From an uncultured virus (IMG/VR IMGVR_UViG_2061766007_002127) (lineage: Duplodnaviria > Heunggongvirae > Uroviricota > Caudoviricetes), in IMG/VR virus record IMGVR_UViG_2061766007_002127: 64,000 nt of DNA; one strand, given 5' to 3'. Positions 1-64,000 of the stretch are shown here, piece by piece. How positions within the stretch are numbered: position 1 is the stretch's first letter; each line of letters opens with the position of its first letter. The translations under genes were made by a program, and so were the position numbers. Under the pieces are notes generated by a model that saw nothing but the letters and a program-made list of their open reading frames with translations, was not told the origin of the DNA and made no database searches.

Positions 1-2322
<2,322 letters not shown>

Positions 2323-2337
2323 CATGGAGGAAGCGAA

Positions 2338-4420
2338 ATGCCATTCTGGAGAAAGAACGGTCATATTGTCGGAATAAACGGCATTCCCATTGAATGCGAC
2401 GAATGCCCATGTGGAAGAGCGTGCATCATCCACGCGAAATCAGAGAAGAACAGACTTCTCGGCACTGGGCTGTATTCGCTCGTGTCGGAAATGGGCGACA
2501 ATTACAATTGCGCCGAATTCGGTCGCGACGACCATGGCAATGCCGTATGCACAAGGCAGGCAGAGGGGACGCTCGTGCAGGTTCTCCAGCGATATGGCAA
2601 TGTCCCAGAAAATCTTTCGCTTGAGGGACGCTACCTTGTCTATGCCGTCACCTTGCAGAAAAAGCAAAACGGCTCCTATCTGACGATAGGGTGCGAANNN
2701 NNNNNNNCGAATTCATGCAACCACCAGTATGTCGAGCTTGAGAACCACTGCATATCGGACGAGGTGAACGTTCTTCACAAGGAAGACATGTCGAGGTATA
2801 CCCCAGAGGATTCGTGCAAGCCGATTCCATGCGAGGCAGGAATCCTGCTTCTTTCCACATACGCCTCCTGGTACGGAGGGACATTGCATCCAGAGGGATT
2901 CTGCGTCATATACGAATTGAACGGAAGGGAGGACATCGAATTCACTGCATTCAGGAGATTGCTCGAATATGAATACGAAGATTCCTCGACGAGGATGAGA
3001 AAGGCAGTCATTCTGGACTGCGACTGCGAACTTGAGGAATCGGATTTTTTCAGCAGGTCCATGATTGACACCATGAGACGTATCATAGTGCAATGCCCCA
3101 ATGCGTGCTCGTCAGATTGCGTGGCATATGACTTCCTGAAATCGTTCGCGAGCCATGAGGGAATGGAATTCCACGAGGAAGGCGTGGTTGNNNNNNNNNN
3201 NNNNNNNNNNNNNNNNTGTACGAAGACGGCGAGCCGACCACGGTGCATGCAGACTGGTATGATGTCGATTCATGCGTCGCCTACAAGGCTTGCGTGCAGT
3301 TCGGAAACGGAATGTATGTGGTTCCGTGCGACTGCGACGGCTCCACGACCATTTCGAGAATCGACAATGGAAGCATGTCGCCGACTGCCGTACATCATCA
3401 ATATCTTGAACTGGAGGATGCCTGCTCTGGAATCGACAAGAGGGAGCTTCTGTTGCTGTATCCAGACGTTTTCGGAATCGAGGACATTTCGTGGGGGAGC
3501 AACACGAAGTACCACCACTCGCTGAGATACATGATGGACGACTGGGTGTGGAACGAGGACACGCAGGAATACGACGTAGTTGAAACGGAGAGGGTCGACG
3601 ACGGGTACTCTGTGTGTGGCTCCGTCAGCCCCATCGGAGGTGGAGGGGGGTCGGACTTCTACCTCGACTACAGGACGATGTGCTTCATATCGAAGGAGCT
3701 TGATTCAAACGGTCAGACAAAATACCGTGTCAAATGGATTTCCCCTTCTGGAAGCCCGTCTGGAAGCTCTCGGGACGACCAGCTGTACGACAGCGCAGAA
3801 TTCGCAGGTCACATGAAGCCTTTTGAATACGACGGGGACGTCCGTTGCAACTGGACTGGGCAGTATCTGCAATGGGACGGAAGCTGTGGTGAAAACGAAT
3901 CAACGTATTTCGACACGCAGGAAGAAGCAGAGAACTACTGCTCAAGCCACAATCCTTCCAAGAATTGCATGGCGATATGCGGCAGATACGCCTATGACAT
4001 ACCGACAAAAACGAAGAGAATCTCGCCGCCGTTGCAGGAATACTGGCTNNNNNNNNNNNNNNNNAGGACTGGTGCTCGCAATGGTCATGCACCCCTCCGC
4101 ATTATGAGCTTGGAGAAAAAACCGTCATCGATGGACGGACATTTTACATTGTTTACAGGGAGCAGTGGATTGACACGAACCGTGGATTGCTGAGATACGG
4201 GGAGGAAGGATACGCCGATTCGATTGTCGTATATGGAATACAAGGAAGCATGGGAAATCCGAACTGGGAGAACTGCTATGGTCATTCTGGCGTTCCGTAC
4301 CAGGACATGGAAGTGCATGCGCAGATTGTCGACGAGGGCTTCCACGAGCAGAACGGTCATGGTATCATTTCCGACTTGTACAATGAAGAGTTGGACGGTG
4401 GAGACGAAACACAGGAGTAG
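2338..4420 (+). CDS. Cys-rich acidic protein, possibly fibre-associated; one gene across several gaps
   Basis: GGAGG RBS before ATG 2338; ORF pieces 2338-3190, 3243-4047 and 4187-4420 share Cys/Tyr/Asp-rich composition and change frame only at N gaps. Confidence 0.55.
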
Positions 4421-4424
4421 ATGA

Positions 4425-4853
4425 ATGGCATGCAGTTGCAGGGAAAGGAAGGATGTCCATCCGAAGATTGTCTCAGGAGAAGACTTGTCGGCATTGAATG
4501 AGAAAACGGTCGAGAATGTCCAAGTAGAGAAGACACTGCCCACGGAGCAGTGCATCGCATGCGCCCAGAAGCACATGGACGAGGCGTATGTGCTTTTCAC
4601 GGAATTCGGATACGGGAACGAGAACAGGAGGCTCGTGAGGGGAAACCTGCGTGCGATTGTCCTTCATACGTTCAAGGAATGGAAGGAGATAGCCAATCTC
4701 GCGAGGGAATGCGCCCTGCTTGTTCAGGAGGCGAGGGACGAAGAGGCTCTTGGAAAGATGCAGGGGCTTTGCGACATGATAGACGGCGAATTCTACAAGG
4801 TCAATCCAGACGTGAAGGAGAGGCTCGAATCGCTTGCGCCGAAGCAGGAATGA
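4425..4853 (+). CDS. Hypothetical protein (CxxCxxKH motif)
   Basis: 142-aa ORF with AGGAG upstream and typical codon usage. Confidence 0.6.
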   Translation: MACSCRERKDVHPKIVSGEDLSALNEKTVENVQVEKTLPTEQCIACAQKHMDEAYVLFTEFGYGNENRRLVRGNLRAIVLHTFKEWKEIANLARECALLVQEARDEEALGKMQGLCDMIDGEFYKVNPDVKERLESLAPKQE

Positions 4854-4866
4854 GCCTCCATGTCGG

Positions 4867-4882
4867 ACTTTCCGTTTATATC
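4867..4882 (+). promoter_or_regulatory. 16-bp motif ACWWTYCRYTTATATC (class 2 candidate promoter/operator)
   Basis: ACTTTCCGTTTATATC upstream of the 4925 gene; similar copies at 23272, 27337 and 54139, each in gene-sense orientation. Confidence 0.5.
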
Positions 4883-4924
4883 ATTGGTCATATGTGCATT
4901 CTCAACCAACAACGGAGGGTCATC

Positions 4925-5543
4925 ATGCTTTCTAGAATCAAGGACTTCCTGCTGAACATCCTCGGCGACATCAAGGTATACAAGTATCCGTTCTTCATGG
5001 TCTACGACCCGTCGACGTTCTACGTCAAGGGGCACCACACGAGGCAGGCTATCGACATCATTGAGCCTGGCGATGTGGTCATGAGGGGGTATAATTTTTA
5101 TCTCGACGGGTTCTTCATACCTGGAACATTTTCGCATTCAAGCATTTACGTGGGAGACGGGAAAATCATCCACGCCGTCGCNNNNNNNNNNGCAGGAGAT
5201 AGACATCATCGACTTCCTGCGTTGCGACAGGTTCTGCATCATGAGGAACGTCGACGCCGAGAAGGCGAAGGAGGCAGTCGAGAAGGCTAGGTATTTCCTC
5301 GGCACCCCGTATGACTTCGACTTCAAGGACGGCACGGATGCGTTGTACTGCCACGAATTGACTGCGACGTGCTACCAGACATCGGACATCCAGAAGCACG
5401 AGGTCAGGATATTCGGAATCAAGTTCCAGCCACGCTACACGTGCGACTCGTTCCTGAAGAACCCGTGCTTCGAGAAGGTGCTTGAAATCGTGCCACGCAA
5501 GGATGTAAACTTCACATGCGGGAAGTTCGTCAAGAGAAAGTAG
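4925..5543 (+). CDS. Permuted papain-like amidase (YiiX/YebB, NlpC/P60 superfamily)
   Basis: EPGDVV...FSHSSIYVGDGKIIHAV...GTPYDFDF...LYCHEL: His-before-Cys permuted catalytic order. Confidence 0.8.
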
Positions 5544-5634
5544 GATTTTCCTGATTGCCACGCCATATTCATGCGATGGCATGGGATTCGCCCGTGCCGT
5601 CGTGCGAAGTGAAGCGAAACAGAAAGGCGTGAGA

Positions 5635-5869
5635 ATGGAACAGGAAATCTACTACTACTATCTGAGGGACGAGGGCAACCATCCATACGGATGCGTCGCG
5701 ATTCAGGAGACAAGGGACGGAAGGATAAACCGTGGCGTCTCCATCTGCTCGACAATGGACAAGTTCGACAGGAAGCACGCGAGGGGTCTCGCCCTCGTCA
5801 GGCTGAAGCAGGCTTCGCAGTCGCTGCTTGGTCAGCCGTTCGGGGTGTACCACGGCGACAAGCCCTTCA
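5635..5869 (+). CDS. Hypothetical protein, 3' end lost in gap
   Basis: MEQEIYYYYLRDEGNHPYGCVAI...GVSICSTMDKFDRKHARGLA; runs into Ns. Confidence 0.5.
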
Positions 5870-6367
5870 NNNNNNNNNNCGAGCCTGGCGATGTGGTCAT
5901 GAGGGGGTACAACTTCTATCTTGACGGCTTCTTCATACCAGGGACGTTCTCGCATTCAAGCATTTACGTGGGAGACGGGAAAATCATCCACGCCGTCGCA
6001 GAGGGGGTTCAGGAGATTGACATCATCGACTTCCTGCGTTGCGACAGGTTCTGCATCATGAGGAACGTNNNNNNNNNNGTTCGACTGCAATGTCGAGCCG
6101 ACGGCGTTCGAGAGGAGGATTATCGAGGCGCCGACAAGGGGGAAGGCATGAACAGGGACGGTGGATGGTGGTTCGTCGGATGCCTCGCGATGAAGGTCGT
6201 ATGGTATTTCGTCGCGTCGGNNNNNNNNNNNNNNNNNNNNNNNNNNNNNNNNNNNNNNNNNNNNNNNNNNNNNNNNNNNNNNNNNNNNNNNNNNNNNNNN
6301 NNNNNNNNNNNNNNNNNNNNNNNNNNNNNNNNNNNNNNNNNNNNNNNNNNNNNNNNNNNNNNNNNNN

Positions 6368-6620
6368 GTCCAGCAGGTCTGACGTGCGCGATTTACCTTG
6401 CAAGGGCTGACTGGGATGTGCATGTGTTCACGGGCGAGGAGATGTCCGTGTCGTGCCTCGCTCAGGCTTCGAAGGTATACAACTATCCTGGGTTCCCAGA
6501 CGGAATCGACGGTCTCGACCTTCTGGAGCTGTTCATGGAGCAGGCTGGGAACTGCGGCGCCACAATCCATCCAGAGGCTGTGACGTGCATCGACACGGAA
6601 TCGAAGGTCGTGCTGGACAG
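6368..6620 (+). CDS. trxB: Thioredoxin reductase-like FAD oxidoreductase (fragment between gaps)
   Basis: GPAGLTCAIYLARA...VYNYPGFPDGIDGLDLLELFMEQA matches the TrxB N-terminal FAD-binding region. Confidence 0.75.
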
Positions 6621-7495
6621 NNNNNNNNNNNNNNNNNNNNNNNNNNNNNNNNNNNNNNNNNNNNNNNNNNNNNNNNNNNNNNNNNNNNNNNNNNNNNNNN
6701 NNNNNNNNNNNNNNNNNNNNNNNNNNNNNNNNNNNNNNNNNNNNNNNNNNNNNNNNNNNNNNNNNNNNNNNNNNNNNNNNNNNNNNNNNNNNNNNNNNNN
6801 NNNNNNNNNNNNNNNNNNNNNNNNNNNNNNNNNNNNNNNNNNNNNNNNNNNNNNNNNNNNNNNNNNNNNNNNNNNNNNNNNNNNNNNNNNNNNNNNNNNN
6901 NNNNNNNNNNNNNNNNNNNNNNNNNNNNNNNNNNNNNNNNNNNNNNNNNNNNNNNNNNNNNNNNNNNNNNNNNNNNNNNNNNNNNNNNNNNNNNNNNNNN
7001 NNNNNNNNNNNNNNNNNNNNNNNNNNNNNNNNNNNNNNNNNNNNNNNNNNNNNNNNNNNNNNNNNNNNNNNNNNNNNNNNNNNNNNNNNNNNNNNNNNNN
7101 NNNNNNNNNNNNNNNNNNNNNNNNNNNNNNNNNNNNNNNNNNNNNNNNNNNNNNNNNNNNNNNNNNNNNNNNNNNNNNNNNNNNNNNNNNNNNNNNNNNN
7201 NNNNNNNNNNNNNNNNNNNNNNNNNNNNNNNNNNNNNNNNNNNNNNNNNNNNNNNNNNNNNNNNNNNNNNNNNNNNNNNNNNNNNNNNNNNNNNNNNNNN
7301 NNNNNNNNNNNNNNNNNNNNNNNNNNNNNNNNNNNNNNNNNNNNNNNNNNNNNNNNNNNNNNNNNNNNNNNNNNNNNNNNNNNNNNNNNNNNNNNNNNNN
7401 NNNNNNNNNNNNNNNNNNNNNNNNNNNNNNNNNNNNGAGCTCGAGCACGGGCTGACTGCTGGGATTGCATCGGAGATAGTGGAATACTTTTCAGA

Positions 7496-7593
7496 TTTCA
7501 ACTCACATCCAAGAAATCCGACAAAATCTGACATTCAATGGATGAACATCTCATATTGAGATGATGGAAATCAAGTCAGAAAGTCGATTTCCA
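7496..7593 (+). repeat. Dispersed structured repeat, copy 1 (67-bp core plus third hairpin)
   Basis: TTTCAACTCACATCC...GGATG...ATCTCATATTGAGAT aligns without indels to 42634-42700 and 59785-59851. Confidence 0.85.
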
Positions 7594-7687
7594 AACATAG
7601 TCAATATGAAGCATGAAAACAAGATTTCAAGTCGCTTGAACATGTTTTCACATATTTTTGTAGATTTTATATAAGGGAAAGAATAAG

Positions 7688-8071
7688 ATGGGAAAGGCTA
7701 GAATGGGAAGCTTGATTGTCGTCGACAACACGAACCCGCACCCGAACGCCAGCTCGAGCTACATGGCAGTATGGGTCGAGGACGAGGACGGTGGCAACGA
7801 GCGTTGCCTGATGTTCAGGAAGCGCGAGGTGGACAGGTTCCCTGCATTCTCGTTCCCGAAGTCGATGGGGATAGAGGGCAGGATGAAGGCTGGAAGGCTG
7901 TACTGCCTGACGACTGGCACCGTCAGGTTCTACGTCGTGAAGATTCTAATCGGGAAGGACGAGATGGTTGTCAAGCTTACCGACAAGAAGATTGCGCTTG
8001 CAGAGAGGTTGGCAGGCTCCAACTCGGAGGACATCCCAGCGAGGGGCGCGTTGAGGAACCTTGTGGATTGA
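7688..8071 (+). CDS. Hypothetical protein
   Basis: 127-aa ORF after an AT-rich intergenic region. Confidence 0.6.
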   Translation: MGKARMGSLIVVDNTNPHPNASSSYMAVWVEDEDGGNERCLMFRKREVDRFPAFSFPKSMGIEGRMKAGRLYCLTTGTVRFYVVKILIGKDEMVVKLTDKKIALAERLAGSNSEDIPARGALRNLVD

Positions 8072-8135
8072 ATCCAATTCAATAAAAGTAGGAAACGAAG
8101 TGGCTCTAGCCACGTGAAAAAAAAGGAGAAACAAA

Positions 8136-8621
8136 ATGAGCGAGGAAACAAAATCCAAGAAATGGTACGGCTGGGTCAAGAACATCATCAGCGCCGTCGC
8201 AGGCGCAGTGATTTCATGCGCAGCCACAATCGGCATCATCAACACCAACGAAGCCGACGTAGCCAAGCAGACCATCGACGGGTGGATGCAGAAGACCGAC
8301 GTCGTCTACGTGCAGGTCGAGAACGTCTCCACGACCATCGCCGAGGTCAAGGCTCTCATCAAGGACGGCAAGTACCTTGAGGCTCTCGGCAAGCTGGACA
8401 GCATCAAGGACAGCGCCATGACCACCGTCGCGACCGTCAAGGAGCTCCACGATGAAATCGCAGACGCTGCCAAGGCTGTCAAGGACGAAGCCAAGGAGAA
8501 GGTCGACACCGTGAAGGAGAAGGTCGACGAGGTCAAGGAGACCGTCAAGGAGGAAGCAGAGAAGGTGAAGGAAGCCATCGACGCCAAGCCCACAGACGAG
8601 AAGCCAGCCGAGCAGAAATAA
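8136..8621 (+). CDS. Membrane-anchored coiled-coil protein
   Basis: AAGGAG RBS; hydrophobic segment IISAVAGAVISCAATIGII followed by K/E/A/V heptad-like repeats; strongly biased codons. Confidence 0.6.
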   Translation: MSEETKSKKWYGWVKNIISAVAGAVISCAATIGIINTNEADVAKQTIDGWMQKTDVVYVQVENVSTTIAEVKALIKDGKYLEALGKLDSIKDSAMTTVATVKELHDEIADAAKAVKDEAKEKVDTVKEKVDEVKETVKEEAEKVKEAIDAKPTDEKPAEQK

Positions 8622-8700
8622 GGCAGGCATACNNNNNNNNNNNNNNNNNNNNNNNNNNNCGGGGCATATGTAGAATGTAGCTTATACGGAGTACAACGCC

Positions 8701-9039
8701 ATGACGATTTACGAATTCATGAACAGCAGGGAGGAGTGCCATAGGCAGACATCCCAGAAGATGAACGCCACGACGCTCGTGAACGCATGCTCGTTCCTTG
8801 AGAGGATTGGGGACAAGGCAGAGGAGATACGGATGAACCAGACGCTGTTCTCCGAATTCGTGTGCAACGGTTTCTCCAGCAGGGTCGAGAACAGCGTGTA
8901 CGAGAGGGCAGTCAGGAAGATGAGCTTCATGAACGCGAGAATCGTCATCGACAACTCGATAGAGGACAGGATTGCTGTCGTGAACGGAAGGAAGGATGAC
9001 GGGATGTCGACCGTCAAGATATACATAGGCTCCGTCTGA
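8701..9039 (+). CDS. Hypothetical protein
   Basis: 112-aa ORF with GGAG RBS. Confidence 0.55.
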   Translation: MTIYEFMNSREECHRQTSQKMNATTLVNACSFLERIGDKAEEIRMNQTLFSEFVCNGFSSRVENSVYERAVRKMSFMNARIVIDNSIEDRIAVVNGRKDDGMSTVKIYIGSV

Positions 9040-9090
9040 GCCTCCAAAAATCGCCTCTGGCGACGGTTTGACGCAATTGAATACAACGAA

Positions 9091-9129
9091 GCCGTGGAAT
9101 GGCGTTAACGCCGTCCACGGCTCTTTTTT
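9091..9129. terminator. Intrinsic terminator at the convergence of + and - gene blocks
   Basis: GCCGTGGA-ATGGCG-TTAA-CGCCG-TCCACGGC hairpin followed by TCTTTTTT. Confidence 0.65.
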
Positions 9130-9151
9130 CGGCTCCAAATCGCGTCCTGCG

Positions 9152-9570
9152 TCAGCCACCTGCACCTGGCGTGTCGAACGACCCCTTGATGTACCCAGAG
9201 TAGCGGTGCTCCAGCATGTGGTCGATGGCACGCATGATGCCGATGAAGTGGAAGTCTGCCACGAAGTCTGGCTCGTTCGCTGGGATGCCAGTCGTCCTCG
9301 CTATGGCATCCTCTGGACCGTACATCGGTGGAGTTATCTTCTGGAAGATGAAGTCCCTGTCTGCGTTCTGGTATGCGTACATCGCCTCCGACGGCTGGTC
9401 CTCGTCCCTGATGGTGGGGGGGAGCGCCACGAGGTCCGAATTGNNNNNNNNNNCTCGATGGAGAAGTAGAGCCTTGCACGGGTCTCGGACAGCATGACGA
9501 AGCTNNNNNNNNNNGGCGACATGGACTCGCCGCCAATCCTTATCCTTGAGCTTGTTCCGAAATTAGCCAT
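9152..9570 (-). CDS. Hypothetical (probable virion) protein, gapped
   Basis: GAGGA RBS then MANFGTSSRIRIGGESMS...; C-terminal part ...YIKGSFDTPGAGG*. Confidence 0.45.
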
Positions 9571-9578
9571 TGTTCCTC

Positions 9579-12020
9579 CTACGGTTGCTGCAACGTGTCG
9601 CCAGACCACGTGCATGTGCTCATGGCGTCGTATCCAACGTACCTGTATATGCCAGGACCCTTCCTCGACCACCACAGGTACCTCGGGTAGTTGCCAGTGG
9701 CGACGATGAACCTCGTCGCCTGCTCCGTGGAGTTGTCGTCCACGGATTCGCCGTCCTGCACCCATGTATTGTACGCCTCAATGAGATTGTTCTCCATAAT
9801 CCATGCGAGAGGCGAGTACTTCTCAAGCGAGTAGTCTGCCTCGGAGTTGGTCTCTGGCATCAGGTGCGCCTCGGTGCTCGCCACGTTGTCGTATCCAATC
9901 CATCGACCCTGAGCCATGCACCGTATGGACGCATTCAATGGCGAAAGCCCAATCATGAATGCGTCGATTCCGTCCGAAATCGGCACCCTCACCTTCGCAG
10001 AACGGTCTGGGCTTGCTGGGAACACGGTCATCGTGATTCCACTTCCCTCCTGCGTCGACGAGTACGTCGGCAGGACGCCCCACTGGCTCGGTCTGCCAGA
10101 CGTGATGCAGTCTGGAGTCTCGTAGAACAGGTTGTACGTCCACTCGTAGTTCTCAAGATAGTCCGTCCTGATGACCGTCTCGCGTGGAACGTCCGTGTTC
10201 TTGGACAGGACGCCTTCGCTCCACAGGTACGGGCTTCCTTTGGCGTTGTAGTACATTCTGAGGACGTGGCATCCGTTCAGCGTGTCGTGGATGACGCACG
10301 GGTTGAAGTACGTGCTTATGCTGGAGTTCTGGCTGCTCTGGTAGTTGCCGAAGTCGCCATTGAATATGCGACCGACTCCTTCGACCGTGTTCCTGCCGTC
10401 TCCAGAATCGACGAACGGCTCGTCGGACTTCTCGACCGTTATCCTCGAATTGCCCAGATGCACCGTCGTGCTCCACGCCTCCGTCCCGTCCGACACCGTC
10501 CCGTCAATCGAGCCTATGATGCACGAGATTCCGTAGTTCCCGTTCGCCGCGCTTTCGATGGAGAAGTAGAGCCTTGCACGGGTCTCGGACAGCATGACGA
10601 AGCTTGGCGAGCATATCGAGTACGCCCCGTCGGATTCGATGTGAATCTCATCAATGAATTCGAACGTGATTCCGTCGTCCCCTTCGAGTTGCTTGAGCGT
10701 CGTGCATGTGGAATTGTTCAGGATGTCAACGTGGTAGTGGTCTGTCGAGACGGCGTACATGTGGTACGTGTACACGGTCTCGTCGTGGTATCCAGTCGGA
10801 TTCTTGTGGAATATGTCGTCCTCTGCGTATTCTGCGACCTGCACGATTCTGGAAGACAAGTGGACGTTCGGCTGGAGATAGTCAGTCATCTCAATCGAAT
10901 TCCTCATCACATGCACCTGCGAAATCGAACCCCAGTCCTCGAAGTCGGTCGTGTCAGCCTTGTATATCTTGGAATAGTACTTCTCCCCGTCGAAGAAGAA
11001 TGCGTTGAAGTACATCCTCCACGTCCCGTCTGGCATCTGGACGACGCACGGGTTCTCGACCGAGACAGCCTTGATGTTCCCGTCGGTCACGAATTCTCCG
11101 ACCGTCTGGTACGAGTACTTCGGTATGCAGTCGCCCTCCTCGCCGAAGATGTCGCTTGAGAATCCTCGCGACATCGTGATGACGCACGAGTTCCTCGAAA
11201 GGTTGCCGTTCACGACGGTGGATGCGACCTTGTGCGCGAACATGAGGTACTGGCTGTCGAAACGGATGACGCATGGCTTGATTCGCTCGATTCCAGAGTG
11301 GAGCCACTGCGTGTCGAAGTTCCCGATGTTGTCCTGAATGTACGACACGGAAGGCACCTTGACGGTTTCGGACTCGTCCTCCGTCTCCTCGTATGACGCC
11401 GTTATGAGGCATGCGAGCAACGTCCCGTTCCTGTCCTGCAGTTGCGAGGCGAGCTGTGGCTTCGGCTGGCTTGTGACATAGAGCCAGTCGCCGTTCTGCA
11501 CTTCCGAATTTTTCGGATTCGTCCCGATGAACCAGCACTGGATTCCGTCCATCTCTGCATGGTACATGTACATCCCGTCGTCGTTCACGAACGAAAGCCC
11601 CGTGTCGTCCACGGGCTCGTACCTTCCGTATGCATTGTCGGCGAGCCTTGCGCCGTACTGGTTCGACACGAGGTACGATGCGACCACTGGCTCCGTCTCG
11701 ACCTGCTCCTCGACCTTCACGTACTCGACCATGCGTGGTCTGTCCGTCGGGAACTGCACAGTCCCCTCGATTTCCATCTCCTCGTTCAGCCATGACGAAT
11801 TCGGGTACAGCGCGAGGTACTTCGCATAGGACTTCGCGTACTGGCTTGAGCCTTCCGATTCGGACATGCCATCCCCTGGAATGTATTCACCAGACTGCAT
11901 GGCATATGGGGCAGACTGCGAATTGCGCTTCCACACGGGATACCTGAGCGTGCCAGTGGCACGCCAGATTCCAGTCGGCATCTCGCAAGCGACTATCTCG
12001 TCGGAATGGAACATAGGCTC
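9579..12020 (-). CDS. C-terminal part of giant virion-like protein with beta-propeller-like blades
   Basis: >800 uninterrupted codons; repeated blade motifs VENPCVVQMPDGTWRMYF, SICSPSFVMLSETRARLYFS, YFNPCVIHDTLNGCHVLRMYY resemble GH43/GH32-type five-bladed propellers. Confidence 0.6.
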   Translation of the reverse strand, partial: EPMFHSDEIVACEMPTGIWRATGTLRYPVWKRNSQSAPYAMQSGEYIPGDGMSESEGSSQYAKSYAKYLALYPNSSWLNEEMEIEGTVQFPTDRPRMVEYVKVEEQVETEPVVASYLVSNQYGARLADNAYGRYEPVDDTGLSFVNDDGMYMYHAEMDGIQCWFIGTNPKNSEVQNGDWLYVTSQPKPQLASQLQDRNGTLLACLITASYEETEDESETVKVPSVSYIQDNIGNFDTQWLHSGIERIKPCVIRFDSQYLMFAHKVASTVVNGNLSRNSCVITMSRGFSSDIFGEEGDCIPKYSYQTVGEFVTDGNIKAVSVENPCVVQMPDGTWRMYFNAFFFDGEKYYSKIYKADTTDFEDWGSISQVHVMRNSIEMTDYLQPNVHLSSRIVQVAEYAEDDIFHKNPTGYHDETVYTYHMYAVSTDHYHVDILNNSTCTTLKQLEGDDGITFEFIDEIHIESDGAYSICSPSFVMLSETRARLYFSIESAANGNYGISCIIGSIDGTVSDGTEAWSTTVHLGNSRITVEKSDEPFVDSGDGRNTVEGVGRIFNGDFGNYQSSQNSSISTYFNPCVIHDTLNGCHVLRMYYNAKGSPYLWSEGVLSKNTDVPRETVIRTDYLENYEWTYNLFYETPDCITSGRPSQWGVLPTYSSTQEGSGITMTVFPASPDRSAKVRVPISDGIDAFMIGLSPLNASIRCMAQGRWIGYDNVASTEAHLMPETNSEADYSLEKYSPLAWIMENNLIEAYNTWVQDGESVDDNSTEQATRFIVATGNYPRYLWWSRKGPGIYRYVGYDAMSTCTWSGDTLQQP

Positions 12021-12761
12021 NNNNNNNNNNNNNNNNNNNNNNNNNNNNNNNNNNNNNNNNNNNNNNNNNNNNNNNNNNNNNNNNNNNNNNNNNNNNNNNN
12101 NNNNNNNNNNNNNNNNNNNNNNNNNNNNNNNNNNNNNNNNNNNNNNNNNNNNNNNNNNNNNNNNNNNNNNNNNNNNNNNNNNNNNNNNNNNNNNNNNNNN
12201 NNNNNNNNNNNNNNNNNNNNNNNNNNNNNNNNNNNNNNNNNNNNNNNNNNNNNNNNNNNNNNNNNNNNNNNNNNNNNNNNNNNNNNNNNNNNNNNNNNNN
12301 NNNNNNNNNNNNNNNNNNNNNNNNNNNNNNNNNNNNNNNNNNNNNNNNNNNNNNNNNNNNNNNNNNNNNNNNNNNNNNNNNNNNNNNNNNNNNNNNNNNN
12401 NNNNNNNNNNNNNNNNNNNNNNNNNNNNNNNNNNNNNNNNNNNNNNNNNNNNNNNNNNNNNNNNNNNNNNNNNNNNNNNNNNNNNNNNNNNNNNNNNNNN
12501 NNNNNNNNNNNNNNNNNNNNNNNNNNNNNNNNNNNNNNNNNNNNNNNNNNNNNNNNNNNNNNNNNNNNNNNNNNNNNNNNNNNNNNNNNNNNNNNNNNNN
12601 NNNNNNNNNNNNNNNNNNNNNNNNNNNNNNNNNNNNNNNNNNNNNNNNNNNNNNNNNNNNNNNNNNNNNNNNNNNNNNNNNNNNNNNNNNNNNNNNNNNN
12701 NNNNNNNNNNNNNNNNNNNNNNNNNNNNNNNNNNNNNNNNNNNNNNNNNNNNNNNNNNNNN

Positions 12762-13931
12762 NGCAGACACAAGGTTCCTCGAAAGGGCGCTCGTGATGAG
12801 GAGGGTGTTCGGCGTGCAGACCACTGGGGTCTGGGAATTCGACTACGGTGCAACGCACGGCGCAGACTACCAGAGCTGGCTTGCAGTCGGCTCGAATTCA
12901 AGCCTCCCCCTCCCAGACAGGTACCAGTCGTTCCTGTGGGATGTCTCGAACGACCAGTCCTATTCTGGGTTGCTGTCCGAGCTGACCATATCCGACATCG
13001 GCAGGTCGCTCGCGTTCTCGACGTTCCTGCAATCGCCTGCTGGGAACGGCACGACGTACAGCCAGAAATGGCAGTCCCTGAACAGCACGATGTCGAGTCT
13101 CATGAATCTCCTGTACCGNNNNNNNNNNGTGGCAGTCCCTGAACAGCACGATGTCGAGTCTCATGAATCTCCTGTACCGTTGCATGAACGAGAAGACCAT
13201 GCTCGAAACGGACTTCAGGAGGAACCTCGTCAGGCAGGGGTACTTCTGCAACGGGTTCGTGAACAACACTCCCTACGACGGCGACGCCATCAACACGTGC
13301 TTCAGGTGGAGGGTCGAGACGAGGCAGTACGAGGGGAAGGTCGGGCTTTCGCAGGACTCCAGCACGAAGTCATACGGGAACTACGACGACAGGTACAACA
13401 TGTACTACCGTTTCCAGATGGACTTCCTCGACACGTTCGACTCCCAGCGTGGAATCATCCCAGCCCTCGACATAGTGTTCATCAAGGACGGGAGGACGGA
13501 CGACTGCAGGATACTGGCTGGAATCGACGACTCGAAGGACTCTGCGAGGACGACTCCGTTCGAGACGGACAGGTCGGCTGGCTCCACATATGTCGCGCAA
13601 CGCTCGGAACTGCTCGTGGACGGCGACAAGTCGACGAGCGACATGGCTCAGAACGACATCCTCGACCTCCAGTTCACTGCCACGTTCGGCATCCCGAAGG
13701 CGTGGCTTCCACAGGTCGGAAACGGAATCGACGTTCCAGTGGCATGGTGGAGGGCGTGGGAGAACGAGGAGCCGTGGACGGAGGCTCCTTCGCTCGATTC
13801 GTACACGCCAGTCAACAGCGACTGCAAGGGCACGTACTACTGGAGGGTCGCGCCGTACAACATCGTGGAGCGACCAGTCGTCGATTCAATGCTCGGGGAC
13901 ATCTATGCCGACACGATTGACGGCATCCGAT
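12762..13931 (+). CDS. Internal fragment of a large protein; probably a mis-oriented contig of the giant gene
   Basis: Open on + with no start or stop inside, flanked by gaps on both sides; same composition (TYYWRVAPYN, Fn3-like) as the minus-strand giant gene. Confidence 0.45.
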
Positions 13932-13942
13932 ANNNNNNNNNN

Positions 13943-16900
13943 ATGTACGCATTCATCCTAGTCCTGTACGCCACGAGCTTTGCAATCCTTCGCTCCGAGT
14001 ACCATGCGCCGTATTCTGCGTCATGACCGTTCGCGTCAATCCACTTCCTAGCCCTCGCGTCCTCGGTGACTGGCTTCTTCTTGCCGAGGCTCGCGATGTA
14101 GCTCTCGTACTCCTTCCTGTATCCGTCCATTGAATGCGCTTCAATGAATTCGTCGAAGAAGTACGAGTAGTAGAACGCATTCCACTTCCCCCTAGCCTTC
14201 AGCCACGCCTCGAATGCGTCGATGTCGCCCTCCGTGCAGGAGATGTCCGTGTACTTGGATATGCCCTTGAACCAGCTTTCGAATTCCTCCGTGATTCCGT
14301 CTATGTTCCCCTGCGTCTCCTGTATGCTTCCCATGACGCGCACAGGCTCGTCGAGATACGTCCATTTCCCGTTGGAGCCTCCGTCTCCTGCATCCTCCCA
14401 CTTCCAGTGGCTCNNNNNNNNNNNNNNNNNNNNNNNNNNNNNNCACATCTTCACAGTGAAGACTGGGAGTGTCAGACCCTTCCTGTCCATTGAGAGCGCA
14501 GAGAGGAGCATCACGCGCATGTTCCACGACGACTGCATGCCTAGGCTCGACACGTTGAGCGTGACCGTGTGAAGGATAGCCAGTTCGTCTGGTATCTCCA
14601 CCCTCCCTAGCACGTTCGACTTCAGGTCGGTGAGCCTGCCAGAAAGTATCGACGTGCCGTCGCCTTCCGTCCCTNNNNNNNNNNNNNNNGCGTTCGGTGT
14701 ACCATTGCTTCCTGTAGACTGGAACCCCGTTGCTGACTCCAGACGGGATTGGGTCGTAGTCGTTCGGCAGGTACTTGAACCCGACTATGTCGTAGTCCCT
14801 GCCAAGCTCGTCGTCGAACCTGAACGTGAGCGTCAGCTTCTTCGTCCACGGGTCGTAGTCGGTCGAGACGATTGTCGCAGGGGACACGGCAGTCTTCGAA
14901 ATCGTGAACTCCCGCGATGAGATGGTGGTGCCGACATTCATCTGACCACCGTTGTTGGAGTATGCCGTGAGCGTGAACCTGTAGTAGCTTCCGTCCTCGA
15001 ACAGCCTGTTCCCGTTCGAGTCGACGGTCTCCGTCATGTCGAGCATGTCCGAAAGCGCCACGGTGCTCTTCATGCACCACGCGCCAGGAGTGATGCTCCC
15101 GTTTATGGTGACGTTCTCGTCCCAGTACGAATGCGCCGTCTTCACCGAGAACGGCGCCCCGACCGTGCTTCCCATGCTCATCTTCTGAGCCACGAGGCAC
15201 ATGAACGATTTCGAGCTTATCTTCATCGTCCAGTGCAGCCTGTTGTAGCTGTTCCACTCCGACTGCAGATAGAGGAACGAGTCGCCGCTTCCGTAGTCCT
15301 GCATTTCGTCTATGCCTGCCCCAGGTCTCGGACTCCAGACCTGCAGGTACTCGTTGTCGCCGTTGTAGTCCTTGAACAGCTCCCTGTCCCCGACCTGCCA
15401 TCCACCTATCCTCCACTGCCTGTCGTATGGATACGGAGGCTCTGGTCTGGTGGCGTACTTGGGGTGCTCGCTCCGTGGGTATCCAGAGAAGTACGGGAGC
15501 ACATCGTACACGATTTTCCCAGTCAGCCTGTAGTCGAGGAACGGGAGCAGGTCGTAGTCGCCGTTCTCGTCCACCTTCTTGAACGTCTTGTCGGACAGGA
15601 TGTAGCGTTCAGTCATCATCTGACCGACGAGCCTGTAGTCGATGTACGGGTCGCCCCTCAAGCCAGTGAACGGGTCTTCGTAGAATCCGTGGACGAGCTT
15701 GCTGGAGCGTGGAATGTACTTGTCCTTGTACACGCCGTCCTTGTCCTCCTTGAAGTACGTCTCAAGCGTGTTCTTCGGCTGGTAGCCGTACTTCTCCCAT
15801 ATCGCGAGCGAGCCTCTGAACGAAGGGCTGNNNNNNNNNNNNNNNNNNNNTGAGCTCGCATCCTTCGCGTGGAGCCTGTATCTTGTTCTCCCACGACCCC
15901 TTGTACCTCGCGTATGAGTCGACCGACTTCGTGTCGTAGTCGAAGTCCTTCCAGTCGGACTCCTCCTCGGATTCCCTCTTTTTCTTCTTCGTAAGGTCTA
16001 TTGCAGTTATCGACCTCGACTCGTCCTTCAGGATGTCGAACGGGGAGTCGATGGCGCATGGTCGGTAGTTGTTCGGCAATGTCTCGACGACAACCGTCGT
16101 CGAGCTTGTCGTCTCGTCCACGTAGTAGAACTCCTTCTCATATGGAGTAGTGTCGTCGACGAGCGACTTCTGCTGTTCGGTCAGGTCGTATGCGCCGAGG
16201 ACGTACAGACCGTACCTGTCCCTGAATATGTCGGCGTACACGCCACCGTTGAGGTTTATCGGGCAGATGTGGTTCAACGGCGATTCGCCGTCTGGAGTGA
16301 ACGGGTTCTTGCACATCGCCTCGGAGATGTCCACGTAGTCGAACACGACGCACGTCTTCGGCAACAGCTTGTTCCTCCATGTCATGTCTGGAAGCCTCTG
16401 GTACTTCTTGATGCCGTCGTCATCCTCCTGTTGCTGTTGCTGACCATCGCCGTCGCCTTCCTTCTTCTTCTGCTTCCTCTTGTGCGAAATCGGGCTGGCG
16501 TTCTCGTCATCCGACTCGAACCATCCTATCTCCTGCACGAGTGGAAGCTCTGGCGAAACCTCCACGTCTATGACTTTCGGCACGGCGCACGCCCCTCGGT
16601 TGTTGAACACCTTCTTCTTCCTGTACCTTCCAGGCTTGCCTTCGATGGGAACGACAATCCAGTTCCTGTACCCGTATCCCTCCAACGGGAACGGGTTGCA
16701 CGACTCGACATGGTACCTGCGTATGAATATCCTTCCCGTCTTCCTGTAGTCCTCTGGCGTGAATTTGAAGTGGTATCCGTTCTCGTCCACCTCGTCCCTG
16801 TAGCACGTGAACATCGGCTCGCCAGACGNNNNNNNNNNNNNNNNNNNNNNNNNNNNNNNTCATCTCCTCTGGTATTCCGAACGCCTCGTATTCGTCGACG

Positions 16901-19900
16901 GTCTCGTTGCCATGCTCGTCGGTGCCGCCCTCGCTGTACGGGACGAAGTCCTCGATGGCGTTGTCTATCGGGCTTTCCTGCACGTCGTACTTGTGCTTCG
17001 TGTTCTTCCTCTCTATGTACCAGTACGTGTTCTGGTCGTCGACATCCTGCTTGCTTTCATCTTCCTCCTTGTCCTCCTTCACATCTGGGTTCTTCGGGAA
17101 CTCCCCCTCGACGAGGTTCTGGCGCAACGTCCTCATGGTCTGGTGGACGGCGCACGGGGACATTCCGAGCGTCTCGTAGCAACTCGATTCGCACTGCGAC
17201 AGCTCGAAGTCGGTGTACCTCGCCTCCTTCAGACCATCCACATTCAATGAGGTGTTGCCGTACACGGTGAACGCCATCGTCTTCGCAACGAGGTCGATGC
17301 TCCTCCCCTCGTCGGAATTCTCTATGGTTCCCCTGACCCCACGTGTCATCGTGAACTCGAAGCTCTCTGGGAACAACGGGACGGTGTTTTTATTCTCGTC
17401 CTCCTCCTCGAACTTGAACATCGGGCTCAGGAGCTTCTGCAACAGACCCATGAATTCGGTCATCTCTGCATTCCTCCTGCGTGCCGTGTACTTCTTCACG
17501 ATGCTCTCTGGGACAATCTCGTCGGGCATGTACGGGATGTAGTCGTCGGAATTCTCCTGCTCGTCATANNNNNNNNNNTCAGGACGTACCTGTACCTGTC
17601 GTTCACGCCCCTCGTGATGATAATCGGGAAACGGACGTTGCCAGAGAACGACATCCTCTGGATGACATGGTGGCATCCATTGTCGATTTGCGATTTTATG
17701 ACGGCGAGCGCGTGGTTCTTGACCCCGTTGCATTTCGACACGCCTATGACCCTGTAGTCTGGGACGCCCCATTCGCCGCCTCCACCGCCTTCGTCGATGG
17801 TCGCAGTCTGCTCCTCCGATTCCCCAGAGTCCCCAGAGCCTTCCGAGCCACCTTCCGAGCCTCCACCAGAGCCTGCGCCCTTGTATCCGTCCTTCGCCTT
17901 GGAAATCGACGTGGCTCCCTCGAAGAACTGGTACATGACACGTGGTTGCGCCCACCACGGTCCGTTCGTGGCGAGCCTCGTCAGAGCCTTGTCGCCCTTC
18001 TTCCCCTCCTCTGCATCCATCGTCAGGCTATCGTCTGCAGTCGTGCCGTCCTTCTCGAAGTCGTGCATGTAGTCGCCCTCGATGCTGGCGTTCAGCTTCG
18101 CCCCGTCGAGGTATATCCCCTCGTGGTAGCTCATGGCTTCTGGCGTCACGAGCGTCCTGTATGCGTCGAATTCAGGTCGTGGGTCGAGCTTCAGGTAGAC
18201 GTCGTCCTTCACGAACCCGAACGTCTCCTGATTGAATATCGCATTCCTTGACGTGTCGTTGTCGTCCCTGTCCATAGCCTCCCCAGTGCCGAACTTCAGC
18301 TTCGCCATCTTGACCCACGTGTACGGGCAGTCCTCGTCCTTCGGTGCGCNNNNNNNNNNGTCGCATTCGTCGACGTGTCGTCGTCGTCCCTGTCCATAGC
18401 CTGTCCAGTGCCGAACTTAATCTTCGCCATCTTGACCCACGTGTACGGGCAGTCCTCGTCCTTCGGTGCGCTTCCGTTCTCAAGCTTCCACTGCTCCTTC
18501 CACTTCTCCTTGATGTCCTCGAACTCGTATTTCCTGTATAGCTTCATCTGCTGTTGCAGAAGCGTGTTCTCGGTGAACCTCTCCCCAGAGCTGTACCCGT
18601 GCCACATGGCGTAGTAGTCCTTGATGGTGCTTCCATGCACGCCTGCCGCCATGTGGGTGTGGTACCTGAACTCCATCGGGAACTCGCGACCACAGCCGTA
18701 GCACTTGAACCCGAGCCTGTACGGAGTGCCGTCGAACCTCTCTCCGTCCTCGCCGAATGCATCCACGAGCGCAGTCCTCACAATCACTGGCTTCCCGTTT
18801 TGAACCACTATGTTCCCGTTTTCGTCAAGCTGGTACGTGTCGTAGTGCTTGCTCCCGTCAGCGAGGACTATGAACGTCTTGAGTATCTGAAGCGTGTCGC
18901 AGTACGGGCAGAACGACACGAACCCGTCTGCCATGATTGTGTCTGGATGGGCATAGTTCGGGTCTGTGCTCTCGGAGCCGTCGGTCCATCTCTCGACATT
19001 GTTCTCGTCCGTTGTGAACGGAGCCTTGTATTCAGTGGCAGCGCCTGACTTTNNNNNNNNNNNNNNNNNNNNNNNNNNNNNATTTCAATTCACTATAGGA
19101 TGCATATGACTTGTTGTACTTCTCGTACCTGTAGACCGTGAAGCCAGACGGCTGGGTGACGCGCTGGAGGTAGTGCTTTCCGAGCGCGTTCTCGATTCCA
19201 CTGTACAACGTGTACCAGGAGCTGGCGCTTATGCCACCTTCTCCACCACCTTCTCCACCACCTTCACTGCCGTTTTTCTGGCTGTANNNNNNNNNNNNNN
19301 NNNNNNNNNNNNNNNNNNNNNNNNNNNNNNNNNNNNNNNNNNNNNNNNNNNNACCATCCTGCGCATTGCTGGTCTCCTCATCGAGCGTATGCGCCATCAG
19401 CATCCGTTGCATCGTGTCTGGAAGCAACGGGTAGACTGGTATCCACGTGATGCTCCCGTTGACGTACACAGTTTCGGTGCTTCGTTCCTCACTGAGATTG
19501 TTCGTGAGATTGGAATTGTCGATTTGCGTGATGTGGTACGGGGCGCTGCACACCTCGTCGACGCCGTCCGTCGCGAACAGGTACAGGTATGCGTCATTGA
19601 CAACGATTCCCCTCATCACGTCCTTGTTAATCTCCGTCGCCGTCCACCACGTGACCTCGATTTCCCTGTTGGTCGGTATGCGTATGAGGCTCTCCTCCGT
19701 CAGCGCCCTCATGAACGTTTCATTGTTGCTGTTGTCGTAGCTCAGAGGCTCTGTGGATAGGTTTTTCGGCACTTGTGCCTTTTCGTCATCCGTGCTGTAC
19801 GGCATCGTGAACAGCAGCCATGCCTTCACGTACNNNNNNNNNNNNNNNNNNNNNNNCGACCATCTCGCCGTTCAGCCTCTCCGACGCGACGTAGTCTCCG

Positions 19901-20856
19901 TTCGGGTCTTCGACGTACCTGCCCTGCGCATTCAACGAGTGCGTGCCACCCGCGCCAGTGTACCTGTACGGGTAGTCCACATATGTTATGACGCACGTCG
20001 GCGCCTCGTTCCTCACCATGATGAACCCGTTGACATCGCACCATTCGGAGTAGTCGAACCCGTCTGAAGCCCTCGCCCTGCAGAAGTACATCTTGTTGTA
20101 GAGCAGGTGGACTTCGCCACCGTCCGACGACGGGAGCATCCCGTCCGTGAAGAATGCGCTGACGGTCGCCTGCGCTGCGTCCATCCGTATGCCGTCAATC
20201 TCGTGGAATTCGAGATGGGCAAGCCCCTCGTCGAACAACGGCGTGTCCGACACCTGCAACGTGTACGTCAGCTCGTCGTAGTCTGCATCGAACGAGCTTG
20301 AGAATGACAGTAGACCGTTCGCCTTGTTCTTTAGCCTGTCGAGGCTGGTGTCGAAGCAGAAGTACAGACCGTCCCTTCTGGAACCCCACATCCTCCCGTG
20401 GTTGACGTGGTTTCCGTTCGCGTCCCTCTCGAAGTCGTATGATGCCCCGCTGTCTGACATCCCGTGCGTGCAGTACTCGTTGCCATTCCCGTCGAATATC
20501 CTCAGCCTGACCTCGCACGCCCCTTCCCACGTCCCGACTCCAGTGGCAGATGTCGATGTCACGTCCTGAGTGCTCGTGAGCGAGTGGAAGCACGTGTACT
20601 CCGTCTCGATTGTGCTCTGGATGCCACTGAACAGGTATCCACATGCATGCACTGGCTCCCCTAGCACCGTGTAGTCCTTCGGGTACCGAGTCCTCATCTC
20701 GAATATGAATGACGCCTGCTGTACGCCGTCTGGCAACGTCCACCCGAACTTCGGTGGTCTGTCTTCGCTCTCCCCGAATGCGTAGGGGAGGGGGTGCCAC
20801 ACCTCGTTGTCGTCGATGTAGTATATCTCTATGTCTAGTTGCTGGAAGTCAGCCAT
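13943..20856 (-). CDS. N-terminal and middle part of giant acidic virion-like protein (Fn3/Ig-like segments), frame-broken by gaps
   Basis: Starts MADFQQLDIEIYY; every inter-gap contig has a long minus-strand open frame; TYTLQVSDTPLFD...YFCRARASDGFDYSEW is Fn3-like; CxxC pairs and G/S/E linkers. Confidence 0.55.
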
Positions 20857-21112
20857 GCGCAAGTCCTGTCTAAAAAGGAAAATAGTCCAGAATAATTATA
20901 CAAGAAAAGCCGTAGACCAAATATGGCTACGGCTTCAAGTGGGGCATGTCCAGACGGCTATTTTTTCCTTTGCAGAAGAAGCTCCTCAAGGAGTCTGACG
21001 AGCTCGAGTGCCACCTCAAGCCTCGTCCTCTCCTTCTTCTGCTCGTCTGGTCTGGGAACACCCAGATTGTCGAACACCTCCATGTGGAGGCATGCGTCTC
21101 GCTTCCTCTTCT

Positions 21113-21472
21113 TCATCTCTTCTTGTAGTTCAGGATGTAGTTCGGGTACTGTTCCTTCGGGAACTTCTCGTTGAATTCCCTCATTGAATCTCCCATGAAA
21201 TCCATCATGGCATTCATGTATTCGATGGCGTTCTGGAACTTGTTGCTCGTCTTGGGCTGGGAGCCAGAGAATCCCATGTTAATGCCGACATCCATTGACT
21301 TCCGACCGTCGCCGCAGTCCCTGACTGAGAACAGGACGACGTTCTCGCCGAACTTGGAGTCTGCCTCCTGTTGCTTCGCCATGCTCCATTCTGCGATTTC
21401 GGAGTCTGCGTCGGCGACGAGCATTCTCGCAATCCTGACCAGTTGCCTTGCGATTCTGATGTTCCTGTCCAT
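21113..21472 (-). CDS. Hypothetical protein with shared basic amphipathic N-terminal leader
   Basis: MDRNIRIARQLVRIARMLVA; AGGAG RBS. Confidence 0.65.
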   Translation of the reverse strand: MDRNIRIARQLVRIARMLVADADSEIAEWSMAKQQEADSKFGENVVLFSVRDCGDGRKSMDVGINMGFSGSQPKTSNKFQNAIEYMNAMMDFMGDSMREFNEKFPKEQYPNYILNYKKR

Positions 21473-21474
21473 TT

Positions 21475-22089
21475 CTATCTCCTGACTATGAATACGAACC
21501 ACTTCCCGTTGTCGTCCTGCGCGTAGTTGCCGACACGGTACGCAGGAACGTCGTCTATGACGTTGTTCTGCAACGTCGTGAAAAGGCTGCGGGGGGAGGT
21601 GCCCAATGTCTCCCCGATGTGCTCGCGCCAGTTTATCTCGCCGCCAGATGCGCCGTTCGATTCAATGTACTCGTTGTCGTACCTCTCGAACGTGTAAACC
21701 CTGAAGCACCCTCCGTCGAAGTTGACGGTCGTGATGTCCTTGCCCATGTGACCGACGAGACCATGCCTGTCGAATTCTATTCCGAAGTTCTCGTCTCCCT
21801 TCGTCCACTGCACCATCTCGTCTGGCGTCCAAAGCCCAGTGGGCTCGTTCTGGTTCGGGAACCTCCTGTCGAAGTCTGGCTTCAGGAAGTACGACCCGTT
21901 GATGGTGAACATGCCTCCGTTGGATGAACGATGGGGGTACTTGGCAGCTGCGTCGCAGTCCATGAAGTGCCCGTCGTCGGAAGGGATGAAGTTGACAATC
22001 GTCCCTGGTAGCCACCCCTTCAGCAGTTCGCCACGTGGTCTCAACGGGAGCACGCTCCCTTCCTTCGCCCTGAATACTGGTATGCTCAT
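21475..22089 (-). CDS. Hypothetical protein
   Basis: 204-aa ORF with host-like codon usage. Confidence 0.6.
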   Translation of the reverse strand: MSIPVFRAKEGSVLPLRPRGELLKGWLPGTIVNFIPSDDGHFMDCDAAAKYPHRSSNGGMFTINGSYFLKPDFDRRFPNQNEPTGLWTPDEMVQWTKGDENFGIEFDRHGLVGHMGKDITTVNFDGGCFRVYTFERYDNEYIESNGASGGEINWREHIGETLGTSPRSLFTTLQNNVIDDVPAYRVGNYAQDDNGKWFVFIVRR

Positions 22090-22177
22090 TTTCTTAAGCC
22101 TCTTGCCACAATCGCCTTTGCCTGCATTGCGATTGCTTCTGGCATGCCAAGCAAGCGATTGACTGTCTGCATGACTT

Positions 22178-22783
22178 TCAATTCTGCCCGTTGAGCTTGG
22201 CTGGACTGCCGTTCTGCTCCTTTTTCTTGCTTATCAAGTACAGCATGTTGCCGTTGTCGTCCTTTACAGTGAACCATTCGCGCTCTGGGACATATTCCAC
22301 ATTGCTCCTTCTCACGTTGACCCCCTGCTTTTTGCACCATCCGACAATCATTCCAGTCTTGTTCCGAATCGTGTCGGAATCAGCCATTCTCATGACATTG
22401 ACGCAATGCCTTGTCCCATTCTGCTCGTATTTCAGGACAAAATACTTTGAGCGTTGCAGTGAGCTGAAATTGTCCGTGTCAAGGCACATCCTGTATTCAA
22501 CGGTTCCGTCGTCGTGTCTCAGCACATACTGGTCGCCGTCTGCATATATGTCGCAGTCGTCAGGAATCTTGTATCCAGTGTTCTGGACGGCTTCCTCAAA
22601 AGAATTCATCTTCTGGGAATCGGAATCGGATTCGCCGAAGTATAGCCTTTCAACGAACACCTCCCTTGTTCCATTGTTCAGCACGCGAAGAACCTTCCAC
22701 GCCTTGGAGCCATTCTCGTCGTATCCGACGAGCATTTTCGCAATCATGACAAGCTGTTTCGCTATTCTGACGTTGTTGTTCAT
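22178..22783 (-). CDS. Hypothetical protein with shared N-terminal leader
   Basis: MNNNVRIAKQLVMIAKMLVG; GAGGAG RBS. Confidence 0.65.
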   Translation of the reverse strand: MNNNVRIAKQLVMIAKMLVGYDENGSKAWKVLRVLNNGTREVFVERLYFGESDSDSQKMNSFEEAVQNTGYKIPDDCDIYADGDQYVLRHDDGTVEYRMCLDTDNFSSLQRSKYFVLKYEQNGTRHCVNVMRMADSDTIRNKTGMIVGWCKKQGVNVRRSNVEYVPEREWFTVKDDNGNMLYLISKKKEQNGSPAKLNGQN

Positions 22784-23212
22784 GCCTGTTCTCCTCTTGA
22801 TGCGTCAATCTGAAGACCCTGACCGTTGTACTTGATGTTGCGGGTCTTTGTCACCTTCCTGACGATGCCGTCGTCCGTCTCGACGTCCTCCTCTATCCTC
22901 TGCGTCCTGTCGTCGGTGTCGCAGACGATTCCACCCTTGTGGACGAAGTTGAAGTCGTGACCCATGTTCACCATCCCGAACGTCCACGTCGGTATTCGGT
23001 TGTCGCAGTTCCAGCGGCGGTCGATGTCCATNNNNNNNNNNAGTCCACGTCGGTATTCGGTTGTCGCAGTTCCAGCGGCGGTCGATGTCCATGCTCCTCA
23101 GCTTCTCCACGCTGTCTGCGTCGATTCCGTTCATCGACAGCTTGGCGCATATCATGTTCGGCGACTGGTGGTAGTGTGGAAGCGCCGTGTTGTCCTGTTC
23201 GTTTGCTGGCAT
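22780..23212 (-). CDS. Hypothetical protein (gap with local duplication)
   Basis: AAGGAGG RBS then MPANEQDNTALPH...; ends ...IDASRGEQA overlapping next start. Confidence 0.55.
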
Positions 23213-23271
23213 GTCTAGCCTCCTTGAAAATGAAAAAGCCCTCTGTGGTATTATTCTACCATTGAGGGCTT

Positions 23272-23287
23272 GATATAAACGGAATGT
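23272..23287 (-). promoter_or_regulatory. Class 2 16-bp motif
   Basis: ACATTCCGTTTATATC on minus, upstream of the 23212 gene. Confidence 0.5.
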
Positions 23288-23292
23288 TCCAC

Positions 23293-24021
23293 CTATTTCC
23301 TGTCGGTCTCGATTCCGAAGTCCGTCGGCTCCTCTGGAGCCTTCTCGTCGCACGCCACGGCATTCGCGAGGATGTCCCTTATCGCATTCCACAGCTCGAA
23401 CGTCGTCTCGCAGCGGACCTCGATGTTCTTGGTCGTGAACTTGTCCATCAAGTCCTTGATTTCGCGTATCTGGTCGACGTCTGCCAGAACGAACGGGTAG
23501 CCCATCAGGATGAAGGAAATCTGGTCGTCTGCCGACACGGGCGCGTCCTTCTTCTCCTCCTTGGGCTTCTTCTCCTTCTTCTCCTTCTTGTCGTCGTCGA
23601 AGAGGTTCCCCTCGTGGAACTGGAGCATCTTGTCGAGCTCCTCGTTGTCGTATCCAGTCAGGTCGAGCATCTCTGCGTCCATCTCCTGCAACATGTCAAG
23701 GAGGTTCTTCTCGTCGTTCTCTGACAGGTCGGAAGTCCTGTTGTCGGCAATCATCAGAGCCTTCGCACGCTCCTCGTCGATGTCTATGACATGGCATTGA
23801 ATCTCCTTCCAGCCAAGCGCCACGGCAGCTTCGTATGTGCCGTTTCCACAGAGAATCTCCCGCGTCTCCTTGCGCACGACTATCGGCTTTGTCTGTCCAA
23901 AGGCTTGAAGGCTCTTCTTTATCGCGTCGAGGTTCCTCTTGCCATGAATGCGAGTGTTCCTCGCATATGGCTTCAGGTCTTCGACCTTGATTGTGTCAAT
24001 CTTCATCTCAGAAAGCTTCAT
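23293..24021 (-). CDS. ParB/Srx-like N-terminal domain protein
   Basis: IKVEDLKPYARNTRIH...IKKSLQAFGQTKPIVV...ILCGNGTYEAAVALGW...ALMIADNR is the phage ParB-like N-domain pattern. Confidence 0.8.
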   Translation of the reverse strand: MKLSEMKIDTIKVEDLKPYARNTRIHGKRNLDAIKKSLQAFGQTKPIVVRKETREILCGNGTYEAAVALGWKEIQCHVIDIDEERAKALMIADNRTSDLSENDEKNLLDMLQEMDAEMLDLTGYDNEELDKMLQFHEGNLFDDDKKEKKEKKPKEEKKDAPVSADDQISFILMGYPFVLADVDQIREIKDLMDKFTTKNIEVRCETTFELWNAIRDILANAVACDEKAPEEPTDFGIETDRK

Positions 24022-24040
24022 TTACTTGTACTCCTCGATT

Positions 24041-24541
24041 TTATTCATCATGGTCTCTGTATCCCATGCCCTTCAACTCTTCCACTATGCCGTCACGTTG
24101 CCCGTCGTTTTCATATGCAATGCTGATTCCGACCTCAAATGACGAGAAACCCCAGTCGATATAGTTCGTATAACTCTTTATGGTGATTTTGCTCTTTAAT
24201 TTCTGAACATCGCCATTAAGGATTTCCTGATATTTTTTGATGCATTTCTGATATCTGTCGTCATGCTTCCACCCGTCATCATGCGAATCATACGCGCATC
24301 CCATCGTCATTAACATCACGACTGCATTCTTTGACGGTCTGATTGCGTATTCTTTATCTTTTTCGTCATATCCTTCGACAGAGGAACTGCTTTTATTGTA
24401 ATTGCTTTTGTTCAATTCGTCAAGATAGTCTTCAGTAAAATTGTAGTCACTTGACCCGTCGTTTTCTATCGTCACGTCAATCGCGACAAGCTTTCTAGCC
24501 AATTTCAAAAGTTCCTTTGCGACTTTGATGTTCTTTTCCAT
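24041..24541 (-). CDS. AT-rich hypothetical protein with shared N-terminal leader
   Basis: MEKNIKVAKELLKLARKLVA; visibly lower GC than neighbours. Confidence 0.65.
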   Translation of the reverse strand: MEKNIKVAKELLKLARKLVAIDVTIENDGSSDYNFTEDYLDELNKSNYNKSSSSVEGYDEKDKEYAIRPSKNAVVMLMTMGCAYDSHDDGWKHDDRYQKCIKKYQEILNGDVQKLKSKITIKSYTNYIDWGFSSFEVGISIAYENDGQRDGIVEELKGMGYRDHDE

Positions 24542-24595
24542 TTTTCGTCCCCTTTCTCAATCAATCCAAAAATGGTTCAGCGATTCTCGTGTCCA

Positions 24596-24656
24596 TCGCA
24601 TATGGCTTCAGGTCTTCGACCTTGATTGCGTCAATCCTCATCTCCGAAGGCTTCAT
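24596..24656 (-). repeat. Degenerate duplicate of the first 61 bp of the ParB-like gene
   Basis: 57/61 identical to 23961-24021; encodes MKPSEMRIDAIKVEDLKPYA then diverges to a stop. Confidence 0.85.
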
Positions 24657-24670
24657 CCACATGCGCTCCT

Positions 24671-25801
24671 TCATCTGACCCCCCATTCCCAGGTGTCATT
24701 CCCTATCTTCAGGACTATCTTCCAACCCTTGTAAACCTCGTAGCTCGCGCTGTCGTACCTGTCGAAAACATAGTACTCGCTCGGGTCTTTCTTGACGACG
24801 CTTATCTGGCTGGCGTCGGAGACGCCGTTCTTCTCCATCATCGCCACGAGTTTGCCGAGCGCACTGTCGTTGTCCCTGAGCATATGGCGCGTCTTCTGTG
24901 GATTCGGGTCGCCCTTGTATTCATATGCGAGAACGTCGTAGTACGCATCCGAGATTCCAAGCGCGTTCATCACGTCCAGAGCCTTCTTGTCGTCCCCCTT
25001 GGAGAAGTACTCGTCGATGCGCTTCTTGGCGTATTGGACGGCGTCCTCGTATTTCTCCCATCCACTGTTCTCGCCAGAGTCGTAAATCCTCTTGCCGTTC
25101 TTGTATATCGAATAGCCGATGTAGTATGTGGACACCCGTTTGACCTTGATGACGAATCCCTTGTATGAAACGGGCTCCTTTTCGGATATCCTGATTTTCA
25201 GGCAGTTCGTGAACGAGACAAGCCCGAAGTATTCAAACCCGTCAAGAAGTTTCGCGCCGTCGCCGTCAAGCTCGGCGAGCAGTTTCTTCTGCTCGTCCGT
25301 GTCGTCCCCGTTGGCGACAGTCCACATGCTGTCCCTCAGATTCTTGAATTTCCCGACGAGCTCGAGTCTCTTGGATTCAAGCTCGGCAAGCTCCCCGATG
25401 AACGCCTTCACTTCGGACACGCAGTCGGATGCGCATATCCTCTTCGCTATCCTCGCAGTCTTCGCCTTCACCTTCTGGTGGTACGTGTACTTGTCCTCTA
25501 CCTCTCCGACAATCTTCGCCGTGTTGCGCTTGAGATACTCGATGGCTTCCTTCCACGAGCCGAACGACGCAATCTTGTCGATGTACTCGTCTGCTCCAGA
25601 CTTGTAGCTCGTCTCTGCCTCTATCTCGACCTTCTTGTCGTCCTTGCCGTTCAGGACGATGCACATCTTGTCGTCCTCTCCGAACGGCTTCTCGTACACG
25701 AAGATGCTGTCGGTTCCCTTCCTGTTCCCGATGTACTTGAAGTCGCCGACTTTCGCCTTCTTCAATTCGCCGTCCACGAAATCATGGTCTTTCTGTTCCA
25801 T
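24671..25801 (-). CDS. Hypothetical protein
   Basis: MEQKDHDF... 376 aa, K/D/E-rich, internal KTARIAKRICASD segment. Confidence 0.6.
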   Translation of the reverse strand: MEQKDHDFVDGELKKAKVGDFKYIGNRKGTDSIFVYEKPFGEDDKMCIVLNGKDDKKVEIEAETSYKSGADEYIDKIASFGSWKEAIEYLKRNTAKIVGEVEDKYTYHQKVKAKTARIAKRICASDCVSEVKAFIGELAELESKRLELVGKFKNLRDSMWTVANGDDTDEQKKLLAELDGDGAKLLDGFEYFGLVSFTNCLKIRISEKEPVSYKGFVIKVKRVSTYYIGYSIYKNGKRIYDSGENSGWEKYEDAVQYAKKRIDEYFSKGDDKKALDVMNALGISDAYYDVLAYEYKGDPNPQKTRHMLRDNDSALGKLVAMMEKNGVSDASQISVVKKDPSEYYVFDRYDSASYEVYKGWKIVLKIGNDTWEWGVR

Positions 25802-26067
25802 TACTCCTGCTCCTTCAGCACGCTCAGCTTGATTGAATACGACAGCGCCTTGTCTGTCGCCCTGTCGACGACGTCTATCAGCGTGTCGATGTCGATGCCA
25901 GTCTCCGTGTTCACCTTGCCCTTGAGCTTCCTGACTGCCAGCGCAGCCTCCCACTTGCGGAGGATGAGGATAGCCTCGTTCATCAGCTTGCACGCCTTGT
26001 CGATTTCCTTCGTCGACGTCTCCATCTCGAACACGTCCCTGGCTTCGTTCGCACGCATGTCCTTCAT
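25801..26067 (-). CDS. Hypothetical protein
   Basis: 88-aa helical ORF, GGGGAG RBS. Confidence 0.55.
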   Translation of the reverse strand: MKDMRANEARDVFEMETSTKEIDKACKLMNEAILILRKWEAALAVRKLKGKVNTETGIDIDTLIDVVDRATDKALSYSIKLSVLKEQE

Positions 26068-26068
26068 C

Positions 26069-26314
26069 TCACTCCCCCTTGTCGTTGAGCAGTTCGTTCG
26101 CCACTGCGAGAAGTTCTTCTGCGACCTTGTCCATGGTGCTGTCGGACAGGTCGTCTTCTTCTGCAGATTTCTGTTTCGGTCTGTTTTTGTAATTCTGGAA
26201 TGTCGGGTTTTTCAGGAAATTCCTTTCATTCTGAAAGTCTTGATATTGCCCTGCCGTCGCCAGCTCCTTGGCAATCCTGAGCATCTCGCGTGCCATCCTG
26301 ATGTTGCTGTTCAT
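26069..26314 (-). CDS. Small protein with shared N-terminal leader
   Basis: MNSNIRMAREMLRIAKELAT...; C-terminal DKVAEELLAVANELL; GAGGAG RBS. Confidence 0.6.
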   Translation of the reverse strand: MNSNIRMAREMLRIAKELATAGQYQDFQNERNFLKNPTFQNYKNRPKQKSAEEDDLSDSTMDKVAEELLAVANELLNDKGE

Positions 26315-26324
26315 ATTGTTCTCC

Positions 26325-26690
26325 TCACTCGTATTTGACTTCCTTTATTCCAGCGTCCCTAAGAGCGTGCAGGGTGTCTTCGTCGTCGTCGCCCTGGAAC
26401 GACCACATCATGAGAAGCTCCCCACGGGGGGTGCTCGTTATGATGGGGGTGTCCGTCTTGGCGTAGAAGTAGTCCTTTATGAGCCTCCTGTACGACTCCT
26501 TGACTGCACGGACGAACTCGTCGCCATATGCCTTTATCTCCGTCACGCTCATCACCTGAGTCGGTATGGCGAATGACAGGCACACGCCAGAACGGTTGTG
26601 GCACCACGCCGAGCTGATGACGTCGACGTTGTCGTCCTTGTCCTCTTCCTCGTCGTCTGCGAGTATGACCCAGTCGTCGTTCCAGTCCAT
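26325..26690 (-). CDS. Hypothetical acidic protein
   Basis: 121-aa ORF, GAGGAG RBS. Confidence 0.55.
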   Translation of the reverse strand: MDWNDDWVILADDEEEDKDDNVDVISSAWCHNRSGVCLSFAIPTQVMSVTEIKAYGDEFVRAVKESYRRLIKDYFYAKTDTPIITSTPRGELLMMWSFQGDDDEDTLHALRDAGIKEVKYE

Positions 26691-26694
26691 TGCC

Positions 26695-27279
26695 CTACTC
26701 CTCGTCTATGCTGTTCACGGACGACGCAGACTCGAACCCGAGCTTCCTGAGGAAGTCGGTAATCTCCTTCACGTCCGTCACGATGTTGCACTCGAACGAA
26801 ACAATAGCGTCGATTTTCAGGCAGGACTTCTGGAAGTCGATGACGGCGTCTCCGACGTACTCGAACTCGGTCTTGAACGTCGGGGCGAGCTTCGCCTGGT
26901 CGTTCCCGACCCTGCTCGACAGGAGCTCCCTTACGATGTTGATGTCGTCGAGCGTGGAGCCGTCGAGGTTCCCGTACAGCGCCCATCTCATGGCGAAGCG
27001 GTAGTTGTTCCTCGAGGACGAGGACAACTGCTTGTACGTCTTCTCAATCCTGAATTCGTCCGAGGAGGCAGTGATGATGGAGGCAATCCTGTCCTGCTTC
27101 TTGGCGAAGCGGATGGTGCCGTCCTCAGACCTGTTGACCTTGATGCCACGGTCGCAGTTCTCGTACCCCTTCTCCATCTGGTTCATCATCCAGCTTCCTT
27201 CCTCCTTGTAGTCGGTAAGCTTGCCACTGCCTGCGTATGGCGCAGAACCAACGTCTGCATTCTTCTTCTTGTCAGCCAT
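26695..27279 (-). CDS. Hypothetical protein
   Basis: 194-aa ORF, GGAG RBS. Confidence 0.6.
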   Translation of the reverse strand: MADKKKNADVGSAPYAGSGKLTDYKEEGSWMMNQMEKGYENCDRGIKVNRSEDGTIRFAKKQDRIASIITASSDEFRIEKTYKQLSSSSRNNYRFAMRWALYGNLDGSTLDDINIVRELLSSRVGNDQAKLAPTFKTEFEYVGDAVIDFQKSCLKIDAIVSFECNIVTDVKEITDFLRKLGFESASSVNSIDEE

Positions 27280-27336
27280 TATCGTGTTCTCCAGAGTTAG
27301 TTGCGATTCGAAATATTCGTCATAAACACTTGCGTG

Positions 27337-27352
27337 GATATAAGTGGAATGT
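27337..27352 (-). promoter_or_regulatory. Class 2 16-bp motif
   Basis: ACATTCCACTTATATC on minus, upstream of the 27279 gene. Confidence 0.5.
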
Positions 27353-27581
27353 TACCTGAAGCGATGCCGTGGATGGGGAGGGGCTGGGCGCCAGTGGTGA
27401 CGGGGATGGTGCCAGTGGTGACGGGGATGGCGCCANNNNNNNNNNNNNNNNTGAAGCACGGCTCTGGGACGACGTACACGCCAGTCGCATGCACGGTCGT
27501 GCCGTAGCCGTCCGTCTCAATCCACCCCACGCATCCACACAGCACGAGGAGCGCGATTCCAAGAACGATTATTCTTTTCAT
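27352..27581 (-). CDS. Small lipoprotein with His/Pro/Arg-rich tail
   Basis: MKRIIVLGIALLVLCGC signal/lipobox; after the gap one frame reads WRHPRHHWHHPRHHWRPAPPHPRHRFR*. Confidence 0.5.
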
Positions 27582-27802
27582 TTCCTGTTCACCTCCAGAC
27601 GATGCCTCCTTGCCCTCTCGACAGCCAGAGCCTTCGCCTTCGCGGCGTCTGACTGAGCCTTCGACGTGTAAATCAGCCTAGCCTCGTCGTCACTCTCGTA
27701 GAGCAACGTGGCGTAGTACTTGCAGTCCTCCCTCTCGTAGATTTTTATCGTGTAGTCGTCGCCGTAGTATTCGCACGACACGAATTCGTCCCTCTCGTTC
27801 AT
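27578..27802 (-). CDS. Hypothetical protein
   Basis: 74-aa ORF with GGAGG RBS, translationally coupled to next gene. Confidence 0.5.
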   Translation of the reverse strand: MNERDEFVSCEYYGDDYTIKIYEREDCKYYATLLYESDDEARLIYTSKAQSDAAKAKALAVERARRHRLEVNRK

Positions 27803-27824
27803 GATATTTCCTCCGATGATTTCC

Positions 27825-28583
27825 TCAATATCCCTTGTCGTTCCAGATGTACACTATCCTGTTTATGAGCCTCTGGACAGCCATGTTCACGTTTTGCTCG
27901 GTCACAGCGCCCTTCTTCGCCTTGACGCTCTTGACCATCAGCTCCCTCCACTCCTCGATTGCGTCGAGAATCTCCATGTCGACGTCGTTCTTGTAGTAGT
28001 TGCCGTCGGTCTTGTCGAAGTACGTGTCGATGCTCCCCCTGATGACGGCGTCGTATGAGAACGTGTCCCACAGGTAGTCGAACTCGTCGAGGTATTTGCC
28101 GTACTCGATGTGCTTCACCCTGCACTTGTCGGCAGCGTCGTCGTCCTTCGGTTGCTTCCTCGTGTCGTATACCGAGAATTCGTCGAAGTTCGTCAGGATG
28201 GACACGCATCTCTCCATGTGCGAGGCGTACTTCCTGAGCTGGACGGCGCATTTCCCGTCGTTAAGTATCTTGACGGAGGGGGGCTTGGCTTCCACGTAGA
28301 ACACTGGTCTGCCACCGAGGCATATGGCGTAGTCTGGATGCTTCACGACGCCCCTCTCGTTCGCCCTAGCCTCCATGACGACCTCCTTGTACTTTGGGGC
28401 GACCCCGTTCTCGTTGTAGACGTCCCAGTTCAGCGCAGACAGGAGCTTCTCTATGAACTCCGTCTTGCAGTTCGCCTCAAGGTAGTCCTCGGACTTGTAG
28501 TTCCTGATGTTCTTCCCGAAAAGCGCCACGAGCTCCTTCACCTTCTCGAACGCCTCGTCCTTCGTGTGTCTATTGAATGGCAT
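27825..28583 (-). CDS. Stand-alone restriction-endonuclease N-terminal domain (type IIG / HsdR_N-like PD-(D/E)XK)
   Basis: EANCKTEFIEKLLSALNWDV...HPDYAICLGGRPVFYVEAK...QLRKYA...ILTNFDEFSVYD; stops at AVQRLINRIVY, with no methyltransferase motifs. Confidence 0.75.
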   Translation of the reverse strand: MPFNRHTKDEAFEKVKELVALFGKNIRNYKSEDYLEANCKTEFIEKLLSALNWDVYNENGVAPKYKEVVMEARANERGVVKHPDYAICLGGRPVFYVEAKPPSVKILNDGKCAVQLRKYASHMERCVSILTNFDEFSVYDTRKQPKDDDAADKCRVKHIEYGKYLDEFDYLWDTFSYDAVIRGSIDTYFDKTDGNYYKNDVDMEILDAIEEWRELMVKSVKAKKGAVTEQNVNMAVQRLINRIVYIWNDKGY

Positions 28584-29144
28584 TGATGGAATCCCCGAAA
28601 AATTTTACGACCAGCATGTTTCAGGTTATTCTAGTTAAATGAATTTCGAACTNNNNNNNNNNNNNNNNNNNNNNNNNNNNNNNNNNNNNNNNNNNNNNNN
28701 NNNNNNNNNNNNNNNNNNNNNNNNNNNNNNNNNNNNNNNNNNNNNNNNNNNNNNNNNNNNNNNNNNNNNNNNNNNNNNNNNNNNNNNNNNNNNNNNNNNN
28801 NNNNNNNNNNNNNNNNNNNNNNNNNNNNNNNNNNNNNNNNNNNNNNNNNNNNNNNNNNNNNNNNNNNNNNNNNNNNNNNNNNNNNNNNNNNNNNNNNNNN
28901 NNNNNNNNNNNNNNNNNNNNNNNNNNNNNNNNNNNNNNNNNNNNNNNNNNNNNNNNNNNNNNNNNNNNNNNNNNNNNNNNNNNNNNNNNNNNNNNNNNNN
29001 NNNNNNNNNNNNNNNNNNNNNNNNNNNNNNNNNNNNNNNNNNNNNNNNNNNNNNNNNNNNNNNNNNNNNNNNNNNNNNNNNNNNNNNNNNNNNNNNNNNN
29101 NNNNNNNNNNNNNNNNNNNNNNNNNNNNNNNNNNNNNNNNNNNN

Positions 29145-30179
29145 TTCTTGTTATTTAAACGATTACCAATCTCAATCGCAGCGGCGATTGAGTCTACTTT
29201 TTCATCATTCTCCAATTGACCTTTCACTGATGAGTAGCCAGCATAAACTTCGTGGAATTTTATGCCAAGCATGTTTATCCTCTTGCGCAAGTTGCTGGAA
29301 AGCAACTTNNNNNNNNNNNNNNNNNNNNNNNNNNNNNNNNNNNNNNNNNNNNNNTCTTTGACTTGATTGTAATGTCTTCTATAACAAAATCGCTCACCTG
29401 ATAGTGGGCGCATTGCTTCGCAATGCGCTTGGAAATATGCAGAATCTCATGTTTCCTTTTGCTGTTCAAGTGGCTTCGCCACTTGACCTTGTCCTTCTTG
29501 AATGAATAGTTCTTTCTTTTATCAAGCTCACTAAGTTGCTTCAAATCAAAGATTTCCTGAGTAAGAAAATTTTCCTTCTCATCTCTGATAACTAATGCAA
29601 CATAGTTCGGATTCATATCAATGGACGCACAGCGTCCATTGATATGTGGAATCTCCTTCGCAAAGTCCTTCTCATCAATGATTAAGGTAACAAAATCTTT
29701 TGATAATTCAACAGTAAAACAGATTTCCTCTCTTTCATCATATCTTCTCTGAAGTTCAGTCAGCAAGGCTCNNNNNNNNNNNNNNNNNNNNNNNNNNNNN
29801 NNNNNNNNCTGATTTAGAAAGCTTGAAGATGATTCTATTATTGTTCAAGTCAAGGGCAAACTTTCTATTTCCTCTGCTGTTTTTATCTCCCTCAATGCAA
29901 ATCGGCAGTTGCCGATTTGCATTGAAATCCTCTTTGGAAATCAAATGCTTCTGGTATCTCGTCCAGTTGCTCTTTCCTCCAAAAATCAAAGTTGCATCTC
30001 CTTGCTTTTCAAAGGATTTGTAAATATTATATGCCTTTCTGCTAGACATCTGCAAAATCGTTGCATCAAGCCTTTCAATATGGTTCNNNNNNNNNNNNNN
30101 NNNNNNNNNNNNNNNNNNNNNNNNNNNNNNNNNNNNNNNNNNNNNNNNNNNNNNNNNNNNNNNNNNNNNTCGCTATCAT
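29145..30179 (-). mobile_element. tnpB: IS200/IS605-type TnpB-related gene (AT-rich island, gapped)
   Basis: LIFGGK...GNRKF, RuvC-I ASIDMNP, RuvC-II FVIEDI, VYAGYSSVKG, RuvC-III VDSIAAAIEIGNR; no CxxC zinc finger visible. Confidence 0.7.
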
Positions 30180-30238
30180 TTGTATGATTTCTGTTGAAAT
30201 TGTTTTCTATATTATACCATTCTCCAGTGAGTTCAATC

Positions 30239-30283
30239 GACCTTTACTCGAAAATCTCCTGCGTCAATTTCCGAGTAAAGGTC
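30239..30283. terminator. Inverted repeat: terminator or IS sub-terminal hairpin
   Basis: GACCTTTACTCG...CGAGTAAAGGTC 12-bp stem at the GC/AT boundary. Confidence 0.45.
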
Positions 30284-30312
30284 TGAGATTCAAAATGTCA
30301 TCTCCTCTACCT

Positions 30313-30784
30313 TCAGAAGTCGAAAAGGAATTCCAGCGCCTTCAGCTTCTGCGTCTTGCTGAGGCTCTTCGACCCAAGTATCCTCTTCGCGCCGTCCCTG
30401 AGCTCGACTGCTTTCGGTATGTCCGTGTGCCCCTTCTCGTCGATGAAGTCGGAAGCCAGCACGAAGAAGTCCTGACCGTCCTTCCTGAACTTGATGTACC
30501 TCCTCTCGCCGTCGGGCTCGTAGCATCCATACGGCTCGTCGTTCCCCTCNNNNNNNNNNNNNNNNNNNNNNNNNNNNGCAGCAGTCCGAAACAAGCTCCG
30601 TCAGCCACCAGCTCTTCGACGCAGACAGGTCGAACCCAGTGCCGTCCCACTCGACGTGGTTCCTCCATATCGCCTGCCATATCTCGTCTGGCAACCTTAT
30701 GCACCCGACGCGCCCCTTTATCTCATGTGGTATGAGAAATGACGACGACGAGCTGTTGCTCACATACCCTTCCCTCGTCTTCAT
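30313..30784 (-). CDS. SNSSSSS-motif phage protein (copy 4)
   Basis: MKTREGYVSNSSSSSFLI; gap shifts frame; ends KALEFLFDF. Confidence 0.7.
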
Positions 30785-31302
30785 GAATCCACCTCCTGCC
30801 TGAAGCCTTCGCCCGTGATGTCCTTGCCGTCGGAAATCCTAGTCCTGAAGAACGGTCTCCTGGCGACATGGCTCTTCATGAACTCGTCCTGCTCGGAATT
30901 CCCGTCGAAGCAGTACATCAGAAGCCTCGTCCCCTCGTTCAGTACCGTGTCGTAGTAGTCGTGGATTCCGTCGTACTGGACTATCCTCGTCCCGTACTCC
31001 TCCGACTCCACGAACGGGATGCAGTTCCCGAAAAGGAACTCCTCCACCTCGTCCTCGTTGCACGGTACATCCAGGTACATCGCGATTCCGTCCCTCTCGC
31101 CGAACGAATCGGCGCTGTCAAGAAGCTCGGAGCCATGCACGAGCGCCGTCTTCCAAAGCCCCTTGACGTACCTGAACCCGTATCCACGGAGCATGTCCTC
31201 CTGCTCCTTCGTCACGGATGTCCTCTCTCCACCGTCGCGCCTCAGCACGACGACGAACGAGCTGGAGCTCGAGTTGCTCACGTATCCAGTCCTTGTCTTC
31301 AT
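30781..31302 (-). CDS. SNSSSSS-motif phage protein (copy 3)
   Basis: MKTRTGYVSNSSSSSFVVV. Confidence 0.75.
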   Translation of the reverse strand: MKTRTGYVSNSSSSSFVVVLRRDGGERTSVTKEQEDMLRGYGFRYVKGLWKTALVHGSELLDSADSFGERDGIAMYLDVPCNEDEVEEFLFGNCIPFVESEEYGTRIVQYDGIHDYYDTVLNEGTRLLMYCFDGNSEQDEFMKSHVARRPFFRTRISDGKDITGEGFRQEVDS

Positions 31303-31712
31303 TCCATTCCTCCGTCGACGAATATCTCCATGTCCCTCGCAGTGCCTAGGTACCCGATTTCAACGAGCTGTGCGAACACCCTCTCCTTGAACTGACCGAG
31401 CGTCTCGTCGTCGCGCATGTCGCCTATGTCGAACCCTATGATGACATCGCCGTCGTGCTTGGAAATGCCGTCAACGATGTCGAGGTCGCCGAACTTCGAC
31501 TGGTACGCCTTCCCGAACAGGAGGTGGTACAGGTTGAGGAACGCATCCCCCAGCGACATCGAATCGACCTGCCCCCTGTCGAAGCCAAGCTTAATCAGTC
31601 TGTCCTTCAGCCTGAAAGTCTTGTCGCCGAACATCAGCTCCCCGACCTTCACGCCGACGATGCAGAAACTGCTCGAGCTTGAATTCGACACGTATCCGAG
31701 CCTAGCCTTCAT
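31299..31712 (-). CDS. SNSSSSS-motif phage protein (copy 2)
   Basis: MKARLGYVSNSSSSSFCIVG. Confidence 0.75.
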   Translation of the reverse strand: MKARLGYVSNSSSSSFCIVGVKVGELMFGDKTFRLKDRLIKLGFDRGQVDSMSLGDAFLNLYHLLFGKAYQSKFGDLDIVDGISKHDGDVIIGFDIGDMRDDETLGQFKERVFAQLVEIGYLGTARDMEIFVDGGME

Positions 31713-31914
31713 GATTTCACAACACCGACTGCCTTTACGAGCATGGCGTTTTCCTTCAGGGCGTACAGCGCCACGACGCCGTCCTCCATGTCGGGCTCTG
31801 GCTTCATGCCATGCCTTCTCGCCACGGACTTCGCCAGCTCCATCATCTCGCCATACGGCTTGCCAGNNNNNNNNNNNNNNNNNNNNNCCGTTGTAGTAGA
31901 CCACCCCGTACCTG

Positions 31915-32268
31915 TCATCCATCGTATCCTCCGTCCACGTGTATCTTCACGTCGCTTTCGTCGCCAGTGAAGCCCTTCGCCTTCAGGCTCTCGAAGATTT
32001 CCTTCTTGAAGCCACCGAGCGTCTGGTCGTCCTTCAGGGCGTAAATCTCCCTGCCGATTATCCAGCAGTCCTCTCCGTAGTCCTCGATTCCACGGTGGAA
32101 GTCGAGACCATTCGCGAACACCTCGATGAAGTCGTAGAACGACTGGTCAGCCATATTGTCTGGCTCGCTTCCGAACATTTCCTTGAAATCATCCTCGTCC
32201 ACTGCAACGCCCACGATGCAGAAACTGCTCGAGCTCGAATTGCTCACGTATCCCGTTCTTGTCTTCAT
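31915..32268 (-). CDS. SNSSSSS-motif phage protein (copy 1)
   Basis: MKTRTGYVSNSSSSSFCIVG; C-terminal DDQTLGGFK...VDGG paralogous to copy 2 (DDETLGQFK...VDGG). Confidence 0.75.
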   Translation of the reverse strand: MKTRTGYVSNSSSSSFCIVGVAVDEDDFKEMFGSEPDNMADQSFYDFIEVFANGLDFHRGIEDYGEDCWIIGREIYALKDDQTLGGFKKEIFESLKAKGFTGDESDVKIHVDGGYDG

Positions 32269-33178
32269 TCCGTCTTTCCTTTCTTTTTCAATGTCTCCCT
32301 GATTTCCATCAACATCTTGCCGTACCTGTTCTCTCCCTTGTCGCCGCATCCACTGCACCAGCACGAACCCCACCTGTTCTCGTGGCTGCAGTTCAGGCTG
32401 GCTATCTCCAGACCGTCTGTGGACAGCAACTTCTCCCCAGCACTCCTGCTGGAGTACCTCGCCTCAAGCACCTTCCTCATCGCATCGAATGCGTCCTCGT
32501 CGTCACGGCAAAGCCCCATGTTCGACGCTATCGACTGCGCCTCCGACGGGCTCACCAGCTCAAGGAAGATTCCACGGTGCTCTGGATGCAACGTCCCGTA
32601 GTACGCGGCGATGGGCGTTCGGTACCTCTCCCCGTCCACGACGACAGCCTCCCTCGCGAACGGCGACAGGAACATGAATCCGTCCTTGAAGTTTGTAATC
32701 CTCCCTGCATCGCGCTGCTGTCTCTGGGCGCACTCGACGCACTTCACCGTCAGCCACGAGCCACNNNNNNNNNNNNNNNNNNNNNNNNNNNNNNNNNNNC
32801 ACACAGCTCGCACGTGTGGGAGCACTTCGCGACGCATCCATCCACGGCGTCGTCCATCAGACCGTACACCGTGTCGACGACTCCGTGCTCGGCGTCGGTG
32901 ATTTCGCCGTCCTTCGACCTGTCTAGGACATCCATGTTCCAATAGCACGTGAACTCTGCCCACTTCGACTTAATCTGGGACGCCACGATGCACATGTTCG
33001 ACGTGGCGAGGATGCCGTTCAGGATTTTCACCTTCCTGACGAATTCGGTTATCGGCTTTCGCCATCCGTCGCCGCACTCCATCCCCCAGCACATGCACGT
33101 CTGCGTCATGTCCAGGTCCTTCTGCCTGAAGAACACGGGGTCTATCCCGTATATCTCCTTTTGAAACTCCTCGTTCAT
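32265..33178 (-). CDS. Cys-rich phage domain fused to a NADAR (YbiA-like) domain
   Basis: N-part ECGDGW...QIKSKW...TCELC..W..VKCVEC; C-part FLSPF...VDGERY...MRKVLEARY...KLLSTDG...ENRWG...GENRYGKMLMEIRETL. Confidence 0.65.
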
Positions 33179-33271
33179 GCCTGTACTCCTCATATGCGGG
33201 ACAAGCCACCATCTGGCTAATGGTGGCTGAAGTCCCTGTCCAGCGTCTGCCNNNNNNNNNNNNNNNNNNNN

Positions 33272-33566
33272 CTATGAACTTCTTGCCGTCCTCGGTCGTC
33301 CTGTCGCTCATCGCGTCCTGCGCCTGACCAGAGATTCCTTCGAGTATCTTCGCGATAGCCTCCTCTGGCTTCGAGACCTTCCTCACGGAGTCGACATGCA
33401 TCAGCGCAAGCCCTCCAGTCTTCGACATAGCCTTGAACAGGTCGTCTGAGATGCTCTCTGCATCCATTGAATCGTCCTTGTAGACAGCCGTCAGCGTCAC
33501 CTTGAAGACCCCCTTGCCATAGGAGGGCTTCTCGCTCTTCACAGTCTTCGTTCCTTTTCTTCCCAT
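33272..33566 (-). CDS. Hypothetical protein, 3' end uncertain (gap)
   Basis: MGRKGTKTVKSEKPSYG... open to gap. Confidence 0.45.
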
Positions 33567-33567
33567 C

Positions 33568-33918
33568 TTACACCTTCTGCTTCAATGTCCAGTAGTTGTT
33601 CTTCGCGTCGTCCAGCTTCCACGTGTTCTTCATGCAGTCCACGCCGATGCTGGTTTTGCCGTCGTCGATTTTGTTGTAGCAGTACTCGTAGAGGTTGCCA
33701 CGTGGGTCGTTCTCCACCAGCACGGAAACCGTCCTTCTCCAGTAGGAGTCCGTGAACTCCCTCTCGATTCGGAGGCACCACCCTGGGGCGGCGCACTTCC
33801 CGTCCTTCATCAGGTCGCACTGCTGGCACTTCGTGCCATCGTCGAACGGGGTCGCGTCCGTAAGCCTGTACTCGTTCCCGTCAACGACAACATATATCCC
33901 GTCGCTCCTGTCAGCCAT
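33568..33918 (-). CDS. Hypothetical protein (CxxC)
   Basis: GGAGG RBS; KCQQCDL..CAAPGWC. Confidence 0.5.
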   Translation of the reverse strand: MADRSDGIYVVVDGNEYRLTDATPFDDGTKCQQCDLMKDGKCAAPGWCLRIEREFTDSYWRRTVSVLVENDPRGNLYEYCYNKIDDGKTSIGVDCMKNTWKLDDAKNNYWTLKQKV

Positions 33919-33930
33919 GCCGCCCACCTC

Positions 33931-34224
33931 CTACGCCACTGGGTTGTCCTGCAACTCGCCAAGGTCATCGTAGATGATGTTCATCACGCTGTCCACGCGA
34001 CCAGTCTGCTCGTCCATCAGAACGCGGCAGTACTGCCCGTTCAGCTCGTCCACGCTGTCCTTCCCGAACACGTTCAGGATGGAGTAGAGGCTTTTGCTGT
34101 TCATCGGTGCGCGTAGAAGGGCGTTGCCCATGTCGTACTGCAACCTGAGTTCAATCTGGCTTTTGTCCAGTTCGGGGAAGAAACGGACATCTGCCTTCGT
34201 CACGACTGCATTCACTTTCTTCAT
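33931..34224 (-). CDS. Hypothetical protein
   Basis: 97 aa, AAGGAG RBS, downstream of a class 1 promoter. Confidence 0.6.
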   Translation of the reverse strand: MKKVNAVVTKADVRFFPELDKSQIELRLQYDMGNALLRAPMNSKSLYSILNVFGKDSVDELNGQYCRVLMDEQTGRVDSVMNIIYDDLGELQDNPVA

Positions 34225-34293
34225 TTTCTTTTCTCCTTTGAGTGGTTCGAATTAAAAATCCACACATAAACGCGAAACGATTCCGACAACGTA

Positions 34294-34322
34294 AATATGG
34301 CGTATGAACGGCAAAAAACAAG
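34294..34322 (-). promoter_or_regulatory. Class 1 sigma70-like promoter CTTG-N19-CATATT
   Basis: CTTGTTTTTTGCCGTTCATACGCCATATT; same 29-nt spacing as four other sites. Confidence 0.55.
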
Positions 34323-34351
34323 GGGGATTCCGTTAAAAAGTGGAACCCCCC
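34312..34351 (-). terminator. Intrinsic terminator after acidic protein gene
   Basis: GGGGG(A)TTCC...GGAACCCCC stem followed by a T-tract on minus. Confidence 0.65.
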
Positions 34352-34381
34352 GTCGATTTTCAGGATTGAATCACCGAACGG

Positions 34382-35182
34382 CTACTTCAACGCGCTGAGG
34401 ACGGATGAGAACGTCCTGAAAAGCTCGGAAACGGTCATGTTGCCGATAATCTTGTTGTCGACGCCAGTGCCGAGCAACGAGCGGATACGGACGTTGNNNN
34501 NNNNNNNNNNNNNNNNNNNGCCACGCTTCGTGTTGAAAATCTGCACGAACGATGACACGGAGGGATGGTCTTCGGTGGAAACCTCGTCATCCTCCACGGT
34601 GGCAGGAGCGCCGCCGAACGCGCCCTTGCGGAGCTTGTCGGAAGCCTTCTGAATCTTGCTCAGAACCTCCTCCTTCTTGCAGGCAGGCATGTCCTTGGAC
34701 ATCTTGACAGCCTTCGCGATGCGCAGGAGGCGCTTCATGCTGGCGATGCAAGCCTTGGCTTCGTCCTTCTCGAGCTCGATGCCGTCGTCGTCGGAATCGC
34801 CTTCGACTTCTGCGTCGTCATCGTCGTCTTCCAAATCGTCGCCGTCCGTGTCTGCGCCGTCTTCAACGGCTGGNNNNNNNNNNNNNNNNNNNNNNNNNNN
34901 NNNGATGTCGTCGTTCAACTGCTCGGTCTGCTCGATGTCGTCGATGGCGTCCTCGGTGTCTTGAATCTCGGTTGTCAGAGCCTGCACCTCGTCGTCGTCA
35001 GCCTCAAGGGGGGATGGCTGGATGTCGGCGTTCTGCTTTTCCTTTTCGATGTTCTCGTCGATTGCGTCTGGAAGGAGGTCTGCGCCAGCATCGGCTGCGC
35101 CTTCTGCGTTGTNNNNNNNNNNNNCAATGCCGAGGCTCTTCTCGAGCTGTTCGGCGATTCGTTCGAATTTTCTTAGGTCCAT
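34382..35182 (-). CDS. Highly acidic, probably highly expressed protein (scaffold/inner-core-like)
   Basis: D/E-rich low-complexity middle, biased codons, AAGGAG RBS, own TATAAT upstream and terminator downstream. Confidence 0.55.
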   Translation of the reverse strand: MDLRKFERIAEQLEKSLGIXXXXXNAEGAADAGADLLPDAIDENIEKEKQNADIQPSPLEADDDEVQALTTEIQDTEDAIDDIEQTEQLNDDIXXXXXXXXXXPAVEDGADTDGDDLEDDDDDAEVEGDSDDDGIELEKDEAKACIASMKRLLRIAKAVKMSKDMPACKKEEVLSKIQKASDKLRKGAFGGAPATVEDDEVSTEDHPSVSSFVQIFNTKRGXXXXXXXXNVRIRSLLGTGVDNKIIGNMTVSELFRTFSSVLSALK

Positions 35183-35271
35183 AATGTCTCTCCTTATTGG
35201 ATTTCACGTGCGATGTTTGAAAAACTTCTACTGTTATTATACACTCAATCAGTATAAGCATAAAATGAATG

Positions 35272-35301
35272 GGGACGGATTCGGTCATGCAAATCCGTCC
35301 C
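35272..35301 (-). terminator. Hairpin/terminator after clpA
   Basis: GGGACGGATT...AATCCGTCCC perfect 10-bp stem just after the clpA stop. Confidence 0.6.
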
Positions 35302-35312
35302 TTCATTTTTCC

Positions 35313-37278
35313 TTACGCCTTCTTGAATTCAAGCGTTATCGCGCCGTCCTTCTCGTCCACGAGGATGTCGCCGCCGTTCTCGGAAAGCTCGCCGAACAGT
35401 ATCTCGTCTGCGACCTTCTCCGTGACCTCGCTGTTCACGATGCGCTCCACTGGGCGCCCACCAGCCTTCTCTGCGACTGCCTTGTCCACAATCCATTTCT
35501 TGGCGTTGTCGGACAGGCTGACCGTCACGTTCTTGCCGTCGAGGGCAGACTGGAGGTTTCGGATGTTCTTGTCCACAATCATCCCCATGACCTGCTCGTT
35601 CAGGTTGTTGAAGTAGAATACGTCCGTGAGGCGGTTTCGGAATTCGGGGCTGAACTTCTTCCTGTATGCGTCCTCGATTGTCTTCTGGGTGCGCTTCGTG
35701 TCGTCGGACTCGCTCTTCGTGAAGCCGAGCGTGCTGGACATCGCAGAGGCGTTGGCGTACCCGACGTTCGTGGTCATCAGGACGATGGCGTGCTTGAATG
35801 AAGCCTCGCGACCGTGGTTGTCGGTCAGCTTGCCCTCGTCCAGAACCTGCAGGAGCAGGTCGTACACGGACTTGTTAGCCTTCTCGATTTCATCCAGCAG
35901 GATGACCTGATGGGGGTTCTTGATGAGGGGCTCCGTCAGGGCGCCAGCCTGCTCGTAGCCGACGTAGCCAGCCGCAGAGCCGATGAGCTTGGACACGCTG
36001 TACTCCTCCTGGTACTCGGACATGTCGAGCTTCGTGAAGCCGATGCCGAGCTCCTTGGCGAGCGTCTTGGCGAGCTCGGTCTTGCCGACGCCAGTCGGTC
36101 CAAGCAGGAGCGCACTGAGGGGTCTCCCAGGATTCGCCAAGCCAGCCTTCTGCATGCGCACCTGACGAACAATCTTGTCCACTACCTCGTCCTGACCGAA
36201 CAGGTTGGTCTTGATTCGGTCGCCGAGTGTCTTGAGCTTCGTCTTGTCGTCGGTCTCGACTGAAATCTTCGGGATGTTCGCGATGGAGCAGACGACCTCC
36301 TCGACATCCTCCTTCGTGGCTACCTTGCCGTCCCTGATGCCAGAGTGGTACTTGGCGCCGATTTCGTCGATGATGTCGATTGCCTTGTCGGGGAAGAACT
36401 TGCCGACAATGTAGCGTGCGCTCAGGTCGACCGTGTACTGGAGAACCTCGTCGCTGTACTTGATTCCGTGGAACTCCTCGTACTTGGGGCGGAGACCCTG
36501 CAGAATCCTGAACGTCTCGTCCTTGGATGGCTCGGACAGGTCGATTTTCTTGAACCGACGGCACAGAGCCTTGTCCTTCTCGATTCTGTTCTTGTACTCG
36601 TCATATGTCGTCGCGCCGATGATTTTGAGCTGACCACGGCTCAGGTACGGCTTCAGGATGTTCGCAGAGTCCATGGAGCCTTCGCTTGAGCCAGCGCCGA
36701 CGATTGTATGCAGTTCGTCGATGAACATGATGACGTTCTCGTTGGACGAGGCTTCCTTGATGGTGTTTTCGAGGCGCTCCTCGAACTCGCCNNNNNNNNN
36801 NNNNNNNNNNNNNNNNNNNNNAGATGGTGCGACCAGCCAGCGATTTCGGAACTTCATCATTGGCGATTTTCAATGCAAGTCCTTCTACGATAGCTGTCTT
36901 ACCACAATTGTGGGAAATGAAATCGTTGGAAAAATAAGCATGTTCAACGCTATCCACTTCAATGTCATAAACATGCTTGTTTCCAATAGCTTCAATATTG
37001 TCAATCTTTTCAATTGNNNNNNNNNNNNNNNNNNNNNNNNNNNNNAATTCCATAGCCTGCTTCCATTCGCCTTCTTCCGTAAAAAGAAGATGGTCGAAGG
37101 AACAATCAATGTTTGCTTGCTCGGTTGAAATTCGATAAGAAGACCTTTCTCCTTTATCAACGACGATTTTTACTCGTTCCCAGCCATTTGGCGTTTCAAC
37201 TTCATATTCTCCAGGTTCATTGTTGAACAATTGGTAGAATTGTTCGATTGTCATTACTGATTCTTCATTTTTTTTCAT
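35313..37278 (-). CDS. clpA: ClpA C-terminal half, preceded by the C-part of a split intein (IntC 37278-36907)
   Basis: AGGAG RBS; intein blocks VETPNGW, DCSFDHLLFT, VYDIEV...YFSNDFISHN|CGKT; then Walker B FIDELHTIVGAG, IGATTYDEY, second AAA module GPTGVGKTELAK, LDMSEY, LLDEIEKA, FSPEFRNRL; no ClpB M-domain. Confidence 0.9.
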
Positions 37279-38493
37279 GTTTGATTCTCCTTTGATGAAT
37301 TGATTTATATCTGTTGAATTTAACCAAGCTTTTTTCAGTCAGTTTTATCTCTTCATTTTCGACCATTTTCTCAATGACAGAAAAATCCATGATTTCGACA
37401 TCGGTTATAATATGAACCATATTTTTCATTTTACAATACAGGATGGCAGCATTTTGTTTTCTTACGACCAAATCCAGTTGCTGAAGCTTCTCTGGCTTTA
37501 TCTCAACGACGATTTTATTGTCGATGAGGAAATCTGGACAATAAGACCTCTCGTGCCCGTCCTTGTCAAGATATTTTATCCTGAAATCTGGAGTATTGTC
37601 GAGGCTTTTCCATTCATGCCCTTCCTTCTCGATTACATTCACCATATACGACAGTTCCCTGAGGCTTCTGAAATACCAGCCCTTGTACCATCCTGAAATC
37701 CCGTTGCCAGAACCTTTCGGAGCTGGCTTCCCGTACATCGGATTGTTCTTTCCTTTGCTTCGCTGTGATTGCTTTTGTATCATTTTTTTATATCTTTCAT
37801 CTGCTTCTTCTTTTCCGTATTTTTCAAGCCAGACATCATATACGGAGCGACCATGCATTCCATTGTTTTTTCCATAATGCGAAGTTTTTTTAGCCAATTC
37901 TTGTTTCTGTTCTAGAGTCGAATNNNNNNNNNNNNNNNNNNNNNNNNNNNNNNNNNNNNATTTTTCATCTGCTTCTTCTTTTCCGTATTTTTCCTCATAT
38001 ACTTTTTTCATTGATTTTCCATAAAACCAGTTGTTTTTTCCAGAATTGCGTTCTGAAGCTTTTTGCCTCATTTCTTCAGTCCATACTCTATGCTGGATTT
38101 CTGACATNNNNNNNNNNNNNNNNNNNNNNNNNNNNNNNNNNNNTCTTTTTTCTTTCTGCTAAATTCTTGTTTTTCTTCCAATGTCATTTTCTCATATCGT
38201 TTTTTTCCAGATTTAGACAGTTTTTCTCTTATTTCAGGATGAGTTTTAAAATTTCTATTGGCAATGCAACTATGGCATATTTTATTTTTGCTTTTGCTAA
38301 AAAGAATTACATCTCCACATTCACAACATACATAACCTGTTTGATTGGGATTACAATCAAGGCATTCGATTTCTTTTTCTTTCGCCAAAAGAAGATGCTT
38401 ACTTGTGATTCTGATTTTTTTACCACATTTACAACAATTTNNNNNNNNNNNNNNNNNNNNNNNNNNNNNNNNNNNNNNNNNNNAATTGGTCAA
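37265..38493 (-). mobile_element. Free-standing homing-endonuclease-like gene between the clpA halves (CxxC repeats + NUMOD3-like + TnsA-like PD-(D/E)XK)
   Basis: AT-rich; CCKCGK, CLDC, CCECG, CHSC; repeated GKNN(W/G/P)(F/M)(Y/H)G; GWYFRSLRELSY...YCPDFLIDNKIVVEIKP. Start hidden near a gap. Confidence 0.75.
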
Positions 38494-38509
38494 TGTGGAA
38501 TTGGAAATG

Positions 38510-39178
38510 TCATGAAATTTTTCTGATTTTCACAAGTGTATTTGCTTCAATGCAACCAGCATCGCCAACAATTACGCAACAGTTTCCTTTCTTCCTAGCC
38601 AGAATCTGCGCCACGCGCTCGCACTCCGTCTCGCGACCGATGAGTGGGTCGATTTTGCCGTCTCGGGCGAGTTGCGTCAGGTCGGTGGCGTACTTGGACA
38701 GGAATTCCGTCCCGACTGCGTTGCCTGACTTGTCCCTGAAGTTCCTGACGTACTCCTGCGCGTCGTCCTCGAAGATGCCGTGCTTGGACAGGAAGTAGGC
38801 AGAAGCCTGCTCCTTGTCGCTGAACAGCATGATGAACACGCAAAGGCTGTCAGGCTCCATCGAGCGCATCGCGCCAGCCGACACGGCAGACTGGATGAGC
38901 TTCGTGTATGCGTTGGTTGGGTTGATGTTGCCGATGTCGTTCGCCTTCTCGACGTTCTCCTCGATGTATTCGGCGACCTCCTTCTTCAGGTCGGACACGG
39001 CTTTCGACTTGTTCTTGTCCGTCGTGAGCTTCTTGACGAGGTTCACGCACTTCTCGTCGTTCAGCAGGACGTAGAGCATCTGCTCTGGGACGAGATAGGC
39101 GTACTTGTGCTTCTCGGCGTAGTCCTGCACCTTGTTGACGAGTTTCTTGATTTCCTCCATTTCGTGGTTGTTCGGCAT
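38510..39178 (-). CDS. clpA: ClpA N-terminal half ending in a 14-aa N-intein (38554-38513)
   Basis: Clp N-domain, then KYATDLTQLARDGKIDPLIGRETE..RVAQILARKKGNCCVIVGDAG|CIEANTLVKIRKIS-TGA. Confidence 0.9.
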   Translation of the reverse strand: MPNNHEMEEIKKLVNKVQDYAEKHKYAYLVPEQMLYVLLNDEKCVNLVKKLTTDKNKSKAVSDLKKEVAEYIEENVEKANDIGNINPTNAYTKLIQSAVSAGAMRSMEPDSLCVFIMLFSDKEQASAYFLSKHGIFEDDAQEYVRNFRDKSGNAVGTEFLSKYATDLTQLARDGKIDPLIGRETECERVAQILARKKGNCCVIVGDAGCIEANTLVKIRKIS

Positions 39179-39181
39179 GTC

Positions 39182-39373
39182 CTAATTCTCCTTTGAATCA
39201 ATTATCTGTATGAACGACTTCACCTTGCTCGCGACCGTCTGCGTCCATCCGAAGTGGTTCTGCAACTGGGTCGTCGTCGGGCTTATCCCGACCTTCCTGC
39301 ACTCTGCAATCCATGCAGTCGCGTCGTCTATGTTCTTCTTCCAGTCTATCCTCTCGCGCTTCTTGCGTTCCAT
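39182..39373 (-). CDS. Small HTH-like protein
   Basis: SPTTTQLQNHFGWTQTVASKV resembles a helix-turn-helix. Confidence 0.4.
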   Translation of the reverse strand: MERKKRERIDWKKNIDDATAWIAECRKVGISPTTTQLQNHFGWTQTVASKVKSFIQIIDSKEN

Positions 39374-39669
39374 GGCTCATCCCTCCGTCTCGAGGAAAGC
39401 CCTTATCGGCAGTCCAGCGTAGTTGAATGCCTCGTTCAGGCTCTCCATCTTCGTCTCTGCTATGGATGGAAGCAACGGCTTCGNNNNNNNNNNNNNNNNC
39501 GTCGAACGACTCCATGACGCCCTTGTCCAGTTCGCATCCCATGATGTCTGCCAGTATCATCACGATTGTCCTGATGCTCTCCCTGAACCCCCTGTCGTGC
39601 ATCGGCACCGTCACCGAAATCCCGACCATGCATTTTTTCGGCAGTTCCAGCTTCAATTTCCTCTCCATC

Positions 39670-40020
39670 TCACGCCTTCTCCATTGTGACCTTGAACTCC
39701 TCGTACCCTGCCTTCTCGGAAATCTCCCTCGTCAGGAGAAGCTTCGACTCGGCGATGCTCTTGGGGTACGTCCCTGCGATGCCCTTGCCCTCGTGGTGTA
39801 TCTTGAGCATCAGCTCGATTGCGTCCATGCGCTCCTTCTTGTAAACCCCGACCAGCACCTCGACCACGAACCCCATCGGGGTCACGTCGTCGTTGTGCAT
39901 GACGATGTTGTACTTGCCTGGAAGCTCCACCGTCGTCCTGTCCTTCACGGCAGTCGTCGTCTCGGTGTCGCCCTCGGTTGGCGTGATGTTCACTATGATT
40001 ATGTTATTTTTCTTCGCCAT
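39670..40020 (-). CDS. clpS: ClpS adaptor of ATP-dependent Clp protease
   Basis: KYNIVMHNDDVTPMGFVVEVL...AIELMLKIHHEGKGIAGTY...IAESK...FKVTMEKA. Confidence 0.92.
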   Translation of the reverse strand: MAKKNNIIIVNITPTEGDTETTTAVKDRTTVELPGKYNIVMHNDDVTPMGFVVEVLVGVYKKERMDAIELMLKIHHEGKGIAGTYPKSIAESKLLLTREISEKAGYEEFKVTMEKA

Positions 40021-40225
40021 CTTTCTCTCCGTTTATGTTCTCCGTCATCGCCTTGCAGGAGTCCTGAATCTCGCACATCTCGCACTCCTCGCACTCTGCC
40101 CAGTGACCGATGCAGTCGCCTGGGTCGTTCACCTCGACCTCGTCGTCCTCGGTCTCGTCGACCTCTGGCTCCTCTGCCTCGACTGGCTTCTCGATTTTAT
40201 CGTCGTCGTCCCTAGCCTTCTTCAT
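40004..40225 (-). CDS. Small acidic Cys-rich protein
   Basis: DCIGHWAECEECEMCEIQDSC. Confidence 0.45.
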   Translation of the reverse strand: MKKARDDDDKIEKPVEAEEPEVDETEDDEVEVNDPGDCIGHWAECEECEMCEIQDSCKAMTENINGEKDGEEK

Positions 40226-40235
40226 GGCATCCCTC

Positions 40236-40562
40236 CTAGTCGTCGAACTCTGCCTCTATCGTCAGCCCGATGTCGCCCTTGTAGTTCGGTCCCATCGAGT
40301 GGAGCCTCGCAGTCTTCAGCTTCGGCAGAGCCTTCCCGAGCAGGGCGTTGTCCTGCCTCGATATGTACCCCACGTGCCTGTAGTCTGCGCCGCCGACATC
40401 CAGACGGACGGCGATTGCGTTGCCGTCGTATGGGTTGTCTGGCTCCCTCTCAAGCCTTACATCGTACTTTCCACCATGCCTGTACCCCTTGAAGAAGTCT
40501 GACAGGACTTGCTGGCGCCCCTCGAACGTGACGCCCACGACATTGTAGCATTGGCTGGACAT
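40236..40562 (-). CDS. HIRAN domain protein
   Basis: VVGVTFEGR...LEREPDNPYDGNAIAV...HVGYI. Confidence 0.85.
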   Translation of the reverse strand: MSSQCYNVVGVTFEGRQQVLSDFFKGYRHGGKYDVRLEREPDNPYDGNAIAVRLDVGGADYRHVGYISRQDNALLGKALPKLKTARLHSMGPNYKGDIGLTIEAEFDD

Positions 40563-40619
40563 TTGAAACCTCCTTGCTGTTGTCCGTTGAAAAAAGAAAA
40601 TCCGTTTTCGTCGCCCATT

Positions 40620-40648
40620 AATATGGCGTATGAAAACGGATTTTCAAG
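40620..40648 (-). promoter_or_regulatory. Class 1 promoter upstream of HIRAN-clpS-clpA block
   Basis: CTTGAAAATCCGTTTTCATACGCCATATT. Confidence 0.6.
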
Positions 40649-40685
40649 CCGTGATTGAAAATTATTTTCAGNNNNNNNNNNNNNT

Positions 40686-41120
40686 TGTTGTTGACAAGGT
40701 AGAACAGGAGGTCGAGGCAAGCCTCTGCGTCCTCCAGACCACGGTGCGACCTGCTGCCTTCATCGCCGCCGTACACCAGACCGAACTCCCTGCACAGGCT
40801 CCCGAGCGTGTTGCGACCAGCCTGCCTCTTCTCGTCGTCCTCCTCGCCCTCCTCCTTCTTCCTCATCTTCCTGACGAGCTGGAGCGTGTCGATGGACTTG
40901 AAGTCGTGCAGGGGATACCCTGCCTCGGAAAGCTTCTGCTGTATCATCGGGATGTCGAACGAATTCCCGTTGTGCGTCACGATGATGGAGTTGCTCAGGT
41001 AGTCGGAAATCTTCTGGGCGCACTGCTTGAACGTCTTCTTCCCACGCCTTTCGGAGTCCTTGATGCGATGCACCTTCCTGACGAGGTACATCGACGAGTG
41101 CCCCCCGCCGAACATCCTCG
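40686..41120 (-). CDS. DEDDh 3'-5' exonuclease (DnaQ-like), ends lost in gaps
   Basis: KVHRI...IVTHNGNSFDIPMI...SIDTLQL...TLGSLCREFG...SHRGLEDAEAC. Confidence 0.8.
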
Positions 41121-41437
41121 NNNNNNNNNNNNNNNNNNNNNNNNNNNNNNNNNNNNNNNNNNNNNNNNNNNNNNNNNATTTATGGTCGGATAGAAAATGT
41201 CGTCAATCAGGTCCATGTCCATGTCGGANNNNNNNNNNTTCTCCTCCTTTTTGGAACCACAGTCCTTCTTCATCCACACGTCGAGAAGCCACTTCTTGTA
41301 CATGTCCCTGCTCAGAGCAAGGCTGTTCCAGTCGTCCCCGTCGTCCGTGGCGACATAAGCCATGAGGATGGCGATGGCTGAAGCCATCTCGTCCTCCGAG
41401 GCATTCCTCATCCTGTCGTAGTTCGTCATTGCATTCC

Positions 41438-42178
41438 CTAGAAATCATATGCCATGCCGAGACGGTCGAAGTCGACCTTCCCGAATTCGCCGTCGATGAA
41501 GAACACCTTCCTCGTGAACACGGTTCCGTTGTACTCCCCGTCGACGTTCTTCCTGTGTATGACTGCGCCGTACTTCTTGTACGTTTCGAGCGCGTTCCAG
41601 TCGACGCCATTCCCAAGGAGCATCGCCTTCTTCTCGTCGGTGTTCTTTTTGTCCAGTTGCTTCGGCGAGAAGTGAGCCTGCGCCAGACCAGACACGGAAT
41701 TGCGTATGCAGTCGTTCTGCCTCCACAGGATGCAGTTGAACACCTCGTCCCTGCTCGGCATGAACATCACCCTCGAGTCGAAGAATGCGTCTGGGCAGTC
41801 CTCTCCGAACAACTGCCTCGCGTACTTGTTGAAGAAGCACCCTGCCATCGACGCAGAGATGGAGCAGAGCTTCTGAATCCTGTTCCCGAACCACGGGTCG
41901 GAATTCTCGGACTGGTCGTTCCTCAGCACGACCGTAATCTCGTCCGACTGGACATACGCCATCACGGCGCTCTGTATGCTCTTGCACAGCTCGTTCGCCG
42001 TCACCTGCATCGCGTCAATCATCCTCTGGTCGAACGGCTTCACGCATCCAGCCCTCTTCACCCACGTGTGGAACGCGCATCCGTCCAGCCGAATCACGAC
42101 TGGGGCGTGTGGGTCGAGGCATCCTTCCTTCTCGGACTTCCGTTCGTACTCCTTCATCCTGTCTCCAAGCGTCATCAT
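41438..42178 (-). CDS. thg1: tRNA(His) guanylyltransferase Thg1-like protein (3'-5' polymerase)
   Basis: GDRMKEYE...VIRLDGCAFH...KPFD...YVQSDEI...WFGNRIQKLCSISAS...FDSRV...WRQNDCIRNSV. Confidence 0.9.
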   Translation of the reverse strand: MMTLGDRMKEYERKSEKEGCLDPHAPVVIRLDGCAFHTWVKRAGCVKPFDQRMIDAMQVTANELCKSIQSAVMAYVQSDEITVVLRNDQSENSDPWFGNRIQKLCSISASMAGCFFNKYARQLFGEDCPDAFFDSRVMFMPSRDEVFNCILWRQNDCIRNSVSGLAQAHFSPKQLDKKNTDEKKAMLLGNGVDWNALETYKKYGAVIHRKNVDGEYNGTVFTRKVFFIDGEFGKVDFDRLGMAYDF

Positions 42179-42198
42179 TCTGCAAATCTCCCTTGTTG

Positions 42199-42567
42199 CT
42201 ACTTGTCATAACTCCAGACCACGTTTATGGTCGGATAGAAAATGTCGTCAATCAGGTCCATGTCCATGTCGGACACGACCACGTTCACTGCCTCGCCGTC
42301 GAATTCTTTCCTGACCCCGTCCACGATTGTTGCGATGTCGTGGAGGTAGTCCGACCAGACGCCGTTCCCGTTCAGCCCACCAGCAAGGTACAACTGGCTG
42401 GCGCTGTATCCGTCCTTCTTCGCATCGGCTCCGACGCCCATCAGGCTTATCTTGCTCTTTTCAGTCCTGCAAGCCTTCACGACCTTGCCGAACCTCGAAA
42501 CGAGCGAGATGTCCTTCTCGCGTTTCGCCTTCTTCGAGCACCAGTTCTTCGACGGGTAGTACGCCAT
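42199..42567 (-). CDS. Hypothetical protein
   Basis: GAGG RBS, MAYYPSKNW...LYLAGGLNGNGVW. Confidence 0.5.
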   Translation of the reverse strand: MAYYPSKNWCSKKAKREKDISLVSRFGKVVKACRTEKSKISLMGVGADAKKDGYSASQLYLAGGLNGNGVWSDYLHDIATIVDGVRKEFDGEAVNVVVSDMDMDLIDDIFYPTINVVWSYDK

Positions 42568-42633
42568 TATTGTTTCCTCAAAAATTTGTTTAGGCACGTC
42601 GAATCGGCGTACCCGATTTCATCCACAGTGTAG

Positions 42634-42700
42634 TTTCAACTCACATCCGTGAAATATGGCAAAATCCGACATTTCATGGATGACAATCTCATGTTGAGAA
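42634..42700 (+). repeat. Dispersed structured repeat, copy 2
   Basis: 67-bp ungapped alignment to copies at 7496 and 59785. Confidence 0.85.
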
Positions 42701-42747
42701 TATGGTTAGAAAGCATTTATTCAGATTCTCGTATGTGTCGAGTTTCT

Positions 42748-43122
42748 TCAGCATTCCTTTCTCACCTCCCCAGTCCAGTCTCCACAGGAGAACTCCCATG
42801 GGCTTTCAAGTTTCCTGCATTCGACGCATCTGCCTCTCATGAGGCATGTGGCGCAAACGCACGGTATTCCGACATGCCACGGCTTATCGGACGGACGGTA
42901 CTCCGTCTCCGAAATCCTGTTCCACTCGTCGACAATCTCGCCTGCATATGCCCCACCGACTGCCTTCTTCAGACCACATCTGCATTTGACGACGCACGAC
43001 GACCATCCTTGCTCGTCGGTCGAGACCACGAGCGCTGGTATGCCACCACAGACTGGGCATGTATTCGCATCCATGCCAGCCTTTTTCGCGATTTCATCAA
43101 GCCCAGTGACCGATTCGCCCAT
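42748..43122 (-). CDS. Lar-like (restriction alleviation family) zinc-ribbon protein
   Basis: TCPVCGG...VVKCRCG...IVDEWNR pattern plus second Cys cluster. Confidence 0.55.
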   Translation of the reverse strand: MGESVTGLDEIAKKAGMDANTCPVCGGIPALVVSTDEQGWSSCVVKCRCGLKKAVGGAYAGEIVDEWNRISETEYRPSDKPWHVGIPCVCATCLMRGRCVECRKLESPWEFSCGDWTGEVRKEC

Positions 43123-43463
43123 TATTTTTTCAAAGCCTCAAGCTCGTTCCCAGTGTACATGCACTCGTATCCGTCCTTCGACAGCTCGTATACGAAGCAG
43201 TTCCCTCTCGGCATTTTCCTGATGCCAGTCACGACCATCGCCTTTCCGTCCCATTCGACCCCGTTGTAGTCGAGGACGGACTGCCTAAGCCTGACGGCAT
43301 CGCCTATCCTGAACCTCGGCGCNNNNNNNNNNNNNNNNNNNNNNNNNNNNNNNNNNNNNNNNNCATGATGAGGTCGGCGGCGTCCTTGCCCGTTCGGCAT
43401 CCAGAGAAGTCAATCTCTGGAATGTCGACTGGAACGCCGTTTATGCTTACAAGCCCCTTCATG

Positions 43464-43670
43464 TCAATCCCCGTTCGACATGCACATGTCCACAATCAGG
43501 TAGGCGAGGCAGATGGGCCATGCGAGAGCCATCAGGAATGCGACGACATAATGCGATTCGATGTTGTGACCGTTCCTCCTGCACCACTTCTCATGAACGT
43601 ACTCGCCCCAGATTGAAACGGGGCACAGGACAATGAAGACAACAATCCAAATCCACAACGCGACAGCCAT
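43464..43670 (-). CDS. Small two-TM membrane protein
   Basis: MAVALWIWIVVFIVLCPVSIW...VVAFLMALAWPICLAYLIV. Confidence 0.5.
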   Translation of the reverse strand: MAVALWIWIVVFIVLCPVSIWGEYVHEKWCRRNGHNIESHYVVAFLMALAWPICLAYLIVDMCMSNGD

Positions 43671-43733
43671 TTTCACTTCNNNNNNNNNNAACAATGAAGA
43701 CAACAATCCAAATCCACAACGCGACAGCCATTT

Positions 43734-44110
43734 TCACTTCCTCCTCAGCATTTCCACCAGCCTTTCCACGAACACCCTCTGGTAGGGGAACATCCTTTCA
43801 AGCGCCACCTCGGCGTCCAAGTACTTCGCAGACTCGAGCTCTGGCGCCATGATGATTTTCCCCGACCCACGGGGGTACTCCATCTCGAACATTATCGAAT
43901 CTATCTCAACGTCGTCTCCGTCTGGGTTGTAGTCGTGCTCGACAGCGAATATCGTCACGACCTTCCCCTTGCTCGTCCTCGACGTGCCGAGGCTGGTCAT
44001 CTCCTTCCCGNNNNNNNNNNGCATTTGAACGGTCCGCCGTTCCTCCCGAGGAGTACCTGCGTCCTTCCGTCCTTCACACGGTATGCCAGTATGCCACAAG
44101 AATGTTCCAT
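43734..44110 (-). CDS. NUDIX-family hydrolase (centre lost in gap)
   Basis: MEHSCGILAYRVKDGRTQVLLGRNGGPF...KVVTIFAVEHD...FEMEYPRGSGKIIMAPEL...YQRVFVERL. Confidence 0.75.
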
Positions 44111-44126
44111 TTCAGTTCCTTTTCCT

Positions 44127-45093
44127 TTACGGATATAATATACCGTTAGAAAAAACTTGTGAAAAATTAGATTTCATTGGTTTCTCCTTTTCGACATTAT
44201 GGGGGACGGCAGATTCCCCATTCAAGAATGAGTCAAGTATGTTAATGGAAGCATTTGTATCTGCATCCAAAGCACATCCACATGAAACACACTCATACTT
44301 CTCTCCTTTTCTCGACTCCTTGTGGATTTCTCCACAATGAGAACATCTCTGACTTGTATAGCAGGCAGGAACAGTGGTCAAATAAGCACGGCTATTCTCA
44401 CACTTTTCCATCAGTCGCCTATGCAACAAGTCTATATTCCAATGAGCCAGCTTCTTGCGAAGCCATTTGCTCTTGCTCAATTTCTTTCCATTCTTTGTTA
44501 TATTCTTCAATTCCTCAATTACAATCAAATCATAATTCTCGATGCCAATCTGATTGATGCACCAACCGATGTAACATTTGATTTCTGCCAATGTCTGATT
44601 GTAATTATGACTTTTTTGAACTCTGTTTTCAAGTTTCTTTAAGAGATTCTTAAAATCAACTCCAATAAATCTTCCATCCGAAAGAGACATTAATTTGTTA
44701 ATGCCAATGTCAATTCCAAGACATTTTGTTCTCGAACTGATTTTGACAGGCTCTTCTTTTTCAAAGAATATATTCACAAAATAATTCTTATCGTTTTTAT
44801 ATAATGTTGCAGAAGAGCATTGTTTATATCCCTCTCGAATCATCTTATTATAATGCTTATGCTTTCTTGAAGGAAGAATCAAGCTAAATCTGTTACCAAA
44901 AACAGAACCAATCCTTATCCACAAGTCAAAGCTGTTGTTCCCGTCCTGAATCTTAATCAAGTCGGAGTTCAGTTCAATTGTAGAACCGTCGAAAACTGGC
45001 ATATTTACTCTATGTCTCAATTTTCTTCCAACAATCCAATCAGCATATTTCTTGTCTAAAATGCCAAAGATATTTCTGTTTTTCTTCTTGCAT
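44127..45093 (-). CDS. tnpB: TnpB RNA-guided endonuclease (5' end in gap)
   Basis: RuvC-I LGIDIGINK, RuvC-II IVIEEL, YTSQRCSHCG...YECVSCG zinc finger, RuvC-III DADTNASINIL; AT-rich. Confidence 0.9.
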
Positions 45094-45608
45094 NNNNNNN
45101 NNNNNNNNNNNNNNNNNNNNNNNNNNNNNNNNNNNNNNNNNNNNNNNNNNNNNNNNNNNNNNNNNNNNNNNNNNNNNNNNNNNNNNNNNNNNNNNNNNNN
45201 NNNNNNNNNNNNNNNNNNNNNNNNNNNNNNNNNNNNNNNNNNNNNNNNNNNNNNNNNNNNNNNNNNNNNNNNNNNNNNNNNNNNNNNNNNNNNNNNNNNN
45301 NNNNNNNNNNNNNNNNNNNNNNNNNNNNNNNNNNNNNNNNNNNNNNNNNNNNNNNNNNNNNNNNNNNNNNNNNNNNNNNNNNNNNNNNNNNNNNNNNNNN
45401 NNNNNNNNNNNNNNNNNNNNNNNNNNNNNNNNNNNNNNNNNNNNNNNNNNNNNNNNNNNNNNNNNNNNNNNNNNNNNNNNNNNNNNNNNNNNNNNNNNNN
45501 NNNNNNNNNNNNNNNNNNNNNNNNNNNNNNNNNNNNNNNNNNNNNNNNNNNNNNNNNNNNNNNNNNNNNNNNNNNNNNNNNNNNNNNNNNNNNNNNNNNN
45601 NNTTTCGA
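44143..45608 (-). mobile_element. Putative IS607-like tnpB element inserted at GG inside a promoter
   Basis: Left flank CTTGACTTTTCCACGATACGGGG and right flank TATATT join into a 29-nt class 1 promoter; GG at both junctions. Confidence 0.6.
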
Positions 45609-45650
45609 CCCCGTATCGTGGAAAAGTCAAGTTGGATGCCCGAATTATTC

Positions 45651-46374
45651 TCAGGCTCTCGCGACGAGCGCCAGCCCCCTTTTCTTTCCGACGGTCGAGA
45701 TGTACACGTCGAACTGGTCGAAGAAGCAGAGCAGACCGAGGAACCCCTGTATGCCTCTCCACTGGCTGNNNNNNNNNNNNNNNNNNNNNNNNNNNNNNNN
45801 NNNNTGCCTGAACCCACACGGGAACTCAAGCGTGCCGTTGTAGTACGGCACCTCTGCGAGCGCCTTCTCCATTCCAATCCATTCGAGGATGCTTCCCTTC
45901 TTGTCCTTGCCGATGATGAGCGAGTCGTCGTCGATGACGGCGTATTTCATCCCAGAGTCGAAGAACAGGATTTTGTCGCTGCCCTCGACCTTGCAACGGA
46001 TGANNNNNNNNNNNNNNNNNNNNNNNNNNNNNNNNNNNNNNNNNNNNNNNNNNNNNNNNNNNNNNNNCCGTGCTTTCGTCGTCGATTGTCACTGTGTCCC
46101 TGCGTATCATCGCGTTGTATCCGTTCATCGGGCAGATTATGCCACCGATTTTCTTGCCGTTCGGCATGAGCGTCGGGTTGAAGGACTGAAGCCCCTGTTT
46201 GTCGCACCCCAGTACCTTGAATTCACCTATGTGCCCGTCGATTGCGACAGTTCTGCCGNNNNNNNNNNCCGTAAGCCTGCGTGGTCTTGTCGAGGAGCGT
46301 CTTGAGCGTGTCGTCCTTCNNNNNNNNNNGCATCTGCCGTCAACGATTTCAGTCTTGTAGGTAATCTTCGTCAT
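45651..46374 (-). CDS. Possible retropepsin-like aspartyl protease (gapped)
   Basis: AAGGAG RBS; ILFFDSG motif and later IQGFLGL..FF..F segment. Confidence 0.35.
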
Positions 46375-46445
46375 TTTGAATTCTCCTTTGATTGATGGCT
46401 GTGGTTTTTGAGGCAAGTCAGTGAAGATTGCCTGCATACGCCATC

Positions 46446-46474
46446 AATATGATTCACGACGAAAAAATTTCAAG
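46446..46474 (-). promoter_or_regulatory. Class 1 promoter
   Basis: CTTGAAATTTTTTCGTCGTGAATCATATT. Confidence 0.6.
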
Positions 46475-46491
46475 GCGTCTTGTCGAGTTTT

Positions 46492-47001
46492 TCATTCGGC
46501 GCCTTCGGATTCTACGATGCTGTTCAGCGCCTCGTTCATGACATCGAGACCATTTTCGAACGCATCTGCCTTGTCTGCGAGGTCGCCGTTTCCAAGCATC
46601 GCGTTCGCCAGCACGTCGATGAGCCTTCTCGTGTCGGACAGCACCCTCTCCTGCCTTTCGGCGTAGTCGTTCAGCATGCTCACGGCTTTGTCGCAACAGG
46701 CGTTGAAGTTCATTCCAGGGCACTCCTTGAAGAAGCCGATGTCGATTCCGTCGCCTTCTGAAGGCATGTTGCACGAAATCCTGACATCGTATTCTCCAGC
46801 AACGCCGTTGACTGAAACGTTCCTGACGAGAACCTTGACCGACCCCTCCTTGACAATCTCGTCGATGACGAGTGGGGGTTCTCCGTCCGACTTCGCCTTG
46901 GAGCCTTCCATCATCCTTTTCGACTCCACCTCGTTGCCATTGAATCCCTTACTGTTTTTTGAAAGGGAAATCGCGTGCTCATGCCTGCCCTTCTTGCCCA
47001 T
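46492..47001 (-). CDS. Hypothetical protein
   Basis: MGKKGRHEH... paralog-like to neighbouring 46979-47491 (ACCDKAVSML vs ECSDKIIQQL). Confidence 0.5.
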   Translation of the reverse strand: MGKKGRHEHAISLSKNSKGFNGNEVESKRMMEGSKAKSDGEPPLVIDEIVKEGSVKVLVRNVSVNGVAGEYDVRISCNMPSEGDGIDIGFFKECPGMNFNACCDKAVSMLNDYAERQERVLSDTRRLIDVLANAMLGNGDLADKADAFENGLDVMNEALNSIVESEGAE

Positions 47002-47491
47002 TTTCCTCATCCTCCGTGAAAAGAACCGTCGCAATCTCGTCCATGTCCTTCGAGCACTCCTCGTACTTCTCGGACCTCCTCACCATTTCCTCGTTCCCGA
47101 GCATGGAGCTGGCGAGATAGTCGACAGCCTGTTGCAGTTCGTTCCTGAACCTGTCCAGCTTGCCAATGGATTCGGACAACTGCTGGATTATCTTGTCGCT
47201 GCATTCCTCTATCGTGCCAGTGGACGACGCGCACGTGTACATCCACATGTTGTTCTCCTTTCCATCCTTGTTGTGGTTCCCCACCACCTCGACGATGTAC
47301 CCCTTCTCCCTTCCGTCCTGACCCTTCTGGAAGTGGTTCTCGCACATGACGGACACGTCGCCGAAGTCCTTCTTGAACTTGAAGTCTGGAGACACGTCCG
47401 ACTTCCTCAGGTGCCTGACGGCTCCAGACTTGGACAGGGAGGGGACGTGTATCGTCTTCTCGACCTTGTTCCTGAAATTCCTGCCGCTCAT
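46979..47491 (-). CDS. Hypothetical protein
   Basis: 170-aa ORF coupled to the Mre11-like gene. Confidence 0.55.
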   Translation of the reverse strand: MSGRNFRNKVEKTIHVPSLSKSGAVRHLRKSDVSPDFKFKKDFGDVSVMCENHFQKGQDGREKGYIVEVVGNHNKDGKENNMWMYTCASSTGTIEECSDKIIQQLSESIGKLDRFRNELQQAVDYLASSMLGNEEMVRRSEKYEECSKDMDEIATVLFTEDEENGQEGQA

Positions 47492-48429
47492 CCCTTCATG
47501 TCCTTGTGCTTCTTGATGAGCTCCAGCACCTCGCTCCTGATTCCACGAGCCTTGCCTATCTTCTCAAGCAGTTCGTATATGTCCTTCGCCTCGGAGTGGA
47601 ACTCCCTGAACGCCTCGATGTACGACTCCTCGTTCTTCTTCACGTCCTCCTCCTCGGTGATGACCGACGCAGTTTTCGTCTCGTCGTCCCAGAAGAAGAT
47701 GTCCTTCGCGTCTGGGCACTTCGGCTCGAACTCCTCAAGGGCGAACTCCTTTCCGTCCCACTGCAACGCCCCGACCTTCGGGAGCCTCAGCGTCTTTGCG
47801 TCCCTCGCGAAAGAGCCAGGGTTGTAGAACTGGATGCCGTTGCACTTCTGGAACGGGACGCCGTCGTGCAGGTCTCCAGACAGCACGAGCTGGACACTGG
47901 GGTTCTTGAAATGCGTGATGGAAACCGTTCCGAAAGCCTCGCGCTGGTCGGTGAGAAGGGCATGGCACACGCACACGGTCGGCTTGTCGGACAGCTTCAC
48001 GCCATTGACGACCTCGACTGGGTCGTTGTTCACGTGCGACGGGACGAACCTGTATCCGTCTATCTCCGTCTCGCCGTCGATGAACCTCAGAGTGCCGTCG
48101 GAAATCGAGTCGATGAAACCGAGGCACGATGCAGGAAGCGTCTCTGGGTTGTACCCAGACAAATCATGCTGTCCCATGATGAACCATGTCGTCAGACCAG
48201 ATTCCTTGAGCGTGTTCCTGACCTTCGCCAGCAGGTCGAAATTGTATATGCGATGACGGTCGAACATGTCGCCACCATGCACGACGAACGAGCACCCGAC
48301 CTTCCTGAACCACTCGTAAGCCTGCGTGGTCTTGTCGAGGAGCGTCTTGAGCGTGTCGTCCTTCCTCGACTCGTACTTGTAGTCGTAGTGGGTGTCCGTG
48401 ATGAACCCGAATTTCTGGAAGCCGTCCAT
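47488..48429 (-). CDS. Mre11/SbcD-like metallophosphoesterase (recombination nuclease subunit)
   Basis: FITDTH, HGGDMFD, IMGQHDL, VCHAL, LSGDLH, YNPGSFAR. Confidence 0.85.
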   Translation of the reverse strand: MDGFQKFGFITDTHYDYKYESRKDDTLKTLLDKTTQAYEWFRKVGCSFVVHGGDMFDRHRIYNFDLLAKVRNTLKESGLTTWFIMGQHDLSGYNPETLPASCLGFIDSISDGTLRFIDGETEIDGYRFVPSHVNNDPVEVVNGVKLSDKPTVCVCHALLTDQREAFGTVSITHFKNPSVQLVLSGDLHDGVPFQKCNGIQFYNPGSFARDAKTLRLPKVGALQWDGKEFALEEFEPKCPDAKDIFFWDDETKTASVITEEEDVKKNEESYIEAFREFHSEAKDIYELLEKIGKARGIRSEVLELIKKHKDMKG

Positions 48430-48678
48430 CAGTAAGCCTCCATGACGGCGCACGGGTGACCGTTCTTCCCAGCGTTGATTAGATTCCCGTCAAGCTCGAG
48501 GATTCCACCGAACGTGAACGACAGAAGCGCGACGGTCGCCAGCGCGAACGATATGGCAGAGATGACTGCGCAGAATGCGTTTTCCATGTGATAAACCTCC
48601 TGAAATGAAAAAAGAGTGGGGAACTGGACAGTCCAGCCACCACTCTCAAATNNNNNNNNNNNNNNNNNNTCAATAAAC

Positions 48679-48707
48679 AATATATTTCTTTTTATAACAA
48701 ATGTCAA
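48679..48707 (-). promoter_or_regulatory. Near-consensus sigma70 promoter
   Basis: TTGACA-17 nt-TATATT on minus in AT-rich intergenic DNA. Confidence 0.65.
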
Positions 48708-48750
48708 TTGTTTTTGATGAAATCAAGATGTGACACGCGATTTCGGTTTT

Positions 48751-49654
48751 TCAGACGCTCAGCTTCTTTTTTCTCCTCTTCCTCGTCTTTTTCTTCTCAT
48801 TGGATTCGGATTCGCCGTCGTCGTCGCCGTCCTCCGTGGACGAGGAAACATCCTCGACGGATTCAATGGCTATAGGGGGGGTGGTCGGCTGCTCCTCCTC
48901 AGTCCTGTTGATTTCGAGGATGTCCACGTAGCTGTACTCCTTCTCGGCGTTCACGACAAGCTCTAGGTACTTGTCGCCAGACTTGGCGAAGAACCTCGAG
49001 CCAGCAGCTATCGTGATGATGGCAGACAGGGGTATCTCCCTCTTGGCGTACTCGGAGTAGTCCTTCGCCTTGCCAGAGTCGATGAAGTCCCTCCCGAGAT
49101 ACCAGACCTCGGTCGACTTGCCCTTCTGCATGTCCTCCTCGGAAATCAGGCTCTTCATGTCGACTGCCTCCATCAGCTCGGTAGTAAGTCTCTCGACGTG
49201 GTTGCCGTATGACGTGAGCTCGGTGCCCTTGCCCTCGTACCCAGAGTATATCGTGTGGTACATGAGCTCGCTGTACGGGCTGACGTACCTCTCGTGCCCG
49301 CACGCCCACAGGATGAACCCTGCGCTCAACGCCGACCCGCAACAAACCGTGACGCGGTGGTTGTACTGGAGAACCTGCTGGAGCACGAACGAGAGGTTGT
49401 CCACGGAGCCGCCTATCGAGTTGATGAGTATGTGGAGCTCCATGTCCTTGTCGCCGTCCTTCAAGTCCTGTATCAGTTTCGTGACGGCTATCGAATCCCT
49501 GCCGACATCCTCGAATTCGCCCGTNNNNNNNNNNNNNNNNNNNGTCGCAGTCCTTGAAAAGCACGGGCTGGTTGAAGTAGTCGTCGCCCATGCCAGGTAT
49601 CATGATGTTCTCAAGCCCCTCGGAGGAGGCTGGCTTCTTCCTGCTGTTCCTCAT
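48751..49654 (-). CDS. Divergent ClpP-like serine protease with acidic/basic C-tail
   Basis: LHILINSIGGSV...GSALSAGFILWACGHERYVSPYSELMYH with catalytic Ser and His positions retained. Confidence 0.75.
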
Positions 49655-49658
49655 AGTG

Positions 49659-52600
49659 CTACTCCTTATAGTCTGATACTATCTTGTCAGCTATTATACT
49701 CGCCTTCAGCATCCTTCTGACGATTTTCTCGACCCTAGCATCCTTCTCGCCATCCTTCTCGCCATCCTTCCCGACAACGGAATCCACAATCCAGTCGATG
49801 TCCTTGTCCTTCAAATGGCTCCTGAGGTACCTGAGCTCGTCGTCTGACAGCTTGAAGTACGCCCTCCTGAGTATCTCGAACTTGAGGCTCGGGTTCATCT
49901 TAATCATGTCCATGATGTCGTCGGATTCGAACTGCCTCATCCTCTCTGGACTCGACAGTATTCGGTTTATGTCCCTTTCGTCCCTTGTGTTGCAGCACAC
50001 GTAGAAAAGGACATCCTTGTCGAAGCTGTTGCTCGCCTGCGAAAGCGTCTCGTTCGAGAGGTTCCTCCTCAGGATGGAAAGCACGGCGCTCGGGCTTACG
50101 TTCTTGTTGCCGATGAGGCACTTGGCGATGCTCTTGTCCCTCTGCTTCGCCATCATGGAGAGAGCCTTCTGGTTTCTGACCTCGTCGCATTCCTCCCTCG
50201 TGGAAACATTGGCGCCGCTGACAATCCTCCTGCAAAGCCTTTGGACAAGCTTCTTCAGCCTCCCGTCGTCCGTCTCTGCGTTTATCGCATCGGCAAGTGG
50301 ATGGNNNNNNNNNNNNNNNNNNNNNNNNNNNNNNNNNNNNNNNNNNNNNNNNNNNNTCGGTGTATTTCTTCTTCATCTCCTCGTTCTTCACAAGGTCGAG
50401 CGCACGGCGAACGGATTTCTCCCCAGTGAACAGTTCAAGAGCCTTCTCGTAGACTGCCTCGCCAGCCTTCGGTGACTTGACTATCCTGTCCATTNNNNNN
50501 NNNNNNNNNNNNNNNNNNNNNNNNNNNNNNNNNNNNNNNNNNNNNNNNNNNNNNNNNNNNNNACTTCCTCACGAATCCGACGACGATTTCCTCCGTTATG
50601 CTCAGGCATGCGAAAATCGGCTGTATGCAGTAGTGGTCTCTTTTTATCTCCCTGTCGTGCTCCTGTATGATTCTGGCGATGTCCCCTGCCGTCATGTCCT
50701 TGTGACCGTTTATGTACTGCCTTAGCAAGTCCTTTTTGTCAAACGACTTGAATATCTTGCAAATCTCCTCGAAGTAGTCGAGCGTGCAGTTCTCGTTGTA
50801 CACGACTGCGAGCAGCACGCTCTCGAAATTGTGCTCTTGTTCGTCCTCGTAGTAGTCATCCTCTATATGGTCGTACTCGATGACCTTCTTCAGGTCGTCG
50901 ATGTTCCTCGCGCCCTTTGCGACCTGCTCGAGCTTCTCCCAGCTGTCGATGTAGTGCCTGCCACGGCTGCTGCGCATGTCCCTCATTTCGAGGATGCCGC
51001 TTCCAATCCACTTCGTGATGGCGTCCAAGTCGCAACCGTCCTCGAAATAGTCGTCCATGTCCATCCACTCGATAGCCTTCTCTGCGATTTCCTGCGTGCA
51101 GTTCGGATGCTTCAGCAACGGCTCGTAGAATTCCCTGTTCTCGTAGTCGCCGCTTATCGAATCAAGAGCCTTCTCAAGGTCTTTCGCAGTCGCAGTCTTC
51201 GATTCGACGATTTTGGACCAGTCGATGTCTGCATCCCCGTTCTCCTCGAGCTCCTCGACGATTTTCTTCGCAAGTGGCGTGATTTCGTTCAGCATGGCGT
51301 CGATGTCGTAGTCGTACATCCATTCGAGCACGCTCCGTATCTGCTCCTCGGTAGCGCTTGGCGAACGCAGCACATCCTCGCCGTTCGTCTCGTTCGCCAC
51401 GCACCATTCGAGGCACTTCGACATGCATCCAGCAGGGGCGTTGCACTCCCTTTCGGCATCGACTATCCTGTCTGCAATCTCCGTCTTCCTGTTCTTGTCC
51501 AATTTGTCGGAGCCGAAGATGTATCCGACAATCCTTGAAAGCCTAGCCGAATCGCCCTTCATGGAATTGACAAGCCCACTCATTGCGCTTGCCGTAGTCC
51601 TCATGCTGTATGCGTCGTTGCAGTATTCGACGACGTATTCCTCGTCATCCTTGAGTCCCCTCTTGAACTCGATTGCGTTGAATGTCTGGGACATTGAATG
51701 GGTGTTGCCGAACTTCCTGTGCATCCTGATGACAAGGTCGTTCGGGCACCTGTCAAGCATGGCGAGCGAAACGCATGCGCTGGAATTGTTGAAGTTGATT
51801 GCGTCTTCTGCGATTCTCCTGAATGCTTCATCCGTCGCTATGTCGGGGGATTTCGTGATTATTCCAACCGCGATTGACGTGTCGACCGTGCTGTTCTCGA
51901 TGACGTACTTCCTGACCATCCTGCTCTCTGCGTACTTGCCGATGCAGTTCGTCACGATTTTCTCGTCGTTCTTCTTCAGTATCTCAATCATCAGCCGATT
52001 GTTGTCGTCGGTGTCGGCTATCGACGAAGTGCTCTTGTTGAAGATGCCCATGAGCAACGTGTTCGCCTGGTTCGAATCGACTTTCGGCAGTCTCCTCACA
52101 ATCTCCAGCTTCAGGTCGATTGGAAGGTCTTTTCTCTTTTCTATGATGCTGAAGTCGTAGCCCATTTTCTCGCACAGCTTCGGAAGCATGTCCCTTGACA
52201 CGCTCACGATGAAGAATTCACGCGCATAGTGGTTCCTCATCGTGTCTGGATTGTCTATGACCTCGTCGAAGTACCTGTCTATCTCCTCCTGCGACGCGCC
52301 GAACCTGAGCGCCTTGCACTTCTGCCCGACAGTTTCGGCATTCTGCCACATGATGTCGGAAACCTCCTTGTCGCTGAAGAATGTCATGCAGTCGTACATC
52401 CTCTGCAACAAGTCCCTTTCCCTGATGTTCTTCCAGAGCCATTTCTCGATTTCCACAAGGATGCTTATGGAAGGCGCATATGCCTTGCACACGAACTCGA
52501 CGAGCCTTTCCTGTATCCTCCTGTTCCTTGTCAGCTTCGCAATCAACGGAAGAGCATTCGCGAACTGATGATTGTTGTCAATCATGTAAATCATCTTGTC

Positions 52601-54082
52601 CTCGTCGTCGTGGTAGACTTCGACGATTTCCCTCATGGACTCGGAGTTGCGGCAACCTTCCAGAACGTTCCTGACGCCTGCGTCCATGCCGTTCCTGACG
52701 AGGTACTTTATGAACGGCTTCGAGTATCCGTTCGTCTCCCTTCCGTACTTGCTTCCGATGAAGTCGTCCACAGTCTCGTTGTCTGCGTACTTCTCAAGGA
52801 CTTCGACAAGGATGTCGTCATCGACATGCTCCATCATCATCCTGAGCAGTCCTCTCCTCTCGCCTTCGTCGCAGTCGTCCAGAATCATGAAGTAGAGCCT
52901 TCTCGCGTTGTCCTCGCCAATTCTCGCAGACAAATGCTTCTTTTCGACGACTGCCTCCCAGAATTTCTGCTTGTACGCCCCAAGCTTCCCGTATGCCTTC
53001 ATCAGGACGTTGTAGTTGCAGGAAGCCTTCGCTATCATGTTGATGGTCGTCTGGCTGTCGGTGTTGTCGAGCATTCTCATGAGCTCGTCCTCGGACGCAG
53101 ACGATATGATGTCGCCGTTGTCGAGCAATGGGTCGCCAAGCTCGATTTCCTCATTGAATATGGAGAAGTCCTCGTAGTCGCTGAATCGGCGAAGCTCACC
53201 GAGCTCGTCGAGCATCTTCCTTCCGATTTCTATCGCCTCGACGGATGAAGGTCTGTCAGGCACGTACTTCGAATCGTCCACCCCCTTGAACTGCTGCGAA
53301 TCGATGTGCATCAGGATGGTGGGCTTCCTCCTTCCCTTGCAGAAGAGGTAGTAGGGGGGACCATACGTTCCATAGAAGTAGCTTCTTCCAGAGTCTCTCC
53401 TCGCGACGCACCATTCTGTGCAGTCGGCAGCGACATTCCTCAAGTCCTCGTACTCGTCGACCCTGTACACATGCCACGCCCCTTCATGAAGCTCCTCGCA
53501 GTCCTCCTCAAGATGCTTCCACGAATCCTCCTCCTGCTGGTCGAGAGTCCTTCCGTCGTTTTCGTCCATTCCAGAGTTCTTGTTGTTGTCGGCGAGTATC
53601 TTGTTCGCTTCGGCGACAAGCGTCTCGAGCCTCTCGCTCTTCTTCTTGAATCCGTCCAGAATCTTCTCTGCGCGTTCCTTGAACTTCCCGTCCTTGAAAA
53701 GCAAGGCGTTCTTCAAGGCGTCGTAGGCGTCGTTCACCTTGTGCTTGTACGACTTCCCAATCATGTCTGGGCTGTTGCTGTCGCCGAAGATGTACTTGAA
53801 GTCATCGTCCTCCTTTCCACAGCGCTGGTAGATGCAGTCCTGGAACGTGTTGCCGAACGTCCCGAGCTTCAAAGCCCACTTCTTTACCTCAGACTGGAAA
53901 TCGACGAACACGCCGTTCGCATCGACAATCGGGGTCTTGACCTTGGAGTCTGCATGCTTCGCGTCCATCTCCTTCTTCATCTCGTCCATGAAGTTGGACT
54001 TGTCAAGGTCAGTCCTATTCAGAATCCAGTTGACCAGCTTCAACTGCACTGGCTGGGTGTCGAATGCGAAAAATATCTTCAT
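49659..54082 (-). CDS. Very large (~1450 aa) helical-repeat protein, gapped near C-terminus
   Basis: >1170 uninterrupted codons from ATG 54082; TEWCVAR...PYYLF domain then repeated helical units (LLKHPNCT, VVYNENCT); frames continue across two gaps to stop at 49659. Confidence 0.65.
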
Positions 54083-54138
54083 CAAACTGCTCCGATTAAA
54101 CCAAAAAAGGCTACATGGTAGTATACCACATAGCCTTC

Positions 54139-54154
54139 GATATAAGCGAATAGT
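54139..54154 (-). promoter_or_regulatory. Class 2 16-bp motif
   Basis: ACTATTCGCTTATATC upstream of the 54082 gene. Confidence 0.45.
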
Positions 54155-54160
54155 TCTGCC

Positions 54161-55111
54161 TCAGTTCGAGCTCGGCAACGCGATGTCCGTGGATGTCAGA
54201 CCGTATTCGTTCGGCTCCGTCATCAGCACGCCGTCGAGGTCGTTGTAGGGCGAATTCGCGCCGTAGTCCTTGGCGTCCCTCAATACACTGATGTTCAGCA
54301 TTTCGCACACCTTGCCGATGGTCAGGTCGTCCTTCTCGGTCGTCCAGTCCCTCACGAAATAGAGCCTGTCCGAGCCGACGACCATCCCGAACAGAATCGG
54401 GTCCCTGCGCCACTCCTCTGCCTTCATCTGCCTGAGCGCAGAGCCTTTCGGGTCGTAGTGCATCACGCACCAGTTGTCGAACACGCACAGCGCGTCTGCC
54501 TTCTTCTTCGCCAGCAGCACGTCGTCTGGCACGAATTCTGGATAGTCGTTCCAGAAGTCGATGCGTATTCCACGGTCTGATGTCTTCAGCAACCTGATTG
54601 CGTCTTCCTCCGTCAGGTAGTGGAACAGACCGTTCTTCACGAGCACCACCTCGTTCAGGATGTTCCGATGCTCGCCCTCAAGCCTCTTCGCCAGCGCGAC
54701 CTGACCGTTCGCAAGCGTCCTGTCGACGATTCCCTTCAGCCTCTCTGCCATGTCGCCGATGTCGCCTGCGATGACGTTGCTCTCAATCATGCCCTTCGCC
54801 AGACCGAACGTGTCGGGAGGGGCGTCCGTCTTGGAGAGCAGTCTCCTCCACCATCCCGTTATCCTGTCCATCAGGGAGTCGCGTTTCCTCGCGTTGTCGG
54901 CGCTAAGCTCGTTGCTCCTGTAGAAGGACATGCCGTCTGCGCCAGACAGGAACTGCTCGACCGTCATCGTCCTGCCGTTCCTGAGCACGACCTTCCCGTT
55001 CACCAGATGCTTCGGCAACGTCGGGTCTGGCTTGAAGTTGCTGAACACCTTCAGGCGCAACCTGCCGTCGTCCTGAACGACCGACGGATGCTCGCTCCAC
55101 TTCACTGCCAT
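54161..55111 (-). CDS. Hypothetical phage protein
   Basis: GGGAGG RBS; VFDNWCVMHYDP...RDPILFG...RLYFVRDW. Confidence 0.6.
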   Translation of the reverse strand: MAVKWSEHPSVVQDDGRLRLKVFSNFKPDPTLPKHLVNGKVVLRNGRTMTVEQFLSGADGMSFYRSNELSADNARKRDSLMDRITGWWRRLLSKTDAPPDTFGLAKGMIESNVIAGDIGDMAERLKGIVDRTLANGQVALAKRLEGEHRNILNEVVLVKNGLFHYLTEEDAIRLLKTSDRGIRIDFWNDYPEFVPDDVLLAKKKADALCVFDNWCVMHYDPKGSALRQMKAEEWRRDPILFGMVVGSDRLYFVRDWTTEKDDLTIGKVCEMLNISVLRDAKDYGANSPYNDLDGVLMTEPNEYGLTSTDIALPSSN

Positions 55112-55112
55112 G

Positions 55113-55664
55113 TCACGCCTCCCTGTCGAACATCTGGACGACAATCGGAGCCATCGCCCCGATGTACGGAATCGCCCTGAGCGTGTTGAAGTCAATCCAC
55201 TCCATGGCTTCCTCGTCCGTGCAGTTGTTCTTGCTCACGTACCATTCGACCATCTTGTCATACGAGTAGACAGCCCTTCCGTCGGTCGTCACGCCGACAA
55301 GGGCCGTGTCATACGACTCGTCCTTCAGGATGATGATTTCTGGGTCGGTGTACCCGTTCGCTGCGAGTATCTTCTGCGCCGTCAGCTCCTCCTCGTCGGA
55401 CTTCCTCGTGATGGGTCTCGCGAGCAGTTCATCGTCTGCCTCGGCAGAAAGCCTCGAAGCAAGTTCGCTGAACCGTGCGTCGTCCATGGGCTTCCTTAGC
55501 GCAATCGACCTGCAGTTCATCAACACCTTCCCAGAGTCAACGTCGTCGTCGAGCATCTCCTGCAGGCATTTTATCTTCTTCTCCTCCATCGCCGTGAAGT
55601 CGGCGACTATGCGCCTTCTGTCCCTCACGGCATCCTCAAGCATCTTGCGTTCATTTTCTGTCAT
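55113..55664 (-). CDS. Hypothetical phage protein
   Basis: YDTALVGVT...AVYSYDKMV...EAMEWIDFNTLRAIPYIG. Confidence 0.6.
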   Translation of the reverse strand: MTENERKMLEDAVRDRRRIVADFTAMEEKKIKCLQEMLDDDVDSGKVLMNCRSIALRKPMDDARFSELASRLSAEADDELLARPITRKSDEEELTAQKILAANGYTDPEIIILKDESYDTALVGVTTDGRAVYSYDKMVEWYVSKNNCTDEEAMEWIDFNTLRAIPYIGAMAPIVVQMFDREA

Positions 55665-55677
55665 AATAAAATCATCC

Positions 55678-56522
55678 TTAGAACAGGTCCAGCTGGACAC
55701 CCTTCTCAATCCTCGCAATCGAGTAGTCGCACTGAGCCTTCGACAGCTCGACTCCGACGTACCTCATCTCCTTCTCTATCGCCACCACGCCAGTCGTCCC
55801 AGTGCCGTGGAACGGGTCGAGAACCGTCCACGAGCGCCTCTCGGAGTCTGGAACGTACATCCCGNNNNNNNNNNNNNNNNNNNNNNNNNNNNNNNNNNNN
55901 NNNNNNNNNNNNNNNNNNNNNNNNNNNNNNNNNNNNNNNNNNNNNNNNNNNNNNNNNNNNNNNNNNNNNNGGAAACAGGCTTTCCTGACCCTTCCTGCAG
56001 AACACGACGACTGGCTCGCATATCCTCGTCGACTTGTTCGGCGAGACGTTGTTCGGCAACGCGCACTTCTTCCTCCACACGAGCATGTCTGCNNNNNNNN
56101 NNTGTTGAAATCCTCCACGTTCGCAAGCACGACAGCCTGCGAAATCAGACCGTNNNNNNNNNNATGACCTCCGTCACAGCCTTGAACCAGTCGTAGTTCG
56201 TGTAGTCGGTGTGTGCGTCGTTACCGAGACCGAAGTTGTATAGAACGACACGGTTCTGCTTCAGGACCCTGTCCATCGCGTTGAACACGTCGACTGTCCA
56301 TCTGCAGTACTCTGCTGGTGGCATCCCCTCCGTGAACTCGTCGTAGCGCATGTTGTACTTGCGCTTCTGATTGGACTCCTTCGAGAACGTCTCGTTTCGG
56401 CATGTCCCGTAAGGGGGGGAGGTGATGACGATGTCCACGGAGCCTGCCTCCATTGAATCCATCGCCTCGATGCAGTCGCCGTTGTAAAGCGTGTATCCGT
56501 CCTTCTCGTAATATGCTTCCAT
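55678..56522 (-). CDS. Beta-class N4C/N6A DNA methyltransferase (gapped)
   Basis: GDCIEAM...IVITSPPY...VLDPFHGTGTT...GVEL; ends QLDLF. Confidence 0.8.
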
Positions 56523-56524
56523 TG

Positions 56525-57319
56525 TCAGAAAATCTCCATCTGCACGATATGGCTGGCAAGCCTCCTGGCTATCACTTCGCAGTACCTCTCCTCCTTCTCT
56601 ATCAGGACGCACTTCCTGTTCAGGTTCATGCACGCCTCGCCGAGCGAGCCGCTTCCAGCCGTGAAGTCGAGCACGGATTCGCCTTCGAGCGTGTACGTCC
56701 TCAGGAGGTATTCGAGCAGGTCGACGGGCTTCTGGGTCGGATGGAGTCTCTTCGCCCCGTATGGCTTCCTGAATTCCAGCACGGTTGTTGGGTACTTGTG
56801 GGTGTACGTCTTGTGAAGCGCCACCATGTTGCACTTGTTCAGGATGTCCGAGCAGACTGGCTTGCCGCCTGCCCTCGCGTCGCCGTTCTCGCGCTTCGTC
56901 ATGATGGGGTAGTAGACCATAGGATTGCTGGCTCCGTTGGCGCAACGCCCCTTGCTGAAGACGCATATGTCCTCGACGACGGACATCGGCTGAACCTTCG
57001 CCAATTGGAACGCGCCGCCAGACTCCTTCCTCCAGTTCCACCTGTATCTGAAGTCGTCAAGGTCGGAGCACACCAGCTTCGATGTGAACGGCTCGTTGCC
57101 GAATATGCACACGGCTCCGTTCCCCTTCACGTGCGACCAGACAACCCTCCACATGTCCGTGAACGGTATAACCTCGTCCCACTTGCAGGCAGTCTTGCCG
57201 TTCCCATACGGTGGGTCGACGATGATTGAATCGAACACGTCGTCAATCCCGTCCATCACCTCGACGGCGTCCCCCATGTACAATGTCACCAAATCATTCT
57301 GGAAATACGGCTTGCTCAT
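56525..57319 (-). CDS. Beta-class DNA methyltransferase
   Basis: IIVDPPYG...HPTQKPVDLL...VLDFTAGSGS; ends QMEIF. Confidence 0.9.
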   Translation of the reverse strand: MSKPYFQNDLVTLYMGDAVEVMDGIDDVFDSIIVDPPYGNGKTACKWDEVIPFTDMWRVVWSHVKGNGAVCIFGNEPFTSKLVCSDLDDFRYRWNWRKESGGAFQLAKVQPMSVVEDICVFSKGRCANGASNPMVYYPIMTKRENGDARAGGKPVCSDILNKCNMVALHKTYTHKYPTTVLEFRKPYGAKRLHPTQKPVDLLEYLLRTYTLEGESVLDFTAGSGSLGEACMNLNRKCVLIEKEERYCEVIARRLASHIVQMEIF

Positions 57320-57579
57320 CTGTTCGACCCGTCCCTGTTGCAGTCGGCGAGGAAATATTCGGCATAGCATCTGCATCTGCATGGGATTTCCTGCTTTGTC
57401 CATTCCTCCTCGGTACAGAGAGAATCAATGTATACTTCTATGCCAGCGTCCTCCGATATGCCAGCGATATGGCGCGTTCCAGCGTCCTCGCAGGCGTATA
57501 TGGTGGAAACTGCTCGGTCTCCAGGTCGCACAACCTTCATCGCCCTGCAGATTCCACAAATGTCCATTCTCCTATTCAT
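57316..57579 (-). CDS. Small Cys-rich hypothetical protein
   Basis: MNRRMDICGIC...CRCRCYAEY; resembles 59509-59766 and 60878-61270 (C..C...CP.(Y/L)AEH). Confidence 0.45.
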   Translation of the reverse strand: MNRRMDICGICRAMKVVRPGDRAVSTIYACEDAGTRHIAGISEDAGIEVYIDSLCTEEEWTKQEIPCRCRCYAEYFLADCNRDGSNR

Positions 57580-58358
57580 CAGAAAAGCTCCTGTTGCCTC
57601 GGCTCGCTCATGAACCTGTCGATTCTCTCGACAGCCTTCTTCCAGTATTCCTCGTTTGTCTCGAACCCGATGTAATGCCTGCTCTCCATCAGGCATGCTA
57701 TCGCAGTCGTTCCAGAGCCCATGCAGTTGTCGAGGACGGTGTCGCCCTCGTTTGTGTACGTGCGCACGAGCCATCTTATGAGCTCGACGGGCTTCTGCGT
57801 CGGATGCCACGTGTCTGCGTTGTGCTCCTTCTGGAAGGACAGGATGGAACGGGGGTGCTTTCTCCTGTCGTACTTGTCCGAGACCTCGGCGTTGGAATGC
57901 TCGCCGTAGCACTGGTTTCCATTCCTGTGCTGTCCACTTCCACGGGCGTGGCTAGGCTCCCCGTCAACGAACTGTGGGTTGTACGTCGGTTGCTCGCGGT
58001 AGAACACGGCGATGTCCTCGTGGCAACGCAAGGGCATTCTGCTGGCATTGAGGAATCCCGTCGTGCGTTGCTTGTCCCAGACGAGATTGTATCTCCACTC
58101 GTCGGGATTGCTCAGCATCAGCCTAGCCGTGAACATCCCCTGGCAGAACAGGACAATCGCCCCGTTCCTCTTCACGACTCGTCGGTACTGCCTCCACAGC
58201 TCGTCGAACGGAAGAAGCCTGTCCCACTGGGAGTTCGCGTTCCCCTTGTTCAGCACCTCATACGGGGGGTCGCATATGACTGCGTCGACAGACCCGTCGG
58301 GGATGTCCTTCATCCCCTCAAGGCAGTCGATGTTGTAGATGTTGTCAAGTTCAATCAT
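57579..58358 (-). CDS. Beta-class DNA methyltransferase
   Basis: DCLEGM...ICDPPY...HPTQKPVELI...VLDNCMGSGTT; ends QQELF. Confidence 0.92.
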   Translation of the reverse strand: MIELDNIYNIDCLEGMKDIPDGSVDAVICDPPYEVLNKGNANSQWDRLLPFDELWRQYRRVVKRNGAIVLFCQGMFTARLMLSNPDEWRYNLVWDKQRTTGFLNASRMPLRCHEDIAVFYREQPTYNPQFVDGEPSHARGSGQHRNGNQCYGEHSNAEVSDKYDRRKHPRSILSFQKEHNADTWHPTQKPVELIRWLVRTYTNEGDTVLDNCMGSGTTAIACLMESRHYIGFETNEEYWKKAVERIDRFMSEPRQQELF

Positions 58359-58529
58359 TTCAGTTCAGCAGAATGTACCGATGCTCCTCTCCGTCGACGT
58401 CGAATGACTTTTCGACATCAACGAAATCGAGAGTCTCCTCGCTTCCACCCTCGCCACTGTACTTGACGTCAAGGTCGCCATCATGCTCCTTGATGTCCTT
58501 CAGCTTCTGAATGAGTTCGGAGATTTTCA

Positions 58530-59120
58530 TCACATCACCTCGTCCACCACGCCGAAGTCCTTCGCCTCCTCGGCTGACAGCCAGAAGTCACGGTTGGTCT
58601 TCTCACGGAGTTCGTCCACTGTCTTGCCACAGTTCTCCGCGAGAATCGCAAGCAACGCCTCGTTCACCTTCTTCGTCTCCTCAAGTGACACAATCATGTC
58701 CTGAATGTTGCCCTGAGCGCCTGACGACGCCTGATGGAGCATGACACGGGTTCCCTTGAGGATGGTGCGATGCCCCTTCTCGCCACATGACGTGATGACG
58801 CTCGCCATAGAGGCGATGCTGCCGTGGGCGGTCACGTAGACGGGGCACTTCACGATGCGCATGGTGTCGATGATGGACATTCCTGCCGAGCAGTAGCCAC
58901 CAGGGGAGGAGATGTAGATGTTGATGGGGGCAGTCTCGTCCTCGCTCTGGAGGTACAGCAGTTCTGCCACGACGACGCTAGCCATGTGTGGCTCTATCTC
59001 GCCGTCAATCATGATGATTCTGTCCTTGAGCAGTCGGCTGTAGATGTCCTGATGGAGGGTGTTGCCGTCTGCGTCCCGTGTGATGACCACGGGGATTCCT
59101 GCGTTCTTGGTTTCGCTCAT
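58530..59120 (-). CDS. clpP: ATP-dependent Clp protease proteolytic subunit
   Basis: DIYSRLLKDRII...LLYLQSED...YISSPGG...IASMAS...VMLHQ...RDFWLSAEEAKDFGVVDEV; AAGGAG RBS. Confidence 0.95.
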   Translation of the reverse strand: MSETKNAGIPVVITRDADGNTLHQDIYSRLLKDRIIMIDGEIEPHMASVVVAELLYLQSEDETAPINIYISSPGGYCSAGMSIIDTMRIVKCPVYVTAHGSIASMASVITSCGEKGHRTILKGTRVMLHQASSGAQGNIQDMIVSLEETKKVNEALLAILAENCGKTVDELREKTNRDFWLSAEEAKDFGVVDEVM

Positions 59121-59484
59121 TTGAATTCTCCTTTGATTATGGTTTGGGGTTGAAATCCTCCACGTTCGCAAGCACGACAGCCTGCGAAATCAGACCGTAC
59201 AGGTCCTCTCCAGACACGGAGCTCCTGCACAGCCGACCGTCCTTCCAGTGCCAGAGCATCTCCACGTCGAACTCGTAGTCCGTCGCTGGCACCACGGTCA
59301 GCCTGATGTCCTCCACATCGGAAAGCCTGTCTCCGAACTGCGCCTGCATGATGGCGCGTTGCCTCCTGTCGGAGAAGCACTCCCCGTTCAGGAAGCGNNN
59401 NNNNNNNNNNNNNNNAGAAATTCCTCTTCAGGTACTCCAAGTCAAGCATGTGCATTGTTCCTCCTCTGGTTCAGTTGCATCATC

Positions 59485-59513
59485 AATATGCGCCGCATTC
59501 TGGGATTTTCAAG
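59485..59513 (-). promoter_or_regulatory. Class 1 promoter upstream of clpP/methyltransferase block
   Basis: CTTGAAAATCCCAGAATGCGGCGCATATT. Confidence 0.6.
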
Positions 59514-59766
59514 CCGTCTGGTCGGTTTTTCCCATGAAGCTCACGAGATGCTCTGCGTACATCGGGCACGTGTCCATGTCGCATTCAAGCCTCTCGTACT
59601 CCTCGATGGACGACGTGTACTTGTTGTCGTTACCACAGTGATACAGATGCCTGTCGCCGCATCCATACATGAGGAGCGTGAACATGCCGTAGTACTTGCA
59701 CTTCTCGCATATCCCGAAGTCCCTGAGCACCTCGGTGTCAGAACTTGTCTCTCCAGTCCTTTCCAT
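59509..59766 (-). CDS. Small Cys-rich hypothetical protein
   Basis: ICEKCKY...TCPMYAEH. Confidence 0.45.
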   Translation of the reverse strand: MERTGETSSDTEVLRDFGICEKCKYYGMFTLLMYGCGDRHLYHCGNDNKYTSSIEEYERLECDMDTCPMYAEHLVSFMGKTDQTA

Positions 59767-59784
59767 ATTTCTGCTCCATGTTTA

Positions 59785-59882
59785 TTTCAACTCACATCCA
59801 TGCAATCTGCAAGAATCTGGCATTGCATGGATGACATTCTCATGCTGAGAATTTGGAATCAATCCAGAAAATTGATTTCCAA
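59785..59882 (+). repeat. Dispersed structured repeat, copy 3 (67-bp core plus third hairpin)
   Basis: CATCCATGCAAT-15 nt-ATTGCATGGATG perfect 12-bp stem, then TTCTCA-TGC-TGAGAA. Confidence 0.85.
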
Positions 59883-59896
59883 CAAGAATAGTAAAA

Positions 59897-60226
59897 TCAG
59901 AATTTATCCCTCCAGTCGGCTCCATATGCGTTTTTCATATATTCCAGATACGGCTTCNNNNNNNNNNNNNNNNNNNNNNNNNNNNNNNNNNNNNNNNNNN
60001 NNNNNNNNNNNNNNNNNNNNTGACCTTGCTCGTCGATGAAATCAGGCTGGTAATAATATGTCTTGTTGCGGTACTTGTAGCTCCACTTCCTCGTGTTTCT
60101 CGTAAGCTCCATGCCGTGGTCGTGGAAGAACACGAGAAGCGCCAGCTCCCACGACGAGTCGTACCACTTCCCGTTCCACCATCCACGCTTCACGTCGTGG
60201 TAGTTCCTTGCAGTCAGCCTCGGCAT
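59897..60226 (-). CDS. Small TnsA-like PD-(D/E)XK endonuclease
   Basis: GWWNGKWYDSSWELA...YKYRNKTYYYQPDF. Confidence 0.65.
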   Translation of the reverse strand: MPRLTARNYHDVKRGWWNGKWYDSSWELALLVFFHDHGMELTRNTRKWSYKYRNKTYYYQPDFIDEQGXXXXXXXXXXXXXXXXXXXXXXKPYLEYMKNAYGADWRDKF

Positions 60227-60885
60227 TTCAATCTCCTTCCAATGCTGTCGTACCTGTCCCTCTGCGCCACGGATATGCTTCCACGACCGTCGAAACCGAT
60301 GTGGTACGTGTTCGAGTACGTGGCACGGTATCCCCTCGGCGACACTGCGTCCACCTTGAGCGACACGTCCATCGAATTGTCCGAATTGAATGTGGCATGC
60401 ACCCTGTGCCTCCTCACCTTCACGTCGTACTGCACATGGTACTCCCCCCATTCAAGATACCTGCGCACATTGCTCGCGGCATCGGCGAGGAGCATAGCCT
60501 GCTCCACACTGCCCTTGAACGCAAGACGGTATGACATGCCGTCGGGCGACACGTCCACCTTCTCTGCGCACTGCTCAAGGTCGCACACTGCGCTTGACAC
60601 CGAATGCCCGACTATGACGCCGTCGCAGAACCTCTGGAGAGCACGCGAGAATGCCTTCGTCTCCCTTTCCCTTATCTTCTTCCCGAGTCTCCTCCTCCAC
60701 TTCGCGCCGAACTGCCTCAGCACGTCCTCTGGACGGTACAATGCGTCGCAGGCGCGATAGTGGATGTCGTCCTCCAGCCCTAGGAACCCGTTGATTACAA
60801 GGAACGACAGGCATGCGTCCCTGTCCTCCCTCGGCAGTTTCCTCACGGCGTCGTACAATGTGTCGAGCGTCCTGTCGTCAACCAT
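60214..60885 (-). CDS. Hypothetical protein
   Basis: 223-aa ORF overlapping neighbours. Confidence 0.5.
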   Translation of the reverse strand: MVDDRTLDTLYDAVRKLPREDRDACLSFLVINGFLGLEDDIHYRACDALYRPEDVLRQFGAKWRRRLGKKIRERETKAFSRALQRFCDGVIVGHSVSSAVCDLEQCAEKVDVSPDGMSYRLAFKGSVEQAMLLADAASNVRRYLEWGEYHVQYDVKVRRHRVHATFNSDNSMDVSLKVDAVSPRGYRATYSNTYHIGFDGRGSISVAQRDRYDSIGRRLKCRG

Positions 60886-61270
60886 TCTTCCTCTCCTCTA
60901 TCAATGCGAGCCTCTTCTCCTCCCTTTCCCTCCACTCGGACACCTTCCTCTCGTGGTGCAGGTCGTACATCATGTGCTCTGCGAGGAACGGGCATGACGA
61001 CTGCCCCTCCTTCAGATGGATTTTCCACATGAAGTCCTCGGCGTTCCCCTCGTACATGCCTATCTCGTCGGAGCCCCGCACCCTGTCCCAGCCAGGAGGG
61101 GGGTTCTCAATGAACTCGGACGCATCCTCTATCTCGACGAAGTTGCACGTGTCGCCGAACCTCGTCGAGGAGTCGTTCATGGACAGGTACCACCTGCCCT
61201 CGGAATTCCTCAGGATGCAACGGGGGTTCGACCCCTTCCCACACTGGTGCCTGCAGAAGTTCAGGTTCAT
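60878..61270 (-). CDS. Cys-rich hypothetical protein
   Basis: MNLNFCRHQC...SCPFLAEH. Confidence 0.5.
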   Translation of the reverse strand: MNLNFCRHQCGKGSNPRCILRNSEGRWYLSMNDSSTRFGDTCNFVEIEDASEFIENPPPGWDRVRGSDEIGMYEGNAEDFMWKIHLKEGQSSCPFLAEHMMYDLHHERKVSEWREREEKRLALIEERKNG

Positions 61271-62648
61271 TTCTTCTCGTCCTCGTCGTCGTCCCATCCG
61301 AGGAGCTTCTTCATCTTGTCGAACTCCTTCTGCTGGTCCTTGTCGAACATCCCGTCGAGCCCGCCCATCTCGCTGGCAATCCTGTCGACAGCCTTCTGGT
61401 TGTCGTCGTGCTGTCCGTCGGTGAACTCGGAAGCCCTCTCGTCCTTGATGAAGTGCTGTACCTTGGAAGCCTCCAGCTTCATCGGCTCNNNNNNNNNNNN
61501 NNNNNNNNNNNGAGATGTTCCTGACGGCATGCACCTTCCTCATCGTGATGGTGATGTCGTCTATCAGGCACGGGAAGTTCCCGTTCGTGTCGAAGCCCTC
61601 GAAGCGTTCCACGCCATGCTCCATCGCGTGATGGACGTAGCCCTCGCCAGTAGGCACGTCGCCGCCGTCCTCGACAATCGANNNNNNNNNNNNNNNNNNN
61701 NNNNNNNNNNNNNNNNNNNNNNNNNNNNNNNNNNNNNNNNNNNNNNNNNNNNNNNNNNNNNNNNNNNNNNNNNNNNNNNNNNNNNNNNNNNNNNNNNNNN
61801 NNGCACCATACGCTCGTGTTGACGAAGTAGAACACGTTGTCCACGTCCTTGCTGTCATCGTTGCAATTGCCGCAATTGCATTTCGCCTCCTCGAGCTTGG
61901 ACTTCATTCCGTTGAGCTTCTCGATGAGGTCTTTCAGACCGTCCATGTCCAGACCTGGGATGGCAGACTGCCCATGAGCCTTCTCTGCCTCGTCGTCCTC
62001 GTCGGTGCTCCACATTCCGTCTGGCACACTGCCGTTTGGCTTGCGTGCCCCGATTGTCTGGAACGTCGTTCCGTCGGAGTGCATACCGTCTGGACGGTGG
62101 TGGAAGAAGTCCTCGATGTCCTTCATCATCTTGTTCGCGTCGAGATGGTCGTTCTCGTGAGCCTCCTCGACGCCGTCCTCGTACAGCTCGTCGGCATTCT
62201 CCTCGCTCCCGTATGCGCACCATTCCCTCTCGCACAGGAGATTGCCCTTCTCGGGGACGTATGCCTTCACGATTCCGTCCTCGACGTACAGGATGGCGTT
62301 CAGGGGAACCTCCCAGTCGCCGCCACAGTCGAACCCGAAGAACAATTCGCCCTTCGATGTCCTGTTAAGACCGTCGAACCCCTCTCCGTTCGTGTATTCG
62401 CCGCCAGCAGCGACGTTCTCCGTGTCGACGTTCACGTTGAAACGGTTGTCATATGTGATGACGCTGATGATGTCGTAGATGCTCTCGTTCGCGATTCGCT
62501 CCCAGTCGTCCCTGTCGACATCGTCGAACGTCTTGTAGTCGTCTGCGTAGTCGGAATTTGCTTCTGGGTCTCTCAGCGTCTCAAGGACGGCACGGAAGAA
62601 CTCCTTCTCGTCCGTGCAGATGTTTCTTTTCACTGTCTTCTTTCTCAT
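61267..62648 (-). CDS. Acidic hypothetical protein (gapped)
   Basis: AAGGAG RBS; VDTEN...CGGDWEVPLNAILY...AYVPEKGN. Confidence 0.55.
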
Positions 62649-62697
62649 TGGAAATCTCCTTTGTTGCTTGTGGAAAACTGAAAATTCTCTTTCACAT

Positions 62698-62726
62698 AAT
62701 ATGCCCCGTTTCCACGAAAAGTCAAG
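62698..62726 (-). promoter_or_regulatory. Class 1 promoter
   Basis: CTTGACTTTTCGTGGAAACGGGGCATATT. Confidence 0.6.
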
Positions 62727-62793
62727 CTCGGATTCCACATTTCGGTTATCGTCGCCACATTGTTTTACATTCCAGACACATGGAGGAGCAGAC

Positions 62794-63024
62794 ATGAACC
62801 AGTTCGGAACGGAAAACGCGAAGGCGATATGCCACAGGCTCGAAATGGAGGAGTCCATAATCAGGGACATGATGAACCAGCTTTCCCAGCTCAAGGCGAA
62901 CCAGCACTCCGAGTTCACGGAGTACGACAAGAGCACGCTGGAGTATTCAATGAAAAAGGCAGGCGAGGCAGTCGAGTGCCTGCACCTGTCCACGCTGAAC
63001 CTCAAGGGAATTCTGCCGAACTAG
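62794..63024 (+). CDS. Small helical protein, lone plus-strand gene
   Basis: GGAGGAG RBS; 76 aa. Confidence 0.5.
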   Translation: MNQFGTENAKAICHRLEMEESIIRDMMNQLSQLKANQHSEFTEYDKSTLEYSMKKAGEAVECLHLSTLNLKGILPN

Positions 63025-63773
63025 AACAGGTCCATCTGGCTGGACGGCTCGGCTTTCCTCCCGAGCGTGCCATTCAATCTGTCCACTATGATGCTGGCGT
63101 ACTTCGCGTTTATCTCGCATCCCACGCATCTGCGACCGAGCTCCCTCGACGCCAGCAATGTCGAGCCTATCCCAGCGAACGGCTCGAACACGAGGTCTCC
63201 AGCGTTCGACGAGTTGCGCACCAGCGTCTTCATGAGCTCCACTGGCTTCTCCGTGTCGTGCATGTTGGAGCCGTCCTCGTTCTTGAGCTTCTTGATTGGA
63301 ATGCTCAGGATGTCTGGGGTCGAGAAGTCGTTTATGTCCCTCGCAGAGCCTCTCCTGAACATCAGGATGTACTCGAAGCAGTTCATGTAGAACCTGCCGC
63401 AAATCTTGTTGCCCTTGTCCCATATCAGGGACTTTATGAATCTGAACCCAGCGTCGGTCGCGGCGTTCAGGCACTCCATCAGGTTGACGTGGTTGACCAT
63501 CACGTAGCAGTGCGTGCCGTCCTTCAGTATCCTGTGGAACTCTGGGAGGTAGTCGGAGAACTGGATGTCGTTGTCGTCGAATATCCTGCCGTTCCCAGCC
63601 TCCTTGCTTCTCCAGTATCCACCCATGGTGCCAGTCGTGCCCTTCGTCGTGACACGGTACGGGGGGTCGGTGCATATCAGGTCGACGGATTCGTCTGCCA
63701 TGCCTGCCATGACCTCCATCGCGCCTGCGTTGTAGAGCGTGATGCCGTCCCTGTCGTACACTGGCTCGCTCAT
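63021..63773 (-). CDS. Beta-class DNA methyltransferase
   Basis: LICTDPPY...HDTEKPVELM...VFEPFAGIGST...GCEIN; ends QMDLF. Confidence 0.9.
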   Translation of the reverse strand: MSEPVYDRDGITLYNAGAMEVMAGMADESVDLICTDPPYRVTTKGTTGTMGGYWRSKEAGNGRIFDDNDIQFSDYLPEFHRILKDGTHCYVMVNHVNLMECLNAATDAGFRFIKSLIWDKGNKICGRFYMNCFEYILMFRRGSARDINDFSTPDILSIPIKKLKNEDGSNMHDTEKPVELMKTLVRNSSNAGDLVFEPFAGIGSTLLASRELGRRCVGCEINAKYASIIVDRLNGTLGRKAEPSSQMDLF

Positions 63774-64000
63774 TTCAGACTCCCCAGTATGAANNNNNNN
63801 NNNNNNNNNNNNNNNNNCATCTCGATTGCGTGGACGCCCCAGTCCTCAAGCAGTCCCCTGATAATCATGTCTATCTTCCACTGGAAGTACGTGTTCACCG
63901 TCCTGATGCCGTTGTCCTCAAGCCAGCCGTTCCTGTACGGGAAGTAGAACAGGTGCGTGTAGTTCGCCATGTTCTCCCTGCATATCCTCTCCAGCATCGA

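Follow-up and report, generated by a model that had tools for sequence, protein, structure and literature searches.

Introduction

Naturally occurring inteins whose split site is atypical are cut either after beta-strand 2 (S1; VidaL, PolB16) or after the first helix (S2). Their N-terminal fragments (IntN) measure 16 aa in VidaL, an S1 split intein that is characterised, fast, and dependent on cysteine; 15 aa in PolB16, which is slow and the shortest characterised to date; and 25 and 30 aa in AceL-TerL and TerL CAT, respectively (PMC13014065 and, for PolB16, also PMC10189870). Fractured genes, in which a free-standing endonuclease gene lies between the intein halves, are found mainly in phages, and some are without the endonuclease (Dassa, London, Stoddard, Schueler-Furman and Pietrokovski, 2009, PMC2677866). 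The text of that paper contains neither 'Clp' nor 'ATPase', and PMC7824862 mentions intein and ClpA separately.

Here we analysed a stretch of 64,000 nt from an uncultured virus (IMG/VR record IMGVR_UViG_2061766007_002127; hereafter the window), in which clpA is interrupted inside its first Walker A motif. An earlier note, made from the letters of the sequence, had read this locus as a fractured clpA whose intein is split atypically, with an IntN of 14 aa inside Walker A and an endonuclease gene between the two halves. Our analysis bears this reading out, and the same layout recurs in diverged relatives. Like AceL-TerL and TerL CAT, the element is a natural split intein with a short IntN in a phage ATPase gene; in those two, the IntN is longer. 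AceL-TerL is cut at S2. Elements of this kind, and the way they work, are already known; here the first piece is unusually short and the host is a Clp ATPase.

Results

Organization of the split clpA gene

All features of the locus lie on the minus strand. The gene for the adaptor ClpS (39670..40020; Pfam ClpS, E 2.9e-22) is located upstream of clpA. The N-extein ORF (38555..39178) encodes ClpA residues 1-208, comprising the Clp N-domain with the beginning of D1, and terminates in VIVGDAG, the first half of Walker A. Directly after GDAG, Cys1 (TGC, 38554-38552) opens the IntN, which comprises 14 codons (CIEANTLVKIRKIS, 38554-38513) and is closed by a TGA stop at 38512-38510 (38510..38554 in all). 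A spacer that includes an assembly gap (38441..38509) leads to a free-standing homing-endonuclease gene (37265..38440), which ends at a TGA at 37267-37265. The AGGAG ribosome-binding site of the C-terminal intein fragment (IntC) is embedded in the end of the endonuclease gene (37287..37291). IntC itself (36907..37278) starts with ATG at 37278-37276, directly before a run of eight A (37275-37268), and carries the rest of the HINT domain, with CSFDHLLFT as block B, VYDIEV as block F, and SHN as block G, which ends at 36907 with the Asn codon at 36909-36907. The C-extein (35313..36906) begins with Cys+1 (TGT, 36906-36904) followed by GKTAIVEGLA. Its CGKT supplies the other half of the D1 Walker A motif, after which come the remainder of D1, D2, the C-terminal domain, and the stop codon. 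In the window, about 1.2 kb lies between IntN and IntC, and this interval contains a complete gene that is read in a different frame. The GC content is about 0.56 in the exteins vs 0.26-0.43 in the insert. The coordinates claimed earlier for the split gene all agree with the minus-strand sequence, and removal of both intein parts does restore the P-loop, with GDAG joined to CGKT giving GxxGxGKT.

The host protein has the features of a ClpA/Hsp100 class I AAA+ unfoldase, namely a Clp N-domain, a pair of AAA+ modules that each bear a Walker A motif, and a D2-small domain, with clpS upstream. Pfam detected AAA_2 (E 7e-52), AAA_lid_9, and ClpB_D2-small in the C-terminal part. Relatives of the N-terminal part carry PF02861 (Clp_N), with 64-83% identity to uninterrupted ClpA proteins of 743-747 aa.

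Assembly gaps and verification of the split

As a scaffold, the window contains 69 runs of N of untrue length, five of which lie in the clpA region. We compared the region with contigs of three runs (X1, X2, and X3) from two samples. X3 comes from an independent study, and one of its contigs (10,410 nt) covers the whole clpA region; X1 and X2 probably derive from the window's own source sample and are therefore counted as no independent support. The runs X5-X21 contained small shares of the sequence words of the region and were outside the contig comparison.

Contigs over the region gave the true gap lengths. The gap at 36792-36821 is 44 nt, not 30, which places ClpA in frame and identifies the apparent frameshift as an artefact. 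The gap at 37017-37045 is 32 nt, so that IntC has 125 aa, matching its relatives, instead of the 124 codons of the scaffold. The gap at 37924-37959 is 45 nt, and that at 38108-38143 is 28 nt, not 36, so that two apparent endonuclease ORFs become one. The gap at 38441-38483 holds 74 letters in place of 43 N (X2 and X3) and must contain the start codon of the endonuclease gene. The layout drawn by the earlier note stands, with these gap lengths as corrections to its picture.

So poor a scaffold, with its wrong gap lengths, raises the possibility of one contiguous maxi-intein that has the endonuclease as an internal domain and only looks split through sequencing or assembly errors, such as miscounted homopolymers at the A5/TGA site and in the A8 run or the false gap lengths; one base less in the A8 run would indeed join the endonuclease ORF to IntC. 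However, the contigs of X1, X2, and the independent X3 each cover both the TGA and the A8 run, and none of them has an indel at either place. Of the substitutions relative to these contigs, 40 of 150 entries were covered, so that on the contigs alone a substituted base within the TGA of X3 is possible. Moreover, frame arithmetic after gap correction indicated that the endonuclease frame differs from those of both intein halves and has an in-phase TGA at 38492-38490, just before the 74-nt gap.

Conservation of the split in relatives

The relatives tell against the maxi-intein as well. The IntN stops at the same codon, 14 residues after Cys1, in all four relatives with a complete C-terminus (P0010, P0011/L006, P0012, and P0017/L005), and IntC starts at the same Met in 9/9 relatives (63-83% identity), seven of which are proteins of 660-663 aa consisting of IntC and the ClpA C-terminal part. 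In L006, the IntN is followed by TAA, a 90-nt untranslated spacer, and an endonuclease gene with its own ATG, and the start of IntC (ATGAATCCG) is free of the A-run, as are the IntC starts of other relatives. In L005, the endonuclease gene is absent and only 34 nt separate the halves, with stop and restart retained: TAA ends the IntN, and a TAG stands in the IntC frame 27 nt before the ATG. This 34-nt spacer consists of the conserved 5' spacer and the final ~25 nt of the endonuclease gene. Together with the contigs, L005 and L006 rule out the maxi-intein, which we regard as vanishingly improbable. The combination that the earlier note treated as fatal to its reading, an erroneous TGA and an A8 run that is really A7, is likewise excluded by X1-X3 and the sequences of the relatives. 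The split layout of clpA is real and not an assembly artefact.

The signals around the split are also conserved. In the window, L005, and L006, the halves are separate ORFs, with a stop after the IntN and with a start and ribosome-binding site of its own for IntC; CAAAGGAGAAT precedes the IntC ATG in these three close loci (3/3), and the motif AC(A/G)TTTCC after the IntN stop is kept in L005 and L006. This arrangement bears on recoding, in which read-through of the TGA, frameshifting, or translational bypass would yield a single, cis-splicing precursor. The window does use TGA, the leakiest stop codon, and the spacer of L005 is a mere 34 nt. Yet the stop is TAA in both L005 and L006, IntN and IntC are in different frames, the IntC frame of L005 is closed shortly before its ATG, the Shine-Dalgarno sequence and ATG are kept in all three loci, and in the window a whole gene in another frame intervenes. 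Recoding is thus extremely unlikely. Judged from the sequences compared, the split layout is far beyond chance, recurring as it does in diverged relatives.

Intein type and catalytic residues

Among solved structures, the IntC profile matched VidaL (6vgv/6vgw) best (E 1.3e-20); positions 5-124 of IntC fall on residues 22-141 of the VidaL chain. Spl DnaX (3.9e-14) and gp41-1 (9.2e-14) were also hit. The Pfam model Intein_splicing scored 20.3 bits on the window IntC alone, under the cut-off of 35.8. A scan of viral contigs with the window IntC as sole query yielded four weak matches to blocks F and G (L001-L004). The fragment sizes, 14 aa and 125 aa, are those of an S1 split (IntN ~15 aa, IntC >100 aa), and the alignment of IntC position 5 with VidaL residue 22 puts the cut at the corresponding place. 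VidaL shares the S1 cut right after beta-strand 2, the very short IntN with a long IntC, and the Cys dependence. It differs in its IntN of 16 aa vs 14 here and at many alignment positions, and the host here is the unfoldase ClpA. PolB16 OarG (8cpn/8cpo) is likewise naturally and atypically split at S1 and comes from a ruminant gut metagenome, but it is distant (E 1.8e-4), uses Ser1 and Ser+1, has an IntC of 168 aa, and resides in a PolB polymerase. We consider it quite probable that the D1 Walker A loop of clpA harbours a genuine class-1 intein of the VidaL type that is split by nature, with the cut at S1 just after the second beta-strand.

The catalytic residues were invariant. Cys1 was present in 5/5 IntN sequences. 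The block B His (SFDH) was present in 9/9 IntC rows, and in 5/5 of a set that includes L008, which is 35% identical. The C-terminus was SHN in 8/8 complete IntC rows, with S-H invariant in 9/9 rows including the window, and the +1 residue was C in 9/9 IntC proteins and T in L008. The dN/dS ratios were 0.13-0.18 for IntC and 0.09-0.23 for IntN, values that are rough owing to saturated dS (pS 0.66-0.80).

These results are relevant to whether the cassette, real as it is, still splices. Splicing was measured for VidaL, whereas for this intein we infer it from sequence. If it were lost, clpA might be decaying, or the fragments might associate without ligation, as in the non-covalent rescue described for an endonuclease-split phage nrdA (PMC3045599). 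A phage could tolerate such a loss, since most alleles do without the insert (31 among the 34 closest ClpA relatives). Against this stand the invariance of all catalytic residues over nine IntC and five IntN sequences at 63-83% identity, the dN/dS of roughly 0.1-0.2 for both halves, the intact ORFs of both exteins in every relative, and the persistence of the halves after loss of the endonuclease in L005; furthermore, a 139-residue HINT domain left unexcised would presumably interrupt the P-loop. Loss of splicing is therefore unlikely. Trans-splicing of the ClpA halves is instead suggested by purifying selection and by homology to the active VidaL.

Insert-free alleles

The earlier note had proposed a search for related clpA alleles that are free of the insert, and such alleles exist. 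In a contig from another sample (X4), 36888 is linked to 38588 through 51 letters, a length that equals the 33 + 18 bases of extein flanking 38554..36907. The X4 allele is thus free of precisely the insert. The 31 uninterrupted proteins among the 34 closest ClpA relatives are of 737-780 aa, and uninterrupted relatives read GDTGTGKS, GDAGVGKS, or SDPGCGKT at the insertion site. No contiguous, unsplit version (~880 aa) was found among these 34 relatives, an absence that counts as weak evidence. We conclude from these alleles that the insert is mobile.

The endonuclease

After gap correction, the gene between the intein halves encodes a protein of ~395 aa, and the two ORFs of the scaffold align collinearly with the endonuclease of L019 (395 aa), over its residues 6-102 and 115-385. 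A single open frame is putative, as the gene's start and 28 nt of its interior fall in unread gap sequence, where an in-frame stop is possible. The protein has a Cys-rich N-terminus, NUMOD3 repeats (Pfam E 1.7e-8), and a TnsA-like PD-(D/E)XK nuclease domain. The class of the nuclease rests on weak but concordant evidence: the Pfam model Tn7_TnsA-like_N scored 25.9 bits, slightly under its cut-off of 26.5; D..ExK was invariant in 4/4 endonuclease homologues; and in a Foldseek search with the AF2 model (nuclease domain pLDDT 80-92) the top match was TnsA (1t0f), at E 0.027, with none at E <= 0.001. Sequence comparison of the endonuclease with solved structures gave nothing meaningful (best E 0.85). 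Against PHROGs, the window copy matched a single 'endonuclease' family, weakly (E 3.7e-6), and the copies of L006 and L007 matched no family. No GIY-YIG or Vsr family was detected in the endonuclease by Pfam at E <= 0.01. It thus differs from the endonucleases described by Dassa et al. (2009), which are GIY-YIG or Vsr-like (EDxHD), a trait that describes their loci and is not defining. A free-standing endonuclease gene between the intein halves, which marks a fractured gene, is present here.

Phage context

The source of the window is a large uncultured phage of gut or rumen. Its assignment to a phage is based on its synteny to an IMG/VR contig of 329 kb, since the window gave few phage hallmark matches. 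Among 12 proteins searched against PHROGs (nine of them window ORFs outside the cassette), the only phage-context matches were a collagen-like tail-fibre ORF and a transposase. Pfam matched 7 of 21 window ORFs (Thg1, RNase_T, ParB_N, DNA methylase, metallophosphatase, HIRAN, and HSDR_N). A tRNA scan found no tRNA gene in the window, and megablast of the clpA region found no match in the phage collection.

Discussion

The layout, its conservation, the insert-free alleles, and the homology to split inteins are observed, and on these we base a mechanism that, taken as a whole, we think likely. The mobile cassette would consist of the 14-codon IntN with its stop, the NUMOD3/TnsA-like homing-endonuclease gene, and, behind a ribosome-binding site of its own, the IntC of 125 codons. 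Translation would give two polypeptides, one being the ClpA N-domain through GDAG with IntN attached and the other IntC followed by CGKT and the remainder of ClpA. The 14-residue IntN would dock on IntC to complete the HINT fold, and protein trans-splicing by Cys1, the His of block B, the terminal His-Asn, and Cys+1 would yield a ClpA of ~744 residues (about 83 kDa) with an intact GDAGCGKT P-loop. The endonuclease may have spread the cassette into insert-free clpA alleles.

Conceptually, nothing in this scheme is new. The earlier note had placed the 14-aa IntN among the shortest natural ones, and it is in fact one residue below the shortest given in papers up to March 2026 (15 aa). The note had also known of no case in an Hsp100/Clp ATPase; we likewise found none in the openly accessible papers searched.

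A wider reading can be put forward tentatively, as possible though somewhat doubtful. The 14-residue IntN would be active and would be the shortest natural split-intein fragment; it would belong to a large, mostly undescribed VidaL-like S1 clade residing in the Walker A loops of many phage ATPases; a paralogous split intein (~50% identical), with D2-site halves in L007 and L018, would occupy the second Walker A of ClpA; and P0002 would apparently be a ClpA in three pieces. If this is true, two split inteins in one ClpA must avoid cross-splicing and would constitute a natural orthogonal pair.

Short IntN fragments are accessible by peptide synthesis and are used for protein labelling and semi-synthesis. 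A Cys-dependent VidaL relative with an IntN of 14 aa, with several natural variants and a version without the endonuclease, is a candidate for this toolbox. For phage biology, the locus would extend fractured genes from enzymes of DNA metabolism to a protein-unfolding chaperone of huge phages, in which one ClpA lineage may have been invaded at both of its P-loops.

Layout of the fractured clpA gene

On the minus strand of the window, clpS (39670-40020; Pfam ClpS, E 2.9e-22) is followed by an ORF of 222 codons (39178-38510), which encodes the ClpA N-domain and ends in VIVGDAG, then the N-terminal intein half (IntN) CIEANTLVKIRKIS, then TGA. Next come two apparent ORFs (38493-38068 and 38107-37265, minus strand) with NUMOD3 motifs and a TnsA-like nuclease, and a further minus-strand ORF running from an ATG at 37278, eight bases past AGGAG, to 35313. 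The latter carries the remaining HINT domain (CSFDHLLFT, VYDIEV, SHN) as the C-terminal intein half (IntC), then CGKTAIVEGLA and the remaining ClpA, with Pfam matches to AAA_2 (E 7e-52), AAA_lid_9, and ClpB_D2-small. All coordinates in the earlier note were correct against the window sequence, and the gene layout alone is close to certain. By their predicted products, these are two separately translated ORFs, each carrying half of the intein and half of the Walker A motif (P-loop) of the first AAA+ module (D1). GC content was ~0.56 in the flanking ClpA parts (exteins) versus 0.26-0.43 over 36750-38550, so the insert is compositionally foreign.

The scaffold contains 69 N runs (4,480 bases in total, many exactly 10 long). 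True gap lengths were obtained by aligning Logan contigs of four sequencing runs to 35200-39300; X1 and X2 belong to a single bovine gut sample, from which the window probably came, and X3 and X4 to two other studies. The gap at 36792-36821 (30 N) is truly 44 nt, with which the apparent ClpA frameshift vanishes; that at 37017-37045 (29 N) is 32 nt, giving an IntC of 125 aa, like all relatives; that at 37924-37959 (36 N) is 45 nt, keeping the endonuclease frame with three more codons; that at 38108-38143 (36 N) is 28 nt, bringing both endonuclease ORFs into a single frame; and that at 38441-38483 (43 N) is 74 nt and contains the endonuclease start. Where checkable, N-run length errors ranged from -8 to +31 bases. 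Because the scaffold gap lengths are wrong, frameshifts apparent across the N runs should not be taken as real. With corrected lengths, a TGA lies at 38492-38490 in the endonuclease-phase frame, so the endonuclease start must fall within the 74-nt gap, and the endonuclease is predicted to be fused to neither IntN nor IntC.

Conservation of the split

The split could in principle be an artefact of sequencing errors at the IntN stop codon or before the IntC start, two positions that the earlier note had singled out for checking. Neither the TGA (38512-38510) nor the A8 run (37275-37268) showed an indel in contigs of X1, X2, or the independent X3, in which a single 10,410-nt contig covers the whole region at ~98% identity. 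The split also recurs in diverged relatives. Nine proteins retrieved with IntC (63-83% identity) all begin at the same Met, and seven of them are 660-663 aa, the length of IntC plus the ClpA C-part; a search with the N-piece found four relatives with a complete C-terminus, all of which stop exactly 14 residues past the first intein residue, Cys1 (tails CVEANTLIRIRKVS, CVEAKTLITIRRIS, and, twice, CVEANTLIRIRKIS).

Two related loci have the same layout in DNA. In L006, a TAA stop and a 90-nt spacer precede a 331-aa endonuclease with its own ATG, and the IntC start ATGAATCCG, which contains no A-run, overlaps the end of the endonuclease gene. In L005, the IntC start lies just 34 nt past the TAA stop without any endonuclease gene, and a TAG in the IntC frame stands 27 nt upstream of the ATG. 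Past the IntN stop, all three loci (the window, L005, and L006) share AC(A/G)TTTCC, and ahead of the IntC ATG they share CAAAGGAGAAT. The L005 spacer resembles these two conserved ends joined, which suggests that the endonuclease gene was deleted while the split intein was kept. On these grounds we rejected the artefact explanation; judged from the sequences, diverged phages keep the split state whether or not they have the endonuclease.

A VidaL-related intein with a 14-residue IntN

A profile of five IntC sequences matched, among solved structures, the atypically split intein VidaL best (6vgv/6vgw; E 1.3e-20, positions 5-124), followed by the mini-inteins Spl DnaX (3.9e-14) and gp41-1 (9.2e-14), with PolB16 at only 1.8e-4. 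In the available portions of two reports (PMC13014065, PMC10189870), natural atypically split inteins are cut either directly past beta-strand 2 (S1; VidaL, PolB16) or past the first helix (S2), and their IntN measures 15-37 aa (PolB16 OarG 15, the shortest characterised; VidaL 16; AceL-TerL 25; TerL CAT 30), the artificial M86 intein having 11 aa. By profile similarity, the ClpA D1 intein is classed as an S1-type, cysteine-dependent relative of VidaL, homologous to this experimentally active split intein and cut at the same site. At 14 aa, its IntN is one residue shorter than the minimum in those portions, which bears out the expectation that it would be among the shortest natural ones.

The alignments showed no variation at Cys1, at the His of block B and of the terminal His-Asn, or at the nucleophile at the first C-extein residue (+1); all complete rows also have the terminal Asn, the window row being one codon short there. 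For IntC, Nei-Gojobori dN/dS ranged from 0.13 (L005 vs L006) to 0.18 (vs L007); for the 14 codons of IntN it was 0.09-0.23. These values are only rough at saturated synonymous sites (pS 0.66-0.80) and give rough upper-level indications of purifying selection on both halves. IntC GC content was 0.31-0.40 in every host versus 0.50-0.58 in the exteins.

Endonuclease and insert-free alleles

The window endonuclease matched Pfam NUMOD3 (E 1.7e-8) and, marginally, Tn7_TnsA-like_N (25.9 bits vs a cut-off of 26.5). Its two ORFs are collinear with residues 6-102 and 115-385 of a 395-aa homologue at the related locus L019, supporting a single frame. The D, E, and K of PDF...VEIKP, a canonical PD-(D/E)XK signature, are invariant in four homologues. 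An AlphaFold model built with four sequences only was confident solely in the nuclease domain (pLDDT 80-92); Foldseek placed TnsA (1t0f) at the top but weakly (E 0.027, probability 1.0), and a sequence search of the PDB gave no match. Fractured genes reported in 2009 have endonucleases of other types, GIY-YIG and Vsr-like, according to the available part of that paper (PMC2677866).

Insert-free alleles, which the earlier note had suggested seeking, exist. In a 1,553-nt contig of X4, 51 letters link 36888 to 38588, and the extein bases outside the intein there also number 51 (33 at 38587-38555 plus 18 at 36906-36889), the length expected of a precise insert-free allele. The 34 ClpA proteins closest to the N-extein share 52-83% identity with it, except for one at 43%. 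Of these, 31 are uninterrupted proteins (737-780 aa); their +1 residue is T, V, or C, and their D1 Walker A motifs include GDTGTGKS, GDAGVGKS, and SDPGCGKT. The other three are N-pieces of 509-515 aa ending in a split-intein head within the second Walker A, and none of the 34 is a ClpA with a contiguous intein (expected ~880 aa).

Some uninterrupted relatives, P0185 (SDPGCGKT; representing 115 member sequences) and P0207 (GNAGCGKS), have Cys at +1 of the D1 Walker A, and others Thr or Val; this Cys may mark a site from which an intein was lost precisely, or one ready for homing.

Phage host and neighbouring genes

The host is a phage: a 329-kb IMG/VR viral contig carries the related locus L018 and shows synteny with the window on either side of clpA. 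Among large window ORFs scanned outside the cassette, 14 of 21 had no family match in Pfam and 7 of 9 none in PHROGs; the matches were a collagen-like tail fibre, transposase, Thg1, exonuclease, ParB, DNA methylase, metallophosphatase, HIRAN, and HSDR_N domain. The collagen-like phage tail-fibre ORF (982-2322, plus strand; phrog_6320, E 8.7e-82), with low-complexity repeats, is tentatively a virion gene, and the transposase ORF (44127-45020, minus strand; phrog_506, E 1.2e-34) is another mobile element in this phage-like scaffold. A tRNA scan of the window found none. Just upstream of clpS-clpA, on the minus strand, lie genes for a Thg1-like tRNA-His guanylyltransferase (41438-42178), an RNase_T-type exonuclease (40618-41115), and a HIRAN-domain protein (40236-40562), which recur beside clpS-clpA in L005 and L006.

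Proposed mechanism and wider intein family

In the proposed mechanism, the 14-mer IntN would dock on IntC, the halves would trans-splice to give a ~744-aa ClpA with GDAGCGKT, and the endonuclease would drive homing. We consider this full scheme, layout included, likely. Elements of this kind are already known from three angles: fractured genes, atypically split inteins of the S1 type, and the VidaL family. ClpA as host protein and the 14-aa IntN are new. The earlier note knew of no such case in an Hsp100/Clp ATPase, and none was found in the main texts of the freely accessible literature; 'Clp' is absent from the available text of the Dassa fractured-gene paper (PMC2677866).

Related inteins occupy other P-loops. 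In L007 and L018, the intein lies in the Walker A of the second AAA+ module (D2) of ClpA; the IntN tails measure 26-28 aa, and an endonuclease separates the halves (279 aa in L018). In L008, the cut falls in D1 of a ClpB-like gene, the tail is 24 aa long, and the +1 residue is Thr. The 329-kb contig, from a huge phage, carries two genes fractured alike. One is clpA, at L018 (3457-7152); the other, at L019 (4207-7257), encodes another AAA-type ATPase, its cut lying at GCAG|C...|CGKT and its endonuclease having 395 aa. The 432-aa protein P0002 begins with a D1-site IntC; its end, within the second Walker A, is another split-intein head (GSTG|CVTGDTKIRIRKIRDGVTPVKIVLDKQVVS), a tail matching that of P0193 in length and ending. 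This suggests a ClpA in three pieces needing two related split inteins.

Searched exhaustively with the IntC profile, 1.84 billion cluster representatives yielded 3,760 matches at E <= 1e-3, of which 453 reached <= 1e-10 and 20 reached <= 1e-30. The best 150 of the 3,760 include contiguous mini-intein relatives (e.g. P0068, P0116, P0121, P0128). In 79 of these 150 the intein part begins within the first 12 residues, that is, as an N-terminal IntC, and in most of the 79 it is followed by [CST]GK[ST], the second Walker A half of various ATPases (AAA+, DnaB-like, and terminase-like hosts, judged by eye among the best 150, P0030-P0178). These matches suggest that S1-split inteins of P-loops make up a large clade.

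Follow-up and report, generated by a model that had tools for sequence, protein, structure and literature searches.

Four genes (MT1, MT2, MT3 and MT4) encoding DNA methyltransferases of the family PF01555 were identified on the minus strand of a 64,000-nucleotide stretch of DNA from an uncultured virus (IMG/VR record IMGVR_UViG_2061766007_002127; hereafter, the window). The genes MT2 (56525..57403), MT3 (57579..58358) and MT4 (63021..63773) encode proteins of 292 (counted from the first start codon), 259 and 250 aa that match PF01555 over residues 58-279 (E = 5.2e-24), 24-243 (E = 3.3e-33) and 30-230 (E = 4.5e-30), respectively. Three N runs (55865-55970, 56093-56102 and 56154-56163) interrupt the gene MT1 (55678..56522), and the pieces that they separate are in different frames. 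The C-terminal piece of MT1 matches the family with an E-value of 3.8e-08, and the last 61 codons of the gene, together with the tail described below, are open and intact. The N-terminal piece of MT1 contains SPPY and begins with an ATG at 56522, 2 nt past the MT2 stop; a methyltransferase of a related phage matches both pieces by tblastn.

The bit scores of MT1, MT2, MT3 and MT4 against PF01555 are 34.0, 85.9, 115.9 and 105.7, all above the curated cut-off of 26.7. The beta class is defined by a catalytic (D/S)PPY motif ahead of the SAM-binding FxGxG motif, and this order is seen in all four enzymes, which carry DPPY or SPPY near the N-terminus and G-S/T/I-G-T/S near the C-terminus. Their pairwise identity is 24-37%. 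A fifth DNA-modifying gene was absent from the window in tblastn searches with its own methyltransferases and with the Dam, Mom and N6-like enzymes of a relative as queries. No relatives of a neighbouring gene of 344 aa were found by search. Low-GC blocks were considered as a further feature of the window and rejected, because they mostly coincide with long N runs.

All four enzymes end in a similar pentapeptide. The tail codons of MT1 (QLDLF, 55681..55695), MT2 (QMEIF, 56528..56542), MT3 (QQELF, 57582..57596) and MT4 (QMDLF, 63024..63038) are directly followed by the stop codons at 55678-55680, 56525-56527, 57579-57581 and 63021-63023, respectively, as the first-pass annotation had stated. 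The motif thus forms the last five residues in each case, and the Gln and Phe are held at fixed distances from the C-terminus across enzymes of such low identity.

The published binding motif of the bacterial beta clamp is Q-phi-x-[L/M]-[F/L] as a pentamer or Q-phi-x-[L/M]-x-[F/L], and QLDLF is reported in the available text of that source as the strongest-binding peptide; LF alone can bind subsite I (PMC11139829). The earlier assignment of the tails to this consensus agrees with the published motif, the tail of MT1 being the optimum itself (PMC11139829). QLDLF of MT1 and QMDLF of MT4 fit the pentamer fully. QMEIF of MT2 departs from it once, with Ile instead of Leu or Met at position 4, and QQELF of MT3 departs once, with Gln instead of an aliphatic residue at position 2. 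The PIP consensus of PCNA clients is Q-x-x-[LIM]-x-x-[FY]-[FY]. It is not matched by the four tails, which end at the fifth residue and therefore have no aromatic pair at positions 7-8.

The ending Q-x-x-[L/I/M]-F was sought in 397 open reading frames of the window (at least 60 aa, all six frames) and terminates exactly four of them, the four PF01555 methyltransferases, so the earlier observation that no other reading frame ends in this way stands. A looser pattern (Q..[LIMVF][FLIM]$) added no further reading frame among the 397, and Q[LIVMQ][SDEN][LMI]F occurs anywhere in them only four times, each time as the C-terminus of one of MT1-MT4. The tail is present in 4/4 methyltransferases versus 0/393 other reading frames (Fisher p = 9.8e-10). 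Amino-acid composition predicts 0.06 such endings in the 397 frames. That number weighs against a tail that is functionless, arising from coincidence, ancestral inheritance or overlapping translation signals. All four genes are paralogues within a single Pfam family, the tail codons of MT2 contain a GGAG placed 11 nt before the start of MT1, and the MT1 and MT4 tails are identical at 17/18 nt, all of which such an origin would accommodate; identical peptides are expected to share codons, because GC3 is near 0.8. The tail has nevertheless been kept while the catalytic domains diverged, the downstream contexts of the four genes differ, and enzymes of unrelated families bear the tail in relatives, so that a functionless tail is already disfavoured and hardly credible. 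An overlapping ribosome-binding site was likewise rejected as the cause of tail conservation, because the overlap occurs only at the MT2/MT1 junction and unrelated families carry the same ending.

The structure of MT4 was modelled with AF2 (mean pLDDT 84.8). The last helix comprises residues 223-233, and residues 239-250, which include the tail, have pLDDT below 50 and no secondary structure. In this model, the tail of MT4 is predicted to sit on a disordered stretch beyond the last helix. In homologues of MT4, the stretch beyond the invariant Arg of the last helix varies between 3 and 26 residues, and the terminal LF is kept. A role within the enzyme, such as dimerisation or autoinhibition of the methyltransferase fold, might be considered, since the last residues are hydrophobic and beta-class methyltransferases often dimerise. 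The predicted detachment of the MT4 tail from the fold, the variable length of the tether, the lack of the tail in many close homologues and its presence on four folds unrelated to one another, Mom and Dam among them, make such a role very unlikely.

The ending is enriched in the sets of homologues, although only a minority of their members carry it. The strict form terminates 10/120 MT4 homologues, 8/120 MT2 homologues and 5/150 MT3 representatives, and a terminal [LIM][FW] is present in 33/120 (including 15/16 of the closest), 29/120 and 12/150, respectively, where the denominators are rough because the sets are metagenomic and include fragments. None of 36 clamp homologues used as a control set carries the ending. 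Most homologues, many close ones among them, have no tail. An independent gut-phage scaffold from GenBank (MT835576.1) contains three tandem PF01555 genes with the endings QLSLF, QDSLF and QKDMF, the last followed by seven residues. None of eight methyltransferases examined from cultured phages ends in the motif (Brochothrix phage BtpYZU02, Bacillus phage LBC2, Klebsiella phage RCIP0013, Fusobacterium phage phiKSUM with four enzymes, and Ochrobactrum phage OC). As judged from these sequences, the tail is not general among phage methyltransferases, and no cultured phage emerged as a tractable example. Four more distant large phages that share a protease gene with the window (G003-G006) contain no PF01555 gene and therefore neither extend nor test the pattern.

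The relatives of the window share 65-88% nucleotide identity with it. One of them, G002, is a complete genome of 329 kb that is syntenic with the window. The strict motif ends 6/228 of its non-overlapping open reading frames of at least 150 aa, and all six encode DNA modifiers or probable ones: two PF01555 enzymes, a Mom protein (PF25680), a D12-type Dam methylase (PF02086), an N6_Mtase-like protein (phrog_21201) and a probable N6 methylase, the last called from an atlas lead to PF02384. Among these reading frames, 6/9 DNA modifiers are tailed versus 0/219 others (Fisher p = 4.6e-10). Two further enzymes, the seventh and the eighth, terminate in QVNLFD and TEAFLF, respectively. By their family assignments, the tail is shared by unrelated DNA-modifying families with four unrelated folds, Mom and Dam included.

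The confinement of the ending to DNA modifiers among the G002 reading frames of at least 150 aa would be unexpected of a general degron, and this bears on the proposal that phage proteases of the Clp/Lon type read the tail as a C-terminal tag for degradation or for an adaptor, which would limit the level or timing of the methyltransferases. Hydrophobic C-termini can serve as degrons, and Lon degrades the methyltransferase CcrM. Genes for two ClpP-like proteins, a ClpX-like fragment and a large ATP-dependent protease (phrog_4871) are present in the window, and G002 also encodes several proteases. The Gln at position -5 fits the clamp motif rather than the ClpX tags of the Ala-Ala type. Together with the clamp of the relatives and its apparently conserved pocket for LF, considered next, this makes a degradation tag unlikely.

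No clamp homologue was found within the 64-kb window, and the clamp partner is consequently deduced from relatives. A DnaN-like clamp is present both in G002 and in G001, a second syntenic relative (PF02767, E about 1e-13; beta clamps of the PDB, E = 6e-13). The match is to the central domain PF02767 only; the other DnaN domains, PF02768 and PF00712, gave no match in G001 or G002. The AF2 model of the relative's clamp (pLDDT 86.9) aligns by Foldseek to E. coli beta with TM 0.80-0.85. The hhalign alignment of the G002 clamp to E. coli DnaN has a probability of 92.6% at about 20% identity, an identity at which the alignment of pocket residues is uncertain. In this alignment, at that same identity of about 20%, eight positions of subsite I are kept or conservatively replaced (E. 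coli/G002: L155/L165, T172/T182, H175/H185, R176/R186, L177/I187, P242/P255, R246/K260 and V247/M261). Not kept are R152 (N162 in G002) and the subsite II residues N320 (K332) and Y323 (D335). Subsite I thus appears conserved and subsite II appears altered in the relative's clamp; the similarity of the C-terminal strand of the G002 clamp to that of DnaN was judged by eye only. G002 further encodes a clamp loader, a split Pol III alpha, DnaB, primase and LigA. A piece of its Pol III alpha carries QSFLW directly beyond the HhH domain, presumably at the place of the internal motif in E. coli alpha.

The comparison with G002 establishes a portable C-terminal peptide common to unrelated DNA modifiers and does not by itself specify the partner, which might instead be a packaging or capsid-targeting factor, SSB or RNA polymerase that delivers the modifiers to DNA or virions with no part for a clamp. 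Some phages do package methyltransferases. The peptide is, however, close to the beta-clamp consensus, with QLDLF as its optimum (PMC11139829), a beta clamp is found in the relatives, and the Pol III alpha of G002 bears a similar peptide at the expected place. No alternative candidate partner emerged, and a partner other than the clamp is considered improbable.

All indirect tests that were run agree with a clamp-binding tail, which is thereby supported. It is fairly likely that the tails dock DNA modifiers onto the beta clamp and so couple modification to replication, and the phage probably methylates its own DNA during copying. We infer binding to the clamp, action at the fork and a protective benefit as the parts of this mechanism. 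Each methyltransferase would consist of a compact catalytic domain and a short flexible tether that carries Q-x-x-[L/I]-F, with its carboxylate free, at the very end. The hydrophobic subsite I, which lies between domains II and III of a DnaN-type clamp, would receive the final Leu/Ile-Phe pair. This clamp would most likely be the product of another part of the phage genome, as in the relatives, and the host clamp might serve as well. Since clamps are loaded in replication, the methyltransferases would be concentrated on newly made phage DNA, and every recognition site would be modified soon after synthesis, ahead of restriction enzymes or packaging.

A more specific version of this mechanism is tentative and rather doubtful. 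It holds that these large phages maintain a private clamp, a divergent DnaN of their own with a Leu-Phe pocket and an altered subsite for Gln, into which an x-x-x-L-F tail plugs acquired modifiers as into a tool-belt for replication. The acquired enzymes could be beta-, alpha- or gamma-class methyltransferases or Mom. The tail would be a portable address that allows horizontally acquired methyltransferase cassettes to work at the fork at once, and it may also separate the phage modifiers from the clamp clients of the host.

Clients of the bacterial clamp that bear the motif include Pol II, Pol III alpha, Pol IV, Pol V, MutS, MutL, Hda and the delta subunit (PMC11139829). As proposed for the tails described here, the clients occupy one DnaN pocket with a short pentapeptide, which often sits in a flexible segment at the extreme C-terminus (PMC11139829). 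The known clients in the text available are polymerases and repair or initiation factors, whereas those proposed here are phage DNA-modifying enzymes, and the clamp in question is probably a divergent DnaN encoded by the phage, with an apparently altered subsite II. The stem "methyl" is absent from the available text of the client review (PMC11139829).

Short clamp-binding peptides are also used by T4 gp33 and gp55 on gp45 and by Mu MuC on the host beta clamp to couple a DNA transaction to replication (PMC9690074; bioRxiv 10.1101/2025.01.04.631326; PMC12867686). In the accessible parts of these sources, the clamp is coupled to late transcription, not to DNA modification. Methyltransferases of mobile elements likewise work with the replication machinery and were co-purified with Pol I. 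Their authors suggested another host protein as an intermediary and noted that Pol I binds the sliding clamp. The link there runs via Pol I and single-stranded DNA, and no clamp-binding peptide on the enzyme is described in the available part of that report.

A close analogy is DNMT1 on PCNA, a maintenance methyltransferase whose tethering to a replication clamp allows prompt methylation of new DNA (PMC9690074; bioRxiv 10.1101/354589, as far as their text is available). DNMT1 is a large multidomain protein that binds PCNA via a PCNA-binding domain, whereas the phage enzymes are small, have a single domain and carry at the C-terminus a pentapeptide of bacterial type that would be aimed at a beta-type clamp. 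The two arrangements do not share common descent. Clamp-coupled DNA methylation is textbook knowledge in animals; the literature searched contained no bacterial or viral counterpart and no beta-clamp-binding methyltransferase, in agreement with the first-pass annotation, which was aware of no characterised phage system of this kind. If phage methyltransferases, Dam-type enzymes and Mom ride the beta clamp, this would help to explain how many recognition sites stay modified on each new genome of fast-replicating phages, and the bacterial clamp would gain a new class of clients. The tail would then also provide a simple sequence mark for spotting replication-coupled DNA modifiers in metagenomes.

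Four minus-strand open reading frames (ORFs) in the window, MT1, MT2, MT3 and MT4, end in QLDLF, QMEIF, QQELF and QMDLF, respectively, and all four (4/4) have a PF01555 match above the cut-off. These endings had been reported by the first-pass annotation and were confirmed in place, at 55678, 56525, 57579 and 63021, as was its observation that no other ORF of the window ends in this manner: a terminal Q..[LIM]F (the strict motif) was found in 4/397 ORFs (at least 60 aa, six frames), all of them these methyltransferases. Composition predicts 0.06 such endings. No fifth DNA-modifying gene was detected in the window by tblastn with MT1-MT4 and the Dam, Mom and N6-like enzymes of a relative as queries, so the phrase "all four" methyltransferases holds within the families tested. 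Three N runs interrupt MT1, with a change of frame between its pieces; its last 61 codons alone can be vouched for.

The 64-kb window contains 4,480 N across 69 runs. Real genes stand out by their third-position GC (about 0.75-0.85) and are mostly on the minus strand. Among the PHROG matches are two ClpP-like proteins, a large ATP-dependent protease, a ParB-like protein, a tRNA-His guanylyltransferase, a DNA polymerase exonuclease subunit and transposase-like genes; these matches and a syntenic 329-kb IMG/VR relative (G002) indicate that the window comes from a large uncultured phage. The gene for the phrog_4871 ATP-dependent protease (35313-39178) is split into an N-part (38510-39178) and a C-part (35313-36860), separated by ORFs of lower GC that match endonucleases or recombinases (36601-38107). 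The G002 gene is likewise split, with an endonuclease gene between its halves, an arrangement suggestive of a mobile intron or homing element. A transposase-like ORF (phrog_506/12300) at 44127-45020 has a third-position GC of 0.38 vs about 0.8 in adjacent genes, and is probably a recently acquired insertion element.

MT1-MT3 and two neighbour genes (one transposase-like, phrog_10081) occupy 54161-58358, between a ClpP gene and a 1216-aa gene. Because the matching stretches of these two flanking genes lie less than 1 kb apart in G002 (177-179 kb), and the G002 orthologue of MT1 is located elsewhere, near 50 kb, MT1-MT3 appear to reside in a variable island. That orthologue (50058-50912; L025:12058-12912 by G002 stretch) is split by one in-frame TGA; the copy in the 255-kb sister contig G001 is intact (283 aa). 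The window also contains an exact 50-nt direct repeat. One copy (56104-56153) falls within MT1, between runs of 10 N, and can plausibly be read as part of a methyltransferase; the other (59149-59198) makes up the 3' end of a 70-aa ORF immediately upstream of the ClpP gene. Recombination of a methyltransferase cassette may have left the repeat as a scar, or it may be an artefact of assembly or masking.

G002 has direct terminal repeats and an estimated completeness of 100%, and its matches to the window span 5 to 59 kb, all in the same order and orientation, with 65-88% nucleotide identity. The strict motif ends 8/1,570 of its ORFs of at least 60 aa (two being 74-aa ORFs of unknown standing) and 6/228 non-overlapping ORFs of at least 150 aa. 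The latter are two PF01555 methyltransferases (QIALF and QMELF), a Mom-family DNA modification protein (PF25680; QTYLF), a D12 Dam-type methyltransferase (PF02086; QVTLF), an N6_Mtase-like protein (phrog_21201; QLELF) and a 230-aa protein with no HMM match (QVFLF), whose language-model neighbours, as a lead only, are viral PF02384 methylases. An additional PF01555 enzyme ends in QVNLFD and the MT1 orthologue in TEAFLF. The four PF01555 genes of G001 end in QVNLFD, TEAFLF, QMEIF and QLALF. By our own tally of nine DNA modifiers in G002, which includes two weak or partial PF01555 matches and one atlas lead, the tail is carried by 6/9 modifiers vs 0/219 other ORFs (Fisher p = 4.6e-10).

The tail is thus a mark of predicted DNA-modifying enzymes of unrelated folds. 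This distribution excludes simple inheritance within a single family, and an origin by chance, ancestry or overlap with a translation signal is highly improbable. It also argues against an intramolecular role of the tail, which we regard as quite unlikely. The tail might instead be a degron for phage Clp/Lon proteases, and such proteases are encoded in the window; however, the tag is found on DNA modifiers alone and its sequence fits the clamp consensus, which makes a degron unlikely.

Other features were observed in G002. A 358-aa protein with no HMM match (321650-322726, minus strand; L039:17650-18726) carries QMDLF near its N-terminus (residues 15-19), and acyltransferase-like clusters (PF09924/PF13480 in a minority of members) are among its language-model neighbours; this could be a further modifier that docks on the clamp, here through an N-terminal motif. 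A 264-aa ORF (166797-167591, plus strand; L031:14797-15591), located between the primase gene and a helicase gene, has an acidic stretch followed by a terminal EFLF and could be one more clamp client within the replication module. Inteins or LAGLIDADG elements interrupt Pol III alpha, NrdD and other genes at 76-96 kb and elsewhere (L024-L030), DUF7487 is found on at least eight ORFs, and an ArdA antirestriction gene is present.

MT1-MT4 share only 24-37% pairwise identity, yet their terminal Q and F align exactly. In the AF2 model of MT4 (mean pLDDT 84.8), the last helix stops at residue 233, and residues 239-250 have pLDDT below 50 and no secondary structure. In a biased alignment of 57 MT4 homologues from 120 found (39 of the 40 best and 17 later chosen for tails), the catalytic domain is highly conserved as far as an invariant Arg, past which 3-26 poorly conserved residues precede a terminal L-F or L-W in most. 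By alignment and model, the tail has the build of a tethered short linear motif and not of a fold element.

In the metagenomic homologue sets, which include fragments, the strict motif ends 10 of 120 MT4 hits, 8 of 120 MT2 hits, 5 of 150 MT3 representatives at 50% identity and none of 36 clamp homologues used as a control. A looser [LIM][FW] ending is found in 33 (including 15/16 closest), 29 and 12 of the MT4, MT2 and MT3 sets, respectively, and in many further tails the motif lies a few residues short of the C-terminus. The majority of homologues are without a tail, which is therefore a facultative addition. In an independent example, three tandem PF01555 genes of an uncultured gut phage (GenBank scaffold MT835576.1) end in QLSLF, QDSLF and QKDMF plus seven residues. 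The motif ended 0/8 cultured-phage methyltransferases examined and no PF01555 gene was found in four more distant large phages; the feature is thus lineage-specific, not universal.

A phage DnaN-like clamp is the likely partner. One such protein (379-380 aa) is encoded in each of G002 and G001 (PF02767, E ~1e-13; solved beta clamps, E 6e-13), with 36 relatives, nearly all unnamed, in a collection of 5.8 billion proteins. Its AF2 model (pLDDT 86.9) gave Foldseek TM values of 0.80-0.85 against E. coli beta-clamp structures. The G002 clamp gene lies 1.7 kb from the QVNLFD methyltransferase. G002 also encodes a DNA_pol3_delta2 clamp loader, Pol III alpha (split by inteins and homing elements), DnaB, primase, gyrase, RecA and NAD-ligase, in effect its own replisome of bacterial type. 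Its Pol III alpha fragment contains QSFLW shortly after the HhH domain, the position of the internal clamp motif in E. coli alpha.

Pocket residues listed in a 2024 beta-clamp review (PMC11139829) were mapped onto the phage clamp by hhalign against E. coli DnaN (probability 92.6%, ~20% identity). At this identity, subsite I appears kept or conservatively replaced (E. coli/phage: L155/L165, T172/T182, H175/H185, R176/R186, L177/I187, P242/P255, R246/K260 and V247/M261), and N162, K332 and D335 of the phage protein stand opposite E. coli R152, N320 and Y323, respectively; the strand at the C-terminus that carries V360 to R365 lies outside the alignment and looks similar by eye. A well-kept subsite I and a changed subsite II would tentatively fit the near-constant LF and more variable Gln of the tails. 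The tails could also dock on another shared partner, which we consider improbable, and beta-clamp-binding motifs that concentrate modifiers on replication clamps are the best reading.

The stem "methyl" is absent from the 2024 review, and in a 2022 clamp review (PMC9690074) the sole methyltransferase-clamp mention is DNMT1-PCNA. In a 2020 paper, plasmid single-strand-specific methyltransferases are reported to co-purify with Pol I, and the clamp comes up solely as a binding partner of Pol I. For methyltransferases of prokaryotes or phages, no description of a clamp-binding motif was found in the full-text literature, with most subscription journals outside the search, in agreement with the first-pass view that such a system had not been characterised in phages. 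The proposal that these enzymes ride the sliding clamp is supported by convergent indirect evidence, short of proof. The tails would bind the beta clamp, and clamps loaded in phage replication would concentrate DNA modifiers there, probably acting at the fork; new DNA would be modified promptly, with a presumed protective benefit. We infer which clamp serves the window's own phage. The docking motif is a known one and DNA modifiers would be a client class new to it, an idea that is clearly interesting and easily tested.
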